A DNA stretch of 64,000 nt from Euprymna scolopes (Eukaryota). Position numbers and translations under genes: made by a program. Of the stretch, positions 1-64,000 are shown piece by piece; the stretch's first letter is position 1, and the number at the start of each line of letters is the position of its first letter. The notes below the pieces were generated by a model. The model was not told the origin of the DNA. It saw only the letters and a program-made list of their open reading frames with translations, and searched no databases. Location: the NCBI GenBank assembly GCA_053919585.1, contig CM132787.1, one strand, 5' to 3'.

Positions 1-511
1 AAGCAATTGTTCTATGGGGAGCTTGAATGTGGCAAACGACCCAATCACAAACCTCGGAAAAGGTACAAAGATGTAGTTAAGGGAAACCTGCGGGCACTTG
101 GCATAGAAATAAGAGGGTGGGAAGAGATAGCTGAAGACCGGGAAAGTTGGAGGCGCTACGTCTACGCGGGATGTGAGAATTTTGAGGTTTTGAGAGTTGA
201 GCACGCCACTATAAAGCGAGCCTTACGAAAGCGAGAGGATACAGAGGACTTTGATCTCGACCCCGCGTACTCGTGCGGGATATGCGGCAGGGTGTGCCTG
301 TCAAAGGCAGGCCTCAAGAGTCATGGAACTACGCACGCGGGACATGAACTGGGAGCACAGGAGGGAGGGTGGCGGTCACCAACAAGGTTATCCTGCAGAA
401 TATGCGGCAAACTGTGCAGGCCGGGTGGGGCTATGTGGAATCATATGCGGACTCACTCACACGCCATCGTATCGGGAGGGTTGGCCGTCTTCTGTAAAGA
501 AGTGGCAGTCA

Positions 512-512
<1 letters not shown>
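1..512 (+). mobile_element. 3' end of an RTE-type non-LTR retrotransposon (ORF C-terminus with two C2H2 zinc fingers), running into (TA)n
   Basis: ORF 7.. reads LFYGEL..GKRP..KPRKRYKD.VK.NL..LGI....WEEIAEDRESWR, a typical RTE C-terminal motif. It continues with CGICGRVCLSKAGLKSHGTTH and CRICGKLCRPGGAMWNHMRTH. The YIYIYI extension is translated microsatellite. Confidence 0.8.
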
Positions 513-568
<56 letters not shown>

Positions 569-717
569 ATTCTACCTCTGCGTTCCATTTTAAAAAAAAA
601 GGATGTGCTCTCTATAATACCAGAATTGTGAATGGTAATTCTAGGTATAGACCGATTCATACGTTCGAAAAAGTGCCAACAGAAACGAAACAGCAATCCG
701 TCGTTCTCTTTTTTTTT

Positions 718-2975
718 ACATAGGCGTCACCACTTATCAAGGCCGATAGGCCCCTCAAGGATAAGGGTTAAAGAGTGTAGAGTAGTCAAAAGTACAATAT
801 ATTAATGATATTAGTAATGGAAGTTCGGTAAATTTGTTAACTGAAGTGGAACTGCTCATCAGAAACTTGTTCACGTTGGACTTGAAGCAAACCATATTAT
901 AGACAGCTGGAAAGCAGAAAAACGAAGACAATTCCACAGGCGTGCAGTTCTAAGAAAGAAGCTTTGATCATGTTTGATCATATGTTTAGGTTTATGCACA
1001 GATAAAGAGTGGAAGGAATTATTGATAATGTTTTCAGCTAGTTGAGTGTTTCTTGTGAAAGTTTGGCCAGGGGGGACAATAGATTGAAGCTCAGTCGAAC
1101 ACTTTTCATAAAAATAACGATAAATCAGATACAAACTCGCAACATCTCTTCTGTGAGATTGAGGTTGTAGCGAAGAGAAAATTACATCTCCCACCAGGCC
1201 ACGAATCTATTTTGAACCCTACCAAGGCAGGACATGTCTTTTCTAGCAGCTGCTGCCCAGATGTGGCAACAGTATTCAATCCTTGGACGTATCTGGCTCT
1301 TATATAGATAGAAAATTGCATCAGCAGTGAGATATCTACTGGATCGATAGAAGGATCCGACCATTTTTCCAGCGGCCTTGGCAATAGATTTGCTGTACGT
1401 ATTCCATTGAAGATCAGGAGTAAAGGTGAAGCCCACAAGCCTGTCAAACCTTGAGGCCTCCCCAACACGAGATCCATTAATTTTAATTGATGCCAGTTGT
1501 GGATCAGAATGTTGATGATGTAAAGATAGAAGCTTGGTTTTAGATGCATTAAAAGTAACCAGCCACTCCTTTCCCCATTGTACAACGTGATAAAGATCAG
1601 AGGAGAGAGAATCTGAGAGAACTTGGTCGTTTACTGTCTTAGATGTGCTACCATAGATGGTAGTGTCGTCAGCAAAAATGTCTACGAATGATGTAAGGAT
1701 GTGATTTGGAAGATCATTAATGTAGATCAGGAAAAGAGTTGAGCCCAGGATTGACCCCTGAGGGACATCATACTGTGAGCTTCTGATTTTTGCCCATCAA
1801 CTACTACTCTTATGAACCTATCAGAAATACATTATTTAATAATTGAGAAGACATTTCCAGCTATACCATAGCTGGAGATCTTGTGAAGTAAACATTTATG
1901 CCATACCCTATCAAAGGCCTTAGTTATGTCAAGAGCAATTGCCCTAGAATAACTTTCCTCTGTCGAGAGATTATCTAATCCTATGAGATATAACTGTAAG
2001 CACATCTGCTGTAGATCTAGCAGAACGGAAACCATATTCAGTGTCACTAAGAAGGTCATTTTTGCTGAGATGATTGATTAGTTCTCTATTTAACACATAT
2101 TCCAGCGACTTACTCATGACGCACAGTAGACTTATTGGCCTGTACTGAGAGGGGGATAAACGATAACCTGAATTCTTAAATACAGGGCATACTGATAAGA
2201 TTTCCCAGGTTTATGGGAAGCAATTCTCCTTAAGACAACGTTTAAACAGTTTTGTAAGTATGGGTGCTAGTTCCGGTTGAAGATTTTGAGTAATATAATT
2301 GGAATACCGTCAGGACCGGTTGCTTTACTTGAATCAAGGTTTTTGATTAGCTTGGCAACATCACGTACATATATTTGTATATCACATAGCATGTTTTCTG
2401 ATACAGGAGGAAATATTGGGGGTTGGCTGCCTTGGTCACAAAGGGTAGAATTAGCTTCAAAGTTCTTGGCAAAGAGTTTGGCTTTGTCTGATTATGACGA
2501 GATTAACTCAGATCCATTGATGATAGTTGGGATAGAGCATACACTTCTGTTCAGGATTCTGTTTGCTATTTGCCAAAACTGGTGGGAACCAAGCCGCTGC
2601 TCAGCTACTTTGGACTTGACGGACTGAGCATACAACGCTCTTGCGTTCTTTATAACTTTCTTACGATGGTTGCTGGCAGTCCTGAAAGCGGCTTTAGTTT
2701 CCATACATCTATTACGTTGGAAGCAGTGGAAAAAGTGATTTCTGTGCGCAATAGCAGCAGCACATTCTGGAGAAAACCATGGCTGGCTGTTCGGTTTTTT
2801 CTGAAACTTTTTCGAGTGTATGAAATTGTTTATACCTACAATTAACCATTCCGTCAGGTCTTATACTATAGATGGCGCATCCTTTTTAAACATGGAACGC
2901 AGAGGAAGATCCGGTATAAATGTACGGAAACCATCCCAGTCAGCCATAGTGTATTAATATAATGTACGATGGAGA
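718..2975 (-). mobile_element. APE-RT LINE (CR1/L2/Jockey-group-like) copy A, 5'-truncated, decayed
   Basis: Minus-strand fragments ALDITKAFDRVWH, PQGSILG, YKSQIRPRIEYCCHIW and FFLRTARLWN. The family 3' tail (CCCTTATC..GATAAGTGGTG) is followed by poly(A), seen as the T-run at 708-717. Confidence 0.9.
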
Positions 2976-2976
2976 A

Positions 2977-5900
2977 CGTGCTGCTGCCATTGCGCACCGA
3001 CATCATTTTTTTATTGCTTCCAACGTAGTAAATATCCTGCGATTAAAGCCGCTTTCAGAACCGCCAGTAACCACTGAAAACATAATAAAGGACATGAAAG
3101 TGTTGTGTACTCAGTCCGTCAAGTCCAAAATAGCTGAATAACCAGCTCATGCAAAGAGCAAACAGAATACTGAACAGAAGTGTGTGCTCTATTCTAACTT
3201 TCATCAACGGACCTGACGTAATTTTGTCAGCATCAGACAAAGCTAAACTCTTTGCCATGAACTTTGCAGCTAATTTAAGACCAAGGCCATTAACCCCTAG
3301 TATTTCCTCGTGTGTCGAAAAACACTCTATACGACATACAAATATCTGAACGTGATGTTTCCAAGCTTATCAAAAAACTTGATTCCAGTAAAGTTACTGG
3401 TCCTGACCGCATTCCAATTATAGCGCTCAAAAAGCAACAACCAAAACTAGCGCTCATACGTTCAAAGTCATTTAAGCGTTGTCTTAAGGAGAAATGCTAC
3501 CCAACGCCATGGAAAATCTCATCAGTATGCCCCGTAATTAAGAATTAAAGTGATCGTTCACCTCCCTCTCAGTCCAGGCCAATAGGTCTCCTGTGTGTCA
3601 TGAGTAAGTTGCTGGAATCTGTGTTAAATAGGGAAGTAGTTAACCATCACAGCAAAAAAAAACTTCTTAGGGGCATGCAATATGGTTTCCCTTCTACTAG
3701 ATATACACTAGACGCGCTTACAGATATATCTCATAGGATTAGCGAACCTCTCGACAGAGGCTTCTTCTCTAAAGCAATTGCTCTTGAGGTATCAAAGGCT
3801 TTTGATAAGTTATGGCATAAACGTTTACTTCACAAGATCTCCAGCTATGGTATAGCTGGAAATGTTTTCTTCATTAGTAAATTATTTCTCTCTGATAGGT
3901 TCATAAGAATAGTGGGTGAAGAGCAGAAATCAAAAGCTCTCAGTATTAATGATGGAGTCCCTCAGGGGTTCATCGTGGGGCCAACTCTCTTCCTGATCTG
4001 CATTAATGATCTTCTAAATCACATCCTTACATCATTCGTAGACATATATACTGACGAGCCTAGGATCTATGTAAACGACATTCTCATTCTTCTGATCTTG
4101 ATCACGTGGTAAAATGGGAAAATAGGAAGCCGGTTACATTTAATCTAAAACTAAGTTTCTCAATGTTCTGAAGACCATCTACCATCAATTTATACGAAAG
4201 ACTCTCGTCTTGGGGAATATTCATGTTTTTGCTTCTGGGCTTAACTTTTACTCCTGATCTAAAATGGAAAACATATATCAAATCCATTGCCAACGTTGAA
4301 AATTGGTAGGATCCTTCGCCCGCTGCAGTAGATATATCACTCCTGATGCAATTCTATATATAAAGACCAACTACGGCCAATGATGGAGTACTATTGCCAA
4401 TCCTGCATTGAATGTTCAGATTAGACTTCGTAGATTAGTGGGGGATGCCCTTTTCTCTTCCCTACAACTTTTTTTCCCAGAAAAGAGCCGTCGTGATCTT
4501 TTTGCTGCTTTATCGTTATTTCCATGGCGAATGTTTGTCAGCGCTTCAATCTATAGTCCTCAACCCAGCAAACATCACGAAAAACACTCGTCTACTCAAA
4601 ACTAATATCAATATTTTCTCACACCTTTTTTCTGTGCATAAACTAAATTTAGATTTCATGAACAACAGCCAGCCATGGTTCTCCCCAAAATGTGCTGCTG
4701 CTATCGCGCACAGAAATCACTTTTTCCATAGCTACCAACGTTATGGATGCACTGAGACTGAAGCTTCTTTCAGGTCTGCCAGCAACCACTGTAAAAGAGT
4801 AATAAAAAATGCAAGAGAGCTATATGCCCAGTCTGTTAAATCCAAGGTAGCTGATCAACGGCTTCGATCCCACCAGTTTTGGCAAATAACAAATAGGATC
4901 CTGAACAGAAGTGTGCGTTCTATCCCAACTATTATCAATGGACCAGGTCATCTCGTCAGCGTCAGACAAGGCCAAACTATTTGCAAAGAACTTTGCAGCT
5001 AATTCTACCCCATGGGACGAAGGCCATCAACTCCCCATATTTCCTCCTATAACACAGAACAAGCTAGGTAACATACAAATATCCGTGCATGAGGTCGCCA
5101 AGCTAATCAAGAACCTAGATTCCAGTAAAGCAACTGACCCTCACGGCATCCCAATTATTGTGTTAAAAAAGCTTCAACCAGAACTTGCTTCCATAATTAC
5201 GAAACTATTTAAGCGCTGCCTTAAGGAGAAGTGGTTTCCGACCCCCTGGAAGACCTCATCGGTTTGCCCTGTATTTAAGATTTCAGGTGATAAGTCATCT
5301 CCCTTTCAGTACAGACCTATAAGTCTCCTGTGTGTTATGAGTAAGTTGCTGGAATCAATATTAAATAGAGAACTAGTCAACCACCTCAGCAGGAATGACC
5401 TTCTCAGTGACACACAATATGGTTTCCGCTCTGCAAGATCTACCGCAGATGTGCTGACGGTTATATCCCACAGGATTAGTGCATCTCTTGACAAAGGCTT
5501 CCTTTCTAAGGAAATTGCTCTTGACATATCAAAGACCTGCGCAAGGTATGGCGTAAGGGTCTACTTCACAAGATTTCAAGCTACGGCATTACTGGAAATG
5601 TTTTCTCAATCATTAACTCGTTTCTCTCCGATAGGTTCATAAGAGTAGTGGTAGATGGACAAAAATCGGAGGCCTGCAAGATAAATGATGGAGTCCCTCA
5701 GGGGTCAATCCTGGGCCAAACTCTTTTCCTGTCTACATCAATGACCTCCCTAAACACATACTTAAATCATTCGTTGACATCTATGCTGATGACACGACCA
5801 TCTACGGCAACACATCAAAGGCTGTAAATGACAAAGTTCTCTCTGATTCTCTCTCCTCTGGTCTCGAGCGCGTGGTTCCGTGGGGGAAGATGTGGCTTGG

Positions 5901-7018
5901 ACCTTTAATGCATCCAAAACCAAACTCCTATCCTTACATCATCAACGCTCTGATCCCCAGCTGGAATCAATTGTGATGGATGGCTCTCGTTTGGGTGAGG
6001 CCTCGTGTTTTGACAAGCTTCTGGGTTTGACCTTTACTCCTGATCTGAAATGGAACACGTACATCAAGTCTGTTGCAAAGGTCGCTGGAAAGATGGTGGG
6101 ATCCTTCTATCGCTCCAGAAGATATCTCACTACTGATGCAATTCTCTATCTATATAAAAGCCAAGTACGTCCAAGGATGGAATACTGATGCCATATCTGG
6201 GCAGGAGCTGCTAAAAACAGCCTATCCTGCCTTGACAGAGTACAAAATAGACTTCGTGGTTTAGTTGCGGATGCCCTTTTCTCCACCCTGCCACCTCTCT
6301 GTCACAGAAGAGACGTTGCGAGCCTATCCTTGTTTTATCGTTATTTCCATGGCAGCTGCTCGTCTGAACTCAAATCTCTGGTTCCCCCTCGCCAATCTTT
6401 CACGAAAAACACCCGTCTAGCTGAATCCACTGTGAAAAATTTCCCCCACTCTATATCTGTGCCTAAATCAAAACGCGGATTCCATGGACAAAGCTTGTTT
6501 CTTAGAACTGCACGCCTGTGGAACTCTGTTCCGTGTGCCTGCTTCCCTCCGGACTACAACTTTGATGTCTTCAAGTCCAATGTTAACAAATTCCTAATAA
6601 ACCGCCCCCTTTATTAAAAACTTCATCAAATCTCCACACTAACATAATGTACTTGCAATAACCCTTATCCCTGAGTAGCTTCCGGGCCTTGATAAGTGGT
6701 GATCACTGTGTAAAAAGAAAAATAAAAAAAATAAAATCTTCTTTCTTAGAACTGCACAACTATGGAACTCTTCTTTCTTAGAACTTCACAACTATGGAAC
6801 CCCTTTCCGTTGGCCTGCCTTCAACCTGATTAAAATTTTATTGTCTTCAAGTCCAACGTAAGCAAGTTCTTGATGTATCGTCCCCCTAAGTAATCCAACT
6901 TACAAAAATACCACTGCTTATGTTTACCACTCTATAATCACATTGACTAATGTAAACAAATGAACCCTTATCCTCGAGTTGACTCCGAGCCTTGATAAGT
7001 AGCGATTCCTGTGTAAAA
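2977..7018 (+). mobile_element. LINE copy B (older), split into 2977-4665 and ~6734-7018 by nested copy C
   Basis: RT fragments (KVTGPDRIP, ALEVSKAFDKLWH, GVPQGFIVGP) break at ..AGATTTCATGAACAA. The element resumes after copy C's A-tail with CTTCTTTCTTAGAACTGCAC and has its own 3' tail at ~6963-7018. Confidence 0.85.
4664..6736 (+). mobile_element. LINE copy C (younger), 5'-truncated RT region with A-rich tail, inserted in copy B
   Basis: ORFs 4911-5642, 5880-6188 and 6330-6617 give QYRPISLL, QYGFR, YADD (5782) and SQVRPRMEY. 3' tail at 6660-6711, then A-tail at 6712-6736. Confidence 0.92.
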
Positions 7019-7322
7019 TGTATATAATTAGTAAAAGTATATCTCTCTGGACACGAATAATCTGCTAGTTTCCGTCTACTATGATTTAGTGCATTGACGT
7101 AAACCTTATTTTTGTACTTAGAATGTCAATTGCTCACATTTGCTGATAGTTTAGCCAGAAAGTAAATATTATTTTAAAAAAAGCAAAATATCACATCTGA
7201 TGAAATTTTATGAATTTAGGGAGATCATTTATTTAATATATTTGTGAAATCGTAATATACTTGATATATTTTAATCAGTGAGCGATTCATTCCAGTAAAT
7301 AACACAGCTTTCTCAAACACTA

Positions 7323-7398
<76 letters not shown>

Positions 7399-8261
7399 AC
7401 TCAAATGACCTTGTAACGAGTTATGTAACCCACTTTCCGGTTTACGAAATCCGGTTGCGCATGCGCGCATAAACATTAAGCCATAACAACGTAAATAAAT
7501 AAACACAAATGCCTTCTTTTGCAGATTTTGACCTGCGCACTGAAATATTAACGTTATTATTTTGAAATTATTATTTAACATGGAAAGAGGGGGTGTTTTG
7601 CAACTATTCTTTATTACAACTACACTGTCGCTATTTTCTTACAACTAAACAACTTTAACCCGTTGACAAACATAAGAACAATTGTACTAAAGCCAATACT
7701 ATTGATACTACTACTCTCTATCCGTCCCTTTTATTTCCTTCCTTCCTTCTTTTTTATATTTTGTTTACATTTCTAGATACAAAATAGTTATTTGAGAACG
7801 GTGAATTTGTAGATACATTGACTAATCTGTTTCAATATTATTTTTATTTATTTAGGTTTCATTTTTTTGCTTCTGGTTTTATTAATTTTTTTTTTTTTTT
7901 AGATTTTAAGTTTCTATAAGTTGGTTGAAGGATTCCAATATGGAGTTTTCATTTTTATTTTTCTCATCGGTAGGTTCAATGCTAAATGACATTCGTCAGC
8001 ATTCAATTCGTAGAAAAATCATGTTTAATTTTCGATTTTTGAGCGATCATTCGGAAAATATGTACCTTTGCACGAATAGGGAGGATTTTTTTCAGCTTTG
8101 AGTGATTCGTCCGTGATCTTTTATTTTAATATACTTTCATAGAAATGTTTCTGTTATGTCAAAAACTAAACAATTTTCTTTACGTCACAAGTGTCACGCT
8201 AGTACATGAATTCCATAACTAATATAACATACTGACCCAACGGGTCACATGTATTCTAGTG

Positions 8262-8302
<41 letters not shown>

Positions 8303-8704
8303 GCGTGTGAATAAGTTACAACTTGTCCAAATAGTCTTGAAACTATTGTAACTTACAATGAAATACACCTTTTGTTGTTATCAACCCAATTTGTGAAGTC
8401 GTTGTTTTCATGAAAACAGTACATGAATGTTCAATTATAAAATACAATTATTTTGTTGCTTACGTTTTAAGTCATCTTTCTTTTTTGGCTTAAATTTTTT
8501 GGTATATAAACATGTACTGAATTATATAAACTCGGTATANNNNNNNNNNNNNNNNNNNNNNNNNNNNNNNNNNNNNNNNNNNNNNNNNNNNNNNNNNNNN
8601 NNNNNNNNNNNNNNNNNNNNNNNNNNNNNNNNNNNNNNNNNNNNNNNNNNNNNNNNNNNNNNNNNNNNNNNNNNNNNNNNNNNNNNATATGATTACTGAG
8701 CATG

Positions 8705-8761
<57 letters not shown>

Positions 8762-8881
8762 CGGCTTGAAAATACTGTAAACTAGCGTTGGTCTGTATAC
8801 ATAATCATCATTCGCAAGGTGATCAGACAATAATTGGATTAATAACTTTTTGAAGAAAATTAAATGGTTATTGTCCATGGA

Positions 8882-8970
8882 TTATACAACATTTGTTTCA
8901 GGATTGTATGGTATCATTAATGATATTTGTGAGTCTGAATGCAGCATTTTATAGTGTAGACTGCTGCCAC
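8882..8970 (-). other. Candidate terminal coding exon (phase 1), product unknown
   Basis: ttttaacag|GT+GSSLHYKMLHSDSQISLMIPYNPETNVV*; phase-compatible with 15421-15562. Confidence 0.2.
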
Positions 8971-10237
8971 CTGTTAAAATTGATTTTGCCTCGATAAATC
9001 CTGTTCAGTCTTTAATCATATCAACGCCATATTAAACGACATTCATTTATTTAATCATAAATTGTGAACAATATCCCAACACACAAAACTAATCGCCCGC
9101 CTAAATGTATTCATTTAGCTTCAGTGATGTAAAACATATTAACCTACAACGTAATATTATCTATATTTCTGTGTCGAGAAAATATGTATACCGTCTAAAA
9201 ATATTAGAATAAGTGGGGGGGACTAAGGGAATCGTAGATTTATAGTAATTATAAGCATTCCAAATGTTAAAAACCTAAAATTACTTGTTCGATCTTAGAA
9301 ACCGTGATGCCAACCGACGTTATTATGAATAAAATAAAATTCGCGGACTCCTACATTAGCGTTACACTGAGTAAAACAGTGCAAAAAGAAGCAAACATGA
9401 ATGTTAACTCACGAACAAAATACTACGAATACTGCGTATACTTTTAGATTACTGCTGTTGTCCAGTGCTATATAAACATGGCGTATTCTTTTTATTTGTA
9501 TGAAATAGACCGACACTGCGTAATATCCGTATGCAACATTTCTGCCACTTGACTATAGACGTTGTCTTAAGCTTTACAACTTGGCACGTATTCACGTTTC
9601 AGATACAGGCCTTGAAGAAATCACAAAAAAAATGATTCATGATGATGCCATTACTTTTATGTACGGAAAGAAATCGTTAAAACGAGCAAAGTCCAAGAGA
9701 ATTTTCTTCAGCGATTTCAGAACACTAACAATACATAGAAATACTATTGCTTTGGATTAAACAATCAGAAAAGTTCCCCATCTATTAGAAAGAGGCCGTA
9801 TTTCAATAGATTAGTCAGTGGTATTTTTTTTTATATCCGGCCCTGAATAAAGAAATTAAAGTGTTTCAGAAAACTATGAAAAACCGCTTGATATATTATT
9901 ACCAGAAATAGGACCACAGAGAGGCAACCCTTTTATTCTAAAGATTTTAATTTAAGCAGATCTGTTTATAGTACTTGTCACTATTTTTCCTAATAAACTG
10001 ATTATCTCTAAATAAAGTAATGTTAGACAGAAACATGTTATATGCAAACTATATAAATTTGTCTTCATTGTTGTAAGAAAATGCAGGCCAAATTGCAATA
10101 ATATTTAATGATGAAATGAATTATTACAACGTATTATTGATGGAAATTAGTTCAAGCGAAAAATATAATTTAGGCAGATTATATGACAACACTCGCCGAA
10201 ATCCATTCTATAAAATTTCATTAAAAAATTTAATTCA

Positions 10238-10286
<49 letters not shown>

Positions 10287-10950
10287 GTTTAAGTACTGAT
10301 TTTTATTCAAATATAAATTTGAATATATCCGCCAAATTATAGCAATAGAGGCTAAAATAGTATATATTACATATCCGCATAGTAATACAGATATTATTTA
10401 ATGTGTATTTCAATAACTTTTATTTACAAATGATCCAATGAATGATATGATATTTCATTTAAAATTTATATCTGCAAATTCATATTAATCACAGCCTAGA
10501 ATATTAATATCCTATAATCCAACGGTTCGTGAAGACTTTTTAAATTTATTAAATTGTCAGTTTTCTATGGCATCATGAACGTAGAAGATTTTTATGATAA
10601 ACGAATTGTTTTATAAAAGAGTATTAAAGACAGATTTTCGAACTCAGGAAAAATTTCTTTGCTTTTAATTTTTTTCTATAAATGTTTGGAAATATAGTAG
10701 TTTATTAACGAGATCTCGTACACTTATCAATGTCAGAAACAAGTAAGGTATTAAAAAATATTTCGAAATCGGTGCAATAATTTTTATTGTTTTATCAATC
10801 AATAAAAAAGTTTATGCTGACAAAAATTACTTTATCCTGAGCTAAAGAATTAAGTTTTAAAATATTTACTTAAGTAAATATTTACATTAATAGCAAATGG
10901 TTTTATGCGAACGGTTACGGTTTTGAATTTTATTTTTAATTTTTTTTTTT

Positions 10951-13900
10951 TACACAGTGATCACCACTTATCAAGGTCCGGAAGCCACTCAGGGATAAGG
11001 GTTATTGCAAGTACATTACGTTTGTGTGGAGATTTGATGAAGTGTTTACTTAAGGGGGCGGTTCATTAGGAATTTGTTATCATTAGACTTGAAGACATCA
11101 AAGTTGTAGTCCGGAGGGAAGCAGGCACACGGAACAGAGTTCCACAGGCGTGCAGTTCTAAGAAACAAGCTTTGTTCATGGAATCCGCGCCTCGATTTAG
11201 GCACAGATATAGAGTGGGGGAAATTTTTCACAGTGGATTCAGCTAGACGGGTGTTTTTCGTGAAAGATTGGCGAGGGGGGACCAGGGATTTGAGTTCAGA
11301 CGAGCACCTGCCATGAAAATAACGATAAAACAAGGATAGGCTCGCAACGTCTCTTCTGTGGGAGAGGGGTTGCAGGGTAGAGAAAAGGGCATCCCCCACT
11401 TAACCACGAAGTCAACCTTGCACTCTGTCAAGGCATGATAGGCTGTTTTTGGCAGCTCCTGCCCAGATATGGCAACAGTATTCCATCCTTGGACGTACTT
11501 AGCTTTTATATAGATAGAGAATTGCATCAGTAGTGAGATATCTTCTGGAGCGGTAGAAGGATCCCACCATCTTTCCAGCGACCTTGGCAATAGACTTGAT
11601 GTACGTGTTCCATTTCTGATCAGGAGTAAAGATCAACCCCAGAAGCTTGTCAAAACACGGGGCCTCTCCCAGACGAGAGCCATCCCTCACAATTGATGCC
11701 GATGGGGATCAGAGCGTTGATGATGTAAGGATAGAAGTTTGGTTTTGGATGCATTAAAGGTAACTAGCCACAACTTCCCCCACTGAACCACGCGCTCAAG
11801 ATCAGAGGAGAGAGAATCAGAGAGAACTTCGTCATTTACAGCCTTTGATGTGTTGCCGTAGATGGTCGTGTCATCAGCATAGATGTCAACGAATGATTTA
11901 AGTATGTGTTTAGGGAGGTCATTGATGAAGATCAGGAAGAGAGTTGGGCCCAGGATTGACCCCTGAGGGACTCCAGCATTTATATTGCAGGCCTCCGATT
12001 TTTGTCCATCGACCACTACTCTTATGAGCCTATCGGAGAGAAACGATTTAATGATTGAGAAAACATCTCCAGTTATACCGTAGCTGGAAATCTTGTGAAG
12101 TAGACACTTATGCCATACCTTGTCGAAGGCCTTTGATATTTCAAGAGCAATTTCCCTAGAAAGGAAGCCTTTGTCAAGAGATTCACTAATCCTGTGGGAT
12201 ATAACCGTCAGCACATCTGCGGTAGATCTTGCAGAGCGGAAACCATATTGTGTGTCACTAAGAAGGTTATTCCTGCTGAGGTGGTTGACTATTTCTCTAT
12301 TTAATATTGATTCCAGCAACTTACTCAAACAAAGAGAAGACTTATTGGTCTGTACTGAGAGGGAGAGAACTTATCACCTGAAATCTTAAATACAGGGCAA
12401 ACATATGAGGTCTTCCTGGGGGTCGGAAACCACTTCTCCTTAAGGCAGCGCTTAAATAGTTTCGTAAGTATGGAAGCAAGTTCTGGTTGAAGCTTTTTTA
12501 ACACTATAATTTGGATGCCATCAGGGCCAGTTGCTTTACTGGAATCTAGGTTTTTTATAAGCTTGGCGACCTCATGCACGGATATTTGTATGTTGCCTAG
12601 CTTGTTCTGTGTTATAGGAGGAAATATGGGGAGTTGATGGCCTTCGTCGCATAGGGTAGAATTAGCTGCAAAGTTCTTTGCAAATAGTTTGGCCTTGTCT
12701 GACGCTGACGAGATGACCTGGTCCATTGATAATGGTTGGGATAGAACGCACACTTCTGTTCAGGATCCTATTTGTTATTTGCCAAAACTGGGGGGAACCA
12801 AGCCGCTGATCAGCTACCTTGGATTTAACAGACAAGGCATATAGCTCTCTTGCATTTTTTATTACTCTTTTACAGTGGTTGCTGGCAGTCCTGAAAGCAG
12901 CTTTAGTCTCAGTGCATCTATTACGTTGGTAGCTATGGAAAAAGTGATTTCTGTGCGCGGTAGCAGCAGCACATTCTGGGGAGAACCATGGCTGGCTGTT
13001 AGGTTTTTGTTGGAATTTTTTAGATGGTATGAATTGGTCTATGCCTACAATAAACCATTCGGTCAGATCTGATACTATAGAGGACACTTCCTGTTTAAAC
13101 ATGGAGTGCAGAGGTAAATCAGATATGAATGGACGGAAGCTATCCCAGTCAGCCATAGAGTATCGTTATACAGTACGGTGGAAGGGTACGTGTGGGGGCT
13201 TCTTACATTTCGTTTTTATCTTTTATATCGGAGTCGTTTTTATATTTTATATCGGAGTTGTCGGAGGATCCTAGAGGAGAATGAACATAGCTCAGGGGAA
13301 GTTGCGAGAAAAAGGTCTAAGAGGCTTGCATGTTGATTGGGTGTATCGGGCACACGGGGGATACACGAACAATCTGAGTGAGGTCATAAGCAATGGCAAA
13401 ATCATGACAAAATCTCCCCTCATCATCTGTCTTATTTGAATGGGTCAGCCATTCCACGTTATGGATGTTGAAGTCACCACAGATGTGGATGTTAGCCGAG
13501 GGATGTGAAGACAGTATGTGGTCTATTTTCTCAGATATGCTCTTAAAGATATAGTAACTCCGCTGTTGTGGGGCTTATAGAGGGCAAATATAAATGCAGT
13601 TGGCAAGTGCAACCCTGAAGCACATATAGGATAAATTAGGATCTTCTCTAGAGATATCCCTGCCACATGGGAAGCCATCTTTAATATAGGCACATATTCC
13701 ATGCCCATGGCGATCTTGGGTGTCAGATTTAGCTGTTAAATTGGAGTATCCATTAATTATGAACTCATCTAGGGAAGTGGTCGGCCCTATTCCAGTTTCA
13801 CTTAGAAATAATATGTCCGGTTTCGTCTCCTGTAATTGGGTGTCAACCTCCGGAAGGTTGGAACGTATACCCCTGATATTGGAGAAGGAGACCTGGTAGT

Positions 13901-14040
13901 AGGGGTCTATGCTGGAAGATGGGGTTCTAGGTTTAATCGAGTTTTTATTCTGGAGATATTTCATGTTGAGGTCTTGGGATTTGTGGAATAGGTCGGCATA
14001 CTTTGTTAGAGCAGTACAGAGAGGGAAAGTAAGAGTGAAA
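10951..14040 (-). mobile_element. LINE copy D, near-complete ORF2 (AP endonuclease + RT) broken by frameshifts; 5' end approximate
   Basis: 13575-13964 encodes SNIRGIRSN..PDILFLSET (APE N-terminus), with CGDFN at ~13470-13485. RT motifs PQGSILGP and YADD lie in 11687-12328. Family 3' tail and poly(A) at ~10930-11005. Confidence 0.93.
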
Positions 14041-15420
14041 AAGACAGGAATTTTTTTTTATTTGTAGCACACGAAAAGGTAAAACCGTAACAATTACCCA
14101 CAATGAAAACAATTTTCATCGTTAAATACAGAAAGGTCTATACGTGTTTCTTTCTGTACCCTTGTCAGGATGCATTTTTAAAAAATGCTGTTCTTTATTA
14201 TTTGGAGTGGAGATTTGTTATTTGTATAAGTGCAAAATAATTAAATTCTATAAATCCCAGTGAATAAAAATCCGAGCATGTAATATTTGCTTTAAAAATG
14301 AATGTGTTTAAACATTAAATTATTTTTTTTTAATTTTAATCAATTTATTGCAGCAATTGAAGTGTGTTATTACAGTTATTTGTGATGAATGTACAGACAT
14401 TTTTTTCGTTTTCGTTGCTAGATTTTATTATTATATCACAGAGCTTTCTCAAACATTACACATATAGTTCATCATAACTAAATAGCGTTTCAGATAGAAA
14501 GCCCACTCTTTATAGAATGTCTAACATTGCTACTTATGTATATACATTGCACAATAACTAACTTGAAAACTTGCTTTATTCTGAAATGAAATTCAATTTA
14601 GTTTCACTTGAGGCGAGTTTTATTCTTGGAAGGAAAATATGCATTCCTAGTAATACACCTCTCATTAATAAAGCTTCAATTGAATGTTGATGCATTTGTA
14701 TAACATTTGGTATTCTTTCATTGCACAGTCTATTTGTTATTGATATATTTTGAGAAGAACGACTAAGATTAAAATATAATTTCTGCGCAGGACTTCAGAT
14801 GGCATCAATAAAAGTACAAAGATTTAGGTTGATGGGGCAAAGCTTTCAGTCTTTATTCTATGCGCTGTTATACACAGCTATCACGAGAAAGTTTAATTTA
14901 AACGTCTTCATAGATCGATAAGCTGCCATTTTTATAAGGGGGCAGAATACTTTAATTTTCTATTGTGTTTTAATATACTCTTACAAATATCCTCAGCCAG
15001 TGAAAAATTACTCATGATATTTTTAGAATAGCCACATTATTATTAAAAAAGGAAGATAAATATTCCAAAATTTTGCTGTTTCATTTCCAAGATTAAGTAA
15101 CCATGTGGCACATTTACTTTTGATTATGTCTCGCAAAGTTTTGTAAAATCAAATCCAGTGGCTAGGAAATAGTCATAAATCGTTCATCTAGAATAAGCAA
15201 TAAAATTACAAAAATTATTTGCATATTAGCACTTGTGATTTGAAGTTAATGTTTATAAGATGAATAATTTCAAACAATATGTGATCTGGTCATCTCACTA
15301 AAAGTAAAGTAGAAACAATATATATCCAGAAATTACAACATACTTGATAGTAATTGCTCGGATATGTACATTTTCTAAATAAGTTTTCAAACATCACTAC
15401 GTATGAAATGGATTACTAAC

Positions 15421-15562
15421 ACACTTCTCCTCTTCCCGTCATTTTAAGCGACTTGATCACAATGTTGCTGGGCATTCTCTGTTTATCAGTCATTGTAATG
15501 TAGGCTGTGTTACTTAAGAGGTATTCACATACAATTTGCTGCATTTTACCAGGTCCAGGTAA
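15421..15562 (-). other. Candidate host coding exon (phase 0 to 1), product unknown
   Basis: tttag|47 open codons LPGPGKMQQIVCEYLLSNTAYITMTDKQRMPSNIVIKSLKMTGRGEV+T|gttagt. No homology recognised. Confidence 0.22.
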
Positions 15563-17429
15563 CTAAATATGGTTAAGTAAATTAAAATTTCATTAATTAA
15601 CTAAAATTTTCATTAATAATTTAATAAATATATATTCAATTCTTGTTCGAATTTAACTGCTAATACTAATCAAAATCAACAACTTTGAATTCTGCATTAT
15701 GTCTTTTTAATATGTTTCTATATAAAATATATAATCCAAAATCTATGAATCTTCCAATCTGAAATCATTTTTCCGTTTTCAATTGCACATTTTGCTTATT
15801 CTAAGAATTATCATATTAAAGATTTAGAAATTTACCCGGAACTTACTGCCAACAAAAACTGCGTTTCCTTCGTTTATCTTTCGATCGATAGAAGAGTATT
15901 ATTACTAAATGATTTGAAGTCAATAGTTTTAATACTTATATTCAAGCTTCGCAGAAAATAACAACAGTTATAATTTCTGTTTCTATAAGTCTACAATTAT
16001 GTGTGATTAATGTAACCTTATTTACGCAAAAAAGGCAGGCCATCGACGGTTAATGTAATTATATCTAGCCTCACGAAACAAGACTTAATTGAGGCAGAAA
16101 TAAAAGTTGCTTCAGGCTCGAATAATTTGCCTCTCTTTGGACGCGGGCATGACAAATGTCAATCTTTGATCCTAGACCTGAATCTGAACATGGACAACAC
16201 ACAAAAAAAGCAACATTCATGTTGTCTTTATTTATCGTTATTTAACACAAATACAACGAACAAAAAATAGTTTAAAAATAATGGTTTATATTCATTTAAG
16301 ATTTATCCAATTAAATTCTCTTATGAACTATTTAATTTTTTAATCTATAAATAAATCACTAGATCCATAGATGTGTCTGGGTGTCTGAGTTTCAATATTT
16401 AACACGTTATTTATCTAACTCCTGGCGAAATAATACTAAAATTACAAGATATTGTAATCATGCACAAAATAATAATTTCTGAAGAGCAAAATATCTGTTT
16501 AAATTGATAAATATACGTATAAAATACGTCGGCAAGTTGAAATACAAAATGCTTATTTCAGCTTGGCATACTTTTATTACGTGTAAGAGCAAATTTTGCA
16601 GTACTTCAACGTTAATTAAATTTTTTTTGTTATCTATCTAGCTATACCTCAATGTTATTGGCGTTTTTCTCGTTAGTGATTTTAATACTTATTTATTGCG
16701 CATTTTCATTATTACGTTTCAATTCGCACATAGAATTACAGTGATAACAGTCGAAGCGACTGCGTGTATTACTATATAGATGTGATGTTTAAAATAATAA
16801 TAATAACATTAATAATAATAATAGTAACAACATCAATACTACTACTAATAATAATAATAATACTAATAGGCTGAAGGAGTTCGCTTGAAGCATTGTTCAT
16901 ATGCATATAAAACATGTTAGGTTTGTAGAAGGCAGAATAATGCAAAGATATAACAGATAGCCGGAGGCTGAAGCAACTGGAAGAACCTGTTATGAAGTTT
17001 CGATTTTATTTATTCAATTCATATCGTGTGTATGTTTAATAATACATATATACATATTAAAATATGTATTTTTATACAATTGTGTAACAGGTGGATTTTC
17101 TAACATGTATCAGGGGGTGAGTTTATGTGTCCACGATGCAAAACTCCGGATGTCTTTCTTTCGTAATTTATCTGTCCGACTTTAAAAACCCATGGTGGGT
17201 CTCAGTTTAGATAAAGCAGTTTCCAAGAAATTTTACTTATTTTATCTTTTGCAGATAAATAGTTTATTAATATGTGAGGTGTGTATTGGTGTTAACATTA
17301 CCTACAGTCTTTTAATTATTATTTAGGCTTACGTATGTATTTATCTCTGTATTATTAAATAGCCTTTATTCGTTTTTTTATTTATAATGCATTATTAATC
17401 AATATCATTACCGAGTAAAGACTAGTTTA

Positions 17430-19380
17430 CAATACAAATATAAACAATTAGGCTAAACTTAAGTTCCTTCAGCTCGAGACTATCTGTTACGCCTTTGTAT
17501 TGGTCTTCCTTTATTGTCTTTCACAAATGAGAGAATGAACCACCTAATGTATATGGATGACGTCAAACTGTTTGTGTACATCAAAGCGGAATTAGAGACG
17601 CTACTCTACAAAAACAAAAATATTCAGCCTGTCTTTCCGAATGGAATTAGGTATGGAAAACTGCGCACTGCTAACGATAAGGATTAGAAAAAATGAAAGG
17701 AACGATAAATATGATACTAGCCAATTAAAGGTGAACATTATAGCTACAAATATTTGTAAGTTCTGGAAGCAGACAACAGGAAAACAACAGAAATGAAAGA
17801 GAAAAGTTAAAAGAGATATTTCAAAAGATAAGAAAATACCTTGAAACTAAACTATATAGTAGAACCTACCATTGATTTATACCTATAAATGTAAAAATAC
17901 ATGGGCAGTATTCCTAGCGAGATACTACAGACCTTTTATAGGTTGGAACAGAGTAAAGTATTTGAATCCTGAGCAGAAGACCAGAAAACTCATGGATATG
18001 CATAATGCAATATACCTAACGAATGGTATTTACCGACTCGCTGTGAAAAAAATCGTGAAGGAAGAGGGTCGTATTTTAGAGAGGACTGTATAAATGTCAC
18101 AACAAGATTAAGAAATATACCTGATGCAGAACACCGAATTGAAAATTACTGCAGCAAAAACATTGATAAACCCAGCACGACACAGACACAATAAACGAGA
18201 TATGAAGTGAGAAAGAAACATGACAGAAGAAACAGTTGTACGTATGATTCTTAAGGATTAGACAAGATGAGACCAACGAAAACAATTAGAAATGGCGACA
18301 AAACAGAAACCTTGAAAACTGAAACCCAAATAACAGCCACAAATGATAACGCATTTTGGAGCAACCACATTAAAGCAAGGGTTAACAAAATTCAAGAAAA
18401 TAGCAAATGAAACTCTGTAAACAAAAAGACGAAACAGTAAACCATAAATTAAGTGAATCCAGAAAAATAGCACAAAAACGTATATAAAAATAGACTAAGT
18501 GGGGACCAGTACACGAGACATTGTGCAGAAAACTGAATTTTGCACACTCTGAAATATGGTAAAAGCTCAAACCGCAGCGTTAGTTTAACTTGAAAGTCAC
18601 AAAATGTAATAGGATACGGATATACAAAAAGATTAAGCAAGGAGACCGGATGCTCTACTTGTTAACAAGAAGAAGCAGTCCTGCCAGATTGTAGATTTTG
18701 CCGTTCCAGAAAACATATTGAAGATCAAGGAGACTGAGAAGCGGTGCCAAAAAAAAAAGAATATGAGTAATTAGAATCAGAAGAATGGCTGAGAAGATAC
18801 AACTGATTACAATAAGGAAAATCCCCGAATGCAGAGAGTAAAAAAGGTGAGGACATACAGAAACTGTTATAGTTGTAAAACACAAAGGAACATCATCCGA
18901 AATCATGAAAACGGAAAACTGAAATTGTATAATAGTAAGCTTAACTACTTCTTTGCCCTCCTTCCACAGATATTTTCATTTTTTTATTTATTTTTATATT
19001 TAGTTATTCATTTTTTTTATTTTTGCAATTTGGAATTTTTTTTACATGTTTATTTTATTTTATTGTGTATCACTATATACTGAAAGCACACCAAATATTC
19101 GAGCACTTTCAAAGAGTTTTGCAATATAAAGGAGACAATGCACTAATAACACCTCGGATAGATAAGTGCAAAAAAGAACTAAGAAATTCTGACAGCAAAA
19201 GTCCAAAGAAGACTAATGGTCGCTTCCAAAGACAAATCAATTGTAAACGGCTCTTAAGAAAACACCAATTTGCATGCGAATGTTACTGGAAGAGGTATAA
19301 GATACTCGAGAACTGGAGAGACTTGTTGTCACTTAGATACCATAGAAAACCGCAAGTTTTTCTCTGAGAGAATTCTTTGA
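17430..19380 (+). mobile_element. Decayed R4/Dong-like non-LTR retrotransposon (RT + restriction-like endonuclease)
   Basis: NHLMYMDDVKLF at ~17538, YKYL-like and RKLMDMHNA segments, and RPDALLVNKKKQSCQIVDFAVP (RLE PD..D motif) at ~18642-18710. Many stops. Confidence 0.7.
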
Positions 19381-19776
19381 ATATGGTATGTTTTACTATT
19401 CCCAGTGAATAAATAATAATTTGCAATATAGAAAGACGATGTCGAAAACTTTGCAGACAAATGCTTGTAGTTTTGCCCATCTTGTAGCGGAAGTTATATG
19501 CTACTTTACTGATCTTCTACTTATTTAAGGTTATAAAATCATATTCAATTAATCAGCGTTGTAAGAATATATTTAAATAAGTATACATTTTTCCAGTGCA
19601 ACAAATTTCGGATAGCATGTGTTTATAAAGAGCGTTGTTAAACATAATATTTGTATTAAGGATACAAGGAAACATTATTATTAAATTGCCTAAAGTTTTT
19701 GCCTTCTTCGGTTGAGTTAGTGGGTAGAATTCATACTGACGAATTATTAAATGACAAACAAAGTATTTCTGATCAG

Positions 19777-19835
<59 letters not shown>

Positions 19836-21439
19836 TGTGTTAATGTAATATTTCCTAAATGATAGGCCACATATTTCATTTTTATATATTCACAAATAGA
19901 TTACTCACACGTTTACAATACACATATTTCATTCTGGAGATAATTTTCGAGTAAGAGGTCTGCGAGTGGCCATTAGATGCCGAAATATAAATATTGCCAG
20001 ATAATATATATTAACGGGGTTTCCCACTTGTTTCATCAGAAAGAAAAATGGCGAACGGCTAATGTATTAAAAATGGAAGATGCGTACAAACTCGAGAATA
20101 ACGAAGACGAAGTTCATTGGCCAGTAAACTCAGTACAGCACAGGGACAATGGTTAAGGAGTTATGCGTTTAGGTTCACTATTTCTTACTAGTTGGTCAAA
20201 TTAGTTTAGTAGAATCGATCCTATTTCACACTCCAAAGCTCAAATATAGAAGTAAATATGTTATTAAATGATTGTAATTACCGTGACTTAATTATATTTA
20301 AATTTTTATTTTATTTTCTTATATTATTTTAATAATTACAACTATAGCATTTATCAAAACACATCTTGCCGTCTGATTATTTTCGTCTATTTTGTCAATC
20401 AAGAGAACAGACAACACTGGTTTATAGTTGATTGAGTTTATTGGGTGCGTGTAAGGCTAATACGAATTTAAAGTTTCGTCCAAATATGGTCTCATCTAAA
20501 TACTTATTCCATATCAATTAAAGATAGTTTTATGCATTTAAATGAATAAATAAATAAGCAATTCAGACACAAATAAATATGATTAAATTTACTATTCTGT
20601 TAATTAAATAACCTTTAATAAAATGTTCTTACATTAGCAAATTTTTCATCTTACTCCTTTCTCTATCAGGCCTGTGTTTAATAATTTTATTCAACAGTAT
20701 TGAAATTGTAAATAATATATTAATCATTTACTTCGCTACGTGAATTGTGCAACGTTTGATAATGAGCTTTAAATATATAAATTACATCAATCATTTATTA
20801 CTGTAAGTATACCATACATGGTTCAATTCAAGCGGATTTCTTTTTTGTTTCTTATAGCTTATCAGTTTAAACGTGAGTCGAGATAATTCATGTAAATCGA
20901 TAATGTATGATGTGTCATTTACTTACACAGAACTATTAAATATACGAATATGATAATTATTTTGATAATTTTGAATTTAAGCATATTACAAATACCGTCC
21001 TATATCGTGGTTACCAAGAGAGCAAAGTTAGAGAGCTGAATGAATATGTGATGCAATGTGAAGTGAGATCTAGACAACAGAAGTGTTGTTCCTACCTTAA
21101 TCTTTTACCCGGTCAACATCATCTAGGACATTGAGCTGGTTGGATATTTAAGCTTTATGTTTAGTTTTCGACTGACAGTAGTAAGCACGGTAATTTATAT
21201 AAGTGGCCTGCATAATATTTGGAAGTAACATCATAATCTTAATTAATATCACTGTCGAAGTAGAAACTTGAAAACGTTATGTTATTTATTTACATTTTCA
21301 AATTGTAAAACGAATAATACTTATGTGAGGATTTTTTTTATAATGAACAAAATCCCCTAATCAGCATTTCTTAATATTAAGTAGATTTTTTTTAAATCTT
21401 TTAATTGCCGCGTCTTTAAATAAACTGATACACGAATGT

Positions 21440-21600
21440 TACTCTGAAGTTAAGAGTGCATACAGGAGATCCAAAGATTATCGAGGAATGGAAGAAATTT
21501 TGCGAAGAAGAATGGCTAAACCTACCAGCAATAGATTGGACGTATGTAGGTGAATATAGAAAACGTTTGCAAGCTGTACGGCAAGACACATGATAGAAAA
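21440..21600 (+). mobile_element. Tc1-family transposase C-terminal remnant
   Basis: Translates LKLRVHTGDPKIIEEWKKFCEEEWLNLP..YRKRLQAV, matching the Tc1 C-terminal pattern (L..FC.EEW..IP....L...YRKRL.AV). Confidence 0.65.
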
Positions 21601-22129
21601 TTAGATATTAGTAAATTTGTTAAAAATGCATTTGCATATGGGTATTTTGATTTTCCGTTTATAAATATGTGTCAAATATTTCCTTTTGTATTTTAGTTAG
21701 CATCTGTTAAAAGATGTCATTCAAATAGCCTTGGCATTTTTTGAGAAATAANNNNNNNNNNNNNNNNNNNNNNNNNNNNNNNNNNNNNNNNNNNNNNNNN
21801 NNNNNNNNNNNNNNNNNNNNNNNNNNNNNNNNNNNNNNNNNNNNNNNNNNNNNNNNNNNNNNNNNNNNNNNNNNNNNNNNNNNNNNNNNNNNNNNNNNNN
21901 NNNNNNNNTATATACCTACCGTAATCACCCTCATTAAAAGTGGTAATGCCAATAAGTTTATAATTGTATCAAAACAGCTGAATTAGTGCCGTTTGGAGGG
22001 TATTTTACAAATCAACAGGCTTAAATAATGATGTCTCTAGTCTCCGAATTCTTTATTCGTTTTAATAAAAAGCATCCAAGTATTTGAACTGTTTTATTGT
22101 AGAAAATATATTTTTTTTATTAAATTATC

Positions 22130-22790
22130 ACCCCAAACCAGGCACAGTGCCACTTTGAAGCAGGGGGCTACTATTAGGGAATTAATTAGCGGGGTTATTA
22201 TGAAGGGAGAAGAGTAGAAAGATGTTTGTTAACATTACACTTGAACTTCTGCATATCAGTGCAGTTGGGAAAGCAGAATCCCGGAAGGGAGTTCCAAAGA
22301 CCCGCAGTTCTGGGGAAGAAACTATTGGAGTGAAAGGCTTTCTTGCACCTAGGGATCTCCACTGTAAAGGGATGAGACTTAGTAGCTTGTCGGGTTTGTC
22401 GGGGGTAGTTACGTCGGGGAGGTACAAGTGTTTGCAGTTCGTCAGAGCATTAACCATTAAAGTATTTGTAGAACAGGCAGAATGATGCAACATCTCGTCG
22501 ATGGGACAGAGGTTGAAACCTAGATGACAGTTCAGGACCTATCAGGTTGGCAATTTTTTTTTTAACCCTGTCCAGGAGCGAGAGACAAGCAGCAGATGCA
22601 CCAGCCCAGATGTGACAAAAAGTACTTTAAGGCAATGTGTTCTTGACCATTGCTATTGGTGGTAGAGAAGGTTTCTTGTAGTTATTGAAGGAAACAAGCT
22701 TAGTCTTTGCAGCATTAAATGAGACCAACCATTTTGGTCCCCATTCCACTACGGATTAGAGGTCATCCTCTAGTGTTTCTGCCATTTTCT
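22130..22790 (-). mobile_element. 3' fragment of a second CR1/L2-like LINE family
   Basis: Minus strand reads LEDDL..VVEWGPKWLVSFNAAKTK, HIWAGASA, RDVAS and FFPRTAGLWNSLP. Its 3' tail differs from copies A-G. Confidence 0.75.
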
Positions 22791-22804
22791 TGGATATGTT
22801 AAAT

Positions 22805-23160
22805 ATGTAAATTGGTTGAATTGTTGAATTAAATATGTCTATTATTTTAAACTGTTTAATTTTAAAAGAAATTCTGATTCTTTGAGCTGTTAAATTTTAG
22901 ATAAAAAATATTATTCTTTGAACGGTTTAATTTTAAAATATCTAATAATATGAATTGTTAAATTAAAAAAAAGAAAACCTTTGAACTGCTCGATGAAAAG
23001 AAAACCCAACTTCTTTGAATTGTTGAATTTGAAAAAATCTGATCTTTTGAACTGTTAATTTTTTTTTTAATTCTACTTCTTGAACTTTGAATAACTTTTC
23101 TAATTTTGGACCACTGACTTAAAAAATCTAATATTTAGAACTGCTGAATTAAAAAAAAAA
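22805..23160. repeat. Degenerate AT-rich minisatellite (~30-40 bp units)
   Basis: About ten recurrences of (T)TGAA[C/T]TG[C/T]T[G/A]AATT..AAAAATCT. Confidence 0.6.
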
Positions 23161-26100
23161 TACTTACAAACTTTTTCCTCCCGTGCTAATAATGATGTTA
23201 ACGTAATATCATTAACATGGGGAGAGGAGGGCGTTTTCTAACTATTCTTTTCATTCGTAATTTACAATTTGATAAAAAAGGATATCGTAAGTCTTAGAAT
23301 TAATTTGAAAATATTATTTAAAATAGCAGTAACGAAACTGCATAAGCACGAAAAAATTAATTCCTTGGAATGTGTAATTTTTTTATCTAATTTTTTACAC
23401 TATTCAATAAAAAAACATCGAATTATTAAATGGAGTCTATTGTAATAAATGCGAAAAGTTTCTTGTATGCACTTTTTACTTTAATTCTGTGAACTGCTTC
23501 TTGTTTTCCTTTTAAACTTATCTAGCCTTTGTTTGTATTTATTTTTTTTAGATATCACACCTTTTTTTGTCTTTCTTTTGTTCGAATTTCACAACTCGGC
23601 CCTATATTACTAAGGGCTGGGTTTTCTCTCGAACACCGTTGTCAAGGTAGCACGTAATTCACCATTCCCCGAACTTAGAATGAGGCTGGCTTTTCGGGCT
23701 CCATCTTTGTACCATAGCCGGATAAATATTTTACCTTTGATAAAAATGTAATATTTTGGAGTAAAATAAATTCATTGTAAAATCTCGTTAACAATGAATA
23801 TTAGATTCCTGGCATTATTTCAAACATAATTAGTAAAGTACGCCCTACGATATAAAATAAATAAAAAACTTGTTTGCACAAAAAATAGCTTAATTAGACC
23901 GTCGAGAGTGAAAGGTTTTGGCTTCGCAAAATAAAAACACACAAAAAATCGTCTAGCATAAGGTCTACATAGATCCAAAATATCAGAAATCAAAATTGTA
24001 TCTGGAAATAGAAAACGCGTGGGCGAGAGGAGGGAGGGGCGTGAAACCGAATTTTGATCTTTTTTTACCAGTAGTGCATACGTACAATATTATTGTGAAA
24101 TTTTGTATATTTTTTACCATGTTCTAAGTTATTTTTTTATTGTATTCCTGCGTTTGATTTTTAATTTTAATTTTTCGGGATTATATAAAAATTTTGTAAC
24201 GTGGAAGATTACATCTAAATTCGTGCAATGAAAATATCAGAATCGTACCAAAAGTACATTAAATGTGTCATCAAAACAAAAAAATACTTTTCACAATTTT
24301 AATCTATTGTGTTAAATTATTAAATAGACAATGCGTAATTCAATGATAATATTGTTAGTTCGCGAAATTAAGTATTTTTGTTATCTCGATTGCGTTAATA
24401 CATTTCTAAGTTTTCGTAATGTTGTTGAAAAATATCTTTTATTGTACAATTTACGATTTTTTTTTCATAAAAAAAGCAAAAATATATTCCGTCATTTTTT
24501 AATACTTAATGCCATAACTTTAAGAACTATATTCATTGGATAAACAAAATAATACATATGCACAAAGACTCAATTAAACCTGATGTCTTTAGCATATTTC
24601 GTGATCATTACTGAAAATTCATTAAAATTGGTTAATTTTCTAACATTTTATGAATCTTTAACTAAAGAGGGGGCACAATGTGTATACATTTTGAAAATCA
24701 GCTATTTATTAAATATGTTACGAGCTGGCAGAGGCTTATTTAAGTGATTGTGCCCTGGTTTGAATCTTCGACTCTATAATGGGTCTTTCACCCAATACTG
24801 CTCGTCAGACAAAATAAAGAAACAGAAAAAAATAATTAAAAACAAAATGGACGCATCTCACGTATTTTTAATTGAATGAGAAAATTAAGTCTCAAATCGC
24901 CTAAAAACCAAAAGGAAAGGAAATCGTATAAAATGCTGCCCACGTTGGACGATATGAAGATTACGCCTATTTAGCAAAGTATCAATGGGAATATCATAAA
25001 TGAAACCGAAGAAAGGCTGACATATAGCGTATGGCGTGTTTAGTCCTGAAATGACACGTAGTCTGAGATGTGTGGATTAATCTTAGTCGATCTTAAACGA
25101 TTACATGCAAAGCAAGAATGGCATAACACGTGGATACTATATAAGGTGTTTTATTAAAAATACATTCTAAAATTTCATGCAACACCCGAATATGCCGGGG
25201 TGGGGTCGAGAAAGCACNNNNNNNNNNNNNNNNNNNNNNNNNNNNNNNNNNNNNNNNNNNNNNNNNNNNNNNNNNNNNNNNNNNNNNNNNNNNNNNNNNN
25301 NNNNNNNNNNNNNNNNNNNNNNNNNNNNNNNNNNNNNNNNNNNNNNNNNNNNNNNNNNNNNNNNNNNNNNNNNNNNNNNNNNNNNNNNNNNNNNNNNNNN
25401 NNNNNNNNNNNNNNNNNNNNNNNNNAATGACAGTTCCGAAATAGACGATGGAGATGGAATTGGATCAGGAGATAGAAATGGGAACTTATCTGCAGTGTTA
25501 TCTGGGTGTATTACATGTGTGTGAATGTAAAAATACATGTCAGTCTTTTTTTCAGTTTCGTTGGTGCTTTTCCCGGTGACATGAGGACTTCACGAAATGG
25601 GTGTTATCTTCATATTCTTTCACGTGGGCAGCATTTTATACGAGGATTTCCTTGTTGGTTTTATTCAAATCGAAATTTAATTTTTTCATTCAATTCAATA
25701 TACGTGCTGATTCCATTTCCTTTTAATTGACTCTTCGTTGACGGCGGAGGCATTTGCCTTACGCTTGGATGGTGATAATTTAGGCATGGTGATAACGACG
25801 CGATAATTTACGCGTCTTTTCTCACTGCTGTCCTAATCAGAAAACACACATATTTTAACGTATTTAATATGTGTGTGTATGTGTGTGTGTACACCTGTGT
25901 GTGTATGCGTGTGTAGTTATTCACACTCACTTAGAATGTATGGATGTATAATAGAGTTGAAAGCGACATGGAAAACGAATAGAGTTAAGATAGCACCACT
26001 AATAGGAGAAGCGGTAGAAACAAAACGGAAAAACTTCNNNNNNNNNNNNNNNNNNNNNNNNNNNNNNNNNNNNNNNNNNNNNNNNNNNNNNNNNNNNNNN

Positions 26101-27001
26101 NNNNNNNNNNNNNNNNNNNNNNNNNNNNNNNNNNNNNNNNNNNNNNNNNNNNNNNNNNNNNNNNNNNNNNNNNNNNTTATTCACACTAAGAATGTATGGT
26201 TGTATAATAGATTCTCGATTACTGTATTATTCTGGCCGTAACAGCTCGCGTGTTTTACATTTCTTGTAGATTATTTTTTTCTCAAGATGAGATGTCGTTT
26301 ACCGTATTCTCTTTTAAACACTTGATTACATTTTATACTCGGTTTATTCAAAATGTCTTCTCTTTTATAAGCTTGAGTACACCTCAATCTATATCCTTAC
26401 ACTGAAGTGAATATGCCTTCAGCCATTTTCTTTAATCTTATATATTATCATTTTTTCTACGATTCTTTTAAATCATTCATTTAATGAAATAACAAACAAT
26501 CAGAAGAAAAAAAAACTCTATACATACTTGTTAATTAAACGAACAGATAACACCTGAAAATAAAAAAAAAACAAAAATGATTGCTCCGATTATTTATTTA
26601 TTTTTATTTTTTGTTTAAACATAAACGGTGCGCTCTTACTGAGAAACAAAAATACGCTAACGAAAGCCTAATAAATTGGAAGAAATATAAATAAGGTATT
26701 TTTTTTTGAAATTTTAAACTTATTTGAATTAATTTTTATTATTTGTGAAACAGTTTTTTCATTATCTAAAAGAAATTTAAAACAAATTGGAAATAAAGCC
26801 CTTCTAATTCAAGGCTAGACGTTTGGATCTAAAATGTTGTTATATAATTCTCAGAAATAGTTTGTAAAACAATACGTGCAAGAAACGTATTGTTATAAAA
26901 ATTGAACTTAACCCCAGCAATTAAATTTGGTATCATTTCAAATATGATGTACATATTTATGTTTAAAGTAGATGCCAACTACTAATGTATAAATTTGAGG
27001 C

Positions 27002-27070
<69 letters not shown>

Positions 27071-27093
27071 AGAACGTTCTCAAATATATAAGA

Positions 27094-27762
27094 CTAGCAG
27101 GGAGACCTGATGTTGCCCAGGATTGAATGATGATCAACAAATATTTCACACTCCTATACTTTTACTGTCATCGAAATCCTTGAAATAACACGGGGGAAGC
27201 ATCACACGCCTTCGTGCAGTAACGGTCTAAATATATGTTCTTCTACTTTGTACTGTAGAGAACCTAGTGTATCTTTTATGGAATTATTTTATATACACTT
27301 CTTTCCAGTTAACGAAAAAAAACATAAACACATTGACGTACGAAGTTTTAACCTATAGACCATCTCATGCTGAAAAAAGGAAAGAAACACGTACATTTTT
27401 AAGTCGTTTAAATTTCCTTGCTGTTAATGAAAGAAAACTAAGCAATTTACGGGCGAAACTTGAACCTACGATCCACCTCGTGAAAAAAAAAAATCTTTAC
27501 AGTAGAATATTTACGGCCCGTTGTTTTATCATTGCTGCTAAGCGACGGCATGGAGAAATTGCCTACCGATAATAGATACATTTCAAAAAATGGTTTCGAT
27601 TATCGATAATTATCGGGCATATTCTTAGATAAAAATTTTACTAATATAACTCACATACTTATACACTAAATGCTGTATATATTCAAGCAAATCTGTTAAT
27701 CGGTTCCGGCATCTATAAGGAATAAACTCATAGAGAAAAAGTTTCATTTATATGAGTGTAGA
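27094..27762 (-). mobile_element. Putative non-autonomous Helitron
   Basis: On the minus strand it starts TC (GA at 27761-62) and ends with a degenerate CCTGGGCAACATCAGG hairpin followed by CTAG|T. Confidence 0.5.
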
Positions 27763-27782
27763 TATATAACAAAAAAATTGAT

Positions 27783-28998
27783 TGTCTCTCGACAAAGGCT
27801 TAATTTCTAGGGCAATTCTTCTCGACATATCAAAGACCTTCGACATTATTTGGCATAAAGGCCTACTACACAAGATTTCCAGCTACGGTATAACTGGAAA
27901 TGTTTTCTCGATCATTAAATCATTTCTCTCTGATAGCCTCATAAGAGTAGTGGTTGATGGGCAGAAATCAGAGACCCACAGTATTAATGCTGGAGTCCCT
28001 CAGGGGTCCATACTGGACACAGGTCTCTTCCTGAGCTACATCAATGATCTCCCAAAACACATACTAAAATCCTTCGTTGACATCAATGCTGATGACACGA
28101 CCATCTATGGCAACACATCACAGGCCGTAAATGATGATGTTCTCTCTGATTCTCTCTCCTCTGAACTTGAGCGCGTGGTACAGTGGGCAAAAAGGTGGCT
28201 GGTTACCTTTAATGCATCTAAGACCAAGCTCCTATCTCTACATCATAAACACTCTGATCCCCGTCTAGCATCAATTGAAATGGATGGCTCTCGTCTAGGG
28301 CAGGCTTCATGTTTTGATAAGCTTCTAGGTTTGATCTTTACTCCTGATCTTAAATGGAACACATACATCAAATCGGTGGCAAAGGTCGCTGGGAAAATGG
28401 TGGGATCCTTCTACCGCTCCAGAAGATAGCTCACTAATCATGCAATTCTCTATCTATATAAGACCCAAGTACGTCCAAAGATAGAGTATTGCTGCCACAT
28501 ATGGACAGGAGTTGATAAATAAGCCTATCCTGCCTTGACAGAGTACAAAATAGACTACATGGCTTAGTGGGGATACCCTTTTCTCTTCCCTGCAACCTCT
28601 TTCCCACAGAAGAGACGTAGTGAGTCTGTCTTTATTCTATCGTTATTTCCATCGATAGAGCTCGTCTGAGCTCCATTCTCTGGTCCCCCCTCGCCAATCT
28701 TTAAAAAAAAACACCCGACTAGCTGAAACCCCCATCAATAATTTTCCCCACTCCTTATCTGTGCCTAAATTAAAACGTAGATTCCACGAACAAAGCTACT
28801 TTCTTAGAACTGCACGCCTGTGGAACTCTGTGCCGCTTGCCTGTTTCTCTCCCGACTTCAACCTGGATGTCTTCAAGTCCAACACAAACAAATTCCTGAT
28901 GAACCGCCCCCCTAAGTAATGACACCTTATCAATTCTCCAATACTATTGCTACACTATCCCATCGAGTACTGTACACACGATAATCCTTACCCCCGAG
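27783..28998 (+). mobile_element. LINE copy E (RT 3' half)
   Basis: ORF 27782-28429: LDISKTFDIIWH, GVPQGSIL, NADD, WLVTFNASKTK. Truncated family tail at ~28982. Confidence 0.9.
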
Positions 28999-29941
28999 TA
29001 AACAAAAAAAAAATATTTCAAATTGGTTCTACGATATCAGTCTATCAGAAAAAAAAAACTGTTTTCCATCTAAAATATATCAAACAATGTGTGTTGTTTT
29101 GTTTGTTTTTCAAAATAAATACGATTCTACAAAATAACACGTAAAAAAACAAGACGTTTTACTGCGAAATAACCAAATCAAACAATATAAATAAAAAGAT
29201 TATTATATAAAAAAAGGAAGGAAGCATAAAAGGTTTCAATAATTGTTTGGCATTAAATAACATTAACAAAAAGTTCAAATACGATTTCAATTTAACGGTT
29301 CAAGACAAATTTAATTACGCGTTGGAGTGCCTTATTAAACGGGTTGTGGGCACATCATGTTTTTTTAACGTTATCTCAAGTCAGATTTTATTATTATATG
29401 CAATACTATTCAGAAAGCTATGAGTATATGAATGTCGAATTACTCTTGCATTATATAGCAACGCATTCTAAATTATCAAAACTTGGTAAATTGAATAATC
29501 AGGCCGGGGAAACTAATAGTTATTTTATATACGGAGGTTTAGATCGTACATTTTTATTTAAATAACACACTGATATAAAACTCAATATCATATTCTAGAT
29601 ACACAATCTGAACCATGGTAAATTAAGTAAAAGAATATTGCAGAAAGTTAACTATAATATACCTCATCTCTCGACACACAAAATGAAAATATAATTGTTT
29701 TTTTTAACATTTCTGAGGAACTCTACTATTATTTTTACGCACAATACCAATATTATTTCACCAATATAATATTATGACAGTAATACTGGAATCTTACAAT
29801 AAAAATCAGTAGGCATGATATGATAAGTCTGCTCACATCACGTGTATATGTAGGATTAATCGATGTTACTGAACATAACATTCGATCGTTCACTTACGCA
29901 GATCTACTCTGCTGGACAAATTCATTTGATTTATTTAAATA

Positions 29942-30836
29942 CTAGCATTTCAGCTCGGCGTTGCTCGGGTTGTTGGAGGTGTATGCTGACCAGAAAAAAA
30001 GAAGTTGTATTAGGAAGGCAGGCTCGAACCCGTACCATGATGGAGCGAAAAAAGGGGGGGAACGTGACATATTTGCTGTTACGATCACTTTCAAACGGGA
30101 AGAGACGGAGGTTTAAATTAACGCTAGCCAATCGAAAAGAGGTGATGACTTTCGACAATATCGGCGAAAAAAGAGACCTCACCCTGTAGAAAAGTGTCCC
30201 GTTGAAGGTGAAGAAATTGGTGTTTTTAGCCAGTTTTTGATATTTGTCGTCTTAAAGGTCAAGCTTGAAAACGGTACTGATTTTGTGAAAATCCGTCGCT
30301 ACTGTCGAAAGTTTTAGGCAGACATGCAAGCATACATACATGCATACATTTATATATTGGAAGCTCAAATTTTCGACCCAAACGGAGTAAACGTTTGCCT
30401 TATCTTTGAATACCCTTTATGTAAAACTTCAAATGTTTAGACCAGAAATTGTCTGAGTAATTTGGTAGAGAGTGCAGCGGTCAATATATATTTTTTTTAA
30501 TTCAACCCGTGTTCTGACGCCTGAATATTCATTGTTTTGGGCTCAAATCAAGTTATTAAGTTAGATCCATGTCCAAGGAACCTATATCTAAAATTATAAG
30601 TAATTAGACCCAAAATTGGCGGAGGTGTTTGAAAGAGTTCTCAAAGGCTAAATTGTTGAATTTGGACCCCTTAACAGCCAACTTTCTGGCAGAAAGATGT
30701 TCCCAAATCTCAGTACACTGTATATAAAATTTTGAGTCTGTAAACTGAAAATTGGCAGAGATATTGTGTAGGGCAATATACACAGACATACAGAGACACA
30801 GACATACATACACTTTCACTTTTTTAGATATATAGA
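29942..30836 (-). mobile_element. Non-autonomous Helitron, ~0.9 kb, apparently with both termini
   Basis: Minus strand A|TCTATATATC ... ACCCGAGCAACGCCGAG (hairpin) .. CTAG|T, inserted between A and T with no TSD. The body matches the 45663-47132 array. Confidence 0.75.
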
Positions 30837-31039
30837 TAGGAGGTGGTAACTATAGTACATTCTATAATAATTATGAATAAATAACACATTACTAGTTCAA
30901 AGGAGGGATATTGCTGTTTAGGGGCATCTTATAACAAGGTAGTATATTCAAGATTATGACAGCAATGGATTGCTAACTGACAGTACAGTTAAATAAACGA
31001 TGACCGTTCAAAAAGCAGGGTCTTTTATTTTTAAACATG

Positions 31040-31530
31040 AAAAATTATACGTTTAATAGCTACCAGGACGAGTGTTGGCCCATTAAAACAGGCAACATTT
31101 TGTGCAGCACAATTCATTTTCTACATAGTCTCTACAATTCCTAATGGCATGTTGCTATTTATGTCTCAGTCGTAAATGCCAAAAACACGCTTTGTCACTG
31201 GCATCTCAGCCCCCAGTCTGAATTCGACTAAACTATTTCCTTCCAGTGCTTGCAATAACTGCCTCCGCTTCGTTAACGTTCAACCGAACCGGTTGAATGT
31301 TTATCGATTCAGTTTTCTCTGCATGGAGAAATTCAATCATACATCTGTTTCGTAGACACGTTCATTAAATGAATACATTCCTTAGAGTTCCACTCTTTCA
31401 ATATCTGTAACAAACAATGAAACTTTCAGGTCATGAATGCATACGCTCAGTAATATTTCAAGTTCTGCTTCATAAAGTAACTTCTCTGACCAGAATTAAC
31501 TGTTCAGGAAAGCGGACGTAGAATAAGTTT
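31040..31530 (-). mobile_element. mariner transposase N-terminal remnant
   Basis: Minus strand reads RCMIEFLHAEKTESINIQPVRLNVNEAEAVIASTGRK*FSR, a decayed mariner HTH region (R.VIEFL.AE...IHRRL.NVYG...V..STVRRW..RF). Confidence 0.6.
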
Positions 31531-31740
31531 GCTTCAGGTTCTGCTAAAAATATGTTGCAATGAGGAAACACCAAATGAAGCATATGAGATTAATTTCATA
31601 TAATGTGTTTATATGTTTCAATTTAAGTAGGAATATCCCCATATTACATTTTCTATTCAAGTGTGTACAGTAAGAATGCCTTTACTATACTTGTACACGA
31701 TTTTGAGATTTACATAAATACCCAGGATACACACACGCCC

Positions 31741-31799
<59 letters not shown>

Positions 31800-31800
<1 letters not shown>

Positions 31801-33997
31801 CAAACAAACACAACGAAACGACCGGAACATATTCATACCATACACTCATCCCCACCAACAAGCTCAACGAAAACTCCGATCTAGAAGACCACGCATCCAC
31901 ACAAGAACACAGGCACCATACAATCACAAATACTACTACCAAAACACTCCAAAATAACATATAAACAACCGACAACCCACTACCACATGGCAATACTAAA
32001 AGATACACCCTCCCACACAATACGAAAATAATTACTACGAAACACGTCACCCAACTCAGTCAAGAAATCTCTTACCCCACCCCACCCACACAAACCAACA
32101 AGGATCCCCCTACTTAACAACACCCACCGAAATAACCAAATGGAACTAACCGCCACTATATATACCACCCAACAGAAAACAGTCCTTACAACACTCACCC
32201 TCAGTACCCCACAGTACAAAACCGACTCCAAAAATACCCCCACACAAACACAAACAATCCAAATACCCCAAGTACCAATATAACCCATACATCCCTACAA
32301 AACGACATAACCAACCTCTCAACCGGATAAACGAAACTAACGACCCTCACAATAATTGTTTTAGGAATCACTCACAAAATGACACCACCAGACTAGACAA
32401 CAAAAAAACCAAAGTCATCAACCTATCAACAAAGACACTTGCAAAGGACGAAATTGAAGTACTAAAACTAGGCATCAAATTCTGCACAATTCCCAAAAGT
32501 AACATAGCAGAGTTAAAGAAAGACCTTAAAGAATTTTAACGCGAATTCAGACTCATAAATATACTTAATGACAGTGATAACAGAACAGACGACTCTCTAG
32601 TGAAAAACAAATCAACATACTTCCCCAACAAACATAACAACACAAAAGAACTAAACCTTTATTTGGAAGGATCTGGAACTACATAGGCGCCACCAACAAT
32701 TTCAGCAATAGAGTGGCCTTACATAAGAGCAACATCAAACTTGCAGATAACAGGCACCTCTATGTTTCAAAACACGTACACAAATGCAGTGGAAACAGCT
32801 CTAAAATAATGCCAATCTTCCAAAGAGACAATTATTTTTATGTATGTACACAGGAAAAAAATAATCATCACAAGATTCACTCCTGAACAAAGCAGAGCTT
32901 AATATCAACACACAAAAGCATGAAAGGCAAGGAACACTTAAATCAGAACCGACACATTAAAGCACACACACACGCGCGCCTACAACCACACACAGACATA
33001 ACACCCCTATCTCTTATACAACACCCTGAACAATACGAACCCTACTTAACCTCGAAATCAACAACACTAGGAAACACATAGAACCATAGTATAATATCTG
33101 TTCCAGCACCTCGCTCCATCCTCGGTCAGTGGAGGAGAAATCTCTCATGACTGAGACAACTATCATCCCTTCTATCATCCCCCGCCCATACATATACCCT
33201 TCCAATTGGCCCCTCCCCTCTGGGGAACAGGCCCTTCCCCACACTAGGAACCGATCCTGGGTATGGTCACACCCACATGGGGAGACAAATAAATAGAAAC
33301 ATTAAAAAATCCCCTATACATATTTTTAAATACACCCCTCAATCTAAACAAACATAATATAAAGAATACCCGAACAGTCTAAGACTGAAACGAAAAATCA
33401 CAATACTAAAATCTAAGAATCCAGAAAATAAATATCGAAATAGAATGAAAGCACCTCTACCCTTATTTCAGAAGAGCTGGTTCCCCCCTCCTCACACATA
33501 CACATTAGTAATGACCTGGGATCACAGACACCTTCCTAGGGAAGCAAATAACTTCATAATACTATAAAACAGTACACACATTTTCAAACCAATATAAGAA
33601 AAAAAACAACATACACACATCCTACCCTAAAGGAAAAGAAAACACACAAGCAGAAAGAGAGAGTGAGAGAGAGAGAAACACACCACAGGAGTGACCACAG
33701 CCCAATAAAAGAGTAATAATAATTGAACATTCCAATGAATAGTAGACACTTACACGTTTCCACCTCTTGGAAACACTTCAAATAAACTAAGAAAATACTA
33801 TTTTTACATTTCCAACACATTTTGAAAATAATTTCTGGAGAGGACGCTTCACAGAACGTCTGAAACGCGTAAAAACGATTTCAATTATTTAAAAACATTA
33901 TTACAATGATCTAAACATAATTTTCAGTGAAAAACCAAGACACGGGATAATAAAATAGTGTTTAGAAATACACATTGTTGGTGACTACCCCCTTGTT

Positions 33998-34000
<3 letters not shown>
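31800..34000 (+). mobile_element. Penelope-like element, internally deleted (N-terminus joined to GIY-YIG, RT absent), flanked by (TA)n on both sides
   Basis: KVINLSTKTLAKDEIEVLKLGIKFC at ~32411 is a typical PLE N-terminus. NYIGATNNFSNRVALHKSNI..HVHKC at ~32678 is the second half of GIY-YIG. Strongly C/A-skewed flanks and a hammerhead-like motif at 33835. Confidence 0.75.
33824..33882 (+). ncRNA. Decayed minimal type-I hammerhead ribozyme in the PLE 3' region
   Basis: CTGGAGA (one change from CTGANGA) - GGACG/CGTCT stem II - GAAA - CGCG - TA. Stem I pairs only partially. Confidence 0.55.
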
Positions 34001-34074
<74 letters not shown>

Positions 34075-34519
34075 GTGGATATGGATATATTTATGCGCAC
34101 GCATCTTAATTATGTTCACGAAAACTTTCAATAATTAATCACGATGTAATTATGTCTTACTTATCAACGTTTATAACGTGTTTTTTTTTCACGATATTAC
34201 TTACGGTGTTTTATATTTAAATATTTACTGCAATTTCAAGTACATAACATTTAATTAATTACAATTAAATAATGCCATTTTATTCTTTTATCATCTTCTT
34301 AGTGGTAAGTAATTACATTATTTTTCTTTTCCTCTTTCCATCATTTCTATGTATTTACGAGCGGTTAGTTGATATATGAGATTATTCACATAAATCTGGT
34401 CGTTCACTTTTTGCTTATAATATTTTACTCATTAATCTTATACGCATAGTCACCCTGTTTACAACTATATTTATTCTACTCTCCATATTTTAAATATGAA
34501 GACAATTTTATATACTTAT

Positions 34520-34902
34520 TGTAACGTGCATCCAGGAGATAAGCGCCCGCGTGTTTGCGTGTTGTGTGGGTACGTGGGAGAGACGGATGAGGGGAAAAAG
34601 ACTTACCTCGAGACCAGCTCAGCGTTACCGACCAAAAATAGAAAAGAGGGACCAAGATGGCGACCGTCGTCTTTTGTAAAGTATGATGTCTCTCAAAGTC
34701 ACACGAATTCTCGGAATATGCAAATTTAGCCGGCCTAGAACGACGATAAAAGCGGGTGAGGGGAAAGACGTGGGGAGGGACGATTGAGTTGGCTGGGGAA
34801 TCGTGTGGCTGTTGCTTCTTGTTCCGTGTTGAGGATATCTTACCGTGTTAAAGAGAGAGTCGGGCGCCATCTTTAATTTTTCCTTACATTTTTTTTCTTA
34901 CA
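34520..34902 (+). repeat. 5' LTR (383 bp)
   Basis: TGTAACG...CTTACA, a direct repeat of 38568-38949. Confidence 0.97.
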
Positions 34903-34914
34903 AGCTATTTCGGC
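34903..34914 (+). promoter_or_regulatory. Atypical primer-binding site complementary to nt 1-12 of tRNA-Phe(GAA)
   Basis: AGCTATTTCGGC lies immediately after the LTR-terminal CA. Its reverse complement GCCGAAATAGCT is the 5' end of metazoan tRNA-Phe as recalled from memory. There is no TGG adjacent to the LTR. Confidence 0.65.
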
Positions 34915-34932
34915 CATTTGGCCTCTGGGACT

Positions 34933-35679
34933 ATGACCGAGTCGAAATTTGACTTAAAGCTCATACCCGAGTTTGACGGGTCCACGTCCATAGTCGACTG
35001 GGTTGAAAGGGTCGAGCTGACGTGCGACCTTTGTGAGGTGAAAAGGGTACACACTGTAATTCCCCTGAGATTGGCTGGGGGTGCCTTGAGTGTATATCAG
35101 CAACTCAGTGCTGCCGAAAAGGGAGATGTCACCGCAATTAAAGCTGCGCTGTACAAGGCATTTGCCATGGATCCTTGTACGGCCTATGAAAAATTTGCTT
35201 CTCGAAAACTTCTATCGGAGGAAAGCGTGGACGTTTTCTTCGCTGAGTTAAAGAAACTCGCAGTTCTGTTCGGTGGAGGGGTGTCGGAGCGGACGCTCGC
35301 GTACGCGTTTGTGGCGGGCCTTCCCACTCGGGTTAAGCAGCTACTGAGAGCCTCAACCAGCGTTTCAACAACGACCATGGAACACTTGATGGAATGTGCT
35401 CGAGCCATCATCAAAGATGAGGAGGACCTGGGGGAACCAGTTGTGATGGCGACACAGACAGGCCAGATTGGCGCTCGGGAGGTTCTGAATCAGAACCCTG
35501 CAAGCAATGGGAAATGTTTTCGCTGCGGCCGACGCGGACATTTTGCAAGGAATTGCACCAACAGGGGGCGTGTGCGCTGTTTTAAGTGTGGCGGTTTGGG
35601 GCATCTAGCCCAAAACTGTGCGGGAAACGTATCAGGGGAGAGGACGTCAGCGCCGCCCTGCTCCCCGAGCAAAATTTGA
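34933..35679 (+). CDS. gag: Gag (248 aa from ATG 34933) with two CCHC zinc knuckles
   Basis: Open frame; IPEFDG..VDWVERVE capsid-like N-terminus; CFRCGRRGHFARNC and CFKCGGLGHLAQNC. Confidence 0.93.
   Translation: MTESKFDLKLIPEFDGSTSIVDWVERVELTCDLCEVKRVHTVIPLRLAGGALSVYQQLSAAEKGDVTAIKAALYKAFAMDPCTAYEKFASRKLLSEESVDVFFAELKKLAVLFGGGVSERTLAYAFVAGLPTRVKQLLRASTSVSTTTMEHLMECARAIIKDEEDLGEPVVMATQTGQIGAREVLNQNPASNGKCFRCGRRGHFARNCTNRGRVRCFKCGGLGHLAQNCAGNVSGERTSAPPCSPSKI
35622..35666 (+). promoter_or_regulatory. -1 programmed ribosomal frameshift signal
   Basis: Slippery heptamer G GGA AAC (35622-35628) is in the gag frame, followed by a 6-nt spacer and a GGGGAG..CTCCCC stem-loop. Pol is in the -1 frame. 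Confidence 0.85.
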
Positions 35680-38600
35680 ACAAGGCGCAACCAGTAATAA
35701 CCGTCTACGTAAACAGGATACCCTGCTCAGCACTTCTCGACTCAGGCTGTTCGCATACTATAGTGAGCACCAGGCTGTGTCCAAGTTGGACTAAGAGGAA
35801 GATCAAAGTCACCACGATAGGAGGCGAGACCCAGACATGCTGTGGAGCTGGAACTGTCAAGATCTACACGGACACCGGTGCAGCCACTAAGATCAATGTG
35901 CTCGTGACCCAAGGAAATCTCCTGGGGTTTGACCTGTTGCTCGGATACGATGCCATCAAGGCGCTGGGGGGAGTCGCAATTCATCGAGATGGAAAGGTGC
36001 GATTCTTAGAGGCCCCAGTGTGTGCAGCGCTCCATATCGATCGGCCGGATTTTACAGTGGACTACGACTCGCGCAAGAGGGCCTGGATTGCATCTTGGAA
36101 GTGGACCGAGGGAATGGCACCGACTAAACTCAAGAATGGGGTTGCAGAGTACCCTATACCCAGTGACGCCCGAGCAGAATACGAAAGGGAACTAAAGGCG
36201 TGGATCCAAGATGGCTGGTTAATCCCCTACCCTGAGGACAAGCTTGGGCCTCCGAAGGGTCTAATGCCCTTGATGGCAGTAGTCCAGCATAACAAGTCGA
36301 AAGTACGGCCCGTGCTGGACTATAGGGAGCTTAACAAGCATATTGAAGCCTACACTGCCGATGCTGACGTATGCGCCAGTAAGTTGAGGGAATGGCGTCA
36401 GAAAGGCACTAATGTCTCAATATTGGATTTACGAAAAGCCTATTTACAGGTGCGAGTTGATGAGACGTTGTGGCCGTTCCAGACAGTTTGGTTCCAGGGG
36501 CAGAGGTACTTCCTTACACGCCTTGGCTTCGGCCTAAATGTGGCACCACAGATCATGAAGACTATTGTCAACACAGTATTGTCCCAAGAAAAGCCCATGA
36601 GGGACTCAACTTCAGCTTACGTTGATGACGTATACGTCAATGAAGATGTACAGTCTGCGTCGTGTGTCAAAGAAAAGTTGGCTCAGTTTGGTCTGGAATG
36701 CAAGAATCCCGAACGTTTAAGGGAAGGAGCACGTGTATTGGGATTGGATGTTTATGAAGAGGATGGCACCCTACAATGGAGGCGTGCCAGTGAAATTCCA
36801 AGCATCCCCAACCTCGTTACAAGGCGGACCATTTTTTCTTGGTGTGGAAAACTTGTTGGTCACTTACCGGTCTGTGGCTGGCTCCGCGCAGCTGTTGGTG
36901 TGATTAAACGCAGAGCAAATTTAACAACCACGGGTTGGGATGACATATCCGATGATGTCCTACTAACTCTGATGATTAAAGAGACACTGGAGAGAGTGAA
37001 CAAGAAGGACCCTGCCTGTGGGCGGTGGTGTGTTAACGGAGACAACGTAGGTGTGTGGGTTGATGCCAGTTCTTTGGCGTTGGGAGTATCATTGGAGCAA
37101 GGAGGAAACGTGTTCAAGGATGCGTGTTGGCTGCGGCCCGTAACAGATTCTCAGCATATCAACCTGGCAGAGCTGGAAGCTGTTGTAAAGGGGGTAAATC
37201 TGGCCCTGCAGTGGCAGTCTAAGAAGTTGACCTTGTACACAGATTCTCTCTGTGTCTACCACTGGGTGTCTGACACACTTTCAGGACGGACACGAATCCG
37301 TACCAAGGCAGCAAGCGAAATGTTAATACGGAGAAGGCTAGACACGCTAAAAAACCTGGTATCTGAGTATGGGCTATCACTGAGCGTCACTCTGGTGCCA
37401 TCACATTGTAATCGTGCTGACCAACATACCCGTGTACCTCACAAATGGTATGAAGCCGCGAAGATGGGAATGGAGATTACTGCTCGATCTTGTGCAGTTT
37501 CAATCGACCCATGTCAAATACAAAAAATTCATGCACAGAGCGGACATCCGGGTATTAAGAGGGCCCTTTATTTTGTGAGGCGTGCATACCCAGCAGTGAC
37601 CAAGATGGATGTCAGACAGATCGTCAGAAATTGTGAGGCTTGCCAGTCTATTAGTCCTGCACCAGAGCGATGGCAGAAGGGTCGCTTGGAAGTTGAGAGT
37701 GTGTGGCAGCGGCTGGCCATGGATATTACACATTACAGTGGCAAGCCCTTTCTAACTCTCATTGATTGCGGGCCTACGAGATTTGCGGTGTGGCGGCAGA
37801 TGACCAGACAGGATTCAGCAAATGTTGTTCGCAACCTATCATCCATTTTTTTTGAGCGAGGTGCGCCGGAAGAGCTCCTGACTGACAATGATGCAGCGTT
37901 TTGTAGCCAGCAAGTCCGGCAGTTGTTAGATGAGTGGGGCGTCCGTCTATGGTTGCGATGTGCGCATGTGCCATCAGGAAATGGCATTGCTGAAAGAAGC
38001 CATCGCAGCATCAAGAGAATTGCTGCCAGGAAGCGATGTACTATTGCGGAAGCAACATATTGGTACAACATTACGCCATAGGACGGGACGTCCCCTTCAA
38101 CCGCACCTGCGAATGCTATTTACACGTACCGAGTCGGAGTGAAGGGAATCAACACTACGCAGCCAACCGACAAGGGAACATATAACAGATATGAAGTGGG
38201 AGATCCAGTGTGGGTGCGGCCTCCAGGAAATCGGTGCACCGACAAGTTTAAGCGAGGACACATATCTGGAGTGATTAGCCAGCAGTCTGTTTTGGTCGAT
38301 GGAACCCCACGACATGTGCGAGATCTTCGCCCAGCTACCGAGGTGCGTCATACAACTACAGAAGAAAGCAGTGAAGCGTCTAGCGATGAGCTGCCGATGC
38401 ACGGATTCAGTGAGCCCCTTCCAGAGACTGATAGCGATACTTCATCTGATGAGGCGGAACCAGATCCAGAGCCCGAATCTGAAACAGTGAATGTACCTCT
38501 TCGCAGAAGCACACGCACTAAAAGGCCACCCCCCAGTGCTCTCCGTGATCATCAGATCAGGGGGGAGTGTAACGTGCATCCAGGAGATAAGCGCCCGCGT

Positions 38601-38777
38601 GTTTGCGTGTTGTGTGGGTACGTGGGAGAGACGGATGAGGGGAAAAAGACTTACCTCGAGACCAGCTCAGCGTTACCGACCAAAAATAGAAAAGAGGGAC
38701 CAAGATGGCGACCGTCGTCTTTTGTAAAGTATGATGTCTCTCAAAGTCACACGAATTCTCGGAATATGCAAATTTAG
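35622..38777 (+). CDS. pol: Pol (protease, RT, RNase H, integrase) with one in-frame TAG at 38079-38081
   Basis: LLDSGCS (PR); LDLRKAYLQ/YVDD (RT); VDAS..AELEA..YTDS (RH); H..GH..CEAC and MDITH/TDND/AERS (IN). The same frame continues after the TAG (VGDPVWV, PLRRSTR) to 38777, inside the 3' LTR. Confidence 0.92.
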
Positions 38778-38949
38778 CCGGCCTAGAACGACGATAAAAG
38801 CGGGTGAGGGGAAAGACGTGGGGAGGGACGATTGAGTTGGCTGGGGAATCGTGTGGCTGTTGCTTCTTGTGCTGTGTTGAGGATATCTTACCGAGTGAAA
38901 GAGAGAGTCAGGCGCCATCTTTAATTTTTCCTTACATTTTTTTCTTACA
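38568..38949 (+). repeat. 3' LTR (382 bp)
   Basis: Follows the PPT. Differs from the 5' LTR by 5 substitutions and a 1-nt T-tract indel. Confidence 0.97.
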
Positions 38950-41713
38950 CTTATATTAAAAGTAAACATTTGGTTCACGAATTACACCAATATTCCACGT
39001 TGACTACTGCGCATGGATTGTATAATTGTCTGCAGATTACTCATTGTTATTGATAAATAATTCCACGAGTGAATGATTCAAAAATGATTACAACTATATA
39101 TTTTTATAAAACCGTTCTAATTGGCTATACAATTGTATCTTCATTTTATAACCCAAGTGTAGCTTGATCTACAATTGGTTTGGTAATACAAATTTAATTA
39201 GAACGGATTTTGTACATCGCTTGTGGAGTTTTTGCAAAGAGTTGCCGAAACATACGCAAAAATCATATTAAGCGTGCTTTTAATGTTTAGTTTAAGCATT
39301 AATTCGCATTCTCAGTTTATTCTTATTAGCCCTTGATATAGGGCATGTTTTCAGGTCAGTAAAATTCCTATTATAGCATTAGCACAGATAGGTAGCGTAT
39401 TGCGTGTTTCATAAGTTTTATGAAATAATATGTAATATATCATGAAAATACGTCGTGCTATCTTATTACTTGAATGAGATTAATACACTCTAATTATATA
39501 ACAGGGTTTTTTACTACTATTCTTGGTTAATTGGATGTATACGATATACATTACGCTTGAATAAGGCCTACAAAACATCTATTCACAATAAAGGTTACTA
39601 TGAATATATATTAAAAACACCAGAAAGTGCATTAACTTTTCAAGCATAATTAATCTTAATCAAATGTATGTTAACTTCATAGATCCATTCTATAATCTAT
39701 CATAGAAAAACATTTGAAATGTTCTTGGCCAAAGCAACTGTGTATTAGGGTAATGATCCTATACTACCGAAAATAAATTATAAACACTATTGAATTTAAA
39801 ATGTCTAAAAGTGTGTTAATATTTTCATCAAAAGCGTAGCTATTTAAATGTTAAATTACTCCACATAAATCTTATTATCGATCTTAATCACAGGATTCGG
39901 AAGTCAAATTATTTCAGGTGTGGAATTCGCATATTATGACGGTTAAAACGCAGTAAAAATCTAATCATGTGGTTACATATAAAACCTTAAATATCATACG
40001 TGTGCGTCAGTTTAAATGGTAAGATAAGCATAAGCTAAAAATAGCATGTAGTATCATATCAAATTTATCGTGAATAGATAACACATAGTTTGTAATATTT
40101 TTTTCAACATTTTAAACAGTATCCCAGAAATAAGTTTGGCAGAAAAATTAAAACTGTAAACTTTACATTTCTTATCTTCCATATTTATTAGTTAAACGTA
40201 AAAAATTTTACCTCTTTTACCCACATAAATTATTATTTCATGTGAAATGCAGTGAAAATGCAACATTCATCTTTGAAGTATCATTTCCATGCAGCAGTAA
40301 TAACTAACAACGTACATCTAGCGCAGCACGAATTTGTTGGAGAGATATAGAACATAGAGCCTACAATGACTGTTCACAGCTCGTGGTAAGGAAGCGAATC
40401 TGTATAAAAATACCGCTGATAGGGCATCATTTTAAATTACCCATATTACATATATTGTTGATATCACAGTAAACATGTAAAACATTTATACTTAACATTT
40501 AATAATTTCCGTTGTAATTACATAAGAAGTCATAGGTAAGCATATGTCAGAGTAAGTAACGATTAGAAATCAACTAATAAGTTGAAAAACAATTTTAATA
40601 AAAACATATTTTCGCGATTATACCGGAAGTGTACTTTTATCTTTGTGTTTATTTAATAAGAAGGTCCTATTCTTCTATCTTTATCCAATTTTTGACTTGG
40701 GCCTATACGAATTTCTGTGTTTTAGGAGACTTTCACAATTACATGTTTATTTGTAAATAAAAAAAAACCTTGAGGGATGAAGTGAAAATTTAGTTAATTT
40801 TGCTCCATTTGTGTTTAATGATGCTCGATCACATTCTGTGAAAATATGAAATATTCTAAATTTTAATAGATAAAAAGCATCCTTTTAGAAAAGACTTAAA
40901 TATACACGGAAAGTAAGGTGGTGAGTAGTTTACATTCGTGCATATTAACTATTGTAAACAATTTCAAAACATATGGATTTTCTTAATTACACCCTGAATT
41001 TGTTTATTCTTGCATTAAATTAAACAAACTTAATATATGTTACGTATGTTACAGACAGTTGTCTAGCAATAATGTATCTATATTTATGAAGAAGCGTCAC
41101 ATAGTTGATGAGCAAATACCATATATACGGCTATATAAAACATAAACATATATATATATATATATATTGTAAATAGGAGAGGAAAAAACAGTGAAACGGT
41201 AGCATTAAAGACAACATTTAATACAACGCATTAAGATGATTATATCCTATTGCAAAGTTTAAAATAACATTCAAATGAAAACTTCCTATTTTTAGAAGTT
41301 GTTTACATACATATTAGTAGCAAATCGCATAATCTAGCGTGGGGTTTCATCTGATAATACAACTCTGATATAAATTTATAAGATGGGTCGCTATATTTCC
41401 GACTAAGGTTATTTTTTGCGCTGGGTTGAAAAGTGTTGTCTATATGTTTGGAGGTCAATAAAGAATTCAGATTTGCTGAAGTGTTATTTTCTTTACATCT
41501 ATCTCATAGATATGTCATATTCCGACTAATAGAATGGGCATATACTTTTAAACTCTTTTGCTAAAATTATTACCATTGAAAAGATAAAGTTTAGATTATT
41601 AACAAGTAAAGAAGAATTCTCTACTGAGAATTTATTATTAAATAACTTCTGATTAATTTGAGGCGATATTTTGTAGCGATCTAGTGGTTATGTAACATAT
41701 GTATATGTATACA

Positions 41714-41764
<51 letters not shown>

Positions 41765-42036
41765 CAATGTTTTTTTTGAAAAATCAAAGACTCACGTTTT
41801 CTTTTTTATAACCTTCGTTTATTTCCTAGATTCTTCCGTTATAGTTGTTTCATTAATGAGTGGCAAGTTTACGATTTATGTTTCCGTAAAAAATCCTGTC
41901 CCCACCAACTTCTTCAGATGTTTATCCCTTAGATTTTTACAAGAAATGGTATATTTTAACATGCTGAAAATGAAGATTTCCACAGCCATGCTTCCTCACT
42001 TCCTCCATCTTTTGTTATTATGCCAAGATACCTTAA

Positions 42037-42074
<38 letters not shown>

Positions 42075-42450
42075 ATACATATATATACATGCATGTAACC
42101 ACATGCGTATCTATATGGACATATAGGATATGTTTCATTCTATGAATGTATACATTTTTAACTTAATTTAATAAGTGTGTGATGAAATGAAACGAATGTG
42201 ATTAGAGTCTTAAATAGGTTAGCCGATTGGCAATATATCCCATGATAATTCAAGGACAAAGCGGCGTATTATATTCTAAAGAATTTATCAATGTTGCCTT
42301 TATTCGAAGACATTTCTTTTCATTTTTATTATTAAATTGCATGTAGTAATTTGAAACGAATAATATTTAAATCGATTCTTAAAATGCATGCATATGTATC
42401 GCATTATGAGTATAAGAAATCATAGATAATAATTTAGTAAGAAACTTATG

Positions 42451-42498
<48 letters not shown>

Positions 42499-44006
42499 CA
42501 AAAATGTATGATGACACTAGGAACAATTTTGATTGGCTAATCTAATAATCAAAACTCCTCCTAAACGATTAGCCTAATAGGCTTTAGCATCAAACGAAAG
42601 ACAATAATTTATTGTTAATCTTAGGGGGTGTTTATTTTTTCCCAAGTGACCATTTACAAACATAAAATTATACGAATCTACCTCAAAATACATTGCATAT
42701 AGGAAACTTTCCATTAACATCCAAATAGTACGCGAAATCAACCGCCATGTTGCTACGGCAACACGCACACAAGAAATATTATTTTTAATTATGAACTTCT
42801 CTTGTATTTAATATTTTATAACATTTTTGAATTATTTTAAAACTGACTTTTTCACTTAAATGATTACCGTAAAATTACAAGCAATAAACAATTACTTAAT
42901 CTTATAGACTTGCCTCCCTTTATTTACAAAATCATTTGGCAGAAGTGACGCCCGACATATTTTTTGCTACGGATGGTCAAAACTCTATTGAATGACCCCG
43001 ATTTTTATATAAGTTATATTTAAACAGCCTTTGTTTTTACCTAGAGGACTTTTTTTTAATTAGATTTATGAATCACTTTTTCCCGTTAATATGTTTATGA
43101 ACGTTTACCTAACGTTTTTAATTAAAGTTGCGTAAATGTCGATATCGTAATTTTGAAATTAAATCAGTGTAATTTTTAAAAATACAAAGAAAAACGAGAT
43201 GTTTTTCTTCAATTAAATTACAAACTTTAGTGGAATTTCCAAAACCTTTTACTTACATAATAAATAAACTTTATAGTTAATTTTAAAGACTGCTTTTAAA
43301 AATATATTTAACGAAAAGTTGTTGTTTATTATTGACATTTCTCCCGTATTAAATAATACATCCTAAAAACCCGTATCCATTTTAAGACAAAAAAAATTAA
43401 GAAGTATTACTTCCGACATCGATTTTGTTTATGAAACAATTATTTTTTTTATGTATATGTTCCGAAGTTCGAAACATAAATAAAAAAAAAAAAAAATCTT
43501 CCCAAATAAATTCATTTGGTAATCGCAAGAGGTTTCCAGCGTGGAAAATAATTTCTTGTAGACAGAAAAATGTTTTGCTCTATTGTTAATTATTCGATAA
43601 TCTTGCATGATTGGACCCGGATTCTCGGGATTTCCCGTAAAGCATTGATTGGGCGAGACCGGCAATCAACGGTTTAAACCGGGCTTTGTCACAGCTGCTT
43701 TAAATCAAAGAAACCGGAAAAAATACAAATGTATATAATAAAAGATAATTTTAAAAATTTTGCAGGACTCATATTTTTATTTATTTTATTTTACATATTT
43801 TGTTGTTGTTTTTTTGTAAAAAAAATATTTAAAAAAACTTTGTTTTTTTTTTCTTCAAGAAAAGATAAACGTTTTCCTTTTTTACCGTAACTTCTTAGGT
43901 GCAAGTACAAGTTTTTTTTTGTTTTTGTTTTTTTTGCGAATTTCTGTTTATTCAATTATTTTTGGAGAAACACAAAAGAAACACAGAAATTTTACACCAC
44001 CTCCCC

Positions 44007-44088
<82 letters not shown>

Positions 44089-45099
44089 GAAAATACGTAA
44101 AAAAATATATTTACGAACAGCGTGAATTGAGCGGAGTTGTACAACCATCACCCCCCCTGAAAATAATTGAAACAAACATCCTTACGTCGACATTTGAAAG
44201 GGGGGGGTTATGTTTAGTTTAAACGTTCTGGTAAATCAGACACTTGTTTTGTACCCAATAAATACGCGGGTATATCAAAACCACAGAAAGTAAAAATTAC
44301 ATGAGCTTACCACATTTGTAAGTAAGAAATGTTTTGGTTTTTCAAAGAAAAAAGATAGAATGGAGATGATTGCTTAAGATTACACCGAAAGTTGGTTTAA
44401 GTCTTTGTAATAATGAAACACATTTTCTTAAAAGGTATTAACGCAATAAGTTATTTTGTGAAAAACGATAGGATCCAGTATTTAGGATGAACCCCTATTT
44501 ATTTTATCCCCGGTTTCACTTGTTTCCATTTCTTTTGTAGTAAAACAGTATTTTCAATAAATACCCATGTGCAATTCATACTTCCTCATTAGGCAAACCG
44601 AATATTTTAAGGGATAATATAATTAACATCAGGTTTCAAGTTCTATAAAAAGTATTATTATATTAGAATAACTGAAACAAGTATAAAAATAAGTGTATTA
44701 TTAACGATTGTTTAAATTGTTTATCAATTTTTTCGGTATTTATTATTGGGTTAATCACGGTATTATCATATATAATGACAAATGCTTCTGGTGATTACCA
44801 GCACTTTCTTTAATTGAAAGTAGGTTTTATATTACACATGTATCATGATTGCACTTTTTAAAACATTATATTACATTTGGTACCCGAAAATTGTTTACAT
44901 TCGTAATTTCACTCGCATCCGTTAAAATATCAAAAGGAAACTTACCATTTTTTATTAGTAGTTTATTTACTTCTTCCTTATTATTATAGCTCGATTCAAA
45001 CATTTCGATGGACCCATTTAGTTGTGAATTATATGTAAATCCATAAATAATAATGTTTTCTGTTGATATTAATCTTTCCTGACAAAACTTATACATATA

Positions 45100-45553
45100 C
45101 TAGCAGGCCGCCAGGCATTTTCATGGCTTAAATACACATAAATAATATTATCCTTATAATTATGTATGATTCTTATTTATTATCAGAGAGTCATTTATGT
45201 AGTAATTATATATCTAATGTTTAGTGCTAATTTGGGAAGTTATTAAAAATATGATTGAAATGTTATCTACTAGAATCGAAATTAGAACCTTTCGGGCTTA
45301 GTAGTTATTTACACTCCAGCATGCTTACCGTCCGTGCTTTCGACAAATAAATATAAAAAATGCAAACGTAAGCAATTGGGCATTAGATGTTTAACTTTGC
45401 CTGCACAGACAAGCAACAAAAGATATTCCTCGACTTACACTGCCGAAAGTGAGATATCAAATTTCAACATTAACTACAAATTTTCAGAGAATAGTGTGGT
45501 AGTCACGTTAACCGTCTATAAACACCAATTTAGTCTCCCGTTTCATATATAGA
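45100..45553 (-). mobile_element. Putative short non-autonomous Helitron
   Basis: Minus strand TCTATATATGAAA ... degenerate hairpin .. CTAG|T. Confidence 0.45.
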
Positions 45554-45662
45554 AAACCCCGTGTTTTCTATTTAAAACAAATAGGAAAATGTACTTCTTA
45601 ATGGCTTAATGCGTCTACTTCCGCATAATTGTGTAGAATTTACAATGAACATATATATATAT

Positions 45663-47165
45663 GTCCAGTTGAAGGTGAAGACATTAATTTTCTCAGCCAA
45701 TTGTTCGATATTTGTCGTCTGAAAGGTCGGACTTTTAAACGATACTGATCTTGGTAAAATCGGCCGCCTCTCTCAAAAGTTCAAGGCAGACATGCAAACA
45801 TACATACACACATTTACATATTGGTAACTAACAATTTTCGACACACACCGATTAAAAAGCTTGCCCTATCTCTGAAAACCATTTATGATAAATGTCAAAT
45901 GTTTACACCAGAAATTGTCTGCGTAGAGACAGAAGAGGTAATTTTTTTTTTTACTTTGACCCCTATTATGACCCCCTAAAGATTTATTGTTTAGGGTTCG
46001 AATCAAGTTATTACGTTAGATCCGTGTCCAGGAAACCTATATCTTGAATTTCAAGTATTTAGACCCCAAATTCTCGGAGGAGATTATTGGGGTTCTCAAA
46101 GGTCAAATCGTTGAACTTTGACTCCTTAACAGTAAAATTTCTGGCAGAAAACCGATCCAATAGATTTTCCCTAATCTCAGTACACCGTATATAAAATTTC
46201 GAGTCTCTAGACTCAAAATTGACGCAGTTATTGCGTAGGGAAATGTGCACGGACAAATACACAGACAGAAACACATGCACGTTCATTTTATAGATATTAT
46301 ACTAGCATGGGTGCCCGGCGTTGCCCGGGTGTGAGGTGTATGCTTAGCAAATAAAAAAAGGATGATTTTTTTTAAAATGTGACCCCTATTATGACCCCTT
46401 AACATTTATGGTTTAGGGCTCTATTCAAGTTATTAATTTAGATCCATGTCCACGACACCTATATCTAACCTTTCAAGTATTTAGACCCAAAATTGCCAAA
46501 GGAGTTCTCAATAGCCAAATCCTTGAACTTTTAAAGTCAATTTCTGACCGAAAGCCGACCCCATTGATTTTTTCCACATCTCAGTTCCTTGTATATCAAA
46601 TTTCGAGGATGTAGACTAAATAGTGGCATAGTTATTCCGTAGGGAAATGTCCACAGACAGACACACAGACAGAAACACAGACACGGCCACTTTTATAGAT
46701 ACTATACTAGTATGGGTACCCGGCGTTGCCCTGGTGTGAGGTGTATACCGAGCAAAAAAATGGTCAATTTTTTTTAAATTTGACCCTACTATGGCCCCTA
46801 AACATTTAATTTTAAGGGTTCTAATTAAGTGATAAAGTAAGATCCATGTCCAAGGAAACTATATCTAAAATTTCAAGTATTTAGACCCCAAATTCTCGGA
46901 GGGGTTTCGTGTAGTTCTTAAAGGTAAAATTGTTAAATTTTGACCCCTTAACAGCCAAATCCCTGGCTAAAAGCAGATCACAAAGTTTTTCTCAAATCTC
47001 AGTACCCTTTTTATCAAATTTCGAGTATGTAGACTTAAAATATACGGAGTGTTGCGTAGGGAAATATACACAGACAGACACACAGACAGACACACCGACA
47101 AATCCACAGACACGTTCACTTTTATAGATACACTAGCAGTTCCGCCCGGTTTTGCTAGGACCCTA
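45663..47165 (-). mobile_element. Head-to-tail array of non-autonomous Helitron units (45663-46301, 46302-46706, 46707-47132, plus a further 3' end at 47133)
   Basis: Repeated body (TGACCCCTATTATGACCCC, GATCCATGTCCA, CAGA repeats). Each junction shows CTAG plus the CCCGGCGTTGCCC hairpin (degenerate at 47133) abutting the neighbouring unit's TC start. Confidence 0.8.
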
Positions 47166-47520
47166 TGTACTGTTAATAGCTTATGTGCATATGTATATAT
47201 TAAAAAGTGTGAATATGTAAAGTAATGCCTTTCTGTAATATAGTCTTCCTTAACAACCATAGAAAAAAGACNNNNNNNNNNNNNNNNNNNNNNNNNNNNN
47301 NNNNNNNNNNNNNNNNNNNNNNNNNNNNNNNNNNNNNNNNNNNNNNNNNNNNNNNNNNNNNNNNNNNNNNNNNNNNNNNNNNNNNNNNNNNNNNNNNNNN
47401 NAAATATAGAAAAGACTCCTGCGCAACTACCGAGAATCGAAACTAAAACGTTCAGCTCATGATATATTTTGCCTTTTCCGTCAATGACTGGGCAATGAAA
47501 ACATGATTACTGCAAGACTA

Positions 47521-60712: not shown

Positions 60713-61374
60713 TTAATCACGTCAAATTTAGAAATGCATAACGTAAATTTTCTATAAATAATGTTTAATAGTAAATGTTATTATTATGTTATTTGAATAT
60801 ATTGTACTTTTAGTTATATATAATAGAAAATATATGTTTTGTGTAATAATGCGTGCACTGCTACAATCGCTTAAAGTAAGTTTTAACAACTTCAATTGCA
60901 TGTTTGCTTAATCTCTACAAAAGAAGAAAAACGGGAAATATAAATTGCAGCTTAAAAATAATGATAAACATATATTAAAAAGTTAAAAGCAAAATATATT
61001 TATTAAATCCAGCTGTTGGAATTAAACAAAGATAAGCAGATTTGTTTAAGGGATTATAGATAAATATTTTCTCGAAAAATCTGAATCCATTAACTATAAT
61101 CCATAAGAATAATATTACATCTATTTGTTTTAATGAAAATATGTGAACACAAATCAAGAANNNNNNNNNNNNNNNNNNNNNNNNNNNNNNNNNNNNNNNN
61201 NNNNNNNNNNNNNNNNNNNNNNNNNNNNNNNNNNNNNNNNNNNNNNNNNNNNNNNNNNNNNNNNNNNNNNNNNNNNNNNNNNNNNNNNNNNNNNNNNGCC
61301 TCTCTGGAAAGGGATGGGATTAATTTCTAGAGGATTCCCCTTAATCTCGGCTTCAAACTAGGTCTTCAAAAAGC

Positions 61375-61811
61375 CAGGGTTTTTTCTAAGGGTGATGGTG
61401 GTACCTAATTGCAGAGGTTTGAAGCCGCCTAAAACATCGGGGATTTGTAGTTTTTTACAATTGTCATTCCAGACGATTGATGCTACTCATAGTGTACCAA
61501 CTACGACCATGCTTATTTGTGTTTTAACCCCGTGTATCCGCCTTATCTCACAGGCCAATGGAGCATAATTGCTCCACTTCTCATTCTCATTCTCCTACTC
61601 TTTCACAATCCTGCCCCTGGGTACTGAGAAGTCTACAATCTGCCAGTTTTTTGAGACCTTGAAAATGACGACCAAATCCGGACGATTATATTCCAATTGC
61701 TTGGTCATTATGACACTTGTGTCTCACCATACCTTTACCTTGCCATCCTCACTTGTTATCACTTCATCAGGCACCCTTTCACACCATTTTCCAGCACACT
61801 TAACCCCAACC
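61375..61811 (-). mobile_element. R4/Dong-like RLE domain C-terminal remnant (between gaps)
   Basis: Minus strand reads VPDEVITSEDGKVKVW*DTSV..NRPDLVVI..QIVDFSVP..EKWSNY..VVVGTL..TLRKTL. Confidence 0.8.
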
Positions 61812-62803
61812 NNNNNNNNNNNNNNNNNNNNNNNNNNNNNNNNNNNNNNNNNNNNNNNNNNNNNNNNNNNNNNNNNNNNNNNNNNNNNNNNNNNNNNNNN
61901 NNNNNNNNNNNNNNNNNNNNNNNNNNNNNNNNNNNNNNNNNNNNNNNNNNNNNNNNNNNNNNNNNNNNNNNNNNNNNNNNNNNNNNNNNNNNNNNNNNNN
62001 NNNNNNNNNTGAAAACAACCAGTACGGTTGCCTAGGCTTCTCTGATTTCAAGTTTTCGCTATCTCTTCGATAAATTTGCAAATACATTTGTATCATCGTA
62101 ACAAATTTTTTCCATTAAGTTCTCATCGTTCATTTCTAAAATGCTGGTTAAAATATAACTTGTCAAAACTTCTGCACGTTTCACACTTATTGATTAAATT
62201 CCTGGATATCGATTTCTCTACTGTTTGTAAGAAAAATGATGCTCTACAATTTTTGAACGGCGGAGATTACTTACGGTATTAGTCTTATGTGTTCCGTGTT
62301 CTATTTTTTTACGCCCAATTAAATTGTTTAAATAACTTTGCATTAGTAGTTTATGTGCATTATTATTCGTGTCCCAAATCCCTTATGCTAGTTACCTTTA
62401 ACATTCTTATCTGTTTCTTCTTAGCCGTCCCTTTAATTTTTCCATAATATATTTCAAAATGCATTCGTGGTGTTTTCACGCGTAGTGTTTTTGTTTTTGT
62501 TTTTTTTTTTTATTTTTTCATCTTTATATCCCTTTCAGATTCCTAACCCGTCTCGTGTATTTGTATCTCTTGATATTCATAGCGAGTCCACTAGAACGGC
62601 AAAATTTACAATCCTGTTCATTTTTATGATACCTAATTGTTTGCCTGGCATATCTGTGTGTACGTCCATGTTTTAGCTGATTTATAGTTTTCTGGTTATC
62701 GACTTCACTACTATTTGATGTGGCGAAGATTGATGCCTGCACTACAATTCTTGAACGGTGCGGATTACTTACAATATAAGTTTTATTTGTTCCAGGTTCT
62801 ATT

Positions 62804-62868
<65 letters not shown>

Positions 62869-62886
62869 GCATATATGTGTGTGTGT

Positions 62887-64000
62887 GTTTACACAAGAAT
62901 CACCACTTATCAAGACCCGGAGGCAACTCGAGGATAGGGTTAATGTGCATAACTTAGTCTAGTTGATCACAGCGTATGAAAGACATAAATAGTTGCAATT
63001 TTCTAAATTGGCTTATTTAGGGGGACAGTTCATCAAGAACGTGTATGCGTTGGACTTGAAGACAATCAGATTGTAGTTAGCTGGAAAGCAGGTAATCGAA
63101 AGAGTGTTCCGCAGGCGGGCATTTCTAAGAAATAAGCTTTCTTCAGGGAATCTACATTTAGGTTTAGGCACAGATAAAGCGTGTGGGAAATTATTGAAAG
63201 TGCTTTTGGCTAGATGGTGTTTTTCGCGAACATTTGGCAAGGGAGTACCATAGATTTAAGCTAAGATAAACACTTGCCATGAAACTAACGTAAAGCAGTG
63301 ACAGGCTCGCAACATCTCTTCTGTGGAAAAGAGGTCACAGGGAAGAGAAAAGTACATCCCACACTAATCAGTGAAGTTTATTTTAAATTCTGTCAAGGTA
63401 GGATAAGCTGCTTCTAGCAGCTCTTGCCCAGATGCGACAAGAGTACTCCATCGTTGGCCGTAACTGACTTTTATATAGGTATGGAATTGCATCAGGAGTG
63501 AGATACCTACTGGAGAGGTAGATAGATGCCACCATTTTTCTAGTGAGTATGGCAATGGAGTTTATATACGTGTTCCATTTCAGGTCCGGAGTAAAGATCA
63601 AGTCCAGAAGCTTATCAAAACATGAAGGCTCCCAAAAGGAGAGCCATTCATTTCAACTGATGCCAGATTCACATCAGTGTGTAGATGATGTAGAGATAGA
63701 AGCTTGGTTTTAGATGCATTACAAGTAACCAGCCACCTCTTTCCCCATTGCACTACATGCTCACGATCAGAGGAGAGAGAATCAGAGAGAACTCGGTCGT
63801 TTACTATCTTTGATGTACTACCATAGATTGTAGCGTCGTCAGCATAAATGTCTACGGATGATGTTAGGGTGTGATTTGGAAGATCGTGAATGTAGTGCTT
63901 CTGTTTTCTGCCTATCAATACTATTCTTATAAAACAAGTAGAGAAATTATTTAATAATTGGGAAGACATTTCCAGCAAAACCATAGCTAGAGATATTGTG
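62887..64000 (-). mobile_element. LINE copy G (runs off window end)
   Basis: YADD, WLVTCNASKTK, SQLRPTMEYSCRIW; family tail at 62887-62943 abutting a (TG)/(TA) microsatellite. Confidence 0.9.

What the first reader, a model, noticed from the sequence alone, without database searches (positions are those of the whole stretch)
34895..34935. Gypsy PBS complementary to the extreme 5' end (nt 1-12) of tRNA-Phe: possible priming by a tiny 5' tRNA fragment
Seen: the 5' LTR end is fixed at 34902 by the 3' LTR and the TSD. It is followed directly by AGCTATTTCGGC rather than the TGG expected for pairing with a tRNA CCA end. Established (recalled): metazoan tRNA-Phe(GAA) begins GCCGAAAUAGCUCAG, so the 12-mer pairs 12/12 with tRNA nt 1-12. 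The match ends exactly at the tRNA 5' terminus on one side and at the LTR boundary on the other. Seven nt could also be read as acceptor-stem self-complementarity, but AGCTA matches only U8-U12. Known non-canonical primers include tRNA halves cut in the anticodon arm (copia, Ty5) and Tf1 self-priming, where RNase H cuts after an 11-nt duplex. Inference: this lineage may anneal the 5' arm of tRNA-Phe and cleave it after U12 (a trans version of the Tf1 mechanism), or use a pre-made ~12-nt 5' tRF. I found no matching self-priming sequence in the LTR. I cannot confirm whether this has already been described.
Basis: partly seen in the sequence, partly recalled or inferred. Interest (0 to 1): 0.9.

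Follow-up and report, generated by a model that had tools for sequence, protein, structure and literature searches.

The report
LTR retroelement primed by tRNA-Phe 5' end
A young, very abundant retrovirus-like mobile element in a mollusc genome, and its relatives in barnacles, decapods and whipworms, carry a primer site that pairs with the first 12 bases of tRNA-Phe instead of a tRNA 3' end, which points to a way of starting reverse transcription that I could not find described.

Summary
The element is at window 34520-38949. It has 383/382-nt TG..CA LTRs, a CTTAT target duplication, a polypurine tract, gag, a -1 frameshift site and pol.

AGCTATTTCGGC follows the 5' LTR directly. It pairs 12/12 with nt 1-12 of the host's own tRNA-Phe(GAA), whose genes I found and verified with ARAGORN.

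- **Not a damaged copy:** hundreds of 98-100% identical copies carry the same site. None has a TGG-type site.
- **Conserved in relatives:** twelve lineages have the 12-mer flush against the LTR end. They come from this genome, three unnamed assemblies, a barnacle, two decapods and Trichuris (pol 44-64% identical). Both flanks are unrelated between lineages.
- **Variation looks host-linked:** only the three bases facing tRNA nt 4-6 vary. Unrelated families in one host share the variant. Animal-type tRNA-Phe genes starting GCCTAGA and GCCTCGA exist in metagenomes.
- **Self-priming excluded:** no LTR pairs with its own site better than shuffled sequence.
- **Literature:** ten full-text searches found no description of such a site.

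Most likely a 12-nt 5' piece of tRNA-Phe primes minus-strand synthesis. How it is cut after U12 is untested. The "Gypsy" label is doubtful, because pol looks more retrovirus-like.

The parts
34515..34519 (+). 5' target-site duplication CTTAT
   Evidence: The same 5 bases follow the 3' LTR at 38950-38954.
34520..34902 (+). 5' LTR, 383 nt, TGTAAC...CTTACA
   Evidence: Direct repeat with 38568-38949. The two differ by 5 substitutions and 1 indel.
34903..34914 (+). Primer binding site AGCTATTTCGGC, the reverse complement of nt 1-12 of host tRNA-Phe(GAA)
   Evidence: Sequence. Host tRNA. Conserved flush to the LTR in 12 lineages.
34933..35679 (+). gag, 248 aa, with two CCHC zinc knuckles
   Evidence: Translation. 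Pfam zf-CCHC at E 2.8e-11.
35622..35628 (+). Candidate -1 ribosomal frameshift site G GGA AAC in the gag/pol overlap
   Evidence: The heptamer sits in X XXY YYZ register of the gag frame, and pol is in the -1 frame. Function is inferred.
35586..38777 (+). pol frame: protease, RT, DUF7047, RNase H, integrase. This copy has one in-frame stop at 38079-38081, and the frame ends inside the 3' LTR.
   Evidence: Pfam RVP, RVT_1, DUF7047, RNase_H, Integrase_H2C2 and rve. The single stop is at residue 832. ORF list.
38559..38567 (+). Polypurine tract AGGGGGGAG, abutting the 3' LTR
   Evidence: Six of the eight relatives with a mapped 3' LTR have GGGGGGAG in the same place; L171 reads GGGGGAG and L046 GGGAGGAG.
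38568..38949 (+). 3' LTR, 382 nt
38950..38954 (+). 3' target-site duplication CTTAT

Best explanation
This is a recently active LTR retroelement. Its minus-strand primer is the extreme 5' end of cytoplasmic tRNA-Phe(GAA), not a tRNA 3' CCA end.

**Shown here**
- The 12 bases that directly follow U5 pair perfectly with tRNA-Phe nt 1-12, that is the 5' acceptor strand plus U8 to U12.
- The pairing ends at the mature tRNA 5' terminus on one side and at the LTR edge on the other.
- The arrangement is conserved across a large clade of elements in molluscs, crustaceans and nematodes.
- The three bases facing tRNA nt 4-6 differ between hosts, but unrelated families in the same host share them.

**Inferred**
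- Gag's zinc-knuckle chaperone opens the acceptor and D stems, and the genomic RNA anneals to the tRNA 5' arm.
- The tRNA is cut after U12, leaving a 3'-OH. The most likely agent is the element's own RNase H, whose D-E-D-D and His motifs can be read in the translation. This would be a trans version of the cut that Tf1 reverse transcriptase makes after its 11-bp self-primer duplex.
- The 12-nt RNA is extended through U5-R.
- Plus-strand strong-stop synthesis can copy the primer only as far as the tRNA's natural 5' end. That would explain why the site is exactly 12 nt long.
For: - **Anatomy and the 12/12 match:**
- **Not a mutated copy:** the 40 copies that were scored are 98-100% identical over LTR end, site and gag start, out of 1455 candidates. 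378 places have the same flanks around a 12-mer of this type. RNA-run contigs cover the element, and many copies keep pol frames of about 1000 aa or more.
- **Conservation:** 12 lineages with pol 44-64% identical have the 12-mer flush to the LTR's terminal (C/T)A. The share of the commonest base is 0.90 in the site, against 0.58 upstream and 0.43 downstream.
- **Host-linked variation:** both Trichuris suis families read ...ATCGAGGC, both decapods ...ATCTAGGC, and both families of ENA sample ERZ25084518 ...ATTCCGGC. The barnacle and the mollusc read ...ATTTCGGC.
- **Matching tRNA genes exist:** animal-type tRNA-Phe(GAA) genes beginning GCCTAGATAGCT and GCCTCGATAGCT were found in metagenomes. 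A published Drosophila tRNA-Phe 5' probe contains AGCTATTTCGGC (PMC7038984).
- **No room for another site:** the leader is only 3-20 nt beyond the 12-mer.
- **No self-primer:**
- **Mismatch pattern is typical of tRNA-primed sites:** perfect and one-mismatch versions occur on several backgrounds, as reported for mouse ETn, MusD and IAP (PMC7472051).
Against: - There is no biochemical evidence. No primer-cDNA junction and no 12-nt RNA was observed.
- About 60% of the family's copies carry one C-A mismatch to the host tRNA, T to C opposite A5 or A6. The genome has no tRNA gene with G5 and only one with G6.
- The tRNA-Phe sequences of the decapods, Trichuris, the barnacle and the unnamed ENA hosts were not read from those genomes. 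The two variant tRNA genes come from metagenome contigs of unknown organisms.
- If integrase trims one or two bases beyond CA, the primer could end at C11 or G10 rather than U12.
- A 12-nt primer is short. Tf1's 11 nt, recalled from the literature, is the only precedent.
Confidence: 0.7

Rival explanations
1. The primer is still tRNA-Phe nt 1-12, but it is a ready-made host 5' fragment that is packaged, not a piece cut out by the element's RNase H after annealing.
For: The complementarity and conservation fit this equally well. 5' tRNA fragments cut in the D loop are a known class, which is established knowledge.
Against: Known 5' fragments are 14 nt or longer, and their unpaired 3' bases (C13, A14) could not prime. 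Many tRNA-cutting nucleases leave a cyclic phosphate rather than the 3'-OH a primer needs, whereas RNase H leaves a 3'-OH. No small-RNA data could be examined here.
Confidence: 0.18
2. The 12-mer binds the tRNA-Phe 5' arm for another purpose, such as packaging, translation control or dimerisation, and minus-strand synthesis starts by some other primer.
For: Only pairing potential is shown, not priming.
Against: The LTR edge marks where minus-strand DNA starts. It coincides to the base with the end of the pairing in all 12 lineages. The 3-20 nt leader leaves no space for another site, and no TGG-type site flush with the LTR is seen in any lineage.
Confidence: 0.06
3. The primer is the 3' end of some other small RNA, or a transcript of a tRNA-Phe-derived repeat, that happens to contain GCCGAAAUAGCU.
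For: The genome holds tRNA-Phe-like pseudo-copies that start with the same 15-mer (L002 and L003).
Against: Complementarity stops exactly at tRNA nt 1, and nothing beyond it is conserved. The host-linked variants match real tRNA-Phe acceptor stems. An RNA merely ending in this sequence would have to co-vary in the same way in three phyla.
Confidence: 0.04
4. Tf1-type self-priming: the start of the element's own transcript folds back on the site.
For: The duplex length of 12 bp is close to Tf1's 11 bp (recalled).
Against: In five elements, no 12-mer of the LTR pairs with the site better than in shuffled LTRs. The best scores were 8-10 pairs including G-U, against a shuffled mean of 9.1-9.8.
Confidence: 0.01
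5. Chance match, or a damaged copy of an element that normally has a TGG site.
For: None found.
Against: Hundreds of copies and 12 lineages share the arrangement. The chance estimate is about 6e-6 even for a single case.
Confidence: 0.01

Closest known systems
Tf1/Tf2 self-primed LTR retrotransposons of fission yeast (Levin 1995, cited in PMC7472051; details recalled)
   Same: A very short duplex (11 bp there, 12 bp here) forms between the site next to U5 and the extreme 5' end of an RNA. The primer has to be released by a cut at the end of that duplex, which in Tf1 is made by the RT's RNase H.
   Different: In Tf1 the RNA is the element's own transcript, acting in cis. Here no LTR holds the complement, and the partner is a host tRNA acting in trans. 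The pol of this clade is also not Tf1-like.
tRNA-fragment priming in copia, 1731 and Ty5 (initiator tRNA-Met cut in the anticodon arm; recalled)
   Same: A piece of a tRNA is used rather than its CCA end, so a cut inside the tRNA is required.
   Different: Those sites pair with an internal stretch that ends in the anticodon stem-loop of tRNA-iMet, and the primer is about 39 nt long. Here the pairing is nt 1-12 of tRNA-Phe and the primer would be 12 nt.
Canonical tRNA 3'-end priming of retroviruses, Ty1 and Ty3
   Same: The site lies next to U5, the primer is a host tRNA, and the site shows host-linked variation. Perfect and mismatched versions co-exist, as in mouse ETn, MusD and IAP (PMC7472051).
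   Different: There is no TGG, and pairing is with the opposite end of the tRNA. The 12 nt length is set by the tRNA's 5' terminus rather than by a modified base that stops plus-strand copying.
Odin retrotransposons and retroviruses (PMC9040795)
   Same: They have gag-pol without env, an extra domain between RT and a cellular-type RNase H, and RT and integrase closest to retroviral ones.
   Different: Odin was reported only from sea anemones, at 1-6 copies per genome. This clade occurs in protostomes with thousands of copies. Kinship was not tested by phylogeny here, and no primer site is discussed in that paper.

Membership tests
LTR retroelement | Two LTRs with TG..CA ends, a short target duplication, a polypurine tract before the 3' LTR, and gag and pol between them | tested here: met
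   LTRs of 383/382 nt, TSD CTTAT, PPT AGGGGGGAG, gag with CCHC knuckles, pol with PR-RT-RH-IN.
Canonical tRNA 3'-end primed element | The site next to U5 begins TGG and is complementary to the 3' CCA end of a tRNA | tested here: not met
   The LTR is followed by AGCTAT... in all 12 lineages, and the leader is too short for a second site.
tRNA-half priming (copia/Ty5 type) | The site is complementary to an internal stretch of initiator tRNA-Met ending in the anticodon arm | tested here: not met
   Pairing is with nt 1-12 of tRNA-Phe(GAA).
Tf1-type self-priming | The site is complementary to the first ~11 nt of the element's own transcript (within the LTR) | tested here: not met
   No LTR segment pairs better than in shuffled LTRs, in five elements.
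Tf1-type self-priming | The primer is released by an RNase H cut at the end of an RNA-RNA duplex | not testable with these tools
   This needs an enzyme assay. The translation shows the D, E, D, D and His motifs of RNase H.
Ty3/Gypsy (Metaviridae) | pol order PR-RT-RH-IN | tested here: met
   Order of Pfam domains.
Ty3/Gypsy (Metaviridae) | Gypsy-type RT and RNase H (Pfam RT_RNaseH / RT_RNaseH_2), and RT grouping with Metaviridae | tested here: inconclusive
   There is no RT_RNaseH hit. Instead Pfam finds DUF7047 plus RNase_H PF00075. The nearest solved proteins are MMTV integrase and HIV-1 and foamy-virus RT. The nearest named Atlas cluster outside its own is retroviral Pol. No phylogeny was made.
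BEL/Pao (Belpaoviridae) | Pao-type peptidase A17 and DUF1758/DUF1759 domains | tested here: not met
   None of these families was hit.

The most novel reading that the evidence does not exclude
An old, protostome-wide clade of retrovirus-like LTR elements starts reverse transcription with a 12-nt primer. Its own RNase H cuts this primer out of the 5' end of an annealed host tRNA-Phe. This would be a fourth class of primer for LTR retroelements, beside the tRNA 3' end, the tRNA half and the self-primer, and a trans counterpart of the Tf1 mechanism. The recurrent T-to-C changes opposite A5 and A6 would then reflect either a priming-versus-silencing trade-off with 5' tRNA-Phe fragments or copying of the primer.
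Probability: 0.45. Interest if true: 0.9.

Novelty: new variant of a known kind. Interest (0 to 1): 0.8.

Why it matters
**Mechanism.** All textbook schemes for LTR retroelements and retroviruses prime from a tRNA 3' end. The known exceptions are tRNA-iMet halves and Tf1 self-priming. A clade that uses the first 12 bases of tRNA-Phe would add a new solution. It would show that cutting a primer out of an RNA duplex is not a fission-yeast oddity.

**Annotation.** Tools that look only for tRNA 3'-end complements will miss or misjudge these elements. That matters because the clade is very large, with 13,338 candidate DUF7047 places in this 5.9-Gb genome alone.

**Host defence.** The finding gives 5' tRNA-Phe fragments a possible role, as primer or as a guide for silencing, that can be tested directly.

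**Testability.** The family is young and present in RNA libraries, so the primer-cDNA junction should be recoverable from tissue.

Tried and rejected
- **Self-priming:** the best LTR-to-site pairing was no better than in shuffled LTRs in five elements, so this was rejected.
- **tRNA gene variants as the source of the within-family variants:** GCCGAGATAGCTCAG occurs once, GCCGAAATGGCTCAG twice and GCCGGAATAGCTCAG not at all in the genome. This does not explain the roughly 58% of copies with T to C.
- **Simple subfamily inheritance of those variants:** they track markers in 30 copies. But the same toggling occurs on at least 4 LTR-end haplotypes and in a second family. It is therefore recurrent or spread by recombination, and remains unexplained.
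- **Viral contig collection searched with pol:** no relative found.
- **Trichinella locus L048:** no LTR pair and no motif, probably a truncated copy.
- **L178+L208 and L193+L223:** truncated or rearranged, so not informative.
- **Transcript start from RNA runs:** only assembled contigs were served. They show presence but give no ends.
- **Naming the organisms that hold the GCCTAGA tRNA-Phe:** organism names were coded and only 4 words were sampled.
- **Protein searches of the own genome with distant pol queries:** these failed for technical reasons.
- **Literature:** ten full-text searches found no description of a primer site complementary to a tRNA 5' end. The 12-mer itself appears only inside northern probes for tRNA-Phe. 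Subscription journals and Repbase or Dfam notes were not searchable, so prior description cannot be excluded.
- **Earlier notes of this scan:** nothing near this place.

Full report
**What is at the coordinates.**
- A direct repeat of about 383 nt lies at 34520-34902 and 38568-38949. Both copies start TGTAAC and end CTTACA.
- The same five bases, CTTAT, flank the pair at 34515-34519 and 38950-38954.
- AGGGGGGAG sits directly before the 3' copy.
- Between the repeats are a gag frame with two CCHC knuckles (34933-35679) and a pol frame in -1 (35586 onward). Pol carries Pfam RVP, RVT_1, DUF7047, RNase_H, Integrase_H2C2 and rve.
- This copy has one in-frame stop at 38079. The two LTRs differ by five substitutions and one indel.
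- The heptamer G GGA AAC at 35622-35628 lies in the right register of the gag frame for a -1 frameshift.

This is a complete, young LTR retroelement of 4430 bp.

**The 12-mer and the host tRNA.**
- AGCTATTTCGGC follows the LTR's CA directly. Its reverse complement is GCCGAAATAGCT.
- The window itself holds no tRNA gene.
- The whole genome is 5.9 Gb. Runs labelled mollusc metagenome hold the element.
- The genome has 695 exact copies of GCCGAAATAGCTCAG, many in tandem arrays.
- ARAGORN calls normal tRNA-Phe(GAA) genes starting with those bases, for example L001:1443-1515:-.
- The pairing is therefore 12/12 with nt 1-12 of the host's own tRNA-Phe. It cannot extend further. On one side the tRNA ends. 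On the other, C13 would face the A of the LTR's CA.

**Not a damaged copy.**
- The LTR-end, site and gag-start segment finds 1455 candidates in the genome. The 40 that were scored are 98-100% identical.
- A pattern that fixes only the flanks finds 378 places. Every one of the 100 listed places holds a 12-mer of this type, and none holds a TGG site.
- Contigs from poly-A and oligo-dT RNA libraries cover the element.
- Many copies keep pol frames of about 1000 aa or more.

**Relatives.** Pol finds 679 proteins at E below 1e-10. All listed hits carry DUF7047. The named sources are Trichuris, Trichinella, Petrolisthes, Macrobrachium and Amphibalanus. I fetched the DNA around nine of them, mapped their LTRs, and added two further families from the window's own genome. 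tabulates the 12 lineages.

| Host or sample | 12-mer |
|---|---|
| Window family; second family in this genome; ERZ21867824; ERZ25068762; Amphibalanus | AGCTATTTCGGC |
| Third family in this genome | AGCTATTTCAGC |
| ERZ25084518, two families (57% and 49% pol identity to the window) | AGCTATTCCGGC |
| Petrolisthes and Macrobrachium | AGCTATCTAGGC |
| Trichuris suis, family a | AGCTATCGAGGC |
| Trichuris suis, family b (an older copy) | ATCTATCGAGGC |

In every lineage the 12-mer is flush with the LTR's terminal (C/T)A. The 14 bases on either side are unrelated between lineages. The share of the commonest base is 0.90 in the site, 0.58 upstream and 0.43 downstream. The leader between the site and the gag ATG is only 3-20 nt.

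**Variation follows the host.**
- Only site positions 7-9 differ between hosts. These face tRNA nt 4-6, the middle of the acceptor stem, which is where tRNA genes co-vary between taxa.
- Unrelated families in one host share the variant.
- One metagenome scan for GCCT[A/C]GATAGCTCAG... mostly returned bacterial tRNAs. It also returned two animal-type tRNA-Phe(GAA) genes with the D arm and anticodon arm of metazoan tRNA-Phe. One begins GCCTAGATAGCT and the other GCCTCGATAGCT. These are the exact complements of the decapod and Trichuris sites.
- A published Drosophila northern probe for the tRNA-Phe 5' part contains AGCTATTTCGGC (PMC7038984).
- The link between each variant and each host's own tRNA remains an inference. 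Those genomes could not be searched.

**Rivals.**
- *Tf1-type self-priming* needs the complement of the site at the transcript start. In five elements the best pairing of any LTR 12-mer with the site, counting G-U, is 8-10 of 12. That is no better than in shuffled LTRs.
- *Another RNA's 3' end* would have to co-vary like tRNA-Phe in three phyla and stop at tRNA nt 1.
- *A non-priming role* is hard to square with the site ending exactly where minus-strand DNA must begin.

**Mechanism.** The pairing is shown. The rest is inference from established retroelement biology. A primer needs a paired 3'-OH, so the tRNA must be cut after U12.
- *Agent of the cut.* RNase H leaves a 3'-OH, while many tRNA-cutting nucleases leave a cyclic phosphate. 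Tf1's RT/RNase H is known to cut an RNA-RNA duplex after 11 bp. The element's RNase H domain shows the D, E, D, D and His motifs in the translation. I therefore favour a cut in trans by the element's own enzyme over a ready-made host fragment.
- *Why 12 nt.* Because the primer's 5' end is the tRNA's natural 5' end, plus-strand strong-stop synthesis would run off after 12 nt. This would explain the length of the site.
- *Exact 3' end.* If integrase trims bases beyond CA, the primer's 3' end could be C11 or G10. The invariant A at site position 1, and the G at position 2 kept in 11 of the 12 lineages, pair with U12 and C11 and so favour U12.

**An unexplained detail.**
- Of the first 100 places, about 39 have the perfect site. 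About 37 have T to C opposite A5, about 21 have T to C opposite A6, one has it opposite A9, and two are singletons.
- The genome has no tRNA gene with G5 and one with G6.
- The variants track markers in 30 copies. Yet they recur on at least four LTR-end haplotypes and in a second family.
- A review of mouse ETn, MusD and IAP reports the same behaviour for true tRNA-primed sites. There the commonest sites are mismatched, and perfect and mismatched versions are scattered over the tree. [quoted passage not shown]
- Here the mismatches fall at nt 5-6 of the tRNA. That is far from the primer's 3' end and inside the seed of a would-be 5' fragment guide. I did not test this.

**Classification.**
Pfam finds no Gypsy-type RT_RNaseH domain and no Pao peptidase.
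- The nearest solved proteins are MMTV integrase and HIV-1 and foamy-virus RT.
- The nearest named cluster outside its own is retroviral Pol.
- The layout RT, extra domain, cellular-type RNase H, no env recalls the Odin elements of sea anemones (PMC9040795). I made no tree and claim no kinship.

**Novelty.** Ten full-text searches found no description of a primer site complementary to a tRNA 5' end. Subscription literature and Repbase notes were out of reach. I rate this a new variant of a known kind, tRNA-fragment priming with a Tf1-like cut. Confidence is about 0.7 that tRNA-Phe nt 1-12 is the primer, and about 0.45 that the element's own RNase H makes the cut.

Noticed in passing
window 34909-34910 (site positions 7 and 8); G000 places; L172-L177; L210-L227: Within the family, about 39% of copies have the perfect site, about 37% have T to C opposite tRNA A5 and about 21% have T to C opposite A6. 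The G/C positions and the six bases nearest the LTR hardly vary. The same toggling occurs on several LTR haplotypes and in a second family. Matching tRNA genes are absent or single.
   Followed up: partly
window 35622-35628: The heptamer G GGA AAC in the gag/pol overlap is in X XXY YYZ register of the gag frame, with pol in -1. It is a likely ribosomal frameshift site.
   Followed up: partly
window 36822-37007 (pol residues 412-473) and the RNase H after it: The Pfam domain DUF7047 sits between RT and a cellular-type RNase H (PF00075 / RVT_3). It may be a degenerate 'tether' RNase H as in retroviruses and Odin elements. There are 13,338 candidate DUF7047 places in this genome. No structure was predicted.
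   Followed up: no
G000:C28:101706348-101720813 and G000:C18:100.09-105.52 Mb: There are very large tandem arrays of tRNA-Phe(GAA) genes, with a period of about 219 bp on C28. The genome holds 695 exact 15-mer matches, including degenerate copies and tRNA-Phe-like pseudo-copies (L002, L003).
   Followed up: partly
window 38568-38777: The pol frame runs about 210 nt into the 3' LTR, and the polypurine tract lies inside the pol frame. The same is seen in L044, so the layout is very compact.
   Followed up: partly
window 30236-30822 versus 45704-47050, and 28028-28327 versus 47571-47870: Diverged direct repeats (64-80% identity) about 15.4-19.5 kb apart bracket the element, and the downstream set is itself repeated with a 400-820 bp period. 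They could be another, older repeat or a satellite in which the element sits.
   Followed up: no
window 31750-31790, 34010-34070, 41720-41750, 42040-42080, 42460-42490: Several long (AT)n microsatellites.
   Followed up: no
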